Shown here: piece after piece, positions 1 to 64,000 of the stretch
Position numbering within the stretch: the stretch's first letter is position 1
Layout of the letters: each line of letters starts with the position of its first letter
Source of the DNA: Acidimicrobiia bacterium
GTDB taxonomy: Bacteria; Actinomycetota; Acidimicrobiia; Spongiisociales; Spongiisociaceae
DNA length: 64,000 nucleotides
Reading direction: 5' to 3'
NCBI GenBank assembly: GCA_022827785.1
Contig: JAJEIM010000006.1
Location: 15,842-79,841, forward strand
The notes under the pieces: model-generated
The model's input: the letters and a program-made list of their open reading frames with translations, nothing else
Databases searched by the model: none
What the model was told of the DNA's origin: nothing
Translations under genes and position numbers: made by a program

Positions 1-503
1 GCGGCGTCGTCCACCAGGTGGTCGACCTCTTCCCGTTCCCCTGCTGAGAACCGGCTCAGAACGTAGTCGGCCGGATCCATCCGTCCGGGCGGGCGCCCGA
101 TACCGAGCTTGAGGCGCCAGAAATCAGTGGTTCCGAGCGATCCGGCTATCGAACGCACCCCGTTGTGGCCGCCGTGGCCATGGCCTGATCGGAGCCTGAG
201 CCGGCCGAAGGGCAGGTCGATGTCGTCATGGATTACCAGCAGATCCTCCGGTGCCACCCTGTAGTAGCCGATCAGCCCCCGGACCGGTGGCCCGGAAACG
301 TTCATGGAGACGGTCGGGACGGCCAGCAGCGCGGGATCGGAGCCGATGCGGACCTGGGCAACCCGGCACCGGACTTGGCGCGGTCCCCGCCGTAGGCGGG
401 TCCCCGAGCGCTTCACCAGGGCGGCGATCACCTCGGCCCCGGCATTGTGGCGCGTACCCCGGTAGGCGGGTTCGGGGTTGTGGAGCCCCACGATCGCCGG
501 CAT
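1..503 (-). CDS. pth: peptidyl-tRNA hydrolase, truncated at the 3' end by the window edge
   Basis: Reverse-strand translation gives MPAIVGLHNPEPAYRGTRHNAGAEV...GHGGHNGVRS. These are the Pth motifs GLGNPGxxYxxTRHNxG and HGGHNG. The gene lies immediately downstream of rplY, the conserved rplY-pth pairing. Confidence 0.8.
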   Translation of the reverse strand, partial: MPAIVGLHNPEPAYRGTRHNAGAEVIAALVKRSGTRLRRGPRQVRCRVAQVRIGSDPALLAVPTVSMNVSGPPVRGLIGYYRVAPEDLLVIHDDIDLPFGRLRLRSGHGHGGHNGVRSIAGSLGTTDFWRLKLGIGRPPGRMDPADYVLSRFSAGEREEVDHLVDDA

Positions 504-532
504 GCTGTCCCTCTCGGTCGGGACCTTGTAGG

Positions 533-1186
533 TCAGGCGTCCTGTTCTGGTTCGGTCTCCGCCTCGTCGCCGTCGCCGACCAGCGCGAGATCCTCCTCGT
601 CCTCCTCGGCTTCTTCCTCGGCGAGGGCGATGGCCGGCAGGCTGACCACCAGGATCGGTTGGTCCGGATCGTCGAGGTACTCCACCCCGCTCGGAGTGGG
701 AAGGTCCGACAAGCGAAGGGTGTCGCCGACCCCCAGCCCGGAGATGTCAGCCCGGATCGACTCCGGGATGGCGGTCACCAGTGCCTTTACGGTCACCGTG
801 TTGGCGATCGTCTCGAGGATGCCGCCTCCTTCCCGGATTGCGGCCGGATCTCCTACCAGTTCGATGGCCACCACCGCTTCGACCTCGTCAGTGAGGGATA
901 TCTTGAGGAAGTCCAGGTGGATGATGTCTCCCCGGGTGGGGTGGCGCTGGAGTTGGCGGGCCAGGGAGGTGTGGGTCTCCTCCCCGATCTGGAGGTTGAT
1001 CACCGCGTTGAGACCGGCATCCGTGGTCAACGCCGAGCGAAGGTCGCGGGCGCTCACCGCGATCGAGAGAGACTCCGAACCCTGGCCGTAGAGCGTGGCG
1101 GGCACCATGCCCCGGCGCCGCAACCTTCGGGACGTTCTCGTGCCGGTTTCGCGACCGGTTTCGGCGCGCAGGATGACGTTCGACAT
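533..1186 (-). CDS. rplY: 50S ribosomal protein L25 / general stress protein Ctc
   Basis: The internal Met of the 533..1348 ORF begins MSNVILRAETGRETGTRTSRRLRRRGMVPATLYGQG, the L25/Ctc N-terminus. The acidic Glu/Asp-rich C-terminal tail is typical of actinobacterial Ctc. The part of the ORF upstream of this Met overlaps intergenic sequence. Confidence 0.85.
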   Translation of the reverse strand: MSNVILRAETGRETGTRTSRRLRRRGMVPATLYGQGSESLSIAVSARDLRSALTTDAGLNAVINLQIGEETHTSLARQLQRHPTRGDIIHLDFLKISLTDEVEAVVAIELVGDPAAIREGGGILETIANTVTVKALVTAIPESIRADISGLGVGDTLRLSDLPTPSGVEYLDDPDQPILVVSLPAIALAEEEAEEDEEDLALVGDGDEAETEPEQDA

Positions 1187-1304
1187 GGCAACTCCTCGGG
1201 AACACGGATGGGGGCGGACGACCGCCGGACCGGGCCTGCCATGAATCCAGCGGAGGCACGGGCACGGCAGGCCGGCTAAGGATAGCGCCGCCGCTCGTCC
1301 GTCA

Positions 1305-2315
1305 TCAAAGGCTCGCCGGATGTGACCGGACGTAGGCGCTGATCTCATCCTGGAGGGTCGCTTTACGGTCCTCCGGCAGGAAGGACGCCTCGACCGAGTT
1401 CCTCGCCAGCCGGACCATGTCCGCCCGGGTCAATTCGAGGGCTTCGGCGATCGCGAGGTAGTTATCGCCCACGTAGCCGCCGAAGTAGGCCGGGTCGTCC
1501 GAGTTCACCGTCACCAGCACCCCCGCGTCCATGAATCGTTTGAGGGGGTGCAGTCCGAGGTCGGGAAACACCTGGAGCCGCTGGTTCGATAGTGGACACA
1601 TGGTCAGGGGCACCCGCTCCCGGGCGAGCCGCTCCACCAGCTCCGGATCGTCCCAGGCCCTGACCCCATGGTCGACGCGCCGGGCGCCAAGGACATCCAG
1701 GGCTGAGCGGATGTATCCGGCCGGACCCTCCTCGCCGGCGTGGGCGACCGGGATGAGCCCGGCTTCGACCGCCAGGCGGTAGGGCTCGGCGAACAACTCC
1801 GGCGGGTTGCCCTTCTCGCCCGAGTCGAGACCCACGCCCTGGATGTGCCGAAGGTGGGGCCGGGCCGCCTCCAGCGTGTCGACGGCGGCCTCGGCAGGCA
1901 GGTGCCGCAGGAAGCACAGGATCAGCGTGGACGTGATGTCCGGTGCGGCATCATCCTGGGCGCTCACGAATCCCCGGATCACCGTGCCGATGTCAACGCC
2001 CCGTTCGGTATGGGTCTGGGGATCGAAGAAGACTTCGGCGTGGCGTACCCCGTCGTCCACCGCCCGGGCCAGGTAGGCGGACATCAGGTCCGCGAAGTCT
2101 TCTTCCGTCCGGAGCACCGCGGCGGACTGGTAGTAGATGTCGAGGAAGGACTGCAGGTCGGCGAATGCGTAAGCCGCCTCGACTTCCTCGACCGAGCCGT
2201 ACGGCAGCGCCACCCCGTTGCGTCGGGCCAGGTCGAACATCATCCGCGCCTCGAGGGTGCCTTCGATGTGGATGTGCAGCTCCGTCTTCGGCAGGCCCCG
2301 TACGAACCTTTCCAT
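1305..2315 (-). CDS. adenine deaminase, ADA superfamily, eukaryote-like Aah1 type
   Basis: Starting at the internal Met MERFVRGLPKTELHIHIEGTLE, the protein matches yeast Aah1 block by block: HIHIEGTLE, HAEVFFDPQTHTERG, TMCPLSNQRLQVF and NSDDPAYFGGYVGDNY. The 1305..2825 ORF upstream of this Met overlaps the permease gene in another frame. Confidence 0.85.
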   Translation of the reverse strand: MERFVRGLPKTELHIHIEGTLEARMMFDLARRNGVALPYGSVEEVEAAYAFADLQSFLDIYYQSAAVLRTEEDFADLMSAYLARAVDDGVRHAEVFFDPQTHTERGVDIGTVIRGFVSAQDDAAPDITSTLILCFLRHLPAEAAVDTLEAARPHLRHIQGVGLDSGEKGNPPELFAEPYRLAVEAGLIPVAHAGEEGPAGYIRSALDVLGARRVDHGVRAWDDPELVERLARERVPLTMCPLSNQRLQVFPDLGLHPLKRFMDAGVLVTVNSDDPAYFGGYVGDNYLAIAEALELTRADMVRLARNSVEASFLPEDRKATLQDEISAYVRSHPASL

Positions 2316-2398
2316 GTCCTTCACCTCCCTCCCACCGTATACGAGGAGAGGGCGCCGGACGGCGCCCTCTCCCGAGTCGTTGGATGGTCGATCATCGA

Positions 2399-3724
2399 TC
2401 AGAGATAGGCGCTGATCCAGTCTTGGAGGAAGTAGACCAGGCATGCTGCTGAGACGATCCACATCAGGACGTGGACCTGGGCGGCCTTGCCCTTCACGAT
2501 CTTGATCAGGGTATGCGTCAGGAACCCTGCCGCGATGCCCACGGTGATCGAATAGGTCAACGGCATCAGGATCACTGCCAGCAACGCCGGCAGTCCCTCT
2601 TCCAGATCGGTGAAGTCGATCTTCTTCAGGAGGCCCACCATCAGGAACCCGATCAGGATCAGAACCGGAGCCGTGGCCTGGCTGGGTACCAGCAGCGCCA
2701 GAGGCGACAGGACGATGGCGATCAGGAACAGCACGCCCGTAACCACGGACGTCAGGCCGGTCCTGCCTCCCTCGGCTACTCCCGCCGAACTCTCGATATA
2801 GCTGGTGTTGGAGCTGACCCCGCACAGTCCGCCGAGCGCCGCGCCAAGCGAGTCCACCAGGAGCAGCTCGCGGAGCTTGGGAATCCGACCTTCCTTGTCG
2901 GTCAGGCCGGCTTGCTCGGAGATGGCGGTGGCGGTTCCCATCGTGTCGAAGAAGTCGGTCAGCATGAAGGTGAAGATCGTGAGAATGGCCGCTAGCGCGC
3001 CCATTTCAGCGAACACGTTCCCCATGTCGACGGCGCCGATGGTCGAGAAGCTCACGCTGGCCGAAAGGTTGGACGGCAGGTCGATCACGTCCAGGATCAG
3101 CGCCACGATGGTGGTGAGGATGATCGTGATGATCATCGCTCCCTTCACCTTACGGGCCATCAGCACGAGCGCGATCAGCACCCCGACCAGGGTGGTACCC
3201 GCGGCATACGAATTCGGGAACACGAACTCCACGATGGCGCCGCCGCTCCGCACCAGGCCCCCGTTGACCAGGCCGATGAAGAGGATGAACAGGCCGATGC
3301 CTACCCCGATGGAGTACTTCAGGCTGTCGGGGATCGCCTCCATCACCGCCTCCCGCAGGCCGAGCACGACCAGGATGGTGACAAGGATGCCCTCCCACAG
3401 GATCACGCCCATGGCGCCTTCCGCAGTGAGCCCGTCCGTCAGTACCAAGCCGAACGCTACGGCCGCGTTGATTCCCAACCCGGCCGCCAGCGCGATCGGA
3501 TGGTTGGCGACCACCCCCATGGCGATGGATAGCACCCCCGCCACCAGGGCCGTACCGGCGGCTACCGCAACCGGATCGAGGCCGGTGGCGCCGAGGATGT
3601 CGGCGTTGACGAACAGGATGTAGGCCATTACCAGGAAAGTGGTGACTCCTGCGCGGACCTCGGTGCCTACTGACGATCCGCGTTCGGAGACTTTGAAGTA
3701 ACTGTCAAGTCCCGTTTGGGCCAT
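2399..3724 (-). CDS. NCS2/AzgA-family purine permease for adenine, hypoxanthine or guanine
   Basis: 441-aa polytopic membrane protein of the AzgA/PbuG type (MAQTGLDSYFKVSERGSSVGTEVRAGVTTFLVMAYILFVNADIL...). It sits directly upstream of the adenine deaminase on the same strand. Confidence 0.85.
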   Translation of the reverse strand: MAQTGLDSYFKVSERGSSVGTEVRAGVTTFLVMAYILFVNADILGATGLDPVAVAAGTALVAGVLSIAMGVVANHPIALAAGLGINAAVAFGLVLTDGLTAEGAMGVILWEGILVTILVVLGLREAVMEAIPDSLKYSIGVGIGLFILFIGLVNGGLVRSGGAIVEFVFPNSYAAGTTLVGVLIALVLMARKVKGAMIITIILTTIVALILDVIDLPSNLSASVSFSTIGAVDMGNVFAEMGALAAILTIFTFMLTDFFDTMGTATAISEQAGLTDKEGRIPKLRELLLVDSLGAALGGLCGVSSNTSYIESSAGVAEGGRTGLTSVVTGVLFLIAIVLSPLALLVPSQATAPVLILIGFLMVGLLKKIDFTDLEEGLPALLAVILMPLTYSITVGIAAGFLTHTLIKIVKGKAAQVHVLMWIVSAACLVYFLQDWISAYL

Positions 3725-3916
3725 TGCTCCTCCCTTCAGAGTCAGGTGGGTGCTCCACCTGACATCGTTTCCAGGTTAGTGCAAGCACCCTCAACGCGCC
3801 GGGTAAACCGACCGAATCCAGGCCAGGGGTCGCATCGCGCGCCGTGGGCATCGCCCGTGGCATGGAGCCCCGGGAGGAAGAGGCTGCGGGGAAGGTTCAG
3901 TGCCGCTTCAGTCCGG

Positions 3917-5104
3917 CTACAGGGTGTCGCCCGTCTCCGGATCGAAGAAGTGCAGTTTGGCGGTGTCAACCACCAACTCGGCTGATTGTCCGACTCGGGG
4001 AGCGTGGTCGGGGTTGACCCGGGCGGTGAACTTGGTCTCGTCGCCCAACGCACCGGCATCCGTACCCTCCTCGGCCAGCAAGGCCTCGATGTCAGCGGTT
4101 ATCACCGGCCGGACCGGCACCGCGAAGTGGACGTAGGCCTCGGAGCCGAGTTGCTCCACGAGGGAAGCGGCCACGGTCATTGCGCTCCCTCCGGCGCCGG
4201 CCGCCGACCTGATCTCGAAGGCCTCCGGCCGCACGCCGACCACGATCTCGCGTCCGGACCGCTGCGCCAGCCCGTCGGGGAGGGCGGCGGAGTCCACGGC
4301 CAGGCTGTGGCCGCCGAAGTCGAGCGTGGTGGACGTCCCGTCGGCGCCCACCGTCGCGTAGACGAAGTTCATGGCGGGCGAGCCGATGAAGCCGGCCACG
4401 AACAGGTTGCGGGGATGGTCATAGAGTTCCCGCGGAGCCGCTATCTGCTGGAGATTGGACTCGGTGTCCGAGATCGCCTTCAGGACCGCTACCCGGTCGC
4501 CCATGGTCATCGCCTCCACCTGGTCGTGGGTGACGTAGAGGGTGGTGGTGCCGAGCCGGGAGTGCAGGAGGCCCAGTTCCGAGCGCATCTGGACCCGCAG
4601 CTTGGCGTCGAGATTGGACAGGGGCTCGTCCATCAGGAAGGCGGCCGGCTCCCGCACGATGGCCCGGCCCATGGCCACCCGCTGCCGCTGGCCGCCGGAC
4701 AGGGCCTTGGGCTTGCGGTCCAGGTAGTCGGTGATCTCCAGGATGCGGGCCGCCTCGCCGACCCGTTCCTCGATCTCCTTCTTGGGGGTCTTTCTCAGCT
4801 TCAGGCCGAAGGCCATGTTGTCCCGCACCGTCATGTGTGGGTAGAGGGCGTAGTTCTGGAAGACCATGGCGATGTCGCGGTCCTTGGGGGCCACGTCGTT
4901 GACCACCCGGTCCCCGATCATGATCTTGCCCTCGGTTATGTCCTCGAGGCCGGCCACCATCCGCAACAGCGTGGACTTGCCGCATCCGGACGGTCCTACG
5001 AGCACCACGAACTCGCCGTCGGCGATGTCGATCGACACGTCCGCAATGGCCCTCGTCTCGCCGCCGTAGATCTTGCCGACCGCATCGAATGTGATTCCAG
5101 CCAT
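3917..5104 (-). CDS. msiK: sugar ABC transporter ATP-binding protein, MalK/UgpC/MsiK type
   Basis: Walker [10 protein letters not shown], signature LSGGQRQR, Walker [12 protein letters not shown], and a C-terminal TOBE/MalK regulatory domain. No permease or substrate-binding genes are adjacent, the MsiK-like arrangement common in actinobacteria. Confidence 0.85.
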
Positions 5105-5170
5105 CTTCCGTCCTCTTCGGGGCCTTCGACCATACCACTACCCCGGTAGGCATGGCCGTGTCGAACCGGG

Positions 5171-6388
5171 TCAAACCCGGGCCCGTGTCCTCCTCAGCAA
5201 CGGCTCGGCCAGCGCCAGGATCCGGTCGGCGGCGCCCAGCACCCTGCCCGCCGCGCCCGGTGTCTCCGAATCCACGAGGTTGCCCATGACCCGCAGGGTG
5301 ATGCGGGCGATGGCCTGAGTGCCGACCGCGACCCGCAATCCCGCGTTGAGGATGGCGGGGTGGCCTATCAGCAGGGAGAACCGCCGGCCGGTGCGCAGGA
5401 ACGCGTCGAAGCGCTCGCTCACCACCCGGTCGTACCGCTCGGGCGCCGTGGCAGGATCCTCGACGAACAGGTCGGCGGCGACAATGCCTGATTCCAGCCC
5501 GTAGTCGATGCCCTCGCCGTTCATCGGGTTGACGAGTCCGGCTGCGTCACCCACCGCGACCCAGCCCGGACCGTGCCTGCGGACCGAGCTCATGGGAAGG
5601 CGCCAGGCCCGCGGGCGCTCCAGGTAGGGCCCGAGCGCCCAGGAGTCCCGCACCTGGGCGTGGTAGGAATCGAGAAGCGAGTTCAGGTTGAGGCGGCTGA
5701 AATGCTTCATCGTGGACAGGGATCCGGCGCCTATGTTGACGGTCCCATCCCCGGCAGGGAAGATCCAGCCGTAGCCGGGCACCGCGTTGCCCTCGGGGTC
5801 ACGCATCGTCAGGCAGGCTTCGATGTAGCGCTCGGCGTGACGGGGAGATGCTGCGTAGCTGCGGATCGCCACCCCGTAGGGCTCGTCGGCCACCCGGGTA
5901 GCGCCCAGCAGGCGGGCGGCCGCGCCGGGCGCCCCGGTGGCGGCCACCACCATTCCCGCCTCCCAGCGGCGGCCGCCGGCTTCGACCCCCACTACACGGG
6001 TCCCTTCGAAGACGGGTAGGGCTTCGGTATCCCAGATCACGCGCGCGCCGGCCTCGGTGGCGGCGTCCACGAGGGCGGCGTCCAGCTTGCGACGGGGCCA
6101 GACCGCGCCGTGAGCCGGGAAGCGGCTTGTCCCGGGCCAGCGCAGCGTCCGTTCGGTGCTTCCGGCGATTATCCGAAGGCCTTCGATGAGGTGGGAGGCG
6201 CCGAGGTCGATGCCCAACTCGCCGAGGGCGCCTACGGCCCGGGGGGTGAGCCCGTCGCCGCAGGCCTTGTCGCGGCCATAGGGAGCCCGGTCGAAGACCA
6301 CCGTCCTGACGCCCTGGCGAGCGGCCCGGATGGCGGTGGCGGCGCCCGCGGGTCCGGCGCCGATGACGACTAGATCCACGGCTTCCAT
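5171..6388 (-). CDS. FAD-dependent oxidoreductase, geranylgeranyl reductase family
   Basis: DLVVIGAGPAGAATA Rossmann dinucleotide motif, GDGL motif, and about 400 aa overall. The start is placed at the internal MEAVDLVV. The first 21 codons of the track ORF are probably not translated. Confidence 0.7.
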   Translation of the reverse strand: MEAVDLVVIGAGPAGAATAIRAARQGVRTVVFDRAPYGRDKACGDGLTPRAVGALGELGIDLGASHLIEGLRIIAGSTERTLRWPGTSRFPAHGAVWPRRKLDAALVDAATEAGARVIWDTEALPVFEGTRVVGVEAGGRRWEAGMVVAATGAPGAAARLLGATRVADEPYGVAIRSYAASPRHAERYIEACLTMRDPEGNAVPGYGWIFPAGDGTVNIGAGSLSTMKHFSRLNLNSLLDSYHAQVRDSWALGPYLERPRAWRLPMSSVRRHGPGWVAVGDAAGLVNPMNGEGIDYGLESGIVAADLFVEDPATAPERYDRVVSERFDAFLRTGRRFSLLIGHPAILNAGLRVAVGTQAIARITLRVMGNLVDSETPGAAGRVLGAADRILALAEPLLRRTRARV

Positions 6389-6482
6389 GCCGGTGGAGGC
6401 TACCGGCGCGCTGCTACCACCTCCGCAGGGCTCGAGCGGCCGCTGCTGCATCGTCGGAGAGAGGGGAGCTGCCGCGCGGGTA

Positions 6483-7550
6483 TCAGCCTGCGTTCACCTG
6501 TATCTCGGTGGCCTTGACCGACAACCACACCTCCGATCCGGGCGCCAGGTTCAGGCCCGTCTGGGCATCAGGGGTGATCTCTGCGGTTACCGGCAGCGGA
6601 TGACCGGTCTGGACGCGGACCCGATCGGCGTGGTGGTCGATCCGCTCGATCCTGGTAGGCCAGGAGTTGCGCGGGCTCCCTCCCGGCCGTTCGAGATGGA
6701 TGGAGATGGCGCGGGGATGGATGGTGGCGATCACCTGGCCCGATGCCGCTTCGGGGACCAACAGCCGGTGTTTTCCGACGGTCAGGACCCGTCCCGAGGC
6801 GGTTCCCACCACCAGGTTGACCCCCGCCAGGTCGGCCGCGTAGGGACTGGCGGGACGGAGCCGGACCTGGTCGGCGCTGCCCTCCTGCGCCACCGAGCCG
6901 TTCTCGAGCACGATCAACCGGTCGGCCAGCAGGAAGGCCTCGGTGGGGTCGTGGGTGATCAGCAGGCTCGGTCCAGGGAATCCGGCCAGATGGTCCTGGA
7001 GCAGCCGGCGCAGTCCGGCCCTTGAACTGACGTCGAGGGCGGAGAACGGCTCGTCCAGCAACAGCATGGAGGGTTCGGTTATCAATGCCCGGGCCAGGGC
7101 CACCCGCTGCCGCTGGCCTCCCGACAGGCGACCCGGCCGGTGGTCGGACAGCTGATCGAGGCCCACCGCCTCCAGCCACCCGGCGGCGCGCCGGCGGGCC
7201 TCTCGGCGGGGAACCCCGCGGGAGCGGAGCCCGAACGCCACGTTCTCCAGCGCGCTCAGATGGGGGAACAGCACGCCGTCCTGGAACATCACACCGATCC
7301 GGCGTTCCGCCGGTCCTACGAGGGTCCCGGTGGCCGGGTCGTCGAGAACCCGATCATCGAGCCGGATGTAGCCCCGGTCGAGCGGCACCAGACCGGCCAG
7401 CGCTCCCACTGCTGTGGTCTTGCCCGCTCCGTTCGGGCCGAGCAGGGCCACCGTCTGCCCGGGATCGATGCCCAGAGCCATGTCCAGATGGAAGCCTGAC
7501 CGTTCCATCGTCAGGCGTGAGTCCAAGCCGGTTCTCATCCGTTTCGCCAC
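6483..7550 (-). CDS. modC: molybdate ABC transporter ATP-binding protein with C-terminal MOP/TOBE domain
   Basis: [24 protein letters not shown] and LLLDEPFSALD motifs, plus a C-terminal molybdate-binding domain. It is last in the modA-modB-modC gene order. The start may instead be the internal MERSG at 7508. Confidence 0.85.
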   Translation of the reverse strand: MAKRMRTGLDSRLTMERSGFHLDMALGIDPGQTVALLGPNGAGKTTAVGALAGLVPLDRGYIRLDDRVLDDPATGTLVGPAERRIGVMFQDGVLFPHLSALENVAFGLRSRGVPRREARRRAAGWLEAVGLDQLSDHRPGRLSGGQRQRVALARALITEPSMLLLDEPFSALDVSSRAGLRRLLQDHLAGFPGPSLLITHDPTEAFLLADRLIVLENGSVAQEGSADQVRLRPASPYAADLAGVNLVVGTASGRVLTVGKHRLLVPEAASGQVIATIHPRAISIHLERPGGSPRNSWPTRIERIDHHADRVRVQTGHPLPVTAEITPDAQTGLNLAPGSEVWLSVKATEIQVNAG

Positions 7551-8377
7551 CAGTGGTCCCGCAGAGCGACGATCACGGCCAGCGAGACGACCACCATCAC
7601 CAGGCTGAGCGCCAGTGCGGTGTCCCGGTCGCTTTCGAGGGCGACGAATACCGCCAGGGGCAGCGTCTGCGTGCGTCCCTGGAGGTTGCCGGCGAAGGTC
7701 AGGGTCGCCCCGAACTCACCGAGGGCCCGCGCCCAGGTCAGGGCGATGCCGGCCACGACCGACGGGGCGATCATGGGGATCGTTACCCGGCGGAGCACGG
7801 TCCACCGGCCGGCGCCGAGCGTCTCGGCGGCCCGCTCGAAGCGGTGGTCCAGGCCGCGGAGCGCACCCTCCACGGTGAGCACCATCAAGGGCATCGCCAC
7901 GAACACCCCCGCCAGGATCACCCCGCCGGTCGAGAACGGCAGGACGATCCCGGTGGCCTCGTACAGCGGGGATCCCACCAGGCCGCGCCGTCCCAGGGCG
8001 AATAGCAGGGCTGCCCCTCCCACCACGGGCGGCAGAACCATCGGAAGCAGCACGAGACCCCGGACGAGGGAGCGCCCGGGAAACTCGTAGCGGCACAGTA
8101 TCCAGGCCACGGGCACACCTAGGAACAGGGAGATGATCGCCGCGCTGACCGAGGAGATGGCGGACAGCCTTAGGGCTTCGAGGGCCATGTCGGAGCCGAG
8201 CAGGGTTGCCAGCCGGCTCCACGGGGCGCGGCCGAGAAGGCCCAGCACCGGCAGGGCGAACAGAGCCAGCCCGATGGCGGCCGGGACGGCGATGAACGCG
8301 GGTGGCCGGCGAGCCGGTCTGAACCGGCTCCCGCTCCGGCGGGAGGTCCCGATGCTGTCCTGGTGGTCTTCTGTCAT
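7535..8377 (-). CDS. modB: molybdate ABC transporter permease
   Basis: ABC permease with the EAA-like loop ARALGEFGATLTFAGN and six TM segments. The start is placed at the internal MTEDHQDS. It lies between modA and modC. Confidence 0.85.
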   Translation of the reverse strand: MTEDHQDSIGTSRRSGSRFRPARRPPAFIAVPAAIGLALFALPVLGLLGRAPWSRLATLLGSDMALEALRLSAISSVSAAIISLFLGVPVAWILCRYEFPGRSLVRGLVLLPMVLPPVVGGAALLFALGRRGLVGSPLYEATGIVLPFSTGGVILAGVFVAMPLMVLTVEGALRGLDHRFERAAETLGAGRWTVLRRVTIPMIAPSVVAGIALTWARALGEFGATLTFAGNLQGRTQTLPLAVFVALESDRDTALALSLVMVVVSLAVIVALRDHWWRNG

Positions 8378-8435
8378 CAAACCTGATTGCTCATGTTCTC
8401 GATACACCTGGGCTCCGGTGGTTGTCCGGGCACCG

Positions 8436-9188
8436 TCAGGGGAGTTCGAACCCGTGCCGGCCCAGGAGCACACGTCCCTCGTCCGACAGCACGTAGGCAA
8501 CGAAGGCCGTCGCGGCTTCCGGGTGGGACGTGCCGGACATTATCGCGACCGGGTAGTCCGTCGTGACGTTGTAAACCTCCGGGATGGCGATGGCGATCAC
8601 GCCGTCCGCGCCCCGGACATCGGTGGCATAGACGATGCCGGTATCGAGTTCCCCTCGCTCGACCTTGGTGAGCAGGGCGCGCACGTTGGGCTCCTCGGTA
8701 TCGGGTCGGGCCGTGACCCCGGCCTTCAGAAGAATCTGGCGGGTGAATCGACCGCATGGCACCGTCTCGGCGCACAATCCCACCAGCAACTCCGGCCGGG
8801 CCAGGTCGTCCAGGCCGGTCACCCCTCCCGGGTTCCCGGCGGGAACGGCGATGGTCATTGTGTTGCGAGCGAAGACACGAGCGCTGCCGCTGACGAGGCC
8901 GGCGGCGCGTACTTCTTCCATGATGGCCACGTTCGCCGGAGCGAAGGCGTCCACCGGCGCCCTCGCCAGGATCTGCTCCCGCAGTAGCGAGCTACCTCCC
9001 AGGTTGAGGACCACGTCGATGCCGGGATGGGCTTCCTCGAAGGCCGCTTCGATGTCCCGGAAGGCGTCGGTTAGCGAGGACGCCGCCGCCACCAGCACCT
9101 CGACGCGGTCGGAACCCCGGGTGCCCGCTCCCGCGCAGGAGACGAAGAGCAGGATGGCAAAGGATCCGGCAATGAGCCGTCGGGCCAT
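8436..9188 (-). CDS. modA: molybdate ABC transporter substrate-binding lipoprotein
   Basis: Signal peptide with lipobox (LLFVSCAG), followed by a ModA-fold periplasmic binding protein sequence (VLVAAASSLTDAF...IVYATDV). Confidence 0.85.
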   Translation of the reverse strand: MARRLIAGSFAILLFVSCAGAGTRGSDRVEVLVAAASSLTDAFRDIEAAFEEAHPGIDVVLNLGGSSLLREQILARAPVDAFAPANVAIMEEVRAAGLVSGSARVFARNTMTIAVPAGNPGGVTGLDDLARPELLVGLCAETVPCGRFTRQILLKAGVTARPDTEEPNVRALLTKVERGELDTGIVYATDVRGADGVIAIAIPEVYNVTTDYPVAIMSGTSHPEAATAFVAYVLSDEGRVLLGRHGFELP

Positions 9189-9270
9189 TGGGTGGAAAGC
9201 CTTCCGAGTCGGGGTACGGCCGAGCCTATCGGTGGGATCGGGGCAGGGTAACGTGACCGGAATGGTAAGG

Positions 9271-10041
9271 ACGGCGGCGCGCCACGATCATGACGCCGGA
9301 GGAGACCCGGCTCTCCTCGCCGCCAAGGCTTCGCTCCGTGAGATGGTGTGGGACCGTCTTTCGGCCGGAGGGATCGCCCGGTTTCCGGGTGCTCGGAACC
9401 GGATCTCCAACTTCGTAGGAGCAGAAGCGGCGGCCGAGCGGTTGCGCGGCACCCGGGCGTGGCGGGAATCGGGCACGCTGAAGTCCAACCCCGACTCGCC
9501 CCAGTGGCCGGTCCGCCAGCGGGCGCTGGAGGATGGGAAGCTGGTCTTCATGGCGGTGCCCCGGCTGGCCGAGCCGGAGCCGTTCTTCTGTCTGGATCCC
9601 GATTGCCTGGCCGACTCTCCCAGGGCGGCCTCATCCATCAAGGGCGCCTCCCGCTCGGCCCGCACCGTCCCGATCGAGGACATGGAGCCGGTTGACCTGG
9701 TGATCACGGGGTGCGTGGCCGTCGACCCGGCCGGAGCCCGGCTCGGGAAGGGCGGCGGCTTCAGCGACCTCGAGTACGCCCTGGCCTGGGAGGCGGGCCT
9801 CATCGGACCGGACACCGTGGTGGCCACCACTGTCCACGAGCTCCAGGTGCTGGAGGCGGATCGGATCCCGATGGCGGACCATGACCTCCGCCTGGACCTG
9901 ATCGTCACCCCCGATCGGGTGATCGCCTGCGAGGGGTTGCGTCCCGAACCCGGGCTGCGGTGGGGGGAACTGACCGAGGAGAAGATCGCGGCCATCCCCC
10001 TGCTGTCGGCGCTCCGCCCCGCCGACGCCCACAGCCCCTGA
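9271..10041 (+). CDS. 5-formyltetrahydrofolate cyclo-ligase family protein
   Basis: The C-terminal 250 aa of ORF 8635..10041 carry 5-FCL family blocks (LREMVWDRL...GKGGGFSDLEYA...GPDTVVATTVHELQV). The N-terminal part of that ORF is antisense to modA and is rejected. The start codon is uncertain (ATG 9271 or GTG 9253). Confidence 0.65.
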   Translation, partial: TAARHDHDAGGDPALLAAKASLREMVWDRLSAGGIARFPGARNRISNFVGAEAAAERLRGTRAWRESGTLKSNPDSPQWPVRQRALEDGKLVFMAVPRLAEPEPFFCLDPDCLADSPRAASSIKGASRSARTVPIEDMEPVDLVITGCVAVDPAGARLGKGGGFSDLEYALAWEAGLIGPDTVVATTVHELQVLEADRIPMADHDLRLDLIVTPDRVIACEGLRPEPGLRWGELTEEKIAAIPLLSALRPADAHSP

Positions 10042-10044
10042 GGG

Positions 10045-11016
10045 TTGGGCGCGACCCCCGTGTCTCAGGGATACGGTCCGCGAACAGGGACGGGGTTGGC
10101 CATCCGGTCGGCGGTAGCACTGCTCGGGTGCTTGCTCATTTGGGCCTGTGCCGGCGCCGTACCTGTAGGTGCTCCTTCCTCGTCGACAAGTGCCACGTCC
10201 ACTACAGGTCCCATGTCCACTTCGGGTGCCACGTCCACCGCTCCGTCCGCGGCGGACACCGTGATCACGGCCGAGCCATCCACGACGGTCGCTGCAACGA
10301 TCCCGATCGAGCCGGTGTCCGTAGAGCTGGTTCTGGTGAGGTCGCTTCCCCACGACCCGCAGGCCTTTACCCAGGGCCTCGTCCTGCGGAACGGGGTCTT
10401 CTACGAGAGCACCGGGCTCTACGGCGAGTCGACCGTGCGGATCGTGGAGGCCGGCACCGGCCGCGTGATCCGCTCAAGGAGCCTCGGCCCGGAGTTCTTC
10501 GGAGAGGGTCTCGAGTTGGTGGGGAACCGCCTCATCCAACTGACCTGGAAGGAGGGGACGGCCTTCATCTGGGATGCGGAAACGCTCGCCCCGCTCGGCA
10601 CCTTCTCCTACGCGGGCGAAGGGTGGGGGTTGTGCGCCCAGGAGGACCGGCTGGTCATGAGCGACGGCTCGTCGCGCCTGACCTTCCGGGACCGGACGAC
10701 GTTCGAGTCCATGGGGGTGGTTGAGGTTCTGAGGGATGGGGAGCCGGTGGAACGGCTCAACGAACTGGAGTGCGTGGAGGATCTTGTGTACGCCAACGTG
10801 TGGCTGACCGAGGAGATAGTGATCATCGACCCGGGCACCGGGAGGGTCGTGGGCCGGATCGACGCATCGCCGCTACTCGATCGCCTCGGATCGCCCGACG
10901 GGGTCGATGTGCTCAACGGCATTGCTTATGACCCCGGAGACCGGTCCTTCTACCTGACCGGCAAGCTCTGGCCGGAGATCTTCCAGGTACACCTCCCATT
11001 TACCACTGACCACTGA
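10045..11016 (+). CDS. glutamine cyclotransferase (bacterial/plant-type QC), secreted lipoprotein
   Basis: Signal peptide plus LLGC lipobox, a Ser/Thr-rich linker, then a glutamine cyclotransferase beta-propeller domain (FTQGLVLRNGVFYESTGLYGESTVRIVE...LNGIAYDPGDRSFYLTGKLWP). Confidence 0.75.
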   Translation: MGATPVSQGYGPRTGTGLAIRSAVALLGCLLIWACAGAVPVGAPSSSTSATSTTGPMSTSGATSTAPSAADTVITAEPSTTVAATIPIEPVSVELVLVRSLPHDPQAFTQGLVLRNGVFYESTGLYGESTVRIVEAGTGRVIRSRSLGPEFFGEGLELVGNRLIQLTWKEGTAFIWDAETLAPLGTFSYAGEGWGLCAQEDRLVMSDGSSRLTFRDRTTFESMGVVEVLRDGEPVERLNELECVEDLVYANVWLTEEIVIIDPGTGRVVGRIDASPLLDRLGSPDGVDVLNGIAYDPGDRSFYLTGKLWPEIFQVHLPFTTDH

Positions 11017-11037
11017 CCACTGAATAGACCAGTGGTC
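11003..11037. repeat. three tandem CCACTGA heptamers overlapping the QC stop codon, followed by inverted partner CCAGTGG (hairpin)
   Basis: Read directly from the sequence: ta CCACTGA CCACTGA CCACTGA atagaCCAGTGGtc. The TGA stop of the QC gene lies inside the second unit. The unit length is not a multiple of 3. Confidence 0.5.
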
Positions 11038-11085
11038 TGTTTGAGAAATGACTTGGCGTGTTCTGCTTGCCGTCGACGTTCCGTC

Positions 11086-11137
11086 GCTGCGTTCCGCTTC
11101 CTCATCGGACCGCTGCGGGTACGGCTTCGTCAGCGGG
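11086..11137 (+). promoter_or_regulatory. bipartite leader motif GCTGCGTTCCGC-N26-CTTCGTCAGCGGG, copy A, 187 nt upstream of rpsF
   Basis: The same two boxes recur at 28092..28142, upstream of the bS22 micro-ORF, with nearly identical spacing. The second box forms an inverted repeat CCGCTG...CAGCGG with upstream sequence. Confidence 0.4.
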
Positions 11138-11323
11138 CCTTGCGAGCAACGCCGCCGGCTGGCGCATGACCCGCCGCCATTCCCCAGACAGACCACTAGA
11201 CTTCTGCGCGCCGTTGACGCATGATGTCGTGATGCGGTTCCCACAATCGAAGTCCTGCGCCCGAGATGGCGCCTTCCGGGGGGTTTGTCCGGCCCGGATG
11301 TCCGAAGGAGGTGATGCGTCCCC

Positions 11324-11710
11324 ATGCGCACGTACGAGTTGATGACCATTCACAGGCCCGAGCTGGCCGAGGCCGATGCCAGGCGTGAGTCACAGGTTCT
11401 CAAGAACTTTCTCCACGGCGCGGACGCGGCTGTCATCGAGATCGATTTCTGGGGCAGGCGTCGGCTCGCCTACGAGATCGACAAGGCCCGGGAGGGCTAC
11501 TACACGGTCATCACGTTCGAGGGGGAGTCCCACCATGTCGCCGCCCTGGACCGGGCGCTTTCCCTCTCCGACGCCGTGATGCGACACAAGATCATCCGGC
11601 CCGGCGCACGTCCCGGTCGGCTTAAGACGGCCGAAGGGTCATCGGATCGGCCCGACCCGCAGGCTGCGGACGCACCCGGCGCATCAGGGGAAAGTGTCAC
11701 AGGGTCTTGA
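11324..11710 (+). CDS. rpsF: 30S ribosomal protein S6
   Basis: MRTYELMTIHRPELAE...GRRRLAYEIDKAREGYYTVITFEGE is a canonical S6 sequence. It carries the acidic/Pro-rich C-terminal tail seen in actinobacteria. Confidence 0.9.
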   Translation: MRTYELMTIHRPELAEADARRESQVLKNFLHGADAAVIEIDFWGRRRLAYEIDKAREGYYTVITFEGESHHVAALDRALSLSDAVMRHKIIRPGARPGRLKTAEGSSDRPDPQAADAPGASGESVTGS

Positions 11711-11752
11711 TGTAATGGGGAACCGAGTGAGCAGCAGACAGATAGGAATGGC

Positions 11753-12208
11753 ATGCCTGACAACACAGTAACCATCGTAGGCAACCTGACCCAGGACCCC
11801 GAGATGAGGTTCACGCCCAACGGGGTGGCCATGGTCAAGCTCAGGATCGCCGTGAACCGCCGGCGCTTCAACCGCAACTCCAACACTTGGGAGGAGGGTG
11901 AGCCGAGCTTCTTCGACGCCACCTGCTGGCGGGACCTGGCCGAGAACGTCTCCGAGTCGTTGCGGAAGGGTAACCGGGTCATGGTCACCGGCCGGCTCGA
12001 GCAGCGCCGCTGGGAGACCCAGGACGGCGACCGGCGCTCCGTGGTCGAGATCCAGGTCGACGAGATCGGCCCCAGCCTCAAGTGGGCCACCGCCTCGGTG
12101 ACCCGCATTCCGAGAGGCGGTGGCTGGAGCGGCGGCGGCCAGCAGGGCAACGTACCCCCCGCCCCCGTGGCCCGGAGCAATCCACCGCCCGACGAAGCCC
12201 CCTTCTGA
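11753..12208 (+). CDS. ssb: single-stranded DNA-binding protein
   Basis: OB-fold SSB N-terminus ([53 protein letters not shown]), a Gly-rich linker, and the acidic C-terminal tail DEAPF. Confidence 0.9.
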
Positions 12209-12224
12209 TAAGGAGTTACTACTC

Positions 12225-12509
12225 ATGGCGAGACGAATCCCGAACCGCCGCCGCCGGCGGCCCCGAGGCCCCAAGACGATCCGCAAGCGGATCTGCCCCG
12301 GTTGCAGGCAGATGAAGTGCGACAACACCAGGGTGCCCTACGTCGACTACAAGGACCTGGACACCCTGGGCCGGTTCATTTCCGAACGCGGCAAGATCCG
12401 CTCCAGGCGGGTAACCGGCGCCTGCGCCCAGTACCAGCGGCGGGTGGCGATCGCCATCAAGAACGCTCGCGAGATGGCGTTGCTGCCGTACACGAAGAGC
12501 CCTCGATGA
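12225..12509 (+). CDS. rpsR: 30S ribosomal protein S18
   Basis: The internal Met gives [90 protein letters not shown]. The upstream part of the track ORF is read-through of the ssb tail region. Confidence 0.9.
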
Positions 12510-12958
12510 GGCTGGTGCTCAAGGCCGATGTGACCGGTCTGGGATCCAAGGGCGACATCGTGGAGGTGGCCACCGGCTACGGACGCAACTATCTCCTGCC
12601 CCAAGGGCTCGCCGCCAAGGCCACCGGCGGCATGATCCGGCAGATACAGGAGGCCGAACGGGTCCGGCGGGAGGCTCGCCGGCGGGAGCTGGAGGCGGCG
12701 GAGAACATCCGCTTGCAGCTGGTGGAGACCCGGGTGGTCATCGCCGCCAGGGTGAATGACGAGGGTCAGCTGTTCGGGTCGATCGGGATCGCCGAGATCA
12801 TTGACGCGGTGCAGAGCCTGTCATCGGTGGTACTGGAGCGCGGGATGGTCATGCTGGCGGAACCCATCAAGACCATCGGCTACCACGAGGTGACCATCAC
12901 TCTGCATCCCGAGGTGCAGTGCGTTCTCACCCTGGATGTGATCCCAGCCCATCGGTGA
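12506..12958 (+). CDS. rplI: 50S ribosomal protein L9
   Basis: [36 protein letters not shown] is the L9 N-domain. Its ATG overlaps the rpsR stop (ATGA). Confidence 0.9.
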
Positions 12959-13309
12959 GGCTCGAACCTTCTCCCGCCGGGCGGTTCGTGGTCCGGGCCA
13001 AAACCTGAAGAACGCCAAAATCTGCGCGCCGGAACCTGGGTCTGCGACCCTTCGGGTGGCCTATGCTGGCTGCGGTTGGACCCCGGTCGGACGGCGCGAC
13101 TACCGGTGATCTCCCGAACCACTTCCCTCTTCCCCCGGTGAACTTCCTGCACGTGGACGCGTAGCGACCCGGCTCGCCCGTCCCGGGCGTCGAGCAGCGA
13201 GTCCGCGCGGTAAGGAGTGTCACACCCCCGCGCCATCCTGGTAGTGACGACTCGAGATAGAGGGAGGGCGCAGTATGGGCCAGGCCATCGGCCCCGCAGG
13301 GGCGACACC

Positions 13310-14686
13310 GTGACGGTGGTCGAGCGGGCCCCGGATCCGGCAACCTTCACCCGGGCCATGGCTCCGCCCCACAGCTCCGAAGCGGAGGAATCGGTGCTCG
13401 GCGCGGTTCTCCGTTCGCAGGAGGCGGCCGACGAGGTGCTAGGACGCCTCAGGGAGGCGGACTTCTACGTACCGGCCCACCGCATGATCTTCGGCGCCAT
13501 GGTCCGCCTCTACGAAGACAACCAGCCCATCGACACCCTGACGGTGGCCGACCGGCTGACCCGGATCGGTGATCTCGACAAGGTGGGTGGCGTCAGCAGG
13601 GTCGCCGTGCTCTGGGACAAGGTACCGAGTGCCGCCAACGTGGGTTACTACACCGAGGTGGTTGCCGAACATGGCGTCCGGCGCCGGATGCTCGAGGCGA
13701 CCCGGCGAATCGGTGATCTGGCCATGAACCTGGACATGGAGATCGAGAGAGTCCTGGACGAGTCCGAACAGGCCGTGCTGGGGGTGGCGCGGAACCGGGC
13801 GGAGGGCGGCCCGGAGCGGATCGGAGACCTGTTGGAGCAGGTTCTGATGAAGCTGGAGGAGGCGGAGAAGATAGGGCAGGACGTAACCGGACTCCCCACC
13901 GGCCTGGTAGATCTGGACCGTAAGCTGGGGGGTCTGCAACCCGGCACGCTGGTGGTGGTGGCGGGCCGTCCCGGTATGGGCAAGAGCGCCCTGGCCATGA
14001 ACATAGCCAGCCATGTGGCCCTCAATCACGGGCCGGTGGCGTTGTTCAGCCTGGAGATGTCGCCGATGGAGATCGCCTACCGCTGGCTGGGTTCCCACGC
14101 CCGGGTCAACTCCATGAAGCTGCGTTCCGGCCTGGACAAGGGCGAATCCGCCCGGTTATGGCCCCGGCTCGTGGATGCTTCGGCCAGCCTCTACAAGGCT
14201 CCGCTGCACGCCGACGAGGGATCGCGCACGGTTACCGACATCCGGGCCAAGTGTCGGCGGCTGAAGCGCCAGCGCGGGCTGGAACTGGTGGTCGTGGACT
14301 ACATGCAGCTTATGCAGGCCCGCACCAGAGAGAACAGGCAGCAGGAGATCGCCGAGATCAGCCTCAACCTCAAGGGGCTGGCGCGGGAACTGGACGTGCC
14401 GGTGATAGCGGTCTCGCAGCTAAACCGCGCACTGGAGAGTAGGGGAGACCGGCGCCCGCAGCTCGGGGACCTCCGCGAGTCGGGGGCGATCGAGCAGGAC
14501 GCCGATGTGGTTCTCATGATCTACCGCGACGAGTACTACAACCCGCAGACCGACCACAAGGGGATGGCCGACATCATCATCGCCAAGCAGAGGGCCGGCC
14601 CCACCGGAGTGGTCAAGGCCACCTTCGCCGCTGAGTACACCCGCTTCGACAACCTGCCACACGGTTACACCAGCCAGGGGAGGTGA
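13310..14686 (+). CDS. dnaB: replicative DNA helicase DnaB, no intein
   Basis: PPHSSEAEESVLGAVL N-terminal motif, Walker A GRPGMGKSALAMN, and the RecA-like blocks SLEMS and VVVDYMQLM, in a continuous 450-460 aa protein. Start is uncertain between GTG 13217, GTG 13310 and ATG 13358. 13310 gives a DnaB-like N-terminal length. Confidence 0.8.
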   Translation: MTVVERAPDPATFTRAMAPPHSSEAEESVLGAVLRSQEAADEVLGRLREADFYVPAHRMIFGAMVRLYEDNQPIDTLTVADRLTRIGDLDKVGGVSRVAVLWDKVPSAANVGYYTEVVAEHGVRRRMLEATRRIGDLAMNLDMEIERVLDESEQAVLGVARNRAEGGPERIGDLLEQVLMKLEEAEKIGQDVTGLPTGLVDLDRKLGGLQPGTLVVVAGRPGMGKSALAMNIASHVALNHGPVALFSLEMSPMEIAYRWLGSHARVNSMKLRSGLDKGESARLWPRLVDASASLYKAPLHADEGSRTVTDIRAKCRRLKRQRGLELVVVDYMQLMQARTRENRQQEIAEISLNLKGLARELDVPVIAVSQLNRALESRGDRRPQLGDLRESGAIEQDADVVLMIYRDEYYNPQTDHKGMADIIIAKQRAGPTGVVKATFAAEYTRFDNLPHGYTSQGR

Positions 14687-14706
14687 GCGGTCCGGCTCGG
14701 GCGCGC

Positions 14707-15711
14707 TCAGATGTGAATCTCGATGCGGTCTCCGTCCTCGAGCGGAAACGCCCTCCCGATACGGCGGTCAGGCCGGCCGGGCCGGATCAGCCGCGCGAAC
14801 TTGAGGTCGCGGGCGAAGTCCTTGTGGATCAGCGCCGCCACGTCCATCACCGTCTGCCCGCGGCGGATCGTGTAGGGCCGATCATCCTTCCGCTCGGTGG
14901 CTGCGACCGTGTACACCCGCACCACCCCCAAGGCGTCGAAGAGCCAATAGCCCAGATGGGATACCTCGTCATCCGGTACCGAGGACCTGAGGACGGGGAG
15001 GTCGAGGCCGACCAACTCCATCAGCACCTCGACCTCTTCCTCGATCTGCTCGGTCAGGTCGGCCTTGGACGCCACCACCGCGGTGGGCAGGAGCTTGGCG
15101 AACGGATCGTCGGGATCCTGCGGCGTCCCCGCACTTCCTGGCCACTCCCCGGTGAGGTACACCCGGCGCTCCTCCAGCAACTCCACCAGCTCCACCACTG
15201 CGGCTACGCACCCCGGCTCCGACACATCAACCACTAGGAGCGCCCCGTCCGCGGGTTGCATGGCATTCCCGATCCAGGGCAAGGGGTGCTCGGCGGTGAC
15301 CGGCGGGAGGTCGATGAGCTGGATCCCGATGTCCCGCACGGGCGCCATCCCGGGCTGGGGGTGCTGGGTGGTGAAAGGGTAGGCCCCGACCTGGGCGCCT
15401 GACCCGGTGAGGGCGTGGTGGATGGTGGACTTGCCGCTGTTGGGAGGTCCGAGCAGGCCGATCTGGCCGGCCCCTTCCGGCCGGAAGGTGTAGACCGGAC
15501 CCGCCCGCGCCCCCGCCTTCTTCGGAGCGGCCAACTCCTCGGTCAACTCCTTGATCTTGGTCTTGATACCGGCCTGGAGGTGTTCGGTTCCCTTGTGTTT
15601 CGGGATGGTGCGGAGCATTTCCCGCAGCGCCGCCAGGCGATCGCGGGCCTCGCGGGCCGCCTTGTAGTCGGCTTCGGCCTTCTTGTACTCCGGGGTGACG
15701 TTGGTGGGCAT
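14707..15711 (-). CDS. Obg/DRG-family GTPase with C-terminal TGS domain
   Basis: G1 GLLGPPNSGKST, G3 DLPP, and a C-terminal TGS-like domain (VYTVAAT...RIEIHI). Start at the internal MPTNVTPEYKK. Confidence 0.75.
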   Translation of the reverse strand: MPTNVTPEYKKAEADYKAAREARDRLAALREMLRTIPKHKGTEHLQAGIKTKIKELTEELAAPKKAGARAGPVYTFRPEGAGQIGLLGPPNSGKSTIHHALTGSGAQVGAYPFTTQHPQPGMAPVRDIGIQLIDLPPVTAEHPLPWIGNAMQPADGALLVVDVSEPGCVAAVVELVELLEERRVYLTGEWPGSAGTPQDPDDPFAKLLPTAVVASKADLTEQIEEEVEVLMELVGLDLPVLRSSVPDDEVSHLGYWLFDALGVVRVYTVAATERKDDRPYTIRRGQTVMDVAALIHKDFARDLKFARLIRPGRPDRRIGRAFPLEDGDRIEIHI

Positions 15712-15778
15712 TACGGCACAATGATGGCGCAACAGCGGCGAGACCGCCGATCCGGCCCGGGGGTAATCTCGTGAGGCC

Positions 15779-16555
15779 ATGTTCGAAGAACTCGCCGAAG
15801 GCGTCTTCCGGCGTCCCTATCCGTTCCTTCGGATCAACATAGGGGTCGTGATCGGCACCGACGGTGTCCTGCTGGTCGACACCCGCGAGAGCGAGGAAGC
15901 CGCGAGAGAACTGTCCGGGGATCTCCGCGCGCTGACGGCGAAGCCGGTGAGGTGGGTGGTCAATACCCACTGGCACTGGGACCACGTGTTCGGGAACGCC
16001 CTCTTCCCGGGTGCGGCCATCTGGGGGCACCGGTCATGCAGGCGGATGCTTCTGGGGAGTCCGGAGCCCCACTTCGAGGACGCCCGCCTCTGGGTGCCCA
16101 GGGAGCGGAGAGACGAGATCGAACGGGTGAGAGTGGTGCCGCCGCAGCATACTTTCGAGGCGGTGACCTCCATCGACATAGGTGGGCGCCAGGTTGGCGC
16201 CACGTACCATGGGCGGGGCCACACCGATGCCGACGTCGTGGTCCGTTGCGGCGGGGTGACCTTCATGGGAGACCTGGTGGAACAGGGAAAGAGCCCCGAG
16301 ATGGGCGATTCCTACCCCCTGGAATGGCCCGCCACGCTGGCTGCAGCGCGTCCCGGAGTGGGGCACACAGTGGTGCCGGGCCATGGTGACCTGCTCTCAC
16401 CGGCCGATGTAGACGACCAGGCTGACCGGCTCGAGAGGGTGGCCGCGTTGTTACGCCAGGTTCTCTTCGAGGGGCGTCCGGCGGAGGAAGTGGTTCGGCG
16501 CGGACCGATCCCCGAGCTGCACATGCGGAAGGCGCTGGCCAGGGCCCGCGGTTAG
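15779..16555 (+). CDS. MBL-fold metallo-hydrolase
   Basis: HxHxDH zinc motif (NTHWHWDHVFGN), with further His/Asp ligands downstream (HGRGHTDADV, PGHG). Confidence 0.8.
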   Translation: MFEELAEGVFRRPYPFLRINIGVVIGTDGVLLVDTRESEEAARELSGDLRALTAKPVRWVVNTHWHWDHVFGNALFPGAAIWGHRSCRRMLLGSPEPHFEDARLWVPRERRDEIERVRVVPPQHTFEAVTSIDIGGRQVGATYHGRGHTDADVVVRCGGVTFMGDLVEQGKSPEMGDSYPLEWPATLAAARPGVGHTVVPGHGDLLSPADVDDQADRLERVAALLRQVLFEGRPAEEVVRRGPIPELHMRKALARARG

Positions 16556-16625
16556 TGGCCCGTGGCAGGAACCGACAACTAACGGCCATCAACCACGATT
16601 CCACCTGAGCGCTGATGCGGGTGAG

Positions 16626-17132
16626 TCAGCGCCTCTTCAGGATGTTGCGAATTCTCGCCCGAACCGACGCGGACTCAGACTCGCCGGCTCGGGCCAGCAT
16701 GGTGTCCACCTTCTCCCGGTGTTGTGGGAAGCGAAGCGCCAACTCGTTGAATCCGTTATAGGCCCACGCCCTGACGAACTTCCTGTTGCTCTCGAGACAG
16801 GCATCCAGGAACTTCTCGAGATCGACGCTGTCGTCCTCGGCAATGTCCAGATAGGGCAGGCACTGGAGCACATGCAGTTTGCTCTCCCAGTGCTCCAGAA
16901 CGGAAAGCCGGCCGAAGACCGAACGGCAACCGGCCGCGGACAGTGAGTTCCCCACCTCAAGATGTCTCTTCAGCAGCCAGGTTGCCGCGCGTTCTGATTC
17001 GACATCTGAAATGCCCGCCAGGATCGTCCCGACGAAGCCCTCCTCGCCGCTGTGGCGCTCGTATGCCGACTCCAACGCGGCAGCGGACCTGCCGTCCCAG
17101 GAGGCAATCTCTTCCGATAACGTCGTGGTCAC
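16626..17132 (-). CDS. hypothetical protein, possible HEAT-repeat DNA alkylation repair (AlkD-like) fold
   Basis: ORF with high GC3 and an all-helical composition. Weak resemblance to the DNA_alkylation family (RKFVRAWAYNGF). The start is placed at the internal GTG. Family call is low confidence. Confidence 0.4.
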   Translation of the reverse strand: MTTTLSEEIASWDGRSAAALESAYERHSGEEGFVGTILAGISDVESERAATWLLKRHLEVGNSLSAAGCRSVFGRLSVLEHWESKLHVLQCLPYLDIAEDDSVDLEKFLDACLESNRKFVRAWAYNGFNELALRFPQHREKVDTMLARAGESESASVRARIRNILKRR

Positions 17133-17221
17133 ATCCGGTTCCCGCGATGCCGGTCGGCAGCACTCAGAACTCTCACCCCGGCGATGCCTTCCGCGGCCGA
17201 AGAGCAGCGAGCTCGGAGACC

Positions 17222-17938
17222 TCAACCACTGGCCGGGCCGGACTCGATGGTGATCCCGCCGAACAGGCAGGTTCCGGTGATGGTGAGCGTCGGGCCTGTC
17301 CTGGGTGAGGTCTCGGGTCGCTGGTCGTTGACCCCGCCGAACACGTTGGTGGTCCGGAGGTCGACCACCCAGTCGTCGGGTACCACGAACAACACCCCTC
17401 CGAAGACCGCGGAGACGTCCACGGTGGCCGTGTTGATCGCCAGCCCGGCATCGAGCAGGTCGATCTTGGCGGAACCGAATACGGCGCTGACCGCTCCTCC
17501 GGAGAAGCTCCTGCCGGTGATCCGCTGCTCGGTCGATCCGAACCCGCAGGACACGTTCAGATCGCTGGTGTCGGCGGCCTCGGGCGGCCGGTCCTGCTTA
17601 CGGCGCCTGCGCCGGGAGCGCCGACCTACCAGGATGAACCTCGCGCCCACCCAGACGAGGACGAGCGGCCAGAGCCTCCAGACGTCTCCGAAGTCGATCT
17701 CCCAGACACCGAGGGAGTCCAGCAGCAACACCGCGCCCACCAGGCTGAACGCCGCCCAGAACCACCGGCCCGAGCGCCGCCGGAACAGGTTGGCGAGTCC
17801 GATCACCACCAGGAGCGCCGGCCACCAGTCGCTGAATGTGTAGTCCCAGTCGGTGACGTTCTCGATTAGCAACAGCACGCCGATCGTCACCAGCAGGAGT
17901 CCGGTAGCCAACTGCGAGCTTCGCCTGCCTTCCATCAT
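17222..17938 (-). CDS. LiaF-like membrane protein: N-terminal TM domain plus C-terminal DUF4097/toast-rack-like domain
   Basis: Two to three N-terminal TM helices rich in W, a poly-Arg cytoplasmic linker (RRSRRRRRK), then a Gly/Val-rich beta repeat region (VFGGV...VFGGVNDQ) typical of LiaF/YvqF-type proteins. Confidence 0.6.
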   Translation of the reverse strand: MMEGRRSSQLATGLLLVTIGVLLLIENVTDWDYTFSDWWPALLVVIGLANLFRRRSGRWFWAAFSLVGAVLLLDSLGVWEIDFGDVWRLWPLVLVWVGARFILVGRRSRRRRRKQDRPPEAADTSDLNVSCGFGSTEQRITGRSFSGGAVSAVFGSAKIDLLDAGLAINTATVDVSAVFGGVLFVVPDDWVVDLRTTNVFGGVNDQRPETSPRTGPTLTITGTCLFGGITIESGPASG

Positions 17939-17965
17939 GCCTCCTCGCCTTCGCCGGGTGCCGGG

Positions 17966-18895
17966 TCAACCTGTGGGTCTTGCCCGCTCGTCCTCATCCG
18001 GGACCGGCCAGAGCCAGGCCGCCCCCACTACGCCGCCCGAGTCGCCGTGCCGGTTCCTCTCCAGGCGGGTAGCCACCCCATCCGAGAATATCCACTTTCC
18101 CCACCTTTGCGGCACCTCCTCGTACAGGTGATCCACATTCGACATGCCCCCGCCCAGGATCACGACATCGGGATCGAGGATGTTGATCACCACCGCCAGC
18201 GCCCTCGCCAGCCGGGTGGCGTAGCGATCGAACACCGCGGCAGCGACCGCGTCCCCACCAACGCGGTCCATGACCTGCTCCGCGGTCAGTTCCGTCCCCG
18301 AGGATCGCAGGTACTCGCCGGCCACCGCCGGACCGGACAGGTAGAGCTCGACGCAGCCGGTCCGCCCGCAGTAGCAGGACCGCCCACCCATTTCGCCGGG
18401 TTGGGGGTTGTGACCCCATTCGCCGGTGATCCGGTTGGGGCCCACCTGGGGGATCCGGTCGATCACCAGGCCGCCTCCCACGCCGGTTCCAAGGATGACG
18501 CCGAAAACGGTTCGGGCCCCGACGCCCGCTCCGGTGACCGCCTCGGCCAGTGCGAAACAGTCGGCGTCGTTGGCCAGCCGCACGGGTCGTCCCAGAGCCG
18601 TTTCCAGGTCGCGATCCAGGGGCCGGCCGTTGAGCGCCACCGAGTTGGAGTTGCGTAGCAGTCCCGAGAACGGGGAGATGGCCCCCGGAGTGCCGATCCC
18701 GACGGTGCCCTGCCCGCCGACGCAGGCCTCCACCTCGCGGATCAACTCCACCACAGCACTCACTGTGCCCTCGTAGTCTCCAGCCGGTGTGGGTACCCGC
18801 TTCCTGGCCAGCACCTGCCCGCACGGGTCGAGGACGGCGCCCTCGATCTTGGTGCCGCCCAGGTCGATCCCCACCCGGAGCCCCGCCCGGCTCAT
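17966..18895 (-). CDS. ROK-family sugar kinase, N-acetylglucosamine/glucose kinase-like
   Basis: N-terminal GIDLGGTK ATPase motif, ROK signature, and the zinc motif GEWGHNPQ...CYCGRTGCVE. Confidence 0.8.
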   Translation of the reverse strand: MSRAGLRVGIDLGGTKIEGAVLDPCGQVLARKRVPTPAGDYEGTVSAVVELIREVEACVGGQGTVGIGTPGAISPFSGLLRNSNSVALNGRPLDRDLETALGRPVRLANDADCFALAEAVTGAGVGARTVFGVILGTGVGGGLVIDRIPQVGPNRITGEWGHNPQPGEMGGRSCYCGRTGCVELYLSGPAVAGEYLRSSGTELTAEQVMDRVGGDAVAAAVFDRYATRLARALAVVINILDPDVVILGGGMSNVDHLYEEVPQRWGKWIFSDGVATRLERNRHGDSGGVVGAAWLWPVPDEDERARPTG

Positions 18896-20370
18896 GTCCG
18901 TTCTTCCCTGCTGAACCGGCCGGCGGCCCGTAGGCCCAGATAGGCAAGCATCGCCCCGACCTGGAGCCAGTCTCCCCAGCGGGCGTAGAGGGTGGGGCCC
19001 GCCGTCCGGGCGGCGGGGACGCCGCTGGTGGTGGTGGTCTCGAAAAGTTCGGTGCGGCCCTCCACCCGCCCATCGGCGTAAACGAAGGCGGACTTGCCGG
19101 TCACCGCGGCGTGGACCAGGTCCACCCCCAACTCGGCCGCCCTCATCCGGCTGATGGCGATCAACTGGTCACTGGCCGGCGTCCTTCCGAACGAGGCCTC
19201 GTTGGTCGCCAGCACCAGAAAGGCCGCACCCTCCCGCACGGCCTCCCGCTCGTAGCGAGCGTAGGCCCCTTCGTAGCTGATGACCGAGCCGAATCGAACC
19301 CCATCGAGGTTGAACAACACCTGTTCCCGGCCCCGGACCATGTCTCGTGGAACCCGGTCGAGGGCCGGCACCACCTCGAAGATGGCGCGGAGGGGGACGT
19401 ACTCGCCGAACGGCACCGGATGCCGTTTCCGGTAGGTGCCGACGACGGCGCCGCTCGGCCCGAAGACCACATTGATGTTCTCGAAGTGATCGGGTCCCGC
19501 GTCGAGGTCTCCCCCCACCAGTACCGATGCGTCAAGCCGGACGGCCTCGGCGCCGATGGCCTCCGCCACCGAGGGATCCCGGAGCGGGTCGGCGCTGCCT
19601 CCGGTGGAACTCTCGGGCCAGACCACCAGGTCGGGACCCGGTTCCAGAGCGCGGGTCAGCGCCAGGTGACTCTCGTAGATGAGCCGGCGCTCGCCCAGGC
19701 AACGCGTCCCTGGGCAGGGTGAGTTCCCTTGCACGATCGTTACCGAGCGCGTTTCCCCTTCCGGGATCGCCGGCCAGACGTTTCCGGCCAAACCCAGCAA
19801 CACCACGGTTCCGGATGCCGCGGCCAGGACCCTCCAGGAGCAGCGCCGGCGCATCACCAGCACCGACAGGGCCGCCACGGCTGCCAGCAGGACTCCCCAG
19901 CCGGTGGCTCCGAACCACTGAGCGGAAGGCCGCAGGGGCGTGGCGCCGGCCATCACACCGATCGATCCCCACGGGAAGCCCCCGAAGGGCCACCGCACCC
20001 GCAGGAACTCGGCCAGCGCCGCCGCTCCCGCCGTCGCCACCACGAATACCCACGGGGCGGCATCCCGGTAGCGGAAAATCCCGCCGGCGACGATCAGGAA
20101 TGCCAGAGCCTGCACCATCGCCAAGGGGTAGTAGGCGATCAGTTCCACCTCGATGAGCCAGGAGAGGATCACTGCGAAGTAGGCCAGTCCGAACAGGTAG
20201 CCGGACCACAGGGCGACCGGTCGGGTGCCGGCCGTCGCCACCAGCCAGACGAAGCCCACCAGGCCCAACCAGGCGAGAGAGGTCCACTCGTACGGCGGGT
20301 AGCCGAAGGCCGCCATGATGCCGGCCACCAAAGCGCCGATCAGCCGCAGGGTTGTCACCGTCCACGCCAC
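18892..20370 (-). CDS. lnt: apolipoprotein N-acyltransferase
   Basis: Six to seven N-terminal TM segments, then a CN-hydrolase domain with the E...K...C catalytic triad context (VVWPESS...YRKRHPVPFGEYVP...FGSVISYEGAY). Confidence 0.85.
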   Translation of the reverse strand: MAWTVTTLRLIGALVAGIMAAFGYPPYEWTSLAWLGLVGFVWLVATAGTRPVALWSGYLFGLAYFAVILSWLIEVELIAYYPLAMVQALAFLIVAGGIFRYRDAAPWVFVVATAGAAALAEFLRVRWPFGGFPWGSIGVMAGATPLRPSAQWFGATGWGVLLAAVAALSVLVMRRRCSWRVLAAASGTVVLLGLAGNVWPAIPEGETRSVTIVQGNSPCPGTRCLGERRLIYESHLALTRALEPGPDLVVWPESSTGGSADPLRDPSVAEAIGAEAVRLDASVLVGGDLDAGPDHFENINVVFGPSGAVVGTYRKRHPVPFGEYVPLRAIFEVVPALDRVPRDMVRGREQVLFNLDGVRFGSVISYEGAYARYEREAVREGAAFLVLATNEASFGRTPASDQLIAISRMRAAELGVDLVHAAVTGKSAFVYADGRVEGRTELFETTTTSGVPAARTAGPTLYARWGDWLQVGAMLAYLGLRAAGRFSREERT

Positions 20371-20538
20371 CGGCGGGATTGTACGTAGGTCGCATCGCAG
20401 TGCTCGGCGGCGTCCCTATTACCCGGAATCGGGCGCGCCCGGCCGTAAGATGATGCCCGATCACGCACCGGATGGCAACGGCGGGGTAGCGCGCCCCAGC
20501 CCTTATCCACAGTCGAGAGTCCAAGGAGGGTGCTTCCC

Positions 20539-21360
20539 GTGACTGCCCTTGACGTGGACCTGCGAACCGACCTCGAAGTGGCGCTCACCGCCGCGCGCGC
20601 CGGCGCCCGCGTAGTACGCAGGTCCTTCGGACAGGACATCGACCCGGACCTCAAAGGAGTGGTCGATCCGGTGACCGAAGTGGACCGGGCCGCCGAGGGG
20701 GCCATCCTGGAGGTCCTGGGAACCCTGCGCCCGGAGGACGAGGTGCTGGGCGAGGAAGGGGGCGGTCAGACGGAGGCGGTGGGGCGGCGGTGGATCGTGG
20801 ATCCGCTTGACGGCACCGTCAACTTCCTGCATGGCCACCCGCACGTGTCGGTATCCGTGGGGCTCTGGGACGGTGACGAGCCGGTAGCGGGCGTGGTAGT
20901 CGACGTGCTGCGAGACGAGGTGTTCAGCGCGGTGCGAGGGCAGGGCGCGTATCTCGACGGCCGGCCGATCCGCGTATCTTCCCGTACCAACCTCCAGGAA
21001 TGTCTGATCGGGACCGGATTCCCGTACGACCGCCACCTGAACGGCCCTGCCTACGCCGCCGCGGCCGGAGAGGTGATGAGAAGTGTGCGGGACATACGCC
21101 GGCTCGGGTCGGCCGCGCTGGACTTCGCCTGGGTGGCATGCGGGCGTTTCGACGGCTTCTGGGAGTTCGGCATCTATCCGTGGGACGTGGCGGCGGGGTT
21201 GCTGCTGGTCGAGGAGGCAGGCGGATTGACGGCCGACATGGTCACCAGCCCGGCCGGGGTGGACTCCACCCACTTCATCATCGCTGCGCCGGGAATATAC
21301 GAACCGCTGGTGAACCTGATCCGCTCGGTTGCCCCACCCCATGTTCGGGCCGGTACTTGA
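20539..21360 (+). CDS. inositol monophosphatase family protein
   Basis: IMPase motifs: EEGG...WIVDPLDGTVNFLHG and WDVAAG. The start is GTG (VTALDVDL). Confidence 0.8.
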   Translation: MTALDVDLRTDLEVALTAARAGARVVRRSFGQDIDPDLKGVVDPVTEVDRAAEGAILEVLGTLRPEDEVLGEEGGGQTEAVGRRWIVDPLDGTVNFLHGHPHVSVSVGLWDGDEPVAGVVVDVLRDEVFSAVRGQGAYLDGRPIRVSSRTNLQECLIGTGFPYDRHLNGPAYAAAAGEVMRSVRDIRRLGSAALDFAWVACGRFDGFWEFGIYPWDVAAGLLLVEEAGGLTADMVTSPAGVDSTHFIIAAPGIYEPLVNLIRSVAPPHVRAGT

Positions 21361-22339
21361 GCAGCCGGCCCGGGGTTGGTTGCCTGCCGGCGACGCCATC
21401 GCGGCCTTCTGGCAGGAATGGCCCCGGTTGCGGGACCTGCTGGAACAGGAACTGGACCGGGGTGACTACGGAGACGGCACGGAGCAGCTGACGGACCTCA
21501 CCGAGGCGATCGATCCCGGACTCGAGTGGGACCTCCTGCCGGGACTTGAAGCGCGGCACGCCCTCTGCCTGAGCGCCGCCTCGGACCCTGCTCTGCGACC
21601 GCTCACCGAGCAATGGGTCAGGGCTGCGCCGGACCCCGATGGCGGATGGGAGTACCACCCGGCCCGGGTTGCCGTCACGCCGGTAGCGCTCGCCGTGGGA
21701 AATCTCCGGATACACCCGCGCGATGTCCTGGTGGTGATCGAGGCCGACCAGAGCCGGGAGGACCTGAACCTGACGGTCGGTCATCCCGACTTTGCCGACT
21801 TGGATGAGGTCCTGCAGCTGCAGGTGGTGTTCCGTCTCCTGGACGACCTTCTGGGCGAGGACCTGATGGAGAGCTGGATCGGATCGGTGGACGTGGTCCC
21901 CCACCCGCTCTCGTGGGGGATTCCGCTACTCGATCTGGCGGACGAGGTCCACCGCCTGTCCGCCTCGGCCACCGGCCAGAGGTGGGAGTTCAGCGAGGAG
22001 GAGGACGCGGAGCTGGGTGAGAGCCGGCTCTTCATCAACCGGGCCCTGAAGCGGCTCCACCACCTGGACCTGGACTTCGTGGTGACGGTCAGCATCGAGG
22101 TTCAGTCGTTCGATCCGGTGCTGGTCAGGGAGGTGGAGAAGGACCTGGCCGGTGTCCTAGGCGCGGAAGGCGTGATCTACGCCCATCGAGCCTTCGATGA
22201 CTTCACCGTGCTCTACGCGTACGTCGGGGAGGGAGCTGCCGACGATGTCCGGCGGCTGGCAGATCGATGGTCCCCCCAGGTTTACGAGGTCTTGGTCGAA
22301 CCCGATCCCGCCTGGGACACCTACGAGGAGATGCGTTAG
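21341..22339 (+). CDS. hypothetical protein, possible DUF695/RraB-like C-terminal half
   Basis: 333-aa acidic ORF with good GC3. Its start overlaps the IMPase gene end. Its stop TAG is immediately followed by the ATG of the M3 peptidase, indicating translational coupling. No confident family. Confidence 0.5.
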   Translation: MFGPVLEQPARGWLPAGDAIAAFWQEWPRLRDLLEQELDRGDYGDGTEQLTDLTEAIDPGLEWDLLPGLEARHALCLSAASDPALRPLTEQWVRAAPDPDGGWEYHPARVAVTPVALAVGNLRIHPRDVLVVIEADQSREDLNLTVGHPDFADLDEVLQLQVVFRLLDDLLGEDLMESWIGSVDVVPHPLSWGIPLLDLADEVHRLSASATGQRWEFSEEEDAELGESRLFINRALKRLHHLDLDFVVTVSIEVQSFDPVLVREVEKDLAGVLGAEGVIYAHRAFDDFTVLYAYVGEGAADDVRRLADRWSPQVYEVLVEPDPAWDTYEEMR

Positions 22340-24295
22340 ATGCTCTTCGATTACACGTCCGTCACGTCCCGGTCGGTGGTTGCCGCCGTGGAGGCGGCCG
22401 TCGCCCGCGGTGAGGGTCTGATCGAGGAGATACTCTCGGTGCGAGGGTCGCGCACGTTCGCCAACACCTTGCGGCCTTTCGAGGAAGTAGCCCGCCTGGG
22501 TGCCCTCGCGTACGGCAGGGGACCCTTCCTCGGCCAGGTGGCAGCGGACGAGACTGTCCGCACGGCGGCCCGGGAGGGTGAGGAGCGCTTGGAGAAGTGG
22601 GCCCTCGACCTGATCTCGCGGCGCGATCTCTACCGGGCCATCCGTGACTACGCGGGCACTGACGACGCCGCGGCTCTGGCCGGCGAGCCGGCTCGAGCGC
22701 TCGATCACGCCTTGCGCGACTTCCGCATGGCGGGTCACGAACTGAGCGAGGAGAACCGGTCCCGGGTGCGGGAACTGCTCACCCGGCTGGTCAGCTGCCA
22801 GGTCTCCTTCTCCGCCGCCCTGGCCGAGTACGAGGATCATTTGGAGGTCTCCGAGGCGGACCTCGAAGGCATGCCTGATTCGTACGTGGCGCGGCTGGCG
22901 CCGGGTGAATCCGAAGGCTCGTACCGCATCACCATGGCCTATCCGGATGTGATCCCGTTCATGGAGAACTCACCGCGCCGCGATCTGAGGCAGGCGCTGG
23001 CCCTCAAGTTCGGCAACCGGGCGAGGGAGGAGAATACCCAGGTTCTCGAGCAAGCTCTGGCGATCCGGGCCCGTCTGGCAGCCACCTTCGGCGCACCCTC
23101 GTGGGCGCACCACAGCATGGTGAAGAAGATGGCCCGCCGGCCCGAGGCGGTGACGGGCTTCTACGGTTCGATACTCGACCGCCTGACCGAGGCAGGCCTT
23201 CGGGAGCGGGCCGCCATGGAGCGGCTGCTCGAGGCCCGCGATGATGTGCTGCCCGTCCAGCCTTGGGACCGCGCCTACTGCCACACCGAGCAGATGAAGC
23301 AGGAGTACGGAGTGGACCCGCTCGAGGTGGCCGCCTACTTTCCTCTTGACCAGGTGGTCGCCGGGATGTTCGAGATCACCCAGCGGGTGTTCGGGCTCAC
23401 CTACCAGCAGGTCGATGCGCCGGTCTGGCACGAGGAGGTGCTTGCCTACCGGATCACCGACACCGCCTCGGGCGAGCTGGTGGCCTACTTCTACATGGAT
23501 TTGCATCCCCGCGACGGCAAGTTCGGGCACGCCGCCGCCTTCCCGCTGGCGCCCGGCGGTTTGGATATCGAGGGTGGCCACCACCGGCCGGTGAGCGCCA
23601 TGGTGGCGAACCTGACCCGCCCGACTCCCGATACCCCCTCGTTGCTCGTGCACGACGAGGTGGTCACTCTGTTCCACGAGTTCGGCCACATCCTCCACAT
23701 GTCGCTTTCCCGGGCCGAGTTGGCGCGGTTCAGCGGTTCGCGAACCGAGTGGGACTTCGTGGAGGCGCCGTCCCAGATCATGGAGAACTGGTGCTGGATC
23801 CCCGACGTTCTCGGGACCTTCGCCCGCCACTACGCCACCGGGGAGCCGATCCCGCCGGAACTCGTGACCCGTCTGACCGATGCCCGGAACCTGAACGTCG
23901 CCCTCTTCAACCTCCGCCAGGTGATGCTCGGCCAGATCGACCTGGATTTGCACACCACCCTCGATCCGGTCGATCTGGAGGGAGTGTTGCGGAGCCGGGC
24001 CCGGACCGGCCTCCTCCCGCACCACGAAGGAACGTTCATGCTCTCGTCGTTCGGCCACCTCCTGGGCGGGTACGACGCCGGCTACTACGGGTACCTGTGG
24101 GCCGAGGTGTTCGGCCAGGACATGTTCAGCCGCTTCGCCGAGGAGGGGGTGCTCTCCACCGAGGTGGGGATGGCCTACCGCCGCAAGGTGCTCGAGCCCG
24201 GAGGGACAAGGGATGCCATCGACCTGCTGCAGGACTTCCTAGGGCGGGAGCCTCGTAGCGACGCCTTTCTCCGCAAGCTCGGCCTCGAGGGCTGA
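22340..24295 (+). CDS. M3-family zinc metallo-oligopeptidase (oligopeptidase A / Dcp-like)
   Basis: HEFGH zinc-binding motif (LFHEFGHILH), and M3 C-terminal blocks GGYDAGYYGYLW and EPGG. Confidence 0.85.
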   Translation: MLFDYTSVTSRSVVAAVEAAVARGEGLIEEILSVRGSRTFANTLRPFEEVARLGALAYGRGPFLGQVAADETVRTAAREGEERLEKWALDLISRRDLYRAIRDYAGTDDAAALAGEPARALDHALRDFRMAGHELSEENRSRVRELLTRLVSCQVSFSAALAEYEDHLEVSEADLEGMPDSYVARLAPGESEGSYRITMAYPDVIPFMENSPRRDLRQALALKFGNRAREENTQVLEQALAIRARLAATFGAPSWAHHSMVKKMARRPEAVTGFYGSILDRLTEAGLRERAAMERLLEARDDVLPVQPWDRAYCHTEQMKQEYGVDPLEVAAYFPLDQVVAGMFEITQRVFGLTYQQVDAPVWHEEVLAYRITDTASGELVAYFYMDLHPRDGKFGHAAAFPLAPGGLDIEGGHHRPVSAMVANLTRPTPDTPSLLVHDEVVTLFHEFGHILHMSLSRAELARFSGSRTEWDFVEAPSQIMENWCWIPDVLGTFARHYATGEPIPPELVTRLTDARNLNVALFNLRQVMLGQIDLDLHTTLDPVDLEGVLRSRARTGLLPHHEGTFMLSSFGHLLGGYDAGYYGYLWAEVFGQDMFSRFAEEGVLSTEVGMAYRRKVLEPGGTRDAIDLLQDFLGREPRSDAFLRKLGLEG

Positions 24296-24329
24296 GCTTC
24301 CGTCCGGAAGCCCAGCCCTCCTCTGGTTC

Positions 24330-24527
24330 TCAGGCCTCGCCAAGAATGTGGCCGCGTACCCGGGGGAAGTGGACGGGGGCGTGGGCGTTGCAGTAGTCCC
24401 GGCGGTTGTAGATGGATATCTTGGTGGAGCATCCATCCTGGCGGCAGACCCGGCCCCTCTTGTAGGAACGGGACGGACGGATTCCGCCCCGCAGTCGGAG
24501 GCCGGCTAGAGCTTCAGACACGATCAC
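24330..24527 (-). CDS. small Cys/His-rich hypothetical protein, possible zinc ribbon
   Basis: 65 codons, GTG start, high GC3. It contains C-x5-C...C-x2-H (RVCRQDGCSTKISIYNRRDYCNAH). It is divergent from copZ-copA. No family assignment. Confidence 0.35.
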   Translation of the reverse strand: MIVSEALAGLRLRGGIRPSRSYKRGRVCRQDGCSTKISIYNRRDYCNAHAPVHFPRVRGHILGEA

Positions 24528-24670
24528 TCACTTTCCTCAGTCCCCCTTGCGTATCCCGTATAACGCCCCGACCGTCCGGGTTGTTCCGTGTTCTTGCCCC
24601 GACTCCCGGAAAGCTGACGGTTTTGCGAAGGGTGGAGTAAGCCCTGCCCAGGTCGCAGTACCACGTGGCT

Positions 24671-24697
24671 CACGCCGTGTTCACTGCATGCGGCGTG
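24671..24697. promoter_or_regulatory. 7-bp inverted repeat CACGCCG-N13-CGGCGTG, 50 nt upstream of copZ
   Basis: Read from the sequence. It lies in the copZ/copA promoter region next to a CCACGTGG palindrome. Candidate operator or leader hairpin. Confidence 0.3.
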
Positions 24698-24746
24698 GGG
24701 CTACGCTAGGACCAGTGATTATCCCCGCGAGTCACAGGAGCCCCAC

Positions 24747-24998
24747 ATGAGCACAACAGACGTCGCCAATACCGCCGAGGTGGTGTTCGAGGTGTCCGGG
24801 ATGACCTGTGGTTCGTGTGCGGCCCGCATCCAGGAAGTGCTGGTCGACCAGGCCGGTGTGGAGGAAGCAGCGGTGGACGTCGCCTCGAACCGGGCCACGG
24901 TCGTGCTGGCCGCGCCGGGCACGGTCGATGGCCTGACCGCGGCGGTGGAGGAGATCGGCTACGGCCTGACACCTGTCCCCTCCGGGAGCCCCGCATGA
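24747..24998 (+). CDS. copZ: copper chaperone CopZ (HMA domain)
   Basis: [12 protein letters not shown] heavy-metal-associated motif in an 83-aa protein. The stop overlaps the copA ATG (ATGA). Confidence 0.85.
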
Positions 24999-25245
24999 GC
25001 ACAACGGACGTAGCCGCTCCCGCCGATGCCGCCGAGGTGGTGTTCGACGTGTCGGGGATGACCTGTGGTTCGTGTGCGGCCCGCATCCAGAAGGTGCTGG
25101 TCGACCAAGTCGGTGTGGAGGAGGCGGCGGTGGACGTCGCCTCGAACCGGGCCATGGTCGTGCTGGCCGCGCCGGGCACGGTCGATGGCCTGACCGCGGC
25201 GGTGGAGGAGATCGGCTACGGCCTGGCGCCAGTCCCCGCCAGGGA
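24747..25245 (+). repeat. tandem direct duplication of about 245 bp, HMA domain copied twice at over 90% nucleotide identity
   Basis: copZ (24747..24990) and the first approx 250 nt of copA (24995..25245) align almost base for base, with one 9-nt indel. Both copies begin MSTTDVA...[18 protein letters not shown]. Confidence 0.8.
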
Positions 25246-27172
25246 GGAGACCCGGGACGTCGAGCGCGAGGATGCGCTGGAGCGCCGGATCGGGTGGCGC
25301 CGCTTCGTGGTGGCGGCTGCGATGGCCCTGCCCACCATCGTCCTGGCCATGGGGGGTGTCGATGCCGTTTGGTCGGATTGGCTGCAGGCCGTTCTCGCCT
25401 CCGGAGCGGTTCTCTGGGCGGGGCGCACCTTCCACCTGGTGGCCTGGAAGCGGCTCCGCCACGGCGCGGCCAGCATGGACACGCTCATCAGCCTCGGCAC
25501 GCTGGCCTCCTGGGGGTACTCGGTATGGGCACTCTTCTCCGGCGGAGCGCTCTTCTTCGAGACCGGTGCCGCCATCGTCATGTTCGTACTGCTCGGCCGC
25601 TACCTGGAAGCGCGCGCCAAGGGCCGGGCCTCCCAAGCCGTGTCCCGGCTCCTGGAGCTCCGGGGCAACGACGCCCGGGTGCTCCGCGGTGGATCCTGGG
25701 TCACCATGCCCATCGAGGAAGTGGTGGTGGGGGATCAGGTGGAGGTGGTACCCGGAGGACGGGTTCCGGTCGACGGGACGGTGCTGGAGGGGGTCGGCGA
25801 GGTCGACGAGTCGATGCTGACCGGAGAGCCCATGCCGGTGGCGCGCCGGCCGGGAGACCGTGTCGTCGGGGGAACGGTCAACCAGACGGGTCGCCTGGTC
25901 ATCGAGGTCACCGAGGTGGGCGAGGACACCGTTCTGGCCGAGGTGGTACGGATAGTCGAACGGTCCCGGGCCACCAAGGCGCCGATCCAGCGCCTGGCGG
26001 ACCGGGTGTCGGGCGTCTTCGTTCCGGTGGTGGTGGTCGTGGCGGCGGCCACGCTGATAGGTTGGCTGGTCGCGACCGGAGACTGGGCGGACGCGCTGCG
26101 TAGCGCGGTGGCGGTGCTGATCATCGCCTGCCCCTGCGCGCTCGGTCTGGCCACTCCTACGGCCATCGCGGTCGGGGCCGGACGGGGCGCCGAACTCGGC
26201 GTGATATTCCGCTCGGCCGAGGTGTTCGAGCGGATGGAGAAGCTGGGACGGGTGGCGCTCGACAAGACCGGCACGCTGACCACCGGGCAGATGACCCTCC
26301 ACTCGGTGGAGTCCGACCATCCCGACTTCCTGGCACGGGTGGCGGGCGTGGAGGCCGGCACCGGGCATCCGCTGGGCCGGGCGGTGGAGGCCGGCGCGGT
26401 CGAGCGAGGTGTCCAGCCACTGAAGGCCCGTGACGTCAGCGTGTTCCCCGGCATGGGAGCGGAGGGCACTGTCGAAGGCACGGTCGTGACGGTGGGGACG
26501 TCAGATCTGATGGAGAATCGCGGCATGGCGGTGGACGCCCGCTGGACCGAGGCGCTGGACCGGGCCGGAGGCCGGGGCCGGACCGCCTTCCTGGCCGGCT
26601 GGGACGGCGCCGTCTACGGGGTGATGACGGTCAGCGACACCCCCCGATCGTCATCAGCCGGCGCCATCGCCGCTCTGAACGAACGGAATCTCACCACCGC
26701 CATGCTCACCGGAGACGCCCCCACCGCCGCCCGGGTGGTGGCGGACCAGCTGGGTATCACGGAGGTGCATGCCCGCCTCTCGCCGCAGCAGAAGGCCAAC
26801 CTCATCGAGTCCTGGCAGGACGAGGGCCAGGCCGTGGCGTTCGTCGGAGACGGCGTCAACGACGCTCCGGCGCTGGCGGTGGCGTCCGTCGGGATGGGGA
26901 TCGGGACCGGCAGCGACCTGGCTATCGAGACCGCCGACGTGAGCCTGATGTCGGGCAATCCGGGGCTGGCGGTGACTGCCGTCGACCTGGCACGACGTAT
27001 CCTGCGCGGCATCCGGCAGAATCTCTGGTGGGCCTTCGCCTACAACGTGGCGGCCATCCCACTGGCCGCCGCCGGACTGCTCGACCCGATGGTCGCCTCC
27101 GTCGCCATGGCCCTGTCCAGCGTTTCGGTGGTGGCCAACAGCCTCCGCATGCGGAATTGGTCCCCCAAGTAG
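24995..27172 (+). CDS. copA: copper-translocating P1B-type ATPase
   Basis: N-terminal HMA domain, CPC transmembrane metal site ([11 protein letters not shown]), DKTGTLT phosphorylation site, [10 protein letters not shown] hinge. The real start is the internal ATG at 24995. The 24815 start of the track ORF is out-of-frame read-through of copZ. Confidence 0.9.
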
Positions 27173-27226
27173 GAGGGCCGTCGCCGAGCTTCCGCTTCAT
27201 GGCGCCGCTCGCTACGATTCCGTAGC

Positions 27227-28072
27227 GTGGCGACCGATGTCGAATGGCTTGAGGAGCATTCGTTACGAGAACCGGTAGCGGTGCTGGCCTTCGAGGGCTG
27301 GAACGACGCCTCCGACGCCGCCTCCAGGGTGCTCTACTACCTCATGGAGAACCATGATGTCACCCCGCTGGCCCGGCTCGACCTCGAGAACTACGTCGAC
27401 TATCAGGAATCCCGGCCGCTGGTCACGTTGGAAGGTTCTGTACGGGAGATCCGCTGGCCTACGGTCGGAGTCTTCGGCCTCGCCATACCCGAACACTCCC
27501 ACGACCTGGTCCTGGTCCTCGGTGAGGAGCCTCACCTGCGGTGGCGCCGGTTCTGCCTGGAGGTGGCTTCCGTGCTCCGGCAAGTGGGAGTTCGCCAAGC
27601 CGTGGCCCTCGGAGCGTTTATCGGCGAGATCGCCCACACCCTCCCGGTACCGATCTTCGGAAGCTCATCGGATCCCAACTTCGCCGACCGGTTCGGATTG
27701 CACGCCTCGGCCTACGAGGGGCCGACCGGCATCACCGGGGTCATCACCACGGCGCTCGAGGACGAAGGCATCGAGGCGGCAGGTATCTGGGCCGGTATAC
27801 CCCACTATCTGGCGGCCAACCCCAGCCCTACCGGGACGCGGGCGCTCCTGTACGCGCTCGGTGACGTGATCGGCCGACGCTTCGACGTCAAGGACCTCGA
27901 TGAGGAGGTGGCCGACTACGAGGCGCGTGTGCAGGAGGCGATCGCCGGATCCAGCGAATTGGTCGGATACGTTCGGGGCCTGGAGGCGGAGAGCGAGAAG
28001 CGGGCCATATCGCTGACCAGCAGCCGCCGCCTCGTGGAGGAGATCGAGCGCTTCCTGCGCAACCCGAACTAG
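27227..28072 (+). CDS. PAC2-family protein (proteasome assembly chaperone-like)
   Basis: GTG start. Actinobacterial PAC2/ATP-grasp-like family sequence (EPVAVLAFEGWNDASDAASRV...GIPHYLA). Confidence 0.7.
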   Translation: MATDVEWLEEHSLREPVAVLAFEGWNDASDAASRVLYYLMENHDVTPLARLDLENYVDYQESRPLVTLEGSVREIRWPTVGVFGLAIPEHSHDLVLVLGEEPHLRWRRFCLEVASVLRQVGVRQAVALGAFIGEIAHTLPVPIFGSSSDPNFADRFGLHASAYEGPTGITGVITTALEDEGIEAAGIWAGIPHYLAANPSPTGTRALLYALGDVIGRRFDVKDLDEEVADYEARVQEAIAGSSELVGYVRGLEAESEKRAISLTSSRRLVEEIERFLRNPN

Positions 28073-28091
28073 CTGCGTTCGGCGCCCCGCC

Positions 28092-28142
28092 GCTGCGTTC
28101 CGCGGCCTCAACGTACCTTGCGCGTACGCCTTCGTCAGCGGG
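28092..28142 (+). promoter_or_regulatory. bipartite leader motif GCTGCGTTCCGC-N26-CTTCGTCAGCGGG, copy B, 75 nt upstream of the bS22 micro-ORF
   Basis: Same boxes and spacing as 11086..11137. An additional partial box GCTGCGTTCGGCG sits at 28072..28084, directly after the PAC2 stop. Confidence 0.4.
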
Positions 28143-28216
28143 TCCAGCCCCTATCCGGTTTGCGGCTGTCGGGTCCAGCGACAACAATCGGGGCTAGACC
28201 GGAATAAGGATGTGTA

Positions 28217-28309
28217 TTGGGCTCGCTGGTCAAGAAGCGCCGCAAAAAAATGAGCAAGCACAAGTATCGCAAGCGGATCAAGGCGAACCGCCACAAGAAG
28301 AAGCAGTAG
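28217..28309 (+). CDS. ribosomal protein bS22-like micro-protein (30 aa)
   Basis: TTG start preceded by AAGGA 7 nt upstream. Translation is MGSLVKKRRKKMSKHKYRKRIKANRHKKKQ. This matches the mycobacterial bS22 pattern [21 protein letters not shown]... Confidence 0.7.
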   Translation: MGSLVKKRRKKMSKHKYRKRIKANRHKKKQ

Positions 28310-28372
28310 ATCCGCATCAGGGGGTGCTGAGGGGCCGAAGACATGGCTTCCCGCCCTGCCAGGTGGATGTTC

Positions 28373-29218
28373 CTAGCTGGCCCCGGTGGAGTCCGGCGCA
28401 AGCACCATCGCTTTGCCCTCGCCGCGCAGCGCGTCCGCAAGGGCGTTTTGCACCGTGGATACCTGGTCTCGCCGCGCCAGGCTGAGGATGGAGGGGCCCG
28501 CGCCTGACAGGCAGGCGTACACGGCTCCGGCCTCGAGGGCGACCTCCATCAGCCGGGCCGTTTCCGGATAGCTGGCGAGGCGGGGCGTCTCGTGGATCTC
28601 ATCGCCGCGAGCGTTGTCGAGTATCTCCTCCGAGCCGGTCCGAAGGCCCTCGATCAGCGCGGTGAGCCGTCCTAGCGTGCGGACGGCGACATCGAGCGGA
28701 ACGCAGTCCGGCACCACCTTGCGGGAATCGCTGGTACGGATCTCGAAGTCGGGTACGACGAGCACCGGCACCAGGTCTGGTGACAAGGAGTGGTGGACGA
28801 CCCATCCTTCGGCTACGGACACAAGCCCGCCGTAGACGGCGGCGGCGGCGTTGTCGGGATGCCCTTCGAGGAACTTGACGTACTGGAACAGTTCGTCATG
28901 GCTCGGATCATTGCCGTTGGCGCGCAAGGCGGCCAGGGTGCCGGCGGTGAAGGCGGCCGCGCTCGATCCCAGCCCGCTGCATAGAGGAACATGGTTGGCG
29001 ATCTCCATCCGCAGCGGCCGGTCGCTTACCGCACGAGCCGCCGCCAGGACGGCGTCCTGGTCCTCGTCGCCCAGGTAGGGCTCCGGCCCCACGTGCCGGG
29101 TCGACCACGAGCCGGCGACTTCGGCAGTTACCCGGCACCGCAGGTCGAGCGCGATTGCCATGGTGTCGAAGCCGGGCCCGAGGTTGGCCGAGGACGCCGG
29201 GGCGGAAGCGATGCTCAT
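28373..29218 (-). CDS. thrB: homoserine kinase
   Basis: GHMP kinase motifs: N-terminal PASSANLGPGFD and the P-loop-like PLCSGLGSSAA. Confidence 0.85.
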   Translation of the reverse strand: MSIASAPASSANLGPGFDTMAIALDLRCRVTAEVAGSWSTRHVGPEPYLGDEDQDAVLAAARAVSDRPLRMEIANHVPLCSGLGSSAAAFTAGTLAALRANGNDPSHDELFQYVKFLEGHPDNAAAAVYGGLVSVAEGWVVHHSLSPDLVPVLVVPDFEIRTSDSRKVVPDCVPLDVAVRTLGRLTALIEGLRTGSEEILDNARGDEIHETPRLASYPETARLMEVALEAGAVYACLSGAGPSILSLARRDQVSTVQNALADALRGEGKAMVLAPDSTGAS

Positions 29219-30123
29219 GTGCCGATGTCGGTTTCGACGAAGATGTTCCGGGCGGCGGGAAGTGCGGTCTGGATGGCCTCCTCGACATCCTCGATGGTCT
29301 GGTGGACCTCTTCTCCGGAGAGGCCCTTCACCAGTTGGACATCCAGGTTGACGAGGATGTCCTCAGGGCCCATATGCATGGTGAGCAGGCGATCCACGCC
29401 GGTGACGTTGGTGTGGGCCAGCACCCGCGCCCGGATGGTGGCCCGGTCCTGGCGTCCGGCCGCTTCCCCGATCAGCAGCCCCTTGATCTCGAAGGCCAGG
29501 AAGAACGCCACGACGGCCAGCAGCACTCCGATCAGGATCGACGCCAGGGCATCCCAGGTGGGGTTGCCGGTGAGATGGGATGCGACCACGCCCGCCAGCG
29601 CGACGACCAATCCTGTGATGGCGGCGCTGTCCTCGAACAGTACGACCAGGAGCGGCGCGTCCTTCGTGTCGCGCAGGGTACGCCACAGGGCACGCGAGCC
29701 CCGGACACGGTTGAACTCCCGCACCGCCACCACCAGCGGCCCGGCCTCGAAGAGGATCGCTCCTGAGAGCACCGCCACCGAGACGCCGAAACTCTCCACG
29801 GCATGGGGATGGCGAAGAGCGTTGACGCCGTGCTGGATGGAGAACACGGAGCCGCCCACGAACAGCATGACGGCCACCATGAAGCTCCAGAAGTAGACCT
29901 CCTTGCCGCGCCCGAACGGATGGCGCGCCCCGCCGGCGCGTTTGGAGACCGTCATGCCCCACAGCAGCATCCCTTGGTTGCCGGAGTCGGCCACCGAGTG
30001 GATCGCCTCGGCCAGCATCGCCGCCGATCCGGTGATTGCGGCGGCTATGAACTTGGCTACGGCGATGGCCGAGTTGGCGGCCAGAGCGGCGATGACAGCG
30101 AGACGGGAGCCTTGTGAAGCCAT
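29215..30123 (-). CDS. cation diffusion facilitator family transporter
   Basis: Six TM helices with the CDF signature (HSVADSGNQ), followed by a C-terminal cytoplasmic domain. Its stop overlaps the thrB start. Confidence 0.85.
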   Translation of the reverse strand: MASQGSRLAVIAALAANSAIAVAKFIAAAITGSAAMLAEAIHSVADSGNQGMLLWGMTVSKRAGGARHPFGRGKEVYFWSFMVAVMLFVGGSVFSIQHGVNALRHPHAVESFGVSVAVLSGAILFEAGPLVVAVREFNRVRGSRALWRTLRDTKDAPLLVVLFEDSAAITGLVVALAGVVASHLTGNPTWDALASILIGVLLAVVAFFLAFEIKGLLIGEAAGRQDRATIRARVLAHTNVTGVDRLLTMHMGPEDILVNLDVQLVKGLSGEEVHQTIEDVEEAIQTALPAARNIFVETDIGT

Positions 30124-30187
30124 TCGGGTGCCAGTGTAAGTGGCGCGCGTGCCCTCGGGATCACGACCGGGCTACGGTACCCGGGTC

Positions 30188-30403
30188 ATGGCGGACATTC
30201 TCGGGCTGGACGCCCTGCTGGGGCAGATGATGACCGCGCTGGGCCTGGCGATGGTGGCGGGGAACGGCTTCGCCATGTGGAAACACGCCCGCGGTGAGGC
30301 TCCCGAGGGCGCCAAGGGCGCCTACCGCCCGGGGCGCGCCCGGTTCCTGCTGGTGGTGGGTCTGGTGATCAGCATCTGGGGTCTGGCCGGGTGGATGACC
30401 TGA
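30188..30403 (+). CDS. small hypothetical membrane protein (two TM helices)
   Basis: MADILGLDALLGQMMTALGLAMVAGNGFAMW...LLVVGLVISIWGLAGW. Short ORF, weakly supported. Confidence 0.3.
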   Translation: MADILGLDALLGQMMTALGLAMVAGNGFAMWKHARGEAPEGAKGAYRPGRARFLLVVGLVISIWGLAGWMT

Positions 30404-30475
30404 TTCGGATGCCGTCGGACGGGTCCCTCGCATATGCACCCACCATGGCCCCCGGCTACCATCGCGCCGATCCGG

Positions 30476-30549
30476 CGGGTGTAGTTCAGTGGTAGAACAT
30501 CAGCTTCCCAAGCTGAGAACGGGGGTTCGATTCCCCTCACCCGCTCCCC
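30476..30549 (+). tRNA. tRNA-Gly (anticodon CCC)
   Basis: Acceptor stem GCGGGTG/CACCCGC, D-loop AGTTCAGTGGTAGAAC, anticodon stem-loop CAGCTTCCCAAGCTG, T-loop GGTTCGATTCC. The 3' CCA is not encoded. Confidence 0.9.
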
Positions 30550-30604
30550 CCTGGCGCGATTCGTTCGGCGCTTGGCAACTAGTAGCTGAGCGTGGAGCAG
30601 AGCG

Positions 30605-31168
30605 GTGATCCTTTCGGACCGAGACATCAAGGCGGCCATCGAGGCGGAACGTATCGGGATCGATCCCTACGATCCCGAGAACGTCCAGCCCTCGTCGATC
30701 GACCTGCGGGTGGATCGCTTCTTCCGGGTCTTCGAGAACCACCTCTACCCGTACATCGACCCCAAGAAGGCCCAACCCGACCTCACCCAGGAGAGGGCGG
30801 TCAGCCCCGATGGCCGCTTCATCCTCCATCCCGGCCGATTCGTGCTCGGGGCCACTCTCGAGCGGATTCACCTGGCCGACGACATCGTGGCCCGGCTGGA
30901 GGGCAAGTCCAGCCTGGGGCGGATCGGCCTTTTGATCCACTCCACCGCCGGATTCGTGGATCCCGGCTTCAACGGTTACCTGACCCTCGAGCTGGCCAAC
31001 GTGGCCAACCTGCCGATAGCCATCTACCCCGGGATGCTGATCGGGCAGATCAGCTTCTACGAGCTCTCCAGCCCGGCGGACCACCCTTACGGGTCGCTGT
31101 GGGCAGGGTCCAAGTACCAGGGCCAGCGTGGCCCGACCGCGTCCCGGGTCCACGAGAACTTCCGTTAA
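30605..31168 (+). CDS. dcd: dCTP deaminase
   Basis: GTG start. [13 protein letters not shown]...[18 protein letters not shown]...[10 protein letters not shown] is a canonical Dcd sequence. Confidence 0.9.
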
Positions 31169-31177
31169 CGATACGGA

Positions 31178-32623
31178 TCAGAGCAGGGTCCCCGGCCGGT
31201 ACCCGGCGGCGTGCGGATGCGCGTCGACCACTCCTGCGACCGCCTTCACTACGGCGTCCACCTGCGAGCCTGCCCGGGCCGCAAGGCCGGTGGTGGCAGC
31301 CGCCTCCCGGATCCGGTGTGCGTCGAGGGGGAAGGCAGCATCGTTGCCGAGCGATGCCCAAAGGTCGTGGCCGTCCCCCGCGCGCCGGGCGGCGGCCGCC
31401 CGCAGGGCATGGGACCGGATGATCCGGTGAGCATTCTCGCGTCCCATCCCGGCCGCGACCGCTGCCAGCAGGACCCGGGTCGTGGACAGGAACGGCAGTT
31501 CGGCGGCCAACTCCTCGTCCACCCGTCCGGGGAATACAGCCATGTCACGGACCACGTGTAGCGTGGCCTCCAGCAACCCGTCTCCGGCGAAGAAGGAGTC
31601 GGGCAGCATCACCCGCCGTACCACGGAATCGCTGACGTCGCCCTCGTTCCACTGGTGTCCGGAGAGTCCGGCGGCCATGGCGAGATAGCCGCCCAGCACG
31701 ACGGCCAGCCCGTTGATCCGTTCGCAGGTGCGCATGTTGGTCTTGTGGGGCATGGCCGACGACCCCACCTGGCCGGGCTGGAAACCCTCGGAGGCCAGGT
31801 CGGCGCCCGCCATCAAGCGGAGGGTGGTAGCGAGGCTCGACGGTCCCGCCGCCAGCTGCGCCACCGTGCTCACCACCTCCAGGTCCAGCGATCTCGGATA
31901 GATCTGCCCGACAGCCGCCAGGCAGTGGGAGAATCCCAGGCCCTCCGCCACCTTCGCCTCGAGGCGGTCCACCGCCTTCTCGTCCCCGCCGAGCAGCTCT
32001 AGTAGGTCCTGCTGGGTCCCCACCGGGCCCTTCAGCCCTCTCAAGGGGTATCCGGCGATCAACGCCTCGAGCCGCCGGTAGGCGGCCAGGGTCTCCTCGG
32101 CGGCGCCGGCGAGGCGCTTTCCCACCGTGGTGGGCTGGGCCGGGACGTTGTGGCTGCGGCCCACCACGACCATGTCCCGGTATTCGGTCGCCCGGCCCGC
32201 GAGGGCGGCCAGCACCGCCACGGTCTTGTCCCGCAGCGTTTCGAGGGACCGCCGGATCACCAACTGCTCGACGTTCTCGGTGACGTCCCGGGAGGTGAGC
32301 CCCTTGTGGATGTGCTCGTGGCCGGCCAGCGCGCAGAACTCCTCGATGCGGGCGGCCAGGTCGTGGCGGGTGGTTTCCTCCCGGGCCCGGATCGAGGCCA
32401 GATCAACCTGATGGATGACCGCCCGGTAGTCGTCCACCACCCCGTCGGGCACAGGTACGCCCAGTTCGATCTGGTTTTCGAGGACCGCTACCCAGAGCTC
32501 CCGCTCCATGACCACCCGACCCACCGGTGACCAGAGGTGACGGATCGCGCTACCGGCGTAGCGTGAGGCCAGGACATTGGGAATATCGGACTGTCCGGGG
32601 GGATCCGTCGGGATCGGTGCCAT
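31178..32623 (-). CDS. purB: adenylosuccinate lyase
   Basis: Fumarate-lyase superfamily signature GSSAMPHKTNMRTCE, and about 480 aa overall. Confidence 0.9.
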   Translation of the reverse strand: MAPIPTDPPGQSDIPNVLASRYAGSAIRHLWSPVGRVVMERELWVAVLENQIELGVPVPDGVVDDYRAVIHQVDLASIRAREETTRHDLAARIEEFCALAGHEHIHKGLTSRDVTENVEQLVIRRSLETLRDKTVAVLAALAGRATEYRDMVVVGRSHNVPAQPTTVGKRLAGAAEETLAAYRRLEALIAGYPLRGLKGPVGTQQDLLELLGGDEKAVDRLEAKVAEGLGFSHCLAAVGQIYPRSLDLEVVSTVAQLAAGPSSLATTLRLMAGADLASEGFQPGQVGSSAMPHKTNMRTCERINGLAVVLGGYLAMAAGLSGHQWNEGDVSDSVVRRVMLPDSFFAGDGLLEATLHVVRDMAVFPGRVDEELAAELPFLSTTRVLLAAVAAGMGRENAHRIIRSHALRAAAARRAGDGHDLWASLGNDAAFPLDAHRIREAAATTGLAARAGSQVDAVVKAVAGVVDAHPHAAGYRPGTLL

Positions 32624-32668
32624 GCCGGCCGGATGTTACCCCTGACGGTAGGACCCTCCCGGTTCCGT

Positions 32669-33580
32669 TCAGCTATCCGTCCGGGAGGGGTCCCACTCCA
32701 CCCCGGCCAGGCGGGCCAGGGCCAGGATCAGGGATTGCGTGCCCTTCCGGCCCAAGCCTTGGGCCTGGAGCGAGACGTAGAGCTCGTGGGCCATGGCCAG
32801 ACCGGGGGCCGGGAGCTTCATGGAGGCGGCCTCGCGCAGGGCGATGCCCATGTCCTTGACGAAATGATCGACGAAGAAGCCCGGCTCGAAGTCGCCCCCG
32901 AGCATCCGGGGACCGTAGTTCGACAGCGACCACGACCCGGCGGCCCCGCCGCTGACCGACCCCATCACCGTGTCGAGGTCGAGCCCGGCCTGCTGGCCGT
33001 AGAGGAGCGCCTCGGACAACCCGATCATGCCGGTGGCTATCAGGATCTGGTTCACCGCCTTGGTGTGCTGGCCTGCGCCCGGCCCGCCCTGGCGGACGAT
33101 GGTCTTGCCCATGGTCTCGAACACCGGCCGCACCCGTTCGATGGCGTCCGGGTCACCGCCGATCATGATCGACAGGGTGCCGTTCCGGGCGCCGATATCG
33201 CCCCCGCTCACGGGAGCGTCGATGGCAGCCACACCCCGCTCGCCGGACGCGCCGGCGATCTCGATGGCGAGAGCGGGCTCGGAGGTGGTCATGTCCACCA
33301 GCACATCTCCGGTCGAGGCGCCCGCCAGCAGGCCGTCCGGGCCCAGGAACACCTGGCGGACATCCTCGGGGAAACCGACGATGGCGAACGAGATATCGGA
33401 TGCGGCTGCCACCTCGGCGGGCGTACCGGCCCAGGCGGCGCCGCGGTCGATCAGGTCCTCGGCCCTTGACCTGGTGCGGGTGGTCACCGTCACCGGATAG
33501 CCGGCGTCAAGGACGTGCCCGCACATTGAGACGCCCATCACGCCGGTCCCGACCCAGCCGATAGCAGGCTTGTCCCTCAC
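32669..33580 (-). CDS. NAD(P)-dependent oxidoreductase, 3-hydroxyisobutyrate dehydrogenase family
   Basis: GTG start with AAGGAG 6 nt upstream. N-terminal Rossmann motif [11 protein letters not shown]-terminal 6PGD-like domain with catalytic Lys context ([11 protein letters not shown]). The upstream half of the 596-aa track ORF is in a different frame from the MDR gene and is rejected. Confidence 0.8.
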
Positions 33581-34590
33581 GTTCCGCTCCTTTCGATGAC
33601 CAGCTTGCCCTGATGATCCCCGGCCTTCATCCGGTCCAATGCCTCGGGCAGACGCTCGAACGGGTAGACACTGTCCACGAGCACCGGCAGGTCGCCTCCG
33701 GCCACCCACTCCGTCACTCGCGCGAAATCCTCGTGGTCGAACATGGTGGAGCCGATGATCTCGAGGTGGCGGAAGAAGAGCGGCGGGACGCTGATCTCCA
33801 CCTTGGGGCCGCTGGTGGATCCGCAGGTCACCAACCGGCCGCCCGGCGCCAGCGACCGCATCGACTGGCTCCAGGTGGCGGGTCCGACGTTCTCGAACAC
33901 CACCTCGGCCTGCCGTCCCGCGGCCTGCCGGAGCTCCTTCGAGAACTCGCCTCCCGACGCGAACCCACCGGCCGCGCCGAGCCGGACCGCCCGTTCGATC
34001 TTGGCCGGACTCGTTGAGGTGACGTAGACCTCTGCGCCCATCAGCCCCCCGATCAGCATGCCGGCCGAACTGACGCCTCCACCGACTCCCACCACCAGCA
34101 TCAGATCCCCGTCGCGGAGGCGGGCCCGGCGCAGCATCCGGTAGGCGGTGGAGTAGGCAAGCCCGTAGGCCGCCGCTTTGTCCCAGCGGAGCCCGGCCGG
34201 CCTCGGTACGAGGTTGGATGCCGGAAGGACGACGTAGTCGGCAAGCGTTCCCCAGGAGTGCTCGCCGAGCACTCCGAGTTTCCCGCTGAAGGGAATGTGG
34301 CTGGTAGTTGGGGCGTAGCCGAGGCTCGGGCTGATGATCACCTCGGTGCCCGGCGCCCATCCCTCCACGCCGTCTCCCACCGCGTCCACCACACCGGCGC
34401 CGTCCCCTCCCGCCACATGGGGGAAGTGCTTGGGCGCCGGGAGCCCCATCGACATCCACAGGTCCAGCCGGTTCAGAGCGGACATCACCAGCCGCACCCG
34501 CACTTGGCCCGGCCCGGGCTCAGGCGTTTCCACCTCCGTCAGCGTGTAGGAGGACGGCCCGCGCGTGTCGTTCAGAATCCATGCTCGCAT
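33577..34590 (-). CDS. zinc-binding alcohol dehydrogenase / quinone oxidoreductase (MDR family)
   Basis: GroES-like N-domain and a Rossmann domain ([13 protein letters not shown]). It overlaps the downstream oxidoreductase start by 4 nt. Confidence 0.8.
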
Positions 34591-34910
34591 GATGCCAAGG
34601 CTAGACCACCCGGCACTCAGGATCGGCGAGCTCGCGGATGGTCCGGCCTAGCCACCGGGGTGGGGTTGTTGGGGTGTACTGGTCGAGGAAGGTCTGCTAG
34701 ACCGTTCCTGCTGCTGGACCGGGTGAAGTACTCGACGTTGGCGGGATGCCGGCAGCCGCCCCAGGTACGGGGTGCGAGGAGCCGGCAGCGGTATGGCGGC
34801 GTGTGGGGGTCGATGCTATGGCCGCGCCGGTGGATGGCGATGTGGTGGTGGTACCAGCGGAGGGTGGCGGTGAGGTGGCCCCGTCAGGTGCCACACTGCG
34901 CCGTCGTCGC

Positions 34911-35708
34911 CTATGTCCAGCCGAAGTGGTCGATGGGGCCCTCGCCGCGGCCCAGGTTCCATCCGGCGGCGCCGGTGATGGCGCGCGATACCCAGGCTCG
35001 GGCGTCGGCGATGGCCACGATCAGGTCGGCGCCGGTGGCCAGGCGGGCCGCTACGGAGGCCGAGAGCGCGTCCCCGGTCCCGTGGACGTTCCGCGACCGT
35101 ACCCGGCGTCCCGGGAGCGCGTGGGTGTGGATCCCGTTCGAGAACACGTCCACCAGGGGCCGGTCACGGGCCATCCGCCCGCCGGTTACCAGGAAGGGTG
35201 TTCGGGTGGTGCGGGCCAGGTACTCCGCCACGGCCCGCTGGTCGCTCTCGTTCTCGACGGGTCGGCCGGCCAGCAACGCCGCCTCCCGGTGGTTGGGCGT
35301 GGCCAGGTCGGCTCGCGGGATCAGGGCTTCGAGATAGGCGTCGATGGTGGATCCGTCCACCAGCGACCTGCCGTTCCGATCGACCAGGACCGGGTCGATC
35401 ACCAGGTTGGGTAGCCGGGCCGCGCGTTCCGCCACCAGCCGGACCACCTCGGCCCGGCCCAGCAGTCCGGTCTTGGTGGCGTCGGGCGGCAGGTCGGTGG
35501 CGACCGCTTCCAGCTGGGAGGAGATCATCCCGACCGGCACCTGCTCGGCCCGAGCCACTCCCCGGGTGTTCTGGGCGGTGACGGTGGTGATCACGGTGGT
35601 GGCGAAGACGCGGTGCGCCGACAACGTCTTGAGGTCGGCCTGGATCCCGGCGCCGGCGCCGGAGTCGCTGCCGCCGATCGTCATCACCGTCTTAGGGGTA
35701 GCTGTCAT
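34911..35708 (-). CDS. thiD: hydroxymethylpyrimidine/phosphomethylpyrimidine kinase
   Basis: Ribokinase-like PfkB fold with the ThiD blocks [19 protein letters not shown] and the anion hole GTGDALSA. Its ATG overlaps the thiQ stop (ATGA). Confidence 0.85.
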
Positions 35709-37501
35709 GTGCTCCAGCCGAGGAAGGTGTCTTGGGCGGTCCCGCGCTCGCAGCCGGATCGCTGCACGATGCCTACCCGGTCCGATTCAACCGTGGTATT
35801 GGTGCACCCGCCGGCATCGTAGGCCTGGTAGGTCACGCGGCCACGGTCCACCGGGACGTGCTCGCCATCGAGGCCGAGCGCGGACGGCCCGCTCCACCGT
35901 ACTTCGATCGGAGGGTCGTCGCACCGGGTGAATAGCTCGGACCACACGAGCGGCGATCGAAGATGGTCGCCGTCGCACAGGAGGTGGCGCACCACCACGT
36001 CCTCGCCGGTGTCAAGGCCCTCGATCCTGGCCGGCCACCGGCCAAGGCGCCCCTCGCCAGGGGTGCGCGGTCCGATGGTGAGGCGGTAACGGGCCCCCGG
36101 CGCCCAAGCGAAGTCCCTGGTGTTCGGATCGAGGGGCGTGGACGGTAGGGACGACTCCGTTCCGGGCAGGATGGTGCCACCGTGGTCGTAACCACCCCAG
36201 TTGACGGCCAGGTTCCGGGGATGGCGGGGATTCCACTGGATCCCGGTGTGGGCGCCTCCATGGTGGCGACCGGGCGACCAGAAGGATGCCTGGATCGCGA
36301 AGAAGGCCAGGCGGCTGACCTCCGGCGGCTTCAGCACTTCCAGGATCACCGACACGGATGCCAGGGGGACATCGGGGACATCCCACCAGACATGGAACGA
36401 GGAAGCCCCGTTAGGGGATGGTGGTAATCCTCGGTCGCGAACGGGGCCCGTGACCACCGGTTCGGACCGAGTTCGAGGAGCGTCGGCGGAGCATGGCGAC
36501 TCGGGCAGCAAGACAACCCTCTCGGGATCTATCTCCACGAGCACGCGGGTTCCCCTAAGAGGACCGGTACCCGAGGTGTGCACGACAAGCGGATGGCCGG
36601 AGCAGTTCACCTCCACACGGGTCTGCCCGGCTACGAAGGTGGTCGCCTCCACCGTCCCGGCCAGGTTCCCGGTCGGGCTCAAGGCGGCGCCATCGGGCCG
36701 GATGACCACCCGGTGGCGGCCGTCCGGAAGATGTGTAGGGACTGCGCCCCAGGGGGTAGTGGCGAAACCGGCCCTCACCTCCACATCGGCGAAGTTATCG
36801 AACCCGAGGAAGCGGGCCACGAACTCGGTGGCCGGTCGTCTCCACAGTTGCTCGGGCGTGTCGACCTGGCGGATCTTTCCCCGGTGCAGGATCGCCACCC
36901 GGTCGGCGATGGCGAATGCCTCGTCCTGGTCGTGGGTTACGTAGAGCGCCGTGATCCCTATCCGCCGCAAGAGTTGGGACAGCTCGGGTACCAGCCGGGC
37001 GCGCAGGGCCCGGTCGAGAGCACCCACCGGTTCGTCGAGCATCAGTAGTTCCGGTTCGGGCGCCAGTGCCCGGGCAAGGGCGACCCGTTGCTGTTCGCCA
37101 CCCGAGAGGGACTCGATCCCGCGGTCCCCGTACCCGTGGAGGTCGACCCAAGAGAGCACCTCCGCGACGCGCTCCCGGGTTGAGTGGCGGTCCCTTCCCT
37201 GCATCCGGAGGCCGAAGGCAACGTTCTCGGCCACGCTCAGGTGGGGGAACAGCGCGTAGTCCTGGAACATCAAGCCCACCCCGCGCTGATGCACGTCGAC
37301 TCGGGTTATGTCGCGGGATGCCAATTCGATCGTCCCGGTTCCCGGCCTCTCCAAGCCGGCGATGGTCCGCAGGAGGCTCGACTTACCCGAGCCGGACGGA
37401 CCCAGCACGGCCATCACCTCCCCGGACCTCATCGACAGATCTATACCGTCCAGCGCACGGTGGTTCCCGTAGTCCAGCGTGATGTCGATCAACTCGAGCA
37501 C
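35705..37501 (-). CDS. thiQ: thiamine-type ABC transporter ATP-binding protein (ThiQ/FbpC-like) fused to a C-terminal extension of about 250 aa of unknown function
   Basis: GTG start overlapping the thiP stop (TAGTG). Walker [10 protein letters not shown], signature [15 protein letters not shown], Walker [13 protein letters not shown], and a TOBE-like domain ending about residue 345. The reading frame then continues without a stop for about 250 codons of protein-like sequence with high GC3. Confidence 0.75.
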
Positions 37502-39135
37502 TAGAACTCCCCGAGGCCGGCCACCCGGTAGCGGTCGATGGCCATGATTATCACTGTCGTGAGGACCATGAGCACGGTACTCAAGGCCAGTGCCTGCCCG
37601 AGATTGGCAGCCCCCGGCTGGCCGAGGAGGCGGAAGATGGCGGTAGGGATGGTCGGCCGGCCGGGTCGTATGAGGAAGGCGGTGGCTCCGAACTCGCCGA
37701 GTGACACCGCCGCCGCGAAACCGGCCCCGACCAGCGCCGCCCGGCTGATGATCGGCAGCTCCACCTCCCGGAAGACCCTCCGGGGCGAGGCTCCGAGGAC
37801 GGCGGCTGCCTCGCGGAGGCGGGGCTGCACGGATCGGAGCACCGGGGTCACCGTGCGGATCACGAACGGCGCCGCGACCACCGAATGGGCCAGCGGTATC
37901 AGCCAGACCGAAGTGCGGAGGTCCACGGGCCAATCGAAGGCGACCAGGAAGCCGAAGCCGATCGTGACCGCCGACGTACCGAGCGGGAGCATCAGGAAGG
38001 TATCGAGCCTTGCGCCCATCCGGCCGGGGCGCCGGGCGATCACCACGGCCGAGGCGAGACCGGCCGCCACGGCGGGGACCACAGCCGCCGCAGCGAACCA
38101 CAACGAGTTGACGATCGCCTCGGCGGGGTCGACGAAGGGGGTGGCGCCCCGGACCAGGCTCGCGAAATGGTCCAAACCCGGCCCGCTGGAGGTAGCGAGC
38201 GACCTCCACACGAGGGAGCCGATCGGTGCCCCGAGGTAGAGGAGCATCGAGGCGACGGTCGTTCCCACCACCAGGTACTGCCCCGCGGTGGCGGGCCGGC
38301 GGGCGACGGTGCGGCTCGAACGCAGGGGAAGCCGCCGAGCGTGGCGCCGCTGGAGGCGGGTGTACGCCCACAGGGCCGTCGCCACCCCCGCCATCTGGAC
38401 GAGCGCCAAAGCAGCGGAGGCGGCCAGGTCGAGGTTGATGGTGGCCTCCCGCCACACTGCCACCTCGATGGTTGCGTAGCTGAAGCCTCCCAGGATCAGC
38501 ACCACCCCGAAAGACGTGAAAGTGAACAGGAACACGATGGAGGCGGCCGCGGCGATCGAGGGGAGCAGGAGGGGTAGCGTGACTCGCAGGAAGGCCTGTG
38601 CCCGGTTGGCGCCCAACGCCCGTGCGGCCTCCTCGAGCCGCGGATCGAGGAGCTCCCAGAAGCTGCCCACCATGCGCACCACCACCGCGTAGTTGAAGAA
38701 CACGTGGGCGATGAGGATCGCCCAGGCCGTCTGGCGCAGATCCACGCCCAGCGGCCCGCCTGGACCCAGTAGGGCCAGGTAAGCGGCCCCCACGACCACC
38801 GTGGGCAGGACGAACGGGACCGTGACCGCCGCCCTCAGCAGCCTCCGGCCGAAGAACGAGTACCTGGCCAGGACGTAGGCGCCGGGCAGGGCGAACACCA
38901 GGGTGGCGGCTGTGGAGGCTGTGGCCTGCCACACCGTGAACCAGGCCGCGCGGCGGAGCGATCCCTTGGTGGCGATCTCCACGAACGGGGAGAGGTCCAG
39001 ACCGCCGTCGAGGGTCAGGCTCCGCAGCACCACCCGGACCAGCGGGTAGGCGAATGCGAGCCCGAAGAAGACGATGGGGACGGCGACCAGCCACCGTCCC
39101 GTCCCGTTCTTCAGGAGGCTACGACCTCGATCCAT
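37501..39135 (-). CDS. thiP: thiamine-type ABC transporter permease (duplicated TMD, ThiP/FbpB-like)
   Basis: About 544 aa with two ABC permease halves, each carrying an EAA loop (EAARALGAN..., EAAAVLGASPRRVF). Start at the internal MDRGRSLL. The 150 codons of the track ORF upstream of this overlap thiB and are rejected. Confidence 0.8.
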   Translation of the reverse strand: MDRGRSLLKNGTGRWLVAVPIVFFGLAFAYPLVRVVLRSLTLDGGLDLSPFVEIATKGSLRRAAWFTVWQATASTAATLVFALPGAYVLARYSFFGRRLLRAAVTVPFVLPTVVVGAAYLALLGPGGPLGVDLRQTAWAILIAHVFFNYAVVVRMVGSFWELLDPRLEEAARALGANRAQAFLRVTLPLLLPSIAAAASIVFLFTFTSFGVVLILGGFSYATIEVAVWREATINLDLAASAALALVQMAGVATALWAYTRLQRRHARRLPLRSSRTVARRPATAGQYLVVGTTVASMLLYLGAPIGSLVWRSLATSSGPGLDHFASLVRGATPFVDPAEAIVNSLWFAAAAVVPAVAAGLASAVVIARRPGRMGARLDTFLMLPLGTSAVTIGFGFLVAFDWPVDLRTSVWLIPLAHSVVAAPFVIRTVTPVLRSVQPRLREAAAVLGASPRRVFREVELPIISRAALVGAGFAAAVSLGEFGATAFLIRPGRPTIPTAIFRLLGQPGAANLGQALALSTVLMVLTTVIIMAIDRYRVAGLGEF

Positions 39136-40160
39136 TCCTCGATCCAGCGCGACCGGTTGGCGTCTATCTCTCCGGGAGCCACCGCAGCCGGCTGGTCCGG
39201 TATCTGGGTGTACCTGACGAACTCGTCGGGCAACTCGGCCTTCTCGTTGGCGGGGAAGACGAACATGTTGAGCGGAATGTCCTCCTGGAAGGTGAGCCCG
39301 AGCATGAAATCGACCAGCTGCCGGGCCGCGTTGGGAACCGGCGTTCCTGCCAGGATCCCGGCGAACTCGATCTGGCGGAAACATCCGGCCAGCACCACCC
39401 CCGTGGGCGCCTCGGTGACCGGCGGGTCGGCGTAGATCACCTCGGCCGGAGGCGACGATGCATACGACACCACGATCGGACGGTCCCCGCCTCCCGACCC
39501 GCCGGAGAAGGAACCGTAGTAGGCATCCTCCCACCCGGCCGTGACCAGTACATCGTTGGCCACCAGGTCCGTCCAGAAGCTCTGCCACGGGTAGTCGCCG
39601 TCTTCGCCGAAGGTGGCGATGGTCGCCAGCAGGAACGCCAGGCCGGGGGACGACGTGCCCGGATGCTCCACCACGAGCAATCCGGCGTATTCGGGGTCGG
39701 TTAGATCTCTCAGGGTGGAGGGTGGCTGGAGGCCCATCCCCGCCAGACCGGCGATGTCGTAGTTGAGGCAGACGTCCCCGAAATCGATCGGGGTCACCCT
39801 CGTGTCGAGTTCCAACGAGTCCGGAACGTCGGCGAGCCCGGGCGACTCGTACTCCTCGAACAGATCCTCGTCGAGGGCACGGCCCAGGAAGGTGTTGTCG
39901 ATGCCGAACATGACGTCCGCCACCGGGTTGTCCTTCGTGAGCACCGCCTGATTGACCATGGTGCCGGCGTCCCCGGCCTCCAGGTGCTCGACGGTATGTC
40001 CGGTCTCCGCCTCGAACGCCGCAAGCGTCCCCTCGCTGAGGTAGAAGGAGTCGTGGGTGACCAGCCGGATCGTCTGGGGACCCGAGTCCTCCGGCGTGTC
40101 CTCACCGCATCCGGCAATCATCACCACCAGGGCGACGAGGGCAATCCCGAACCTTCTCAT
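39111..40160 (-). CDS. thiB: thiamine/Fe3+-type ABC transporter substrate-binding lipoprotein (TbpA/ThiB-like)
   Basis: Start at the internal MRRFGIALVALVVMIAGCGE (signal peptide plus lipobox). The periplasmic binding protein sequence is of the TbpA family. It lies directly downstream of a TPP riboswitch. Confidence 0.8.
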   Translation of the reverse strand: MRRFGIALVALVVMIAGCGEDTPEDSGPQTIRLVTHDSFYLSEGTLAAFEAETGHTVEHLEAGDAGTMVNQAVLTKDNPVADVMFGIDNTFLGRALDEDLFEEYESPGLADVPDSLELDTRVTPIDFGDVCLNYDIAGLAGMGLQPPSTLRDLTDPEYAGLLVVEHPGTSSPGLAFLLATIATFGEDGDYPWQSFWTDLVANDVLVTAGWEDAYYGSFSGGSGGGDRPIVVSYASSPPAEVIYADPPVTEAPTGVVLAGCFRQIEFAGILAGTPVPNAARQLVDFMLGLTFQEDIPLNMFVFPANEKAELPDEFVRYTQIPDQPAAVAPGEIDANRSRWIEEWIEVVAS

Positions 40161-40199
40161 GCGCGCTCCTTCCGCCGGCCGGTTAGCGGGGGGAGGGGC

Positions 40200-40300
40200 G
40201 GAGACAACTTCCTGCGCCGGCATTATCCGGATCAGGTTCCAACGGTCGGAGACCTGCGGTCTCCCTCTCAGCCCTTCCCGGGCTCCCGTGCTTGGCACAA
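40200..40300 (-). promoter_or_regulatory. TPP (THI-box) riboswitch
   Basis: The reverse complement reads CACGGGAGCCCGGGAAGGGCUGAGAGGGAGACCGCAGGUCUCCGACCGUUGGAACCUGAUCCGGAUAAUGCCGGCGCAGGAAG. It contains the invariant CUGAGA and ACCUGAUC(C/U)GGAUAAUGCC(A/G)GCG(C/U)AGG elements. About 45 nt downstream lies the thiB SD GGAAGGAG, with a possible CUCCGCC anti-SD. Confidence 0.85.
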
Positions 40301-40693
40301 CCCTAGTGGCTGTATGCGGAATGGCCCCGGCTCCTCCTACTCGCGGCCCGGCCCGTCCTTCGGCGACAAAGGGGTTGAAACTGTCACACCGCCGCTATAC
40401 GTTGCTGGATAACCGTAAATACCAGCGTCCGGCACCGACGTCGACCGGATCGTGTGAGGGACCAAATCGTTCGAGGCCGCCTGTCGAGGGCATAGCGGGC
40501 CGCGCCTCGGACCAAGGTGGTGGCGGCGGGGGAGGGCCCAGCGGGCGGAGCCCGCTTGCCGCGATTTTCGCGTTCTTGGTCGATGGGGTGGAGGTGGCGG
40601 AGCGTGGATCGTAACGGCTGGGCCGGCGCGCGATAATCCGGCCAACGTAGGGCCAGGGCCGGATAGATACGGTGCCTGTCAGGGAGCGCCAGC

Positions 40694-41491
40694 ATGTCCA
40701 GCAGTTCACCTCGACCGGTCGTGCGGATCAGCGCGGGGGAGACCGTAGAGCGGGAGGATCTGCTTCCGGCGGAGGAGCCGGTCGAATTCCGGCTCCAAGG
40801 GGTCCCGATTGCGGTCCTGATGCGGACTCCGGGCCATGATGAGGAGTTGGCCCGGGGCTTCGCCCTTACCGAGGGCATCATCCTGCGTCCCGAGGAACTG
40901 GTGGCAGTCCGGGCTTTGCCGGGCCTGGACGGGGCAGGACGCTACGACCTGGTCCTCGCCGATGGGATCCGTGTTGACGAGGAGCAGTTCCGCCGCAACC
41001 TCTACGCCACCTCCTCGTGCGGGGTGTGCGGCAAGGCCTCCATCGATGCGGTCCGGGTGGCGGCGCCGCCCCTTCCGACCGGTCCGGTCATTCCGGCCGG
41101 GCTGCTGCTGGAACTTGTGGAGGCGATGCGCTCGGCCCAGGCCGGATTCGACGCCACCGGCGGGCTCCACGCCGCCGCCGCATTCACCGCGGAGGGCGAG
41201 TTCCTGGGTGTCCGCGAAGACGTGGGCCGGCACAACGCCATGGACAAGCTGGTGGGCGTACTCACGTCCCGCCACTGGCCCCTGGCGGAGATGGTGGTCA
41301 CCGTCTCCGGCCGGGTGTCGTTCGAGCTGGTTCAGAAGGCGGCGGTGGCCGGGATCAGCGTTCTGGCCGGCGTGTCGGCCGCCTCCTCCCTGGCGGTCGA
41401 CCTCGCCGATGAGCTCGGCCTGACCGTGGCGGGCTTCGTCAGGCCGGGCGGCTTCAACCTCTACACCCATCCCCACCGCATAGCGCCTTGA
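40694..41491 (+). CDS. fdhD: formate dehydrogenase accessory sulfurtransferase
   Basis: FdhD signature SSCGVCGK with catalytic Cys, and GGLHAAA...GRHNAMDK. Confidence 0.85.
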   Translation: MSSSSPRPVVRISAGETVEREDLLPAEEPVEFRLQGVPIAVLMRTPGHDEELARGFALTEGIILRPEELVAVRALPGLDGAGRYDLVLADGIRVDEEQFRRNLYATSSCGVCGKASIDAVRVAAPPLPTGPVIPAGLLLELVEAMRSAQAGFDATGGLHAAAAFTAEGEFLGVREDVGRHNAMDKLVGVLTSRHWPLAEMVVTVSGRVSFELVQKAAVAGISVLAGVSAASSLAVDLADELGLTVAGFVRPGGFNLYTHPHRIAP

Positions 41492-41590
41492 GGCTGCCGA
41501 GACCCTAGGTGCACACCCCGGGTTCTTCCCTATCCGGGCCGTCCCGCGCTGGAGATGGATGACCGATGAAGGTGATCCATCCCGGTTACG

Positions 41591-42241
41591 ATGCCGTGGG
41601 TGCGCTTCGTGTTGGACAGCGATCAGAATCGGGCGGCCTTCCGCGAGGCCGGTAGCTCATTCATGGACACGGTGAGCCGGATTCCGCCGGATGTGCTGGA
41701 CGATCCGGGGCTGGGGGTGTGGAGCGTTCGGGAGTTGATAGGGCACACCTGCCGCGCCCTGCTCACGGTGGAGCAGTATGCGGGCCGTGAGGCCGGCGTA
41801 CCGGGTCGGATGACCGGGCCGGCGGACTACTTCTGCGAGGTTCTAAGGGATAGGAGCATCCATGGAGCCGTTGCCGAACGCGCCGCCGACGCCGCCGCCG
41901 CTCTGGGCGACGATCCGGCATCGGCCGTGGCCGGGATCGTGGATGGCCTGTCCCGCCTCGTGGATGCGCTGCCTGACGATCACTCGATGGGTACGCCGTG
42001 GGGTGAGATGAGGCTCGCCGACTACCTGCCGACCAGGACCTTCGAGTTGGTGGTTCATACCCTCGATCTCGCCGGGGCGGTGGGCCGGGTCGGACCGGTG
42101 CCCGAGCCGGCTCTGTCGGTTGCGCTGTGGCTGGCGACCGAGATCGCGGCGCGATCGGGGCGGGCCGAGAATCTGTTGATGGCCCTGGCCGGTCGGGCGC
42201 CGCTCCCCCCGAATCTCCTCGGTCTGGGACCGGACTCCTAG
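41591..42241 (+). CDS. mycothiol-dependent maleylpyruvate isomerase N-terminal domain family protein (DinB_2-like)
   Basis: [10 protein letters not shown] metal-binding His context typical of TIGR03083/DinB_2 proteins of Actinobacteria. Confidence 0.6.
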
Positions 42242-42717
42242 CCGTGCTCGGTATCGCCCTCCAATAGCTGGAGGATGTGCGGCAGCAGCGGTTCGAGTGC
42301 GTCCAGGCCCTCGGCCACCGCTTTCGGGCTGCCGGGGAGGTTCACAACCAGGCAGGCGCCGATCACCCCTGACACGCCGCGTGACAGGGAGGCCATGGGT
42401 GTGTGGCGCAGGCCTTCGGCCCGGATCAGTTCCGAAAGGCCGGCCGCCGGCCGGTCGATCAGGGCGGCGGTTGCCTCGGGGGTCACGTCCCTGGGTCCGA
42501 AGCCCGTACCGCCGGTGGTGATGATCAGCCGACGTCGTGGGGCCAGGCGCGCCAGCAACTCCTCGATAGTCTCCCGGTCATCGGGGACCACATGGCGGTC
42601 GACCCGGTAAGCCATGCCGGAAAGCCGGGCGGCCAGAACGTCCCCCGATCTGTCGGCCCGCGTTCCGTGGGTCACCCCGTCGCTGACGGTCACGGCAGAA
42701 GCCCTGATGTTGTCCAT
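42238..42717 (-). CDS. mog: molybdenum cofactor biosynthesis protein MogA/MoaB
   Basis: MoaB/MogA fold with the [14 protein letters not shown] motif. Start at the internal [11 protein letters not shown]. Confidence 0.8.
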
Positions 42718-42792
42718 GGCCCCCATGCTACGTGCCCGTCGCGGCGCACCCCTCGCCCGATGCCAGCCACGGACCACTAGCCTACCGGCCGC

Positions 42793-43581
42793 GTGTCCTG
42801 GATCCTCCTTACCAACGACGACGGCGTGGACAGTCCCGCCCTCCCACCCTTCCGAGCCGCCCTCGGATCCCTGGGGGAGGTGCGCACGGTGGTTCCCGCC
42901 GGACAGCGAAGCTGGATCGGGAAGGCCCTGACCCGTTTCGAGCCCATCGAGGTGGCCGAAGTCGACCAGGCCGGCGCCACCGTGGTGACCGTGTCGGGCA
43001 CTCCGGCCGATGCCGTGCAGGTGGCGGCCGGATATTTCGGGTCACTGCCGAGTCTGGTGGTCTCCGGCATCAACATCGGTTACAACCACGGCGCCGGCTA
43101 CATCATCAGCTCCGGGACCGTCGGAGCGGCGTTCGAAGGATGGGAGTTGGGGATTCCCTCCGTCGCTTTCTCCACGGGTGTGCGGGGAAGCTGGCACACC
43201 TGGTACCCGTTGATGCGATCCGCTTCCTCTGCGCCGGCTTGGCAGCGTCTGGCGGCGGTCTGCTCCGACATCCTCGGCGATCTGATCGACGCCGACCTCT
43301 CCGCCGACGTGGTCACGGTCAACCTCCCGTGGGAGGCCGACCTCGGCACGCCCCGCCGGGTGGTGCCGCCCGCCCGGGTCACCTACGGGCAGATGCACCA
43401 TCGCCTTCCGGACGGGACCTTCACCCACAACTACCAGGAGGACTTCGGAGATGTCCCGCTGGATGGCACCGACATTGGTGTGAATCATGCGGGCGGGATC
43501 GCCATCACCCCGCTGATGGTCCCGGCTTCGCCCCCGGTGGCGGAGGAGGCCAGAGCCCGGCTGGAACGCTTTCGGACCTGA
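42793..43581 (+). CDS. surE: 5'/3'-nucleotidase SurE
   Basis: GTG start. [17 protein letters not shown] is the SurE N-terminal DDG motif. GINIGYNHG. Confidence 0.85.
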
Positions 43582-43610
43582 CATCGAGCCGCCGGACCCA
43601 GAATCCGGTC

Positions 43611-44789
43611 TCACCCATCCTGGCGGGTGATCGCCTCGTACAGCGCGGTCGAGAGGGCGCGGGGGCGGCGGTCGGTGCCTGGTTCCATGTAGGTCTGGTT
43701 CATGGCATAGCCGAAGCCCACTTCCGCAACCGGGTCGGCATAGCCGACAGCTCCGCCGATCCCCTGCATACCGAACGCCTCGTCGTTGGGTCCCAACGAC
43801 AGGCCGCCGGGTGTGGAGCGGCCGTAGCCGAGGGCGACGCGGGATGGGTTTCCGAATACGGCATCGGTGCCCCGGGCCTGCTCGGCCGAGTGAGCGACGA
43901 CCGACTCCTCGGATACGATCCGCGCCCCGTCGATCGCTCCACCACCGGCCAGCATGGCATACAGGCGCGCCACGCTCCTGGCGTCGCCGATTCCGTTGAC
44001 CGCCGGCGCCTCCGCCGTCCAGAAGTCCGGGTCGTTGGCCAGATCGAGCGGGCTCCGCCGCTCAGGGCCGATGAAGAGAGCGGCGCCGGCGGGATTCTCG
44101 GGTGCCCAGATGACCCTCAGCAGATCGGCCGCCGGGTCGGGATCGTGCAGGAGCCTGGCCACCCGCCCGTGCTGTTCGACGGGCAGCCCGATCCAGAGCT
44201 CCAGGCCTAGGGGGCGGGCCACCTCGGCCGCGAAGAACTCCCCGAGAGTACGGCCGTCGATACGGCGCACCAGTTCCCCCACCAGCCAGCCGTAGCTGAT
44301 CGAGTGGTAGCCGAGCTTGGTTCCCGGCTCCCAGGCGAGGGGTGCCGCGGCGAGCCGGGCCGCGATCTCATCGGTGCGATGCCACCCGGCCGCGTGGTCG
44401 CCGCTTACGAGATCCCAGTACCGGGGGAAGGACGGAAGCCCGAGCGTGTGGCTGAGGATGTGCCGGACCAGCGCGGTGTCCTTGCCCTGGGCAGCGAACT
44501 CGGGCCAGTAAGCGGCTACGGGGGCGTCAACATCCATCAGGCCGCGGTCGGCCAGGATCTGGGCCACCAGCGCCGTCGGCCCCTTGGTCACCGAGAACAG
44601 GAAGACGAGCGTGTCCTCTGCCCACGGGCGATCCGGCGTCGCCATCCCGGCCCAGATGTTGACCACACACTCGCCCCCCACGTATGCGCAGAACTCGGCC
44701 CCCACCTCGCCTCGGACGGCGAAGTTCTGTTCGAACGCGTCCACGACCGGTTCGAAGCCTGCGGCTACGTGCCCGCTGATGTCGGTCAC
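43611..44789 (-). CDS. serine hydrolase, beta-lactamase/esterase class C family
   Basis: SxxK active-site motif SVTK in the FLFSVTKGPTALV context. YxN-like and C-terminal blocks are present. Confidence 0.8.
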   Translation of the reverse strand: MTDISGHVAAGFEPVVDAFEQNFAVRGEVGAEFCAYVGGECVVNIWAGMATPDRPWAEDTLVFLFSVTKGPTALVAQILADRGLMDVDAPVAAYWPEFAAQGKDTALVRHILSHTLGLPSFPRYWDLVSGDHAAGWHRTDEIAARLAAAPLAWEPGTKLGYHSISYGWLVGELVRRIDGRTLGEFFAAEVARPLGLELWIGLPVEQHGRVARLLHDPDPAADLLRVIWAPENPAGAALFIGPERRSPLDLANDPDFWTAEAPAVNGIGDARSVARLYAMLAGGGAIDGARIVSEESVVAHSAEQARGTDAVFGNPSRVALGYGRSTPGGLSLGPNDEAFGMQGIGGAVGYADPVAEVGFGYAMNQTYMEPGTDRRPRALSTALYEAITRQDG

Positions 44790-44972
44790 TGCTGGCGTTC
44801 TCTCACCCGGCGGAACACTAGGAGGGCGCCGAAACTCGGCGCAAAGTGGTCACGTGATAGCCGGTGCCCACGGACGCGGCAGGTGTTTCCCGGCCGGCTA
44901 TCAGGATCCGTATTCGTCTGCCCGCTAGTACCCTGGGGATACGTCCAGAGCGGAGGTGACGGCATCACCGAC

Positions 44973-46235
44973 ATGCGGCCGATCGAGCAGGTCGACTCCG
45001 AGGTAGCGGACCTGATCCGCCGGGATGTTGCCCGCCAGAACACCCACATCCACCTGATCGCGTCAGAGAACTTCGCGTCGCCCGCCGTCATGGAGGCGTG
45101 CGGGTCGATCTACACCAACAAGTATGCCGAGGGCTACCCGGGGCGGCGCTACTACGAGGGCTGCGAATGGGTGGATCGCCTCGAGAGCCTGGCCATCGAG
45201 CGGGCCAGGGCGCTGTTCGGCGCGGAGTACGTCAACGTGCAACCCCACTCCGGCGCCCAGGCCAACATGGGGGTCTACTTTGCTCATCTTGAACCCGGGG
45301 ATACGGTGCTCGGCCTCAGCTTGGCGGAGGGTGGCCACCTTACCCACGGCTCGCCGGTGAACTTCTCGGGTCGCCTTTATCGCTTTGTTGCCTACGGGGT
45401 CGATCGGCGCACCGAGCGGATCGACATGGACGAGGTGAGGGACAAGGCGCTTGAACATCGTCCCAAGATCGTCCTCGCCGGCTACTCCGCCTATTCCCGC
45501 CACCTCGACTACGACGCCTTCCGGTCCATAGCTGACGAGATCGGGGCGCTGTTCATGGTGGACGCGGCCCACTTCATCGGCTTGGTCGCGGGCGGGGCGT
45601 CACCCAATCCCGTGCCGATCGCCGACATGGTGACCGCCACGACCCACAAGGCGCTCCGGGGACCGCGAGGCGGCATCATCATGGCCAAGGAGCAGTACGG
45701 GGCCGGTCTCAACAAGGGGGTCTTCCCCGACATGCAGGGGGGGCCGATCATCAGCCAGATCGCGGGCAAGGCGGTCTGCTTCGGGGAGGCTTCGACGGAG
45801 GCTTACCGAGCCTACGCGCGCCAGATCGTGGCCAACGCCTCGGCCATGGCCGGCGCGTTCGTCGAGCGGGGAGTGCGGGTGGTCTCGGGGGGAACCGACA
45901 ACCACCTGCTGCTGCTCGACATGCGATCCATCGACGAGGACCTGACCGGTAAGGAAGCCTCGACCCTGCTCGACTCGATCGGGATCACCCTGAACCGCAA
46001 CGGCATCCCGTACGACCCGAGGCCGCCCTACATAACCAGCGGCCTGCGCATCGGGACGCCCGGCATCACCACCTGCGGGATGCAAGAACCCGAGGCGGCC
46101 CGGATCGCCGACCTGATCAACCGCGCCCTCCGGCACCGGACGGACGAGGCGAGAGTCAGGGAGGTCCGGAGCGAAGTCACGGAGCTGGCAGCGGCGTTCC
46201 CGCCCTATCCCCCCGACTTCCCCGGCCACGTCTAG
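44973..46235 (+). CDS. glyA: serine hydroxymethyltransferase
   Basis: LIASENFASPAVMEA, and PLP-Lys context TTHKALRGPRGG. The start is the internal ATG. The upstream part of the 643-aa track ORF is antisense to the serine hydrolase gene. Confidence 0.9.
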   Translation: MRPIEQVDSEVADLIRRDVARQNTHIHLIASENFASPAVMEACGSIYTNKYAEGYPGRRYYEGCEWVDRLESLAIERARALFGAEYVNVQPHSGAQANMGVYFAHLEPGDTVLGLSLAEGGHLTHGSPVNFSGRLYRFVAYGVDRRTERIDMDEVRDKALEHRPKIVLAGYSAYSRHLDYDAFRSIADEIGALFMVDAAHFIGLVAGGASPNPVPIADMVTATTHKALRGPRGGIIMAKEQYGAGLNKGVFPDMQGGPIISQIAGKAVCFGEASTEAYRAYARQIVANASAMAGAFVERGVRVVSGGTDNHLLLLDMRSIDEDLTGKEASTLLDSIGITLNRNGIPYDPRPPYITSGLRIGTPGITTCGMQEPEAARIADLINRALRHRTDEARVREVRSEVTELAAAFPPYPPDFPGHV

Positions 46236-46280
46236 CCGTTCGGAGAAATATCGCCGCCGGATGGTGGCCGGCCGGATCCA

Positions 46281-46360
46281 AAGCTCCTTTTTGGAATATC
46301 ATGGTAACCTAAAGTAAATTGTTAAGTTATATAACGAACTGACCATTACCAGTGGTATAT
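46281..46360 (+). promoter_or_regulatory. AT-rich island (about 33% GC) in the atp operon leader, putative promoter / nucleoid-protein site
   Basis: aagctcctttttggaatatcatggtaacctaaagtaaattgttaagttatataacgaactgaccattaccagtggtatat is the only strongly AT-rich stretch in the window. It contains TTGGAA-N17-GTAAAT-like hexamers and a GTTA-N7-TAAC dyad. Confidence 0.4.
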
Positions 46361-46468
46361 GGTCGCGTCGTGCCGCCCGTAGAACGGCCTTCGCTACCGG
46401 CGACACGGCCCGGTCGACTGCCTCTACAGTTTGTGAAGCTGATCACAAGCTTGCTACGATCCGGGCTG

Positions 46469-46771
46469 ATGCCCGAGCCCGTCGGCCAGCACCTCTCCCA
46501 TGCGGAAACTCACGGATCATCCGCGGGTTCCGCCCTCCGTACAGCACATACCGGTGTTACGGCCGCGGTCTCAGACGGATGGGTGGCGGGAAGCTCCTTT
46601 TTCGGCTCGATAATGGCCGGTACCCTGTTGGGTTGGCTGGCCGATCGATGGCTGGACACCGAACCCTGGCTCATCGTGACCGGCATCGTCCTGGGATCCG
46701 TCAACGGGTTCTATCGCATGTGGATGGTCGGCAGGATCCCCACCGGGAAGCAGCCCGTTGCCGGTCGCTGA
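46469..46771 (+). CDS. AtpZ/AtpI-like small membrane protein of the ATP synthase operon
   Basis: The C-terminal half (SSFFGSIMAGTLLGWLADRWLDTEPWLIVTGIVLGSVNGFYRMW) matches AtpZ-type proteins. The start codon is uncertain. Confidence 0.45.
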   Translation: MPEPVGQHLSHAETHGSSAGSALRTAHTGVTAAVSDGWVAGSSFFGSIMAGTLLGWLADRWLDTEPWLIVTGIVLGSVNGFYRMWMVGRIPTGKQPVAGR

Positions 46772-47273
46772 AACCCCCGCCCACGCCGGAGGCGGTCTGA
46801 CCCGCCACGAGGTGGAGGACTATCTGGCGGGCCGCCCGCCTGTCGAGCTCAACCTGGTGCGGTCCCTCCTGCGCCGCGCCGTGGTCGTAGGCCCGCTCGC
46901 GGTGGTGATGGCCGGCCTCATCAGGGGTGTTGACGGCGCCGTAGCCGCCGCCATAGGGGTCGTCCTGGTGGTCGGCTACTACCTGCTGTCCGGGGCTCTG
47001 ATGTCCTGGTTGGCTAGGGTGTCGCTCGGGGCCTATCATGCCGGTGCCCTCTTCGGGTTCGTGGCGCGGCTCGGCCTGATAGTCGCAACGATGCTGGCGG
47101 TGGCGGCCCTCTTCGATGTGGATCGTCCGGCGCTCGGGCTGACCGTGATCGCGACCTACATGGTGCTGCTCCTATGGGAGGCGGGAGCGCGCGGGACCCG
47201 GCGAACCAGGAGATCCGGCGAAGAGTGGAAGGCCGGGAAGGCAAGCGGAAGGAGTGACCGGTCGCATGGGTGA
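46758..47273 (+). CDS. atpI: ATP synthase protein I-like membrane protein
   Basis: Hydrophobic protein of about 170 aa immediately upstream of atpB in the canonical position. The sequence itself is not diagnostic. Confidence 0.5.
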   Translation: MPVAETPAHAGGGLTRHEVEDYLAGRPPVELNLVRSLLRRAVVVGPLAVVMAGLIRGVDGAVAAAIGVVLVVGYYLLSGALMSWLARVSLGAYHAGALFGFVARLGLIVATMLAVAALFDVDRPALGLTVIATYMVLLLWEAGARGTRRTRRSGEEWKAGKASGRSDRSHG

Positions 47274-48090
47274 TGTGATGGTTCTGGCGATCGACTGTGA
47301 CCTCGAGGCCGAGGTCATATGCGCGCCCACCGACGTGAACAGTCTCTTCGAGTTCACCACGCCGCTGTTCTCGATAGGCGGGTTCCACTTCACCCGGACC
47401 GTCTTCCTGATCTTCGCCGCCATGGCCATCGTCCTGGGGCTCCTCTACTTCGGCCTGCGCCGCGGGCAACTGGTCCCCTCCAAGTACGAGCTGGCGATCG
47501 AGAGCCTGGTGGGGTTCGTCCGCGACGACATCGCCAAGGGCGTGATCGGACCGGTGCACGGGATGCGCTACTTCCCCTACCTCCTGTCGGTCTTCTTCTT
47601 CCTGCTGGTGGGCAACCTCTTCAAGGTCACACCTCTGGTGAACTTCCCGATCAGCTCGCGGATGGCCCTGTCCGGCTTCCTCGCCATCCTCACCTGGGTG
47701 ATCTTCGTGTTCGTGGGCTTCGCCAAGAACGGCTTCAAGCACTACTTCTTCGATGCCCTCTGGCCCAAGTCGGTCCCCATCGCTATGCGCTGGCTGGTCG
47801 GGCTCATCGAGATCGTCTCGACCTTTGTGCTCCGTCCCGTGACCCTGGCCGTGCGGCTGTTCGCCAACATGGTGGCCGGGCACCTCATGCTGACCCTGCT
47901 GCTCGTGTCGGGCCTGCTCTTCGTGGCCGGCGTGGGCGACATCGGCCTCAAGGCGGGTATCGGAGTCATCTGGTTCGCCTTCGGGCTGGCCATCTGGATC
48001 TTCGAGTTTGTGGTGGCGGTGCTCCAGGCCTACATCTTCACCCTGCTCTCCGCGGTCTACATCCAGACTTCGCTGGAGCCGGCCCACTGA
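47254..48090 (+). CDS. atpB: F0F1 ATP synthase subunit a
   Basis: Conserved Arg in LFANMVAGH, and five TM helices. Confidence 0.9.
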   Translation: MTGRMGDVMVLAIDCDLEAEVICAPTDVNSLFEFTTPLFSIGGFHFTRTVFLIFAAMAIVLGLLYFGLRRGQLVPSKYELAIESLVGFVRDDIAKGVIGPVHGMRYFPYLLSVFFFLLVGNLFKVTPLVNFPISSRMALSGFLAILTWVIFVFVGFAKNGFKHYFFDALWPKSVPIAMRWLVGLIEIVSTFVLRPVTLAVRLFANMVAGHLMLTLLLVSGLLFVAGVGDIGLKAGIGVIWFAFGLAIWIFEFVVAVLQAYIFTLLSAVYIQTSLEPAH

Positions 48091-48144
48091 CGGGTAGCGA
48101 GCCGGACACGTACGCAACGGCCTGAGGACAAAACGACGAAATAG

Positions 48145-48428
<284 letters not shown>

Positions 48429-48429
<1 letters not shown>

Positions 48430-49001
48430 TGGCGACCTCAAACAGGCGATACATGGCGGCGGCGCCCCTGGTGGTGGCCGCCGAGGAGTCGGGAAGCAGC
48501 GGTATCGACCTGCTGCGGCCCGAGATGTCGGAGTTGATAGCGGGTGTCATCGCCTTCGCCATCATCTTCTTCTTCGTGTGGAGATGGGTCGTGCCCACGC
48601 TGAGCGCCACCCTGGCCCGGCGCCAGGAGGCCGAGCGATCACGCCTAGAGGAGGCCGAGAGCACCAGGGAGGAGGCCGAGCAGCTGGCCTCCCAGTACCG
48701 CGAGCAGCTGGCCGGAGCCAAGGACGAGGGAGCTCGCATCGTCGACGAGGCCCGCCAAGCCGCCGAGTCGGTGCGTGCCGAGACGATCGCCCGAGCCCAG
48801 CAGGAAGCGGACGAGATCGTGTCCAGGGCTCGCGACGAGGCGGACGCCGAGACCGCTCGCGCCCTCGCAGAAGCGCGCTCCACGGTGGCCAACCTGTCGG
48901 TCGACCTGGCCGAGAAGGTGGTCGGGCGCAGTCTCGACCGGGAGGCCCAGATGGGCCTGGTAGAGGACTATCTCGATGAGTTGGAGTCGAGCACCAAGTG
49001 A
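48429..49001 (+). CDS. atpF: F0F1 ATP synthase subunit b
   Basis: Single N-terminal TM segment then a long charged coiled-coil rich in Ala/Glu/Arg. The start overlaps the atpE stop. Confidence 0.85.
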
Positions 49002-49035
49002 CCAACCTGCACACCGCCATTCCACAGGGTCGCTG

Positions 49036-49569
49036 ATGGCCGACGCACGGGTTCAGGGTTACGCCGCCGCCATTTTCGAGTTGTCCCGCAGCGAGGGTGT
49101 CCTGGAGCGCGTCGAGAACGAGCTGTTCCTGGTGGCCCGGGCACTGGAGGGTTCCGAGGACCTGAGGGAGGCGCTCAGCGACCGTCGCCTGCCGATGGAA
49201 CGCAAGCAGGCGGTGATCGACGACCTCCTGGCAGCCCGTGCCCACGGCCTGACCGTTGCCTTCGTGAGCTTCGCGGTGGGGCTGGGCCGGGGTGGAGACC
49301 TGGTGGCGATCGCCGACCAGTTCACGGCGCGATCGGCCGAGGCGCGCGACCGGGCGGTAGCGGAGGTACGGAGCGCGGTTCCGCTGGACGACGAAACAGT
49401 CGACCGTCTGGCCCGGGCCCTCGCCGAGCGAATCGGCAATCAAGTGGAGGTCCGCGTGGTGGTGGACGAGTCGGTTCTCGGTGGTCTGGTAGCCCGGGTG
49501 GGCGACACCGTGATCGACGGCTCCGTCCGCAAGCGCCTGGAACGGCTACGCGAAGCGGTGGCCGGATGA
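49036..49569 (+). CDS. atpH: F0F1 ATP synthase subunit delta
   Basis: OSCP/delta family N-terminus ([23 protein letters not shown]). It is a separate gene, not fused to b. Confidence 0.85.
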
Positions 49570-49618
49570 CCGGGCTCACCCCCCACAACGTCAAGCGAGA
49601 TTCAGGAGTGGAGTATCG

Positions 49619-51151
49619 ATGGCTCAGCTGACCATTAGTCCCGATGACATAACCGCCGCGCTCCGGGAGCACGTGGAGAGCTGGTCTCCCAGCCTCGAGC
49701 AGGAGACCGTCGGTTACGTGACCTCGGTCGCCGACGGCGTGGCGCGGGTCTCCGGGCTCCCCAAGGCGGCCGCGTCAGAGCTGATGGAGTTCCCGGGGGG
49801 CCTGACCGGCGTGACCCTCAACCTCGACGAGGAGGACCTAGGCGTGGTCCTGATGGGCGACGCATCCCATATCGAGGAGGGCGACGCGGTCCGCCAGACC
49901 GGGCACGTCCTCTCCGTTCCCGTAGGCGACGGGCTGCTCGGCCGGGTGGTCGGCCCGCTGGGCGAGCCTCTCGACGGCAAGGGGGACATTCCCTGGACCG
50001 AGCGCCGTCTGCTGGAGACGCAGGCGCCGTCGGTGGTGCAACGGCAGCCCGTAACCGAGCCGCTCCAGACCGGCATCAAGGCCATCGACTCGATGACGCC
50101 GATCGGGCGCGGGCAGCGCCAGCTGATCATCGGCGACCGCCAGACCGGCAAGACCGCCATCGTGGTCGACACGATCATCAACCAGAAGCAGTTCCAGGGC
50201 ACTCCCGACGAGGTCAAGTGCATCTACGTGGCGATCGGTCAGAAGGCGTCGACGGTCGCCGAGGTGGTGGCGGCCCTCGAGGAGGCCGGCGCCATGGAGT
50301 ACACGGTGGTGGTGACGGCCGCGGCCTCGGAGCCTCCCGCCCTCCAGATGTACGCGCCCTATGCCGGTTCTGCCATCGGTCAGCACTGGATGTACAACGG
50401 GCAGCATGCCCTGGTCATCTTCGACGACCTGTCCAAGCAGGCGGTGGCATATCGCGAGATCTCCCTCCTCCTGAGGCGCCCGCCCGGACGTGAGGCCTTC
50501 CCCGGCGACGTCTTCTACCTGCACAGCCGGTTGCTGGAACGCTGCGCCAAGCTGTCGGACGAGATGGGCGGGGGATCCCTGACCGGCCTGCCGCTGATCG
50601 AGACCAAGGCCAACGACGTGTCGGCCTACATCCCGACCAACGTGATCTCGATCACCGACGGCCAGATCTTCCTGGAGACCGACCTGTTCTTCGCCGGGAT
50701 CCGCCCCGCCATGAACGCAGGTATCTCGGTGTCCCGGGTGGGAGGCAACGCCCAGATCAGCGCCATGAAGAAGGTCGCCGGAACCCTGCGGCTCAACCTG
50801 GCCCAGTACCGCGAGCTGGAGGCCTTCGCCGAGTTCGGCTCCGAGCTGGACGCCGTGTCGCTGGCCCAGCTGGAGCGGGGCCGCCGGGTGGTCGAGGTTC
50901 TCAAGCAGCCCCAGTTCGCCCCCGTTCCGGTCGAGGAGCAGGTGCTGGCCATCTACGCGGTCACCCAGGGCCTGTTCGACGACATCCCCGCCGAGGACAT
51001 CTCGAGAGCCGAGGGGGAGCTGCGGGAGTTCGTGCGGGTGAGGCACTCCCACCTGCTCGACACCATCAAGCGCACCGGCAAGCTGCCGGAGGGCAGCGCG
51101 CTGGAAGACGCCATCTCGGCCTTCAAGGACTCCTTCGGGGGAGGGGAGTAG
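49619..51151 (+). CDS. atpA: F0F1 ATP synthase subunit alpha
   Basis: Walker A GDRQTGKT, and blocks [30 protein letters not shown] and [11 protein letters not shown]. Confidence 0.95.
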
Positions 51152-51160
51152 CGCCCCGAA

Positions 51161-53488
<2,328 letters not shown>

Positions 53489-53489
<1 letters not shown>

Positions 53490-53764
53490 TGGTCGTCGCC
53501 TCGACCTCCATGAGGGTCGACGTGGTCTCACCCGAGGCCGTGTTGTGGTCCGGCGAGGCCGAGTTCGTGGTCGCCAGGACGGTGGACGGGGAGATCGGGA
53601 TCCTCGCCAACCACGAGCCCCTGATGGCGGCTCTCGCCACCGGCACGGTGAACATCCAGGCGGGGGAGGACCGGATCAGGGCAACGGTGGGCGGCGGCTT
53701 CCTCCAGATCCTGAACAACGCCGTCACCCTCTTGGTCGACGAGGCAACCCTGGAAGAGGACTGA
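53489..53764 (+). CDS. atpC: F0F1 ATP synthase subunit epsilon
   Basis: MRVDVVSPEAVLWSGEAEFVVARTVDGEIGIL is the epsilon beta-sandwich. GTG at 53489 overlaps the atpD stop (TAGTG). An alternative ATG lies at 53510. Confidence 0.85.
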
Positions 53765-53820
53765 CCGCATCCGGTGAGACTCGCGCACAAGAGAGTTTCC
53801 CGACGGATCGCGCCGCTCGG

Positions 53821-54915
53821 ATGACCAGGTTCCCGGAGATCAGCGATGAGCGGCGCATGGAGATGCTCGCGCCGCAGCCCGGCCGGGCTCGGGTGGTTAT
53901 CGACACCGATGCGGCGAACGAGGTTGATGACCAGTTCGCCATAACGTGGGGGCTGCTGTCGCCGGAGCGGTTGGACATCGAAGCCATCGTGGCCGCGCCG
54001 TTCTCGCGGGCTTATTTCAGGGAGCCGCTCCTGGCTGCGGCCCGGGCGAACGTAGAGGACTCGACCGCAGGCGAGGTCGATGACATCGCGGCCTGGTTGC
54101 ATAGGCTGAGGGCTGCTGGAATCGAGCCCGAGGATGTCGAGTTCGAGACGACGGCCGAAGGGATGGAGCTGTCCTTCGCCGAGATTGGCACCCTCATGAG
54201 GTGTCTGGGCATGTCATCGGACGGGGTTGCTTTCCGTGGCGCTAGCCGGTTCATGGAAACACCCGACGACATCGTGGACAGCGAGGGCGCCCGGCGGATC
54301 ATCGAAGCCGCCATGGCGGAGGACGACCGCCTGTTGCATGTGGTGGCGATCGGGGCTCTCACCAACATTGCCGCGGCCTTGCTGATGGAGCCGGAGGTCA
54401 TCACCCGGATGGTGGTGTCGTGGACGTCCGGCTACCCGACGTTCGTGAGGTTCAGCAACTCGCCCTCGATGAACCTGGTGCAGGACCAGCACGCCTCCCG
54501 CCTGCTCTTCGACTCGGGCGTACCGCTCCTGTACCTGCCGGGCTACTACATCGGCGAGCAACTCGTGATGTCGCTGCCGGAGTCGGAGCGTTGGGTTGAT
54601 GGTCGCGGAGAGATCGGCAGTTACCTCCACTACCTGTACACGCACAACCGCCTCCGGACCCAGCGGCTCGTCGAGCCCTTCCCGGGCCAGTCCTGGGTGT
54701 GCTGGGACTTCATCAACTTCGCTTGGCTGATCGATCCTACGTGGGTGCCAACCGCTTTCGTACCCACCCCCACCCTGGACGAAGAACTCAAGTGGCGGCA
54801 CCTTCCCGGCCGGCCGCTGATGAGCGAGGGCACGGATATCGACAGGGACGCGGTATACCGTGACTTCTTCCGCAAGCTCGACCACCACAGCAGGGCGGCG
54901 GGCAACCCTCCTTAA
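53821..54915 (+). CDS. nucleoside hydrolase family protein (IU-nucleoside hydrolase-like)
   Basis: N-terminal aspartate cluster VVIDTDAANEVDDQFAI, a variant of the DxDxxxDD calcium-binding motif. About 364 aa. The upstream part of the 456-aa track ORF is out of frame with atpC and is rejected. Confidence 0.7.
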   Translation: MTRFPEISDERRMEMLAPQPGRARVVIDTDAANEVDDQFAITWGLLSPERLDIEAIVAAPFSRAYFREPLLAAARANVEDSTAGEVDDIAAWLHRLRAAGIEPEDVEFETTAEGMELSFAEIGTLMRCLGMSSDGVAFRGASRFMETPDDIVDSEGARRIIEAAMAEDDRLLHVVAIGALTNIAAALLMEPEVITRMVVSWTSGYPTFVRFSNSPSMNLVQDQHASRLLFDSGVPLLYLPGYYIGEQLVMSLPESERWVDGRGEIGSYLHYLYTHNRLRTQRLVEPFPGQSWVCWDFINFAWLIDPTWVPTAFVPTPTLDEELKWRHLPGRPLMSEGTDIDRDAVYRDFFRKLDHHSRAAGNPP

Positions 54916-55038
54916 GCGGCCGCCTCGGCACCGTCGGCTACGACGTGCTGCGAGACGGACTTTGGACGGGCAGCGGCCCAGACCCTGACTTGGCGGAGCG
55001 GCCGGGCGAAGTCGAGTGCGGATAGTGTGGAGTAAACC

Positions 55039-55278
55039 ATGCGATTACACCTTGACCTGGATGACGAATTGGTCGCGGCACTCGACAGGCGAGCGGAGCA
55101 GCGGAGTCGGAGTGCTCTCATCGCCGAGTTGATCAGACGCGGTCTGGATGATGAGTGTCGGTGGGACGACATCGAAGCATCCTTGGGGGCTATCTCGGAC
55201 ACCGGCCACGAGTGGGACGAGGATCCCGCGGACTGGGTCCGGACGCAGCGAAGGGATGACTGTCGGCGGTCCGGCTGA
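55039..55278 (+). CDS. ribbon-helix-helix (CopG/Arc-type) small DNA-binding protein, antitoxin-like
   Basis: MRLHLDLDDELVAALDRRAEQRSRSALIAELIRR is the RHH beta-strand plus two-helix pattern. GGAG lies 8 nt upstream of the ATG. The downstream gene starts 12 nt after the stop. Confidence 0.6.
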   Translation: MRLHLDLDDELVAALDRRAEQRSRSALIAELIRRGLDDECRWDDIEASLGAISDTGHEWDEDPADWVRTQRRDDCRRSG

Positions 55279-55290
55279 GCATGACGCGGC

Positions 55291-55896
55291 ATGAACGAGG
55301 CTGATCCGGATCGCGTGGGCAGTCCTGATCTTTTGTCCATCGGGCACTCGACCCATCCGATCGAGGTCTTCGTGGAACTCCTGCGAGGACAAGCGGTGGA
55401 GTCGGTGGCCGATGTGCGGACCACGCCGTTCTCGCGCTTCAACCCTCAGTTCAATCGGCAATCCCTGGAGCGAGACCTGCACGCCTCCAGTATCCGGTAC
55501 TTGTTTCTGGGGGAAGAGCTCGGCGGGAGGCCTGACGGGGACCGTTTCTACGATCACGAGGGGCGTGTGCTCTACGGACGGATGGCGGAGAGCCGAAGGT
55601 TCGAATCCGGCTTGAGCCGGCTGGCGCAGCGGGCGGAGCGCTCCCGGGTGGCCGTCATGTGTAGCGAGGAGAACCCGGCCGGCTGCCATCGCTTCCTGCT
55701 CGTTACGCGGGTCTTGCACGATCAAGGTATCGAGGTCACCCATATTCGTGGTGACGGCTCAACGCAGCGAACTGAGGATGTGGACGGCTTCCAAGCTTGG
55801 TCGGATCCTGTCTACGAGGACGTGTCGCTGCTCGACGGGTCGGTGAGCAGTTCATGGAGATCCACCCGGCCGGGGCCGCGTGGAGGCAGTCGGTAA
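55291..55896 (+). CDS. DUF488 family protein
   Basis: DUF488 N-terminal block LLSIGHSTHPIEVFVELL...VADVRTTPFSRFNPQF...IRYLFLGEELGGR, and C-terminal block CSEENPAGCHR. Confidence 0.65.
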   Translation: MNEADPDRVGSPDLLSIGHSTHPIEVFVELLRGQAVESVADVRTTPFSRFNPQFNRQSLERDLHASSIRYLFLGEELGGRPDGDRFYDHEGRVLYGRMAESRRFESGLSRLAQRAERSRVAVMCSEENPAGCHRFLLVTRVLHDQGIEVTHIRGDGSTQRTEDVDGFQAWSDPVYEDVSLLDGSVSSSWRSTRPGPRGGSR

Positions 55897-55970
55897 GGCT
55901 TCGCCCGCAGCCCTGCGTCGCCACCGGATCGGGCATCCCGACCACCCAGCGGAAGCGAACCCTATGTTGC

Positions 55971-56693
55971 CTACCCGCGGGCGGACACGTGCGCCGCCAC
56001 GCCGAAGTGGTCCGACAGCTTGTTACCTTCGCGGAAGTTGCTGATTGAGGACACGGACTCGACGGCCATATCAGCGCTCAGAGCGATGTGGTCAATGGAG
56101 GAGCGTCCATCGAAGGCGATGTCCGACGTCACGATCCGCATACCCGGCGGAAACGCTTCCTGCAGGGCGCGCCGGAGTTCAGCACGCGCCCGGCCCGCTG
56201 GTCCGATCGCCTGGTTGAAGTCACCGATCACGATGACCCGCTCCGCCGGCAACCCTGCGAGCACTTGGCGGAGACCGTCCAGATAGCTTTCATGGTCTTC
56301 CCAGGGCTTCTTGCGCGCGTCGCCGCGCCGGGCCTCGGTCCGTGACCCGAACCAGGGGATGCAGACCCCGAAGACCGTGACGTCGCCGGGCGGCGTCTGG
56401 GTGACCCCGGACACGAACCGTCCGGGCGGGAGGGCATCGATCCCCAGATCATCGACTTCCCGCCAGGGCTGTTTCGACCAGAGCACGACCTTACGGCGAC
56501 CCTTCTTGATCCCATAACCGGAGTCGGGTCGGGAGCAGATCCTGTAGCCGCGTTGGGACAGCAGGTCGCGGTGCGTCTCGGTCAGGCAGATCACGTCAGG
56601 CGCGTGCCGATCGATGCGTCTCAGGAGATGCGGGGTGCGCCGCGAGCGGGGCGTCGCCCACTCGACGTTCCATGTGATGATCGAGAGCGACAC
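55971..56693 (-). CDS. endonuclease/exonuclease/phosphatase (EEP) family protein
   Basis: EEP catalytic blocks ITWNVEW, DVICLTET, VIGDFN and SDH. Confidence 0.8.
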   Translation of the reverse strand: MSLSIITWNVEWATPRSRRTPHLLRRIDRHAPDVICLTETHRDLLSQRGYRICSRPDSGYGIKKGRRKVVLWSKQPWREVDDLGIDALPPGRFVSGVTQTPPGDVTVFGVCIPWFGSRTEARRGDARKKPWEDHESYLDGLRQVLAGLPAERVIVIGDFNQAIGPAGRARAELRRALQEAFPPGMRIVTSDIAFDGRSSIDHIALSADMAVESVSSISNFREGNKLSDHFGVAAHVSARG

Positions 56694-56876
56694 TAACGGG
56701 CTCCACGGGCGACGAGTCCTTGCACCACTCGAATCGTAACGCCGGGTCCCTTGTCTGCGCGCAAGGGTCCATCGGCCTTCCAGACCGGTGTCTGGCTAGA
56801 AGCTGCGCAGCCGTAGACTTTGCTGTGAGCACCGACGAGGGGCGGTGCTTGGCCTGACCGCCGTAAGGAGGATCCG

Positions 56877-58337
56877 TTGGCACGGGTGCTGGTCTTGGGC
56901 GCCTCGGGTTATGTGGGGAGCCATCTGATCCCGCGATTGGTGGAGCGGGGACACGAGGTCCGTGCTGCTGGGCGCCGGCCGGAGGCTCTGGCGGCCCGCA
57001 GGTGGAAGGGCGTCGAGACGGTTGGCGCCGACGCTCTCGATCCCGAGTCGCTGGCTCAGGCCTTCGAAGGGATCGAACTCGTCTACTACCTGATCCACTC
57101 GATGGCATCGGGGAAGGACTCTCCGGAGCTGGACCGTCGGGCGGCGACCCATGTTCGGGATGCTGCCGCGACCGCCGGGGTGGGTCGCATCATCTATCTG
57201 GGCGGGCTGCAGCCGCGGGAGGCGGCCTCGGCACATCTCGACTCCCGGCGGGAGACGGGCGAGGTATTGCGATCGGGTTCCGTGCCGGTGACCGAGATCC
57301 GAGCCGGGATCGTAGTGGGGCCGGGCTCGGCCGCTTTCGAGGTCATCCGCGACCTCGTCTACCACCTACCGGTGATGGTGACGCCTAGGTGGGTCGACTC
57401 CCGGACCCAGCCGATCGCTTTGGATGACCTCATCGAGTACCTCCTCCGGCTTTCGGAGACGGAAGGGTTAGAAAGTCCGATCCACGATGTCGGAGGCCCC
57501 GAGGCGTTGCGCTACCGGGACATGCTCACCGGCTTCGCCAAGGTGATCGGCAAGGGGCTCCTGATCGTGCCGGTACCCGTCCTCACGCCTCGCCTCTCCT
57601 CCTACTGGCTCAACCTGGTCACCGCCGTGCCGGCGAGTGTTGCCAGGCCGCTGATAGACGGTCTCCGACACGACCTGGTGATCGATCCCGACGCCGACCT
57701 GGCCACCTCGATTCCTCTACCTCTCCACACCTATGAGGAAGCGGTGCGGGCGGCCCTCGAAGCTGAGCACGACACCGAGATGCCGGCCCGCTGGACGGAA
57801 GGCTCGTTCGCGATGCGGGACTATCGCTCGGACGTCTCCTTCTACAGCCGCGGCGAACGGGTCGAGCGCCTGTGCGAAGCGGAACCGGAGATGGTCTGGG
57901 AGGTCGTGTCGTCGATCGGGGGGACGAACGGCTGGTATTACGCCAACCCGTTGTGGAACCTGCGGGGCATCCTGGACCGCATGGTCGGCGGAGTCGGTAG
58001 GCGCCGGGGTCGCCGCCATCCGACCAGGTTGCGAGTGGGTGATGCGGTCGACTTCTGGCGGGTGGCGGCCATCGAGCCGGGTCGTCGCCTGACCCTCCTG
58101 GCGGAGATGCGCCTTCCCGGAACGGCGGTCCTCGAGTTCGAGGTGCTTCCCGAGGAGGACGGATCCCGCATTGTCACAGCCGCCCACTTCCACCCGGCGG
58201 GTGCGCTGGGACTCCTCTACTGGTACGCGCTTTGGCCCATCCACAAGCGCATATTCGCCGGCCTGGCCGATGCCGTGGTCGATCGCTCGCTGGACCGGAT
58301 GCCCCCGCGGGTACGGGTGGTGCCCCACAGCAACTAG
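56877..58337 (+). CDS. NAD(P)-binding (NmrA/SDR-like) protein with C-terminal DUF2867 domain
   Basis: VLVLGASGYVGSHL is the Rossmann motif. About 250 aa of C-terminal DUF2867-type sequence follow. Confidence 0.7.
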   Translation: MARVLVLGASGYVGSHLIPRLVERGHEVRAAGRRPEALAARRWKGVETVGADALDPESLAQAFEGIELVYYLIHSMASGKDSPELDRRAATHVRDAAATAGVGRIIYLGGLQPREAASAHLDSRRETGEVLRSGSVPVTEIRAGIVVGPGSAAFEVIRDLVYHLPVMVTPRWVDSRTQPIALDDLIEYLLRLSETEGLESPIHDVGGPEALRYRDMLTGFAKVIGKGLLIVPVPVLTPRLSSYWLNLVTAVPASVARPLIDGLRHDLVIDPDADLATSIPLPLHTYEEAVRAALEAEHDTEMPARWTEGSFAMRDYRSDVSFYSRGERVERLCEAEPEMVWEVVSSIGGTNGWYYANPLWNLRGILDRMVGGVGRRRGRRHPTRLRVGDAVDFWRVAAIEPGRRLTLLAEMRLPGTAVLEFEVLPEEDGSRIVTAAHFHPAGALGLLYWYALWPIHKRIFAGLADAVVDRSLDRMPPRVRVVPHSN

Positions 58338-58504
58338 CCGGACTGCGGCCCGGAAGAAGCTGGCCGCGATCCGGATCACGATCTCCTCGCGAGACTGTCG
58401 ATGAACGCGAATGTGTCGGTGGTGGGTGATAAGTTCGCCTCTGTGGAGGACCAGCACCGGACACACGCTCTGAACAGATCGGGTAGGACGGAATCGTCTG
58501 TGGA

Positions 58505-61500
58505 TTGCTGCCGGCCACCGGAGACCCCGTGGCGTTGCTGATCCACGTCGGGTCGCATCCCGACGAGTTGGTGGGCGGGCTGTGCGAGATGCTGGCGTCA
58601 CCCCCGGCCGATCCCTTCGCGCAGGAGGTGGTGGCCGTACCGACGCGCGGTATCGAGCGCTGGCTCACCCAGCGGATCGCCGCAGAGTTGGCCGATCGAA
58701 CGCCCGGCGACGGGGTGTGCGCCAACGTCGGGTTTCCCTCGCCGCATCGCCTCGTCCGGCAGGTGCTACGAGCGGTTCCCGAGCTGGATGCGGCGCTGGA
58801 CGCCTGGGAGGGACCCGCCCTGACCCGCACCGTGGTCTCGGTGGTGGACGATCATCTCGATGAGCCTTGGATGTGGCTCATGGCCCGCTTCATAGATGCC
58901 CCGAATGCGGTCGGTGCGCTCGGCAACAGCCAACGCCTCCGGGCGGCCCGCAAGATCGCCGGGCTGTTCACCCGCTACGCCCGGCGCCGGCCCGACATGG
59001 TCCGGGCCTGGATGGAGGGGGAGGACGTCGGACCCCATGGCGGGCAACTGCCGGAGGCGGACGTCTGGCAGGCGCGCTTGTGGCGGCTGGTCCGAGCCCG
59101 GATAGGGACGCCCAGCCTGGCGGAATTGATCCCCTCGGCCCTTGACCCGATCCGCAGCGGCGTACTCGATGTGGCTTTACCGGAGCGGGTCTTCGTGTAC
59201 GGGCTCACGTCGGCCGACCCGATGTATGTCGACGTGTTCGAGGCGCTGGCCGCTCAGCGCGATGTGCACCTCCACCTGCTGCATCCGTCTCCTGTGCTCT
59301 GGCAGGACACGGCCATCCTCGCTGAGGGGAATGAGACACCGACCCGTCTAGGAAGGGCGTCCGATCCCACCGCGCACCTGCCTAGGCATCCGCTGCTGCG
59401 CTCCTGGGCGCAGGAGAGCCGCGAGCTCCAGTTGGTCATTGCGGGCCGGAATCACACGAGCGAACCATCCGGCGGCCCATCGGGAACCGCGGCCACCACA
59501 CTGCTCGGGCGGCTCCAGCACGACATCCGCTCCAACGCCCTTCCCGCTCCGGTCGAACCCGCCGACGATGGGGACCGGTCGGTCCAGATCCACGTCTGCT
59601 ACGGCGCCCGCCGGCAGGTGGAGGTCCTTCGCGACGCCATCCTTCACGTGCTCGCGGCCGACAGAACCCTGGAACCCCGGGACGTCGTGATCATGACGCC
59701 CGACCTCGCCACGTTCGCGCCTCTCCTCGAGGCAGTGTTCCTCGGCAAGGCCGGCAGCGCCGAACCGGACCCGGGACCCGGCGTCCCGGGAGAGCGGACC
59801 GGCGAGGACTCCCTGCCCGACCTGCGCCTCCGGATCGCCGACCGGGCGCCCGCCTCCACCAACCCGCTGGTCCGGTTCGCCGCAACCGTCCTCGACCTGG
59901 CCTGCGACCGCCTCGAAGCGGGGACCGTACGAGAGTTGGTGGCGATGCCCGTAGTGCGGCGGTTGTTCGGGTTCGACGAGGAGACGGCCGACGCGATCGC
60001 GGCTGTGATCGAGGACGCCAACGTGCGGTGGGGTCTCGATGCCGACCACCGCGCCCGGTGGAACGCCGGCCAGGTGGGTGACCACACCTGGCGGCGCGGG
60101 CTCGACCGGGCGCTCTCGGGTGTCTTCTACGCGGACAGCAGCGTTCGGGTGGTCGGCGCCATCGCCCCCCTCGACGGGGCGGAAGGGCAGGAGGCTTTGC
60201 CGATCGGGCTGCTCGCCCAGATCATCGACCGGATCGTCACGGTCCGGGAGCTCTTGGGCGAACCGCGGCCGTACTCCGAGTGGGGACCTGCCATCGCCGC
60301 GGCCGTGCGCCTGCTGGCGGCTCCGGCCTGGGACGACCAGTGGCAGTGGGGCCAGCTGGAGCGCCTGCTCGAGGAGAGCTTCCCGGGGGTCGAGGCAGGC
60401 GGTGACGATCCGCTGCTCGATCCTGCGGAAGCCCGGTTGCTGGTGGACTACTGGTCGCAGGACGTACCGAGCCCGCTCCACTTCAGGACCGGGGACATCA
60501 CGGTCTGCACGCTGGTTCCGATGCGTTCAGTGCCCTACCGGGTGGTGTGCCTGCTCGGGATGGACGACCAGCGGTTCCCCAGAAGCAGCCGGGCCGACGG
60601 CGACGACCTGCTGGTCGACAACGAGATCATCGGCGACTCCGACCGGGGCGCGGAAGACCGCCAGCTCCTCCTGGATGCAGTCATGGCGGCCGGCGACCAC
60701 CTGATCATCACGTACTCCGGGCGTGACCCTCTGACCAACGCCGAGTACCCGCCGGCGGTCCCCATCGCCGAGTTGGCGGACGTGCTGTCCGGCATGGCGG
60801 GGGAGGCCGGTCTCGAGAGCCTCCGCACCCACCATCCTCTCCAGCCGTTCAGCGAGATCAACTTCGTCTCGGGAAGTCTCGGTGTGTCCGGACCGTGGGG
60901 GTTCGACCCCATGCAGTTCCAGGGGTCGCTGGCCGTCCAGCATCGCACCGGTGGTGAGGCGCCCTGCCTCCTGTTGCCGGCCCCCGAGGACGACGTCTTC
61001 TCGAAGATCCGGCTCGCTGACTTGGGCCGCTTTCTCGAGCATCCCGCCCGCGAGTTCATCCGCGCCCGGCTCGGCTTCGTGATCCCGCGCCAGGGAGAGA
61101 TCCCCGACGACACCGTGCCCACCGAACTCGGCCCCTTGGAGGAGTGGCAGGTCACCGACCGCTTCCTCGCCGGACTGTTGTCGGGTCACCCGATCGAGTT
61201 GCTCGAAGCCCATCAGCGAGCGGGCGACACCGTGCCGCCCGGCGACCTCGGGCGGGCAGGCCTCGACCGGGCCCGGCAGCGGGCGGTCGAACTGTGGGAG
61301 GCAGCCAGGGAGGTGGGATACGACCCGGAGCGGCACGAGCAGTTCGCCGGAGCCGTGCGGGTGGGGGGCCGCACGGTCGAGGGCGTGATAACGGCCGATC
61401 CGGGCGCCTCCCGGGTCGACATGGTCACCCCGTCGAGGCTCAAGGGCAAGCAACGCCTGAGAGCCTTCCTCCAGATGGTCTTCCTATCCGCGCTGGACCC

Positions 61501-61915
61501 GGATCACTCGTGGCAAGGGTTGCTGCTCGGTCGCCACCTGCGGGGTAACAAGCTCCGGAGCGTGAGGATCGGACCGATCCGCGGTGACGCGGAGCGCCGC
61601 CGGCGGCAGGCCGAGCATTTGCTGTCGGGCCTCGTCGACCTGTACGTCGAGGGCCTCACCACCCCCATCCCGTTGCCCTGCGAGACGGCCTTCAGCTGGC
61701 AGATGAAGGTGGGAGGAGACCTCGGGACCGCCCGCAAGCAGGCCGCAAAGGCGTGGGAGACGGACCGTTTCTCCCCGGAGGCCAAGGATCCGGCCAACGA
61801 GTTCCTGTTCCCGAACCTGGGGACGATGTCCGCCCTGGAGCGGAGTTCCTTCCCGGACTATGCCCGGAGGCTGTGGGGGCCGATCCTCCCGCTGCTGGTG
61901 GAGAAGCCGGTATGA
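58505..61915 (+). CDS. recC: exodeoxyribonuclease V gamma subunit
   Basis: 1136-aa protein. N-terminus LLIHVGSHPDELVGGL is comparable to E. coli RecC LRVYHSNRLDVL. A C-terminal RecB-like nuclease-fold domain is present. The stop overlaps the recB ATG. The start is uncertain (TTG 58505 or GTG 58529). Confidence 0.85.
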   Translation: MLPATGDPVALLIHVGSHPDELVGGLCEMLASPPADPFAQEVVAVPTRGIERWLTQRIAAELADRTPGDGVCANVGFPSPHRLVRQVLRAVPELDAALDAWEGPALTRTVVSVVDDHLDEPWMWLMARFIDAPNAVGALGNSQRLRAARKIAGLFTRYARRRPDMVRAWMEGEDVGPHGGQLPEADVWQARLWRLVRARIGTPSLAELIPSALDPIRSGVLDVALPERVFVYGLTSADPMYVDVFEALAAQRDVHLHLLHPSPVLWQDTAILAEGNETPTRLGRASDPTAHLPRHPLLRSWAQESRELQLVIAGRNHTSEPSGGPSGTAATTLLGRLQHDIRSNALPAPVEPADDGDRSVQIHVCYGARRQVEVLRDAILHVLAADRTLEPRDVVIMTPDLATFAPLLEAVFLGKAGSAEPDPGPGVPGERTGEDSLPDLRLRIADRAPASTNPLVRFAATVLDLACDRLEAGTVRELVAMPVVRRLFGFDEETADAIAAVIEDANVRWGLDADHRARWNAGQVGDHTWRRGLDRALSGVFYADSSVRVVGAIAPLDGAEGQEALPIGLLAQIIDRIVTVRELLGEPRPYSEWGPAIAAAVRLLAAPAWDDQWQWGQLERLLEESFPGVEAGGDDPLLDPAEARLLVDYWSQDVPSPLHFRTGDITVCTLVPMRSVPYRVVCLLGMDDQRFPRSSRADGDDLLVDNEIIGDSDRGAEDRQLLLDAVMAAGDHLIITYSGRDPLTNAEYPPAVPIAELADVLSGMAGEAGLESLRTHHPLQPFSEINFVSGSLGVSGPWGFDPMQFQGSLAVQHRTGGEAPCLLLPAPEDDVFSKIRLADLGRFLEHPAREFIRARLGFVIPRQGEIPDDTVPTELGPLEEWQVTDRFLAGLLSGHPIELLEAHQRAGDTVPPGDLGRAGLDRARQRAVELWEAAREVGYDPERHEQFAGAVRVGGRTVEGVITADPGASRVDMVTPSRLKGKQRLRAFLQMVFLSALDPDHSWQGLLLGRHLRGNKLRSVRIGPIRGDAERRRRQAEHLLSGLVDLYVEGLTTPIPLPCETAFSWQMKVGGDLGTARKQAAKAWETDRFSPEAKDPANEFLFPNLGTMSALERSSFPDYARRLWGPILPLLVEKPV

Positions 61916-64000
61916 CCCGAGTCGGTCGCTACGACCCCCACGCGCCGATTGCCGATGGCCGCACGGTCATCGAGGCGAGCGCCGGTACCGGCAAGACGTT
62001 CACGATCGCGGCCGTGGTCACCCGCCTGGTGGCCGAGGAAGGGCTTCCACTCGAGCGCATCCTCGTGGTCACCTTCACCCGGGCCGCTACCGCCGAGCTC
62101 AAGGACCGGATCAGGCGCCGGATCGTCACCACCCTCGGTGCTCTCCGCGGCTCACATGTCGGGCCGGTTGATGACCACGTCAGCGTCCTGCTTGACGCCG
62201 ACCCCGACCGGCAGAGTGAGTACTCGGAACAGCTCGAGGAGGCTCTGACCCACTTCGACCGTGCCCAGATCTTCACCATCCACGGCTTCGCGCTCCGGTT
62301 GCTGGAGAAGCTCGGGTTCCGGTCGCGGCTCTCCGGCGATATGGAGCCCCGTGAGATAGACGAGTTGCTGTTGCGCCGGGCCGCCAGCGATCTGGTGGTG
62401 GGTCGTTTCGCCGTTCCCCGGCCGGATGACAGACTCGAGCAGGTCACCCAGGAGCACCTCGCCCAGATCGGCAAGGTCGTCGTGACTGTCCCGGATGCCC
62501 GGATCACTCCCGCGCCGGCCTCCGTGGACGGACTGGCGAGAGTCCGCGCGGAGATGGCGCGGGAGATGAAGTCGGTACTGTCGCGGCGGCTCTGGGCGGA
62601 AGGCACGGTCACCTTCGACGACACCCTCGTGGAGGCCCGCGACGCGCTGAACGAGGCGCGGGTGGGCGCCGGTGCCCGCGATCTGTTGAGAAGGCGCTAC
62701 TCCATCGCCCTGGTCGACGAGGCCCAGGACACGGACCCCATCCAGTGGCAGATCCTCAGGGCGGTGTTCGACGAGTCCCGGCTGGTGGTGATCGGGGATC
62801 CGAAGCAGTCGATCTACGCCTTCCGTGGCGCCGACATCGAGTCCTACCTCTCGGCTGTCGAGGACCCCGCCGGCCACCGCACCCTGGCCACCAACTGGCG
62901 CAGCGACGGCCCGCTGATCGACGCGCTCGACGCGTTGCTGGCGGGAGCCACCTTCGGAGACGACCGTATCGGCTACCGGCGGGTGCGGGCATCCGACCGG
63001 AACCGGACCGCCCGGATCCGGGGCGTCCGTGGCGCCTTGGAGATCCGCCGTTTCTCGGACGACTTCCCGCTGCCCCGCCAGCAATACAGACCGTACTTCT
63101 ACGTGAGGGAAGCCAGGGAGGCGGTTGCCTCAAACGTGGCCTCGGAGGTGGTCCGGCTCCTCGACCATGAGGTCTGTCTGGTGGGGAACGACGGTGAGGA
63201 ACGCCGACTCGAACCGGGGGACATCGCGGTGCTGTGCCGGACCGGGCGGCAGGTCGGGATGATCCGGGACGCCCTCGCGGCCGCGAGCGTACCGTCGGTG
63301 GTGGCCCGGACCGGGAGCGTGTTCGCCACCCCGGCGGCCGAGCATTGGCGCCGGTTCCTCCTTGCGATCGAACGGCCCAGCCGGGCGGACTACCTGCGCC
63401 TGGCGGCCACCACTCCGCTCGTCGGGATGGACCCTCCCGAGGTAGCGGGTCTGGAAGGGGACACGATCCTCGACCTGCAGCAACACTTTCTGCGGTGGCA
63501 GGGCCTGCTCCACGACCGCGGAGTGCCGGCGATGTTCGCCGACATCGACCGGACCACGGGTCTCACGGCCCGGATACTGTCCCGATTCGAGGGCGAGAGG
63601 GAACTGACCGACCTCAACCACATCGCCGAGGAGATGCATGCTGCCTGGAGGAGGGGTCGGATCGGGTCGTTGGTGGTGTGGATCGAGGTCGCCATGGACG
63701 AAGCGGCCCGCAACGCCGAGGCGAACGTCGAGGACGTGGAGTCCCGCCAGCGCCGTCTGGACACCGACGCGGCGGCGGTGCAGGTCCTGACGGTGCATGC
63801 CGCTAAGGGTTTGGAATACCCCGTGGTGATGGCCCCGTACCTGTGGGACATCCCCCGGATCTCGCCCAGGATCCCCGTCTTCCACGATCCCGAGCCGGCT
63901 CCGGAGGGCGAACCCCGCCGGCGTGTCATCGATGTCGGCGGTTCCACCTCTCCCGGCTTCGAGGCCCACCGGGAGGCGGCTATGGACGAGGACGCCGCCG
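61912..64000 (+). CDS. recB: exodeoxyribonuclease V beta subunit, 5' part (runs past the window end)
   Basis: UvrD-like helicase motifs: Walker A ASAGTGKTFTIAA, motif II VDEAQDT, FRGAD, and VHAAKGLEYPVV. Confidence 0.85.
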   Translation, partial: MTRVGRYDPHAPIADGRTVIEASAGTGKTFTIAAVVTRLVAEEGLPLERILVVTFTRAATAELKDRIRRRIVTTLGALRGSHVGPVDDHVSVLLDADPDRQSEYSEQLEEALTHFDRAQIFTIHGFALRLLEKLGFRSRLSGDMEPREIDELLLRRAASDLVVGRFAVPRPDDRLEQVTQEHLAQIGKVVVTVPDARITPAPASVDGLARVRAEMAREMKSVLSRRLWAEGTVTFDDTLVEARDALNEARVGAGARDLLRRRYSIALVDEAQDTDPIQWQILRAVFDESRLVVIGDPKQSIYAFRGADIESYLSAVEDPAGHRTLATNWRSDGPLIDALDALLAGATFGDDRIGYRRVRASDRNRTARIRGVRGALEIRRFSDDFPLPRQQYRPYFYVREAREAVASNVASEVVRLLDHEVCLVGNDGEERRLEPGDIAVLCRTGRQVGMIRDALAAASVPSVVARTGSVFATPAAEHWRRFLLAIERPSRADYLRLAATTPLVGMDPPEVAGLEGDTILDLQQHFLRWQGLLHDRGVPAMFADIDRTTGLTARILSRFEGERELTDLNHIAEEMHAAWRRGRIGSLVVWIEVAMDEAARNAEANVEDVESRQRRLDTDAAAVQVLTVHAAKGLEYPVVMAPYLWDIPRISPRIPVFHDPEPAPEGEPRRRVIDVGGSTSPGFEAHREAAMDEDAA

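Follow-up and report, generated by a model that had tools for sequence, protein, structure and literature searches.

The locus analysed here raises the question of whether the gene for the ATPase of a thiamine-type ABC importer, which runs on in frame for some 250 codons behind its TOBE domain, encodes a genuine fusion protein, and what the additional domain might do there. It lies in a 64,000-nt stretch of DNA from an Acidimicrobiia bacterium (GCA_022827785.1, contig JAJEIM010000006.1), called the window hereafter; all coordinates are positions of this stretch. A preliminary description had proposed that a ThiQ-type ATPase carries an extension of about 250 aa ending in an ATGA overlap with thiD, with a lost stop or a frameshift that merged an independent gene as the alternative. 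The operon in the window has the order TPP riboswitch, thiB-thiP-thiQ-X-thiD, where X is the extension, and its features are the following:

40192..40299, minus strand, TPP riboswitch aptamer heading the operon (Rfam RF00059, 65.2 bits vs a gathering score of 54.3)
39111..40160, minus strand, ThiB-family substrate-binding lipoprotein, 349 aa (NCBIfam TIGR01254)
37501..39135, minus strand, ThiP-like double permease, 544 aa (ORF; its stop overlaps the ATPase start)
35705..37501, minus strand, fused gene: ABC ATPase, TOBE domain, tether and DUF3472-like domain, 598 aa plus stop
36797..37501, minus strand, nucleotide-binding domain (NBD), residues 1-235 (Pfam ABC_tran, motifs, AF2)
36506..36796, minus strand, TOBE-type beta domain, residues 236-332 (Pfam TOBE_2, AF2, unfused orthologues)
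36446..36505, minus strand, disordered Pro/Ser/Ala/Arg-rich tether, residues ~333-352 (AF2, homologue comparison)
35708..36445, minus strand, DUF3472-like beta jelly-roll domain, residues 353-598 (246 residues)
34911..35708, minus strand, thiD (HMP/HMP-P kinase), 265 aa (NCBIfam TIGR00097)

The minus-strand ORF from 37501 to 35705 consists of 598 codons and is free of stops throughout, which bears out the in-frame extension on a ThiQ-type ATPase. It begins with a GTG at 37501 that overlaps the permease stop (TAGTG), and its own stop overlaps the thiD start in the ATGA that had been described (junction sequence GGAGCACATGACAGCT). Pfam ABC_tran covers residues 17-159 of the fused protein (E = 2.5e-35). 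The canonical motif set of an ABC ATPase (Walker A, Q-loop, LSGGQ signature, Walker B and H-loop) is complete in one NBD, the translation showing GPSGSGKS as Walker A, LSGGEQQR as signature, LLMLDEP as Walker B and THD at the H-loop. Both the NBD and the following residues 236-332, which are all-beta, were modelled by AF2 with a pLDDT >90. TOBE_2 was found at residues 265-332 with 20.3 bits, slightly below the Pfam cut-off of 21; PF08402 matches are precomputed for several homologues of the fused protein, and the unfused orthologues stop at 338-340 aa, that is, at the end of the TOBE domain. The domain order given before, an NBD plus TOBE of about 345 aa, was right and its boundary needs only a slight shift, with the end of the TOBE domain close to residue 332 (around 36506) and a tether after it. 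The interval of the extension (35705-36465) needs only a small correction, the folded part being 35708-36445.

Regarding the tether, residues 336-350 have a pLDDT <50 in the full-length AF2 model, the sequence differs between fused homologues and dN/dS is around 0.67 or saturated. These roughly 20 residues, now disordered, are the old stop/start junction. The extension behind them has a GC3 of 0.68-0.84, against 0.81 over the whole fused gene, and a GC2 of about 0.5, which is the usual coding signature of the source genome. The alternative-frame ORFs that overlap it are ordinary high-GC shadows, as had been supposed. Separate translation of the module from an internal start was also considered and rejected, the in-frame GTG at 36457 having no SD-like sequence upstream.

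An identical protein (cluster P0121, 100%) is present in two public assemblies (NCBI and ENA), and 16 further clusters (P0122-P0137) contain proteins of 598-601 aa with 72-92% identity over 100% coverage. Altogether, the fused form is represented by 17 protein clusters of 598-601 aa, with 72-100% identity, on around 25 contigs; at the DNA level the fused ORFs have 600, 598 and 601 codons in loci L014, L015 and L095. With dN/dS between 0.18 and 0.20 in the NBD and between 0.19 and 0.24 in the extension, the ATPase half and the extension half are under equal purifying selection. On these comparisons we regard the fusion as genuine and evolutionarily fixed. No report of ThiQ fusions was found in our literature search.

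In the sister lineages L011 and L012, thiQ has 338 and 340 aa respectively with a stop of its own, and is followed by a separate gene of 262 and 276 aa in a different frame, with an overlap of 1-4 nt. The ancestral state consisted of two separate, overlapping and translationally coupled operon genes. Since the sister lineages have two overlapping genes, the fused gene is the product of a merger between a ThiQ-type ATPase gene and a free-standing DUF3472-type jelly-roll gene, through small indels at the overlapping stop/start junction. The fusion arose at least twice independently; L095 is placed outside the main fused clade, and in comparison with L012 (81% nucleotide identity) the ATGA is gone from its junction and there is a net deletion of 16 nt. 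Several relatives lost the transporter later, with the extension gene still adjoining thiD: in L006 and L001 the transporter is missing and the module-thiD pair is kept, and remnants of the TOBE domain are still in frame in L006.

The two-gene state of the related L011 and L012, together with the origin of all the data in metagenome assemblies, could be taken to mean that the fusion is an artefact of assembly or sequencing, or that a pseudogenising frameshift has recently joined two genes in the source genome only. Nevertheless, the same fusion recurs in the 17 clusters (defined at 90% identity) and their contigs, from independent projects and including one hifiasm contig and one chromosome-level assembly, and both halves evolve under purifying selection. 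A single-base error behind the unfused state of L011, a long-read contig with 3x coverage, was rejected as well: its junction has stops in all three frames, and therefore the difference between fused and unfused loci is real. The artefact is effectively refuted, and we consider it exceedingly improbable. Thus, the suspicion of a merged independent gene was correct historically, as an evolutionary event, but not as a sequencing error, and the proposed comparison of orthologues gave a double answer, with a stop after the TOBE domain and a separate gene in L011 and L012, but a fusion that is kept in the 17 clusters mentioned.

What is the additional domain? The last 252 aa of the fused protein have no match in Pfam or in NCBIfam, and the fold had been called unknown. 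This view has to be replaced, because the extension is a DUF3472-like jelly roll: the module alone was modelled as all-beta with a pLDDT of 96.4 (AF2) and shares its jelly-roll fold with the DUF3472 structures that have been solved. The full-length fused model has a pLDDT of 93 and a pTM of only 0.62 (AF2). According to the models the module folds autonomously, and it is a stand-alone protein in most relatives. PF11958 (DUF3472) does not match the window copy at E <= 1 and is matched by 26 of 87 close family members, six of them with more than 24.8 bits; therefore we assign the module to a divergent DUF3472 subfamily. Sequence and profile searches of the PDB with the extension gave one chance match or nothing.

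The module has a conserved polar/aromatic surface, and the conserved residues Q58, H72, Q76, N88, Y92, Y126, W143, R159, W174 and E176 (numbered in the 252-residue query) lie on one face of a beta-sheet, E176 being the only invariant acidic residue of the family. In around 120 of 156 family members just 10-29 residues precede the first conserved motif, and the family is predicted to be largely cytoplasmic. The multi-domain relatives bear GH16, GH5, GDSL, PKD and LamG domains, and the substrates of the structural neighbours are glycans or peptides, not small heterocycles.

HC7-type di-glutamate mucinases are secreted enzymes with a catalytic pair of glutamates (Glu200 and its partner) and with carbohydrate-binding modules. 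Unlike this type, the module lacks a signal peptide as well as any CBM or DUF5077 partner, is predicted to be cytoplasmic and joined to a cytoplasmic ATPase, and is found in a thiamine operon instead of a glycan-degradation context. Its sequence identity to the DUF3472 (PF11958) structures of HC7 (8PMU) and of Bacteroides caccae BACCAC_02064 (4QHX) is 8-14%. HC7 from Bacillus cereus is described as a secreted di-glutamate mucinase with DUF3472 (PDB 8PMU) in PMC13003899, which cites Narimatsu et al. 2024. Our full-text literature search for DUF3472 returned only papers on centipede venom and viruses. We also compared the module with glutamic peptidases, namely the G1 eqolisins (aspergillopepsin II, 1Y43, and scytalidoglutamic peptidase, 2IFR) and the G3 neprosin 7ZVC; the known glutamic peptidases are secreted and acid-active (PMC3009609, PMC9343461). 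In an hhalign alignment with 1Y43_B, E176 stood opposite Glu110 and Gln24 opposite Pro100, a variable family position within an L-x-G motif. The module would thus lack the catalytic Gln-Glu dyad of G1, a result that is tentative because this local alignment is weak (probability 0.9%).

Regarding the operon, the substrate-binding protein (SBP), whose start was placed at MRRFGIAL, passes TIGR01254, the thiamine ABC transporter SBP subfamily, with 239.9 against a cut-off of 93.4, and ThiD reaches 255.8 with TIGR00097, above the HMP-P kinase cut-off of 204.95. The permease, 90% identical to that of L011, matches ThiP and other permease models of NCBIfam, every one below the equivalog cut-off. The ATPase is also below the ThiQ equivalog cut-offs (163.2 vs 245.05 bits for TIGR01277, 157.2 vs 298 for PRK10771), and therefore it is assigned to thiamine by context only, that is, by the SBP that passes TIGR01254 and by the TPP riboswitch. 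The riboswitch control put forward in the preliminary description holds well; all related transporter loci that were scanned (10 loci and L023, L082, L095 and L096) have a TPP riboswitch 5' of the SBP gene. The importer is like the E. coli-type ThiBPQ in its thiamine-family SBP, fused double permease, canonical ATPase with TOBE domain and upstream TPP riboswitch. However, unlike ThiBPQ and the ATPases of the MalK/CysA/PotA type, the ATPase of the window bears an extra 246-residue non-ABC domain. That the operon ends in thiD suggests that the importer carries the pyrimidine moiety, or a compound from which it is released, and not intact thiamine. We found no report of this operon in sponge-associated Acidimicrobiia in our literature search.

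A module gene that overlaps thiQ on one side and thiD on the other, under a TPP riboswitch, was found in the window and in 8 other co-directional loci (L011, L012, L014, L015, L022, L023, L033, L041, L095), and the thiQ-X-thiD arrangement holds down to 46% module identity. All the thiD-adjacent loci (n=20) belong to one deep clade, and a separate module clade adjoins a riboswitch-controlled thiBPQ divergently. The thiD-adjacent clade also keeps the synteny downstream (4HBT, ADH, NAD-binding, ADSL), and therefore the adjacency of module and thiD could be due to vertical inheritance only. L096, a relative that is circular at 2.4 Mb and shares the SurE-MoCF-FdhD synteny, has the order riboswitch-thiB-thiP-thiQ-thiD without the module gene, which means that the operon works without it. 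No TPP riboswitch was found within 7 kb of the loci with the module only or with module and thiD, using Rfam on 5 transporter-less loci and a custom covariance model over 900 kb, whose matches of 14-17 bits were counted as chance. Around 39 of 88 homologous loci have no thiamine context, as is the case for most distant homologues; their neighbours include acyl-CoA synthetase, MMPL, PilT, CCA enzyme and GDH, and among the distant homologues no conserved non-thiamine neighbour recurred across lineages. Only cluster-level patterns were used in this survey, the crude ORF caller having taken some antisense shadow ORFs. The role in thiamine or pyrimidine salvage suggested earlier is plausible, with the operon of L096, the module-thiD loci and the loci outside any thiamine context as points against it.

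We consider that the best explanation as a whole, to which we give a probability of about 0.5, is a ThiQ-type ATPase that merged with a cytoplasmic jelly-roll protein of around 260 aa acting before ThiD. The module is predicted to fold by itself, is as strongly constrained as the ATPase and stands alone in most relatives, which argues for a passenger domain that is tethered to the transporter on its cytoplasmic side, in two copies for each NBD dimer, rather than an integral regulatory part of the ATPase. At low thiamine diphosphate, the TPP riboswitch would turn on thiB-thiP-thiQ::X-thiD and the importer would take up a thiamine-pyrimidine compound; the conserved sheet face of the tethered module may bind or hydrolyse this precursor or derivative to give HMP, which the co-translated ThiD would phosphorylate. 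The fusion would set a 1:1 stoichiometry and place the module step at the mouth of the importer, and the function of the module would not depend on it.

The pyrimidine salvage system ThiXYZ-YlmB-TenA-ThiD offers a parallel, TenA being a thiaminase II/aminopyrimidine aminohydrolase with an all-alpha, haem-oxygenase-like fold and a catalytic Cys, and YlmB a formylaminopyrimidine deformylase. By analogy only, the module stands at the same logical position as these enzymes, in the cytoplasm after uptake by an ABC importer and before ThiD. Nevertheless, the module is an all-beta jelly roll with no homology to the all-alpha TenA or to YlmB, a metallohydrolase of the M20 type, and no TenA profile of Pfam or NCBIfam matched the fused protein. 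That the module is a cytoplasmic hydrolase or binding module for an imported pyrimidine, upstream of ThiD, is our preferred, though tentative, proposal. A more ambitious version is rather doubtful: the thiD-linked clade would be a previously unrecognised salvage enzyme for thiamine pyrimidines, a non-homologous functional analogue of TenA/YlmB on a jelly roll of the glutamic-peptidase/GH16 type, supplying ThiD with HMP made from a pyrimidine conjugate or a breakdown product of thiamine that the importer takes up, and tethered twice independently to the importer ATPase in sponge-symbiont Acidimicrobiia as a transporter-enzyme channelling unit.

Nearly as likely as a pyrimidine hydrolase or binding module is an unrelated passenger gene, i.e. 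a jelly-roll protein with a non-thiamine role, for instance a cytoplasmic enzyme that hydrolyses glycans or peptides, or a lectin-like protein of a kind typical for Acidimicrobiia, whose fusions are tolerated accidents without functional meaning. Overlapping stop/start genes fuse easily and such a fusion may be neutral; many homologous loci have neither thiamine genes nor a riboswitch nearby, the gene is missing from the otherwise identical operon of L096, a chemistry of carbohydrates or peptides is suggested by the fold and by the multi-domain relatives, and the region has been inherited vertically as one syntenic block. However, both ends of the gene overlap its neighbours inside a riboswitch-controlled operon, it stays with thiD in all 20 loci of the clade while the upstream genes vary, two independent ThiQ fusions have been retained under purifying selection, and the second clade adjoins thiBPQ in a different arrangement. 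The position behind the TOBE domain of an importer ATPase and the polar/aromatic surface, which suits ligand binding, would also fit a sensor of an intracellular ligand (TPP, thiamine or HMP) that exerts trans-inhibition on the importer, as in MetN, ModC and MalK. The regulatory domains of these proteins (C2/NIL in MetN) are integral parts of the ATPase with a fixed dimer interface under the NBDs, whereas the module is connected by a disordered, fast-evolving tether and the pTM does not speak for a fixed interface. Furthermore, the separate protein is the ancestral and the commonest state, the module has been kept beside thiD after deletion of the transporter and the ATPase already has a TOBE domain; we therefore find a sensor improbable.

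The jelly-roll protein that became joined to the importer ATPase in this sponge-associated actinobacterium is a candidate for a new role in the salvage of thiamine. Should the module have nothing to do with thiamine, the fusion is only a lineage-specific one of modest interest. This locus shows the repeated fusion of operon neighbours through overlapping stop/start codons and a transporter ATPase that tolerates a 27-kDa passenger. If it is true that thiamine pyrimidines are the substrates of the tethered module, it would represent a new enzyme family in the salvage of vitamin B1, a process by which the exchange of vitamins in marine and host-associated communities, here of sponge symbionts, is shaped. 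It would also provide the first function for a cytoplasmic branch of the DUF3472 superfamily, of which a secreted mucinase is the only case known to date.

The ATPase gene of the operon is an uninterrupted minus-strand reading frame that continues without a stop to 35705, where its stop overlaps the thiD start in an ATGA. Its biologically sensible start is GTG 37501, which gives a 598-aa product and whose first base is the final base of the permease stop (TAGTG). The extension has the GC content by codon position (GC3 0.68-0.84, GC2 around 0.5) of the ATPase, thiD and permease, therefore the frame is coding and the overlapping ORFs in alternative frames are high-GC shadows. Thus, the preliminary description was right about the in-frame extension, its overlap with thiD and the noise in the other frames, and also about the transporter being under a TPP riboswitch. 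The substrate-binding protein (SBP) upstream of the fused gene exceeds the NCBIfam cut-off for the thiamine-SBP subfamily, and the thiD product exceeds the one for HMP-P kinase. The last 252 residues of the fused protein had no match in Pfam or NCBIfam. The features of the region are:

40694-43581, upstream flank of the operon: FdhD, a DinB-like ORF, a MoCF-biosynthesis protein and SurE
40192-40299: TPP riboswitch
35705-37501, minus strand: fused ATPase gene (Pfam domains ABC_tran at residues 17-159 and TOBE_2 at residues 265-332)
30475-30545, plus strand: tRNA gene, 73.4 bits

A GGAG lies a few bases 5' of the thiD ATG, within the final codons of the fused gene (35709-35718, minus strand); it is Shine-Dalgarno-like and consistent with translational coupling. 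A tRNA of identical score occupies the syntenic position in the related loci L001 and L015, which confirms the long-range synteny of the region. The FdhD/MoCF flank is kept in L006 and L096, with SurE too in L096, and L007 and L012 have FdhD alone. A weak match to a locally built TPP-riboswitch model at 9826-9955 (plus strand; 16.3 bits, E 0.016), absent from Rfam at the gathering threshold, is probably due to chance.

The preliminary description had left room for a lost stop or a frameshift merging two genes. The identical 598-aa protein was found in NCBI and ENA by whole-protein search, and is encoded by GCA_022821195.1; 16 further clusters (598-601 aa, 72-92% identity, full-length coverage) bring the total to around 25 contigs. 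The fused frame is unbroken in L014, L015 and L095 (600, 598 and 601 codons; L095 is a hifiasm contig). Against these three, dN/dS is 0.18-0.20 for the nucleotide-binding domain (NBD) and 0.19-0.24 for the extension, and the 20-codon junction evolves almost freely. The next closest ATPases have only 338-340 aa. In L011 and L012/L013 the order is SBP, permease, ATPase with its own stop, a separate 262/276-aa gene in a different frame overlapping it by 1 or 4 nt, and thiD; separate genes are also found in the more distant L021, L022, L023, L033 and L041, so the fused state is derived. At the L011 junction there are stops in all three frames, which rules out a single-base error as the cause of the difference. 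An assembly or sequencing artefact is therefore essentially excluded. In L021 (2865-3350) and L041 (6436-6906) an inserted gene separates thiQ from the jelly-roll gene; its product, 156-161 aa long and hydrophobic, is presumably a membrane protein.

In the tree of the extension, the window and the homologues P0122-P0136 form a single clade, and P0137, from L095, falls among unfused lineages. L095 is 81% identical in nucleotides to the unfused L012, the ATGA of its junction has been lost in a net deletion of 16 nt, and the sequence of its tether shows no relation to the window's; judged by these sequences, L095 is a second, independent fusion. The syntenic L006 lacks the stretch matching 40602-37106 of the window (riboswitch, SBP, permease and N-terminal NBD) and two more pieces of the ATPase; its TOBE tail is still in frame with the extension, followed by thiD. 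The stand-alone genes of L001 and L002 begin within sequence that, in a fused ancestor, belonged to the TOBE tail or the tether. Thus, extension and thiD outlive the loss of the transporter. The decayed operon (L006:1471-2745, Logan SRR26713618; counterpart of 40602-35705) lost riboswitch, SBP, permease and most of the ATPase in three deletion steps, and out-of-frame ATPase remnants persist. The fused gene L014:5954-7753 (OZ219923.1) is a mosaic when compared with the window (NBD dS 0.93, 76% aa identity; jelly-roll half dS 0.25, 91%), a pattern that points to a recombination breakpoint close to the tether and could account for the conflict between the NBD and module trees.

AlphaFold2, with an 87-sequence alignment, folds the extension as an all-beta sandwich (pLDDT 96.4, pTM 0.92), in agreement with Foldseek. 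PF11958 was matched by 26 of the 87 members, 6 of them above its gathering score, and not by the window copy. The full-length model has a mean pLDDT of 93, with both halves confident and values under 50 at residues 336-350; together with a pTM of 0.62, this indicates that a flexible tether connects two rigid bodies. The exhaustive profile search returned 467 representatives, and only these, at E <= 0.001, mostly of 220-290 aa. A genome scan gave 428 relatives; of the 80 loci listed, almost every one is from an Acidimicrobiia MAG, and those nearest to the window are sponge-associated (Ca. Spongiisociaceae). Around 120 of 156 proteins have merely 10-29 residues ahead of the first conserved motif, S-x-NGASSFH, and hence lack a signal peptide, which is clearly present in a minority. 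Some members sit in large proteins with GH16, GH5, GDSL, PKD, LamG or cadherin domains. In nine of these (P0288, P0292, P0303, P0319, P0321, P0336, P0343, P0356, P0358) the domain is terminal, with GH16 plus metallophosphatase, GH5, GDSL lipase, PKD, LamG, cadherin or DUF11/DUF7507 as partners, and short versions with signal peptides also occur; these proteins are an extracellular branch of the family. HC7, a DUF3472 protein, is described as a di-glutamate mucinase that Bacillus cereus secretes (PMC13003899).

The invariant residues Q58, H72, Q76, N88, Y92, Y126, W143, R159, W174 and E176 alternate along adjacent strands, implying that they would form one conserved face of the modelled sheet. 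In a local hhalign alignment to aspergillopepsin II (probability 0.9%, not significant), NWGGYD of the module lies opposite AWVGID, and E176 opposite the catalytic Glu110. The catalytic Gln24 lies opposite Pro100, which is variable in the family; unlike in G1 peptidases, the Gln-Glu dyad thus appears not to be kept, as far as this weak alignment can tell.

Taken together, we give a probability of around 0.9 to a fixed gene fusion in which a flexible tether carries an autonomous, DUF3472-like cytoplasmic module. Regarding its role, thiQ and thiD flank the module gene and each overlap it, downstream of a TPP riboswitch, in the window, L011, L012, L014, L015, L022, L023, L033, L041 and L095. This arrangement persists down to 46% identity, and the thiD-adjacent loci (20 of 20) fall in one deep clade. 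In a separate clade (L026, L048, L053, L082) the module gene stands in divergent orientation beside riboswitch-controlled thiBPQ; there, an ORF of around 112 aa between riboswitch and jelly-roll gene (L026:6484-6867, L053:6527-6865, same position in L048) looks by eye like an antibiotic-biosynthesis-monooxygenase domain. The two independent, retained fusions to ThiQ also favour a thiamine link. Possibly, the module would act after import and ahead of ThiD by binding or hydrolysing a pyrimidine precursor, and the fusion would only co-localise it with the importer. We hold this tentatively and give almost equal weight to a passenger of unrelated function. Neighbours are unrelated at 39 of 88 loci, no TPP riboswitch was found at loci with the module alone or with module plus thiD, and the chemistry known from the fold family is that of glycans and peptides, all of which counts against the link. 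Downstream synteny is kept too, so the adjacency to thiD may be vertical inheritance. A regulatory sensor is improbable, less likely than either.

The relative L096 (2202-6815; ERZ25070917, circular 2.4-Mb contig) has riboswitch-thiB-thiP-thiQ (337 aa)-thiD with the SurE-MoCF-FdhD flank of the window, and this operon has no jelly-roll gene, which also counts against the thiamine link. That thiBPQ ends there directly in thiD suggests a cargo that feeds ThiD, HMP-type rather than intact thiamine.

The fused gene is thus a variant of two known kinds, importer ATPases that carry an additional domain and DUF3472, of which the module is a divergent cytoplasmic branch. For a step of thiamine salvage that is still unassigned, the module offers a candidate concrete enough to be tested.

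Follow-up and report, generated by a model that had tools for sequence, protein, structure and literature searches.

Does the RNA that precedes an ABC transporter operon on the minus strand of this Acidimicrobiia DNA sense TPP, and what do the genes behind it import and process? The stretch analysed here, 64 kb in length, is called the window throughout; within it, the initial annotation had recognised a TPP riboswitch upstream of genes that it named thiB, thiP, thiQ and thiD. TPP riboswitches control transporters of thiamine and its precursors as well as biosynthesis (thi) genes, and they are among the most widespread RNA regulators (PMC3766115). We consider it probable, from the sequence and its relatives, that the locus is a four-gene, translationally coupled salvage operon for the import of a precursor or of thiamine, with a TPP riboswitch in its leader that would serve as an OFF switch by sequestering the Shine-Dalgarno (SD) sequence. 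The riboswitch as such is ordinary; new are a conserved uncharacterised domain within the TPP regulon, referred to here as domain X, a corrected gene content, and a transporter that is not a ThiBPQ equivalog.

The aptamer and the start of the first gene

All 4227 Rfam families were scanned with cmscan against the whole 64-kb window, and two matches exceeded their gathering scores, the TPP riboswitch family RF00059 and one tRNA. The RF00059 match (E 1.5e-10) is full-length, covering model positions 1-105 of 105, and its score exceeds the gathering score, so that the riboswitch called in the initial annotation stands; the two motifs on which that call was built, CUGAGA and ACCUGAUCCGGAUAAUGCCGGCGCAGG, are both there on the minus strand as described, within 40299..40192. 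The elements of the leader are the following.

40192..40299, minus strand: TPP riboswitch aptamer (RF00059; 65.2 bits against a gathering score of 54.3, and comparative pairing)
40292-40290 / 40208-40206, minus strand: P1 helix of the aptamer (Rfam-derived structure)
J3/2 region, minus strand: CUGAGA, in the pyrimidine-sensor arm
ACCUGAUCCGGAUAAUGCCGGCGCAGG, minus strand: P4/P5, the pyrophosphate-sensing arm
40300..40305, minus strand: candidate -10-like promoter hexamer TAGGGT, 8 nt upstream of P1 (from conservation)

The minus-strand sequence from 40299 to 40192 begins UGUGCCAAGCACGGGAGCCCGGGAAGGGCUGAGAGGGAGACCGCAGGUCUCCGACCGUUGGAACCUGAUCCGGAUAAUGCCGGCGCAGGAAGUUGUCUC and contains the conserved core of the class, CUGAGA together with ACCUGAUC..GG.UAAU.CC.GCG.AGG in the pyrophosphate-sensor arm, which is invariant across the 10 orthologs. 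The P1 helix is short, with only ~3 bp in the Rfam register. A plain MFE fold of the leader lacks the aptamer fold (z = 0.28) and is uninformative because the leader is 66% GC; we therefore used Rfam and comparative analysis. When the Rfam-derived structure was laid over an alignment of ten orthologous leaders, standard pairs occupied 94.3% of the alignment cells, against 26-49% in controls in which the pairing partners had been slid, and four pairs, located in P1 and P3, had changed on both sides in a compensatory manner; P2, P4 and P5 are uninformative on pairing because they are mostly invariant. The aptamer precedes the orthologous substrate-binding protein (SBP) gene in all nine related Acidimicrobiia genomes in which the 5' end is intact. 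Its location is also that of a TPP riboswitch, in a 5' leader before the gene for a TbpA-family SBP whose operon has thiD as its last gene, and the distance of 45 nt given initially is confirmed by the 3' strand of P1, which ends at 40206, and the ATG at 40160. The identity of the aptamer, its conservation and its covariation are thereby established, and its sequence marks the RNA at 40192..40299 (-) as a TPP riboswitch that is predicted to respond to TPP. Because TPP riboswitches are ubiquitous on such genes (PMC3766115), it is a new member of a well-known class.

Just 5' of the aptamer, a TAnnnT hexamer occurs at about the same place in 10/10 orthologous leaders (variants TAAGGT, TAAGAT, TAGAGT, TATAAT, TATAGT and TACAAT). 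A generic sigma-70 promoter scan of the leader gave no relevant match, and it is the conserved TAnnnT box by itself that suggests a promoter at TAGGGT. ATG 40160 is the start codon of the SBP gene; AAGGAG precedes it by 5 nt, and the N-terminus of the encoded protein (MRRFGIALVALVVMIAGC) is a lipoprotein signal. Upstream of this ATG, the reading frame remains open as far as a GTG at 40298 (395-aa ORF), and a gene caller that takes the longest ORF would include the entire aptamer and hide the RNA. The SD, the lipoprotein signal and the orthologs all back ATG 40160 as the true start, and part of the annotation value of the riboswitch is that it fixes this start.

The surroundings are those of an ordinary chromosome, with genes for ATP synthase, SHMT, adenylosuccinate lyase, FdhD and MoCF. 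The fdhD gene (40694..41491, +) is divergent from the operon (region 40300..40694). The tRNA detected by cmscan, tRNA-Gly(CCC) at 30474..30548 (+), is the only tRNA and the only other Rfam match in the window. The SHMT ORF (44304..46235, +) carries a ~225-aa N-terminal extension that overlaps a convergent beta-lactamase-family gene (43611..44789, -); it is probably an over-long ORF in high-GC DNA, with the true start near residue 227.

The transporter and its likely substrate

The genes behind the riboswitch overlap by 25 nt (SBP/permease), 1 nt (permease/ATPase) and 4 nt (ATPase/thiD), in agreement with the four genes overlapping by 1-25 nt in the initial annotation; in the last of these overlaps, the ATG of thiD lies across the stop codon of the preceding gene (ATGA). 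This operon structure is established, as are the family assignments of the encoded proteins.

39111..40160, minus strand: SBP, a TbpA/ThiB-subfamily lipoprotein of 349 aa with lipobox IAGC (TIGR01254, 239.9 bits)
37501..39135, minus strand: fused double-domain ABC permease, 544 aa (BPD_transp_1 twice)
35705..37501, minus strand: ATPase::X fusion gene, 598 aa (ABC ATPase, TOBE, linker and domain X)
36505..37501, minus strand: ABC ATPase with TOBE_2, residues 1-332 of the 598-aa product (ABC_tran, 122.5 bits; TOBE_2 at residues 265-332)
36422..36504, minus strand: Pro/Ser/Ala/Arg-rich linker from the ATPase to domain X (from the translation)
35705..36421, minus strand: domain X, 238 aa, predicted to be all-beta and ConA-like, putative divergent DUF3472, in frame with the ATPase
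34911..35708, minus strand: thiD, HMP/HMP-P kinase, 265 aa (TIGR00097, Phos_pyr_kin)

A TbpA/ThiB-family lipoprotein had been placed first in the operon, and the SBP indeed carries a lipoprotein signal and, at 239.9 bits, lies above the cut-off of 93.4 for the subfamily model TIGR01254. Since that model is named 'thiamine ABC transporter substrate-binding protein', the protein would not be annotated only as iron-related or generic, contrary to what had been supposed. The gene names thiB, thiP and thiQ, in turn, overstate orthology, as the ThiB, ThiP and ThiQ equivalog cut-offs are all failed. The SBP falls below the thiB equivalog TIGR01276 (93 bits against a cut-off of 317). The permease resembles ThiP/PhnU2 in length and architecture and reaches no NCBIfam cut-off; of the ThiP models, NF006952 comes closest (110 bits against 679), with TIGR01253 at 82 against 395. 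The ATPase scores 163 bits against 245 for thiQ TIGR01277, and its closest models are PhnT2, PotA and FbpC; the best similarities of permease and ATPase taken together are to PhnT2, PotA, FbpC, CysA and ModB/PhnU types. ThiD passes TIGR00097 over its full length (255.8 bits against 204.95), with a Phos_pyr_kin match of 240 bits.

Among solved structures, the SBP has its best relative in E. coli TbpA (2QRY, E 1.2e-29). A passage of PMC8518494, citing Soriano 2008, describes Tyr27 and Trp197 of TbpA as sandwiching the thiazole ring of the ligand. In the window protein and its nine orthologs, the equivalent of Trp197 is an invariant Trp210, and the equivalent of Tyr27 is an equally invariant His36. 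His36 could still stack on the ligand, and the replacement may reflect a different ligand preference. Given the failed equivalog cut-offs and the change from Tyr27 to His, the substrate of the transporter is therefore uncertain, and by its sequence the transporter is best described as a TbpA-family relative rather than a demonstrated ThiBPQ ortholog. The operon resembles tbpA(thiB)-thiP-thiQ of E. coli/Salmonella in the TPP riboswitch (THI-box) in the leader of a three-component ABC importer, in an SBP of the TbpA structural family, and in a fused double-domain permease of ~540 aa. It differs from that system in that the ThiB, ThiP and ThiQ equivalog cut-offs are not reached, in an ATPase that carries TOBE and domain X where ThiQ has ~230 aa, in the presence of thiD within the operon, in the His at the position of Tyr27, in the high-GC actinobacterial host, and in the lipoprotein nature of the SBP.

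The operon would import thiamine or, more likely, an HMP-like pyrimidine precursor, which ThiD would phosphorylate toward TPP; we infer the precursor as the likelier substrate because ThiD is co-translated. We give a smaller, if real, chance to a classical importer of thiamine, TMP or TPP, that is, a functional ThiBPQ with ThiD and domain X as mere co-located passengers: imported thiamine requires a thiamine kinase or pyrophosphokinase and not ThiD, the thiB equivalog is missed by a wide margin, the His in place of Tyr27 is invariant, and across the whole clade either fusion or ATGA overlaps join ThiD, X and the ATPase. What speaks for such an importer is not only the SBP, which passes TIGR01254, has E. 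coli TbpA as its best solved relative and keeps the thiazole-sandwiching Trp197, but also domain X, whose homologs outside the clade lack thiamine neighbours and whose wider family is fused to extracellular glycan-type domains.

The preferred reading, import of a pyrimidine precursor for ThiD, has a parallel in the ThiXYZ-YlmB-TenA-ThiD system of Bacillus halodurans and relatives, which Jenkins and colleagues reportedly described in 2007 as taking up formylaminopyrimidine and converting it to HMP. The two would share their logic, a TPP-riboswitch-regulated ABC importer coupled to cytoplasmic enzymes that end in ThiD. They differ in the binding protein, ThiY being of the NMT1/THI5 family whereas the SBP here is of the TbpA family, and in the processing enzymes, which are an M20 deformylase and TenA in that system, whereas the sole candidate here is the unrelated ConA-fold domain X. 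The TOBE-bearing ATPase with its fused X and the position of thiD inside the operon set the locus apart from this system as well as from thiBPQ.

Domain X and its fusion to the ATPase

At 598 aa, the product of the third gene far exceeds the ~230 aa of ThiQ, a size that had gone unremarked in the initial annotation. The ATPase does not have the architecture of ThiQ (nucleotide-binding domain only) and carries TOBE_2 and a 238-aa extra domain, which is domain X. The linker between them is homologous to the N-terminal extension of stand-alone X proteins in transporter-less relatives, and GC3 periodicity is high, in the same frame, and continuous over the ATPase/X junction. C-terminal regulatory or trans-inhibition domains are found on the ABC-importer ATPases MalK, ModC and MetN. 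TOBE_2 belongs to that class of extra cytoplasmic domain placed after the nucleotide-binding domain; X, in contrast, follows the TOBE as a further domain, a ConA-like jelly roll of 238 aa that also exists as an independent protein family.

The distribution of the operon was followed by tblastn of the window's proteins against 84 loci. The order SBP-permease-ATPase-X-ThiD is found in ten genomes (L005, L006, L007, L012, L015, L017, L020, L021, L037 and L048). The in-frame fusion, 598-600 aa in length, is present in L005, L006, L007, L012 and L017 as well as in the window; in L015, L021 and L037, ATPase and X are separate genes, with the X start overlapping the ATPase stop (ATGA); and in L020 and L048, the gene for a small membrane protein of ~160 aa sits between the two. 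This inserted gene (L048 6915..7385, L020 2865..3350) encodes a multi-pass protein with weak YknW/Yip1-like similarity (E 0.057). It was considered as a tenA and rejected, since its product is a small multi-pass membrane protein.

In ~14 further genomes, X and ThiD are adjacent and the transporter is absent. The event can be seen at close range in L002, which shares 89% DNA identity with the window: a deletion from ~40600 to 37106 (window coordinates) has taken out the riboswitch together with the SBP, the permease and the greater part of the ATPase, of which a TOBE remnant survives in fusion with X. The scar is visible where L002 1564..1810 aligns to window 40602..36834. X-thiD is likewise found without transporter or riboswitch in L001, L003, L008-L011 and others, and the synteny fdhD / MoCF_biosynth / X-thiD / ADH_zinc is common to relatives with or without the transporter. 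No TPP aptamer was detected beside X in transporter-less relatives, either with Rfam on L001-L004 or with a custom model, R1, on 84 sources; very divergent aptamers could escape R1 because it was trained on close relatives. As read from these sequences, the riboswitch and transporter module is lost repeatedly and the X-thiD coupling is retained.

The fusion is established: a sequencing frameshift was dismissed because the fusion recurs in five other assemblies. That it is nonetheless a neutral accident of a lost ATGA overlap, or an assembly artefact, with X unconnected to the transporter or to thiamine, seems to us rather unlikely. A one-base change would suffice to turn the ATGA overlap of L015, L021 and L037 into an in-frame fusion, and X stands alone in ~400 other genomes; against this, the 598-600-aa ORF persists in the window and five independent species-level assemblies in which X has diverged to 72% identity, GC3 periodicity is unbroken at the junction, the order ATPase-X-ThiD is maintained down to 52% X identity, and the X-thiD coupling survives deletion of the transporter.

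Homologs of X number 362 in a collection of 5.8 billion proteins, nearly all of them stand-alone 'hypothetical' proteins of ~260 aa from Acidimicrobiia MAGs, and a profile search shows that the family is small, with only 433 clusters among 1.84 billion representatives. A genome scan found X in 414 species genomes, the closest being those of sponge symbionts (Candidatus Spongiisocius / Spongiisociaceae) with up to 92% identity, a likeness by which the organism of the window is placed. Outside the clade, X is monocistronic or differently embedded, and no thiamine genes were found among the conserved neighbours of distant X homologs. Literature searches yielded only centipede-venom and virus papers for DUF3472, and nothing relevant for Spongiisociaceae thiamine biology.

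The window's X has no Pfam match even at E <= 10, PF11958 included, and no NCBIfam match, and the sequence profiles of the PDB gave no meaningful match; five of 27 X family members do match PF11958 (DUF3472) weakly, with E down to 4e-7. An AlphaFold2 model built on the 27-sequence alignment is confident and all-beta (pLDDT 91.8, pTM 0.90). In a Foldseek comparison with the PDB, the closest folds are those of 8pn3, the HC7 glutamic O-glycoprotease (TMq 0.72), and of 4qhw, a protein from Bacteroides, followed by the eqolisin and neprosin glutamic peptidases and GH16 glucanases. The model thus presents X as a concanavalin-like jelly roll and supports its placement as a divergent DUF3472, a relationship drawn at the level of fold only. 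To DUF3472 (PF11958), HC7 and BACCAC_02064 (4qhw), the likeness is one of fold (TMq 0.68-0.72, Foldseek E ~1e-8) at ~10-14% sequence identity, and those proteins are secreted and glycan-associated whereas X is here cytoplasmic and fused to an ATPase. The likeness to glutamic peptidases of the eqolisin, neprosin and HC7 types is likewise at fold level (TMq 0.47-0.72); Q44, Q62 and E162 are invariant in X.

The residues and motifs that are invariant in the X family comprise NGASS, Q44, H58, Q62, NWGGY, NTRD, YR, E162, C167, GGC206xNT and Q220, and the polar residues among them are Q44, H58, Q62, N74, Y78, N100, T101, R102, D103, R113, E162, C167, C206 and Q220. They are maintained in multidomain family members too, X being fused elsewhere to GH16, GH5, PKD, Laminin_G_3, cadherin or GDSL domains. 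Such an invariant set looks enzyme-like. Stand-alone X proteins outside the fused clade, such as P0082, P0032, P0065 and P0037, lack a signal peptide and open with a short stretch that looks amphipathic (MRSFLARVFG, MGRFRDALEALF, MDNWMKQFW and MGWLATLLARIF). This stretch may form a helix that docks on a membrane or a partner, and the ATPase tether may have taken its place.

The genetic coupling suggests that X acts together with the transporter and ThiD. Tentatively, we propose that X could be a previously unrecognised component of thiamine-pyrimidine salvage, either a cytoplasmic hydrolase or an ATPase-tethered ligand sensor. We do so because X is ATGA-coupled or fused in frame to the ATPase, because it is ATGA-coupled to thiD across ~24 species, because X-thiD is kept after loss of the transporter, and because its constellation of invariant polar residues is enzyme-like. 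As a hydrolase, X would convert an imported amino- or formylamino-pyrimidine, or a thiamine breakdown product, to HMP for ThiD, and would then be a non-homologous replacement for TenA or YlmB. As a ligand-sensing domain on the ATPase, it would gate uptake by trans-inhibition.

The expression platform and the meaning of the locus

The spacer between the aptamer and the first gene contains two elements that recur in the orthologs.

40186..40203, minus strand: C-rich tract CUCCGCCCCUCCCCCCGC, candidate anti-SD sequestor (CCCUCC-type tract in 10/10 orthologs)
40166..40176, minus strand: SD region GGCGGAAGGAG, core AAGGAG, 5 nt before ATG 40160

A terminator scan found no intrinsic terminator (no hairpin with a U-run) between the aptamer and the ATG. 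In each of the ten leaders, P1 is immediately followed by a C-rich tract that contains CCCUCC or a variant of it, and an SD of the GGAGG type comes 20-30 nt later; the SD of the orthologs reads GGGAGG, GGAGGAGG or AGGAGG at the same place. Because a terminator is absent and a conserved C-rich tract faces the SD, translational control is likely. Across the ten leaders, duplexes of the tract with the SD window are computed at -16 to -22 kcal/mol, and those of the tract with the G-rich 5' half of the aptamer (GGGAAGGGCUGAGAG) at -16 to -36 kcal/mol. The second of these contacts is recovered by RNAalifold, which joins GGG in ACGGGAG to CCC in the C-rich tract. In the window leader, the unconstrained MFE fold forms the aptamer:anti-SD alternative; once the aptamer is imposed as a constraint, CUCC (40195-40192) is paired with GGAG in the SD. 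The computed SD accessibility changes little between the constrained and free ensembles (0.31 vs 0.26).

Which helix would do the sequestering is harder to say. The window spacer holds 16 C and 4 G in 28 nt, and the orthologs are similarly C-rich; with so much C in the window, shuffled spacers form duplexes with the SD that are just as good (z = 0.01 for the native anti-SD:SD duplex), and the particular helix therefore cannot be pinned down in the window. Pairing between tract and SD that depends on nucleotide order, as judged against shuffles, is seen only in L037, L048 and L021 (z = -4.6, -2.7 and -2.1). In L048, CCUCCUG is matched with CAGGAGG, and in L021, CUCUCC with GGAGAG; matching changes of this kind in distant orthologs speak for a sequestor helix. 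The translational platform of the initial annotation is accordingly plausible in its mechanism, with a missing terminator and a conserved C-rich tract, and does not hold in its exact helix: CUCCGCC is located at 40203..40197, and its pairing with GGCGGA was rejected, being available only in the window and L005, not in the other orthologs, and no better than shuffles.

We infer an OFF switch that works through SD sequestration. When TPP is abundant, the aptamer would be folded and the C-rich tract 3' of P1 freed to pair with the SD region, which would stop the first gene from being translated and, because the genes are coupled, the remaining genes too. At low TPP, the C-rich tract would be taken up by the aptamer's G-rich 5' half, and the ribosome-binding site released. 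The translational thiM riboswitch of E. coli likewise has no terminator after its aptamer and has a pyrimidine-rich, SD-complementary segment that can alternatively pair with part of the aptamer; the platform here differs in being very short (~45 nt) and C-rich, with several candidate pairing registers. We favour translational SD sequestration as the most likely mechanism, somewhat better than evenly supported by these sequences, with a Rho-type contribution as a minor alternative. Rho-dependent control has been described for some enterobacterial riboswitches. That the riboswitch acts mainly on transcription in this way, with SD sequestration secondary or absent and the C-rich, G-poor spacer forming a rut-like site exposed or left untranslated upon TPP binding, is improbable: it would suit the base composition of the spacer here and in the orthologs, the absence of an intrinsic terminator and the statistically indistinguishable anti-SD helix of the window, but the tract of ~25 nt is far below typical rut-site length, the tract of nearly all orthologs contains an exact CCUCC complement of the SD, and in L037, L048 and L021 the complementarity to the SD is order-specific (z -2 to -4.6), with matched variants.

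The riboswitch links vitamin B1 metabolism, in uncultured Acidimicrobiia that live as sponge symbionts, to an ABC permease and an ATPase that would otherwise look generic, and this is its wider value for annotation. Guilt by association with a TPP riboswitch was recently the ground on which salvage genes, oarX among them, were nominated (PMC11223231). Domain X is a concrete candidate of the same kind, fused or translationally coupled to a transporter ATPase and to ThiD within a TPP regulon, and it is worth testing because the salvage of thiamine precursors is incompletely known and matters for vitamin exchange in marine and host-associated settings. The recurrent deletion of riboswitch and transporter in close relatives provides, in addition, a small natural experiment on the loss of vitamin uptake in symbionts.
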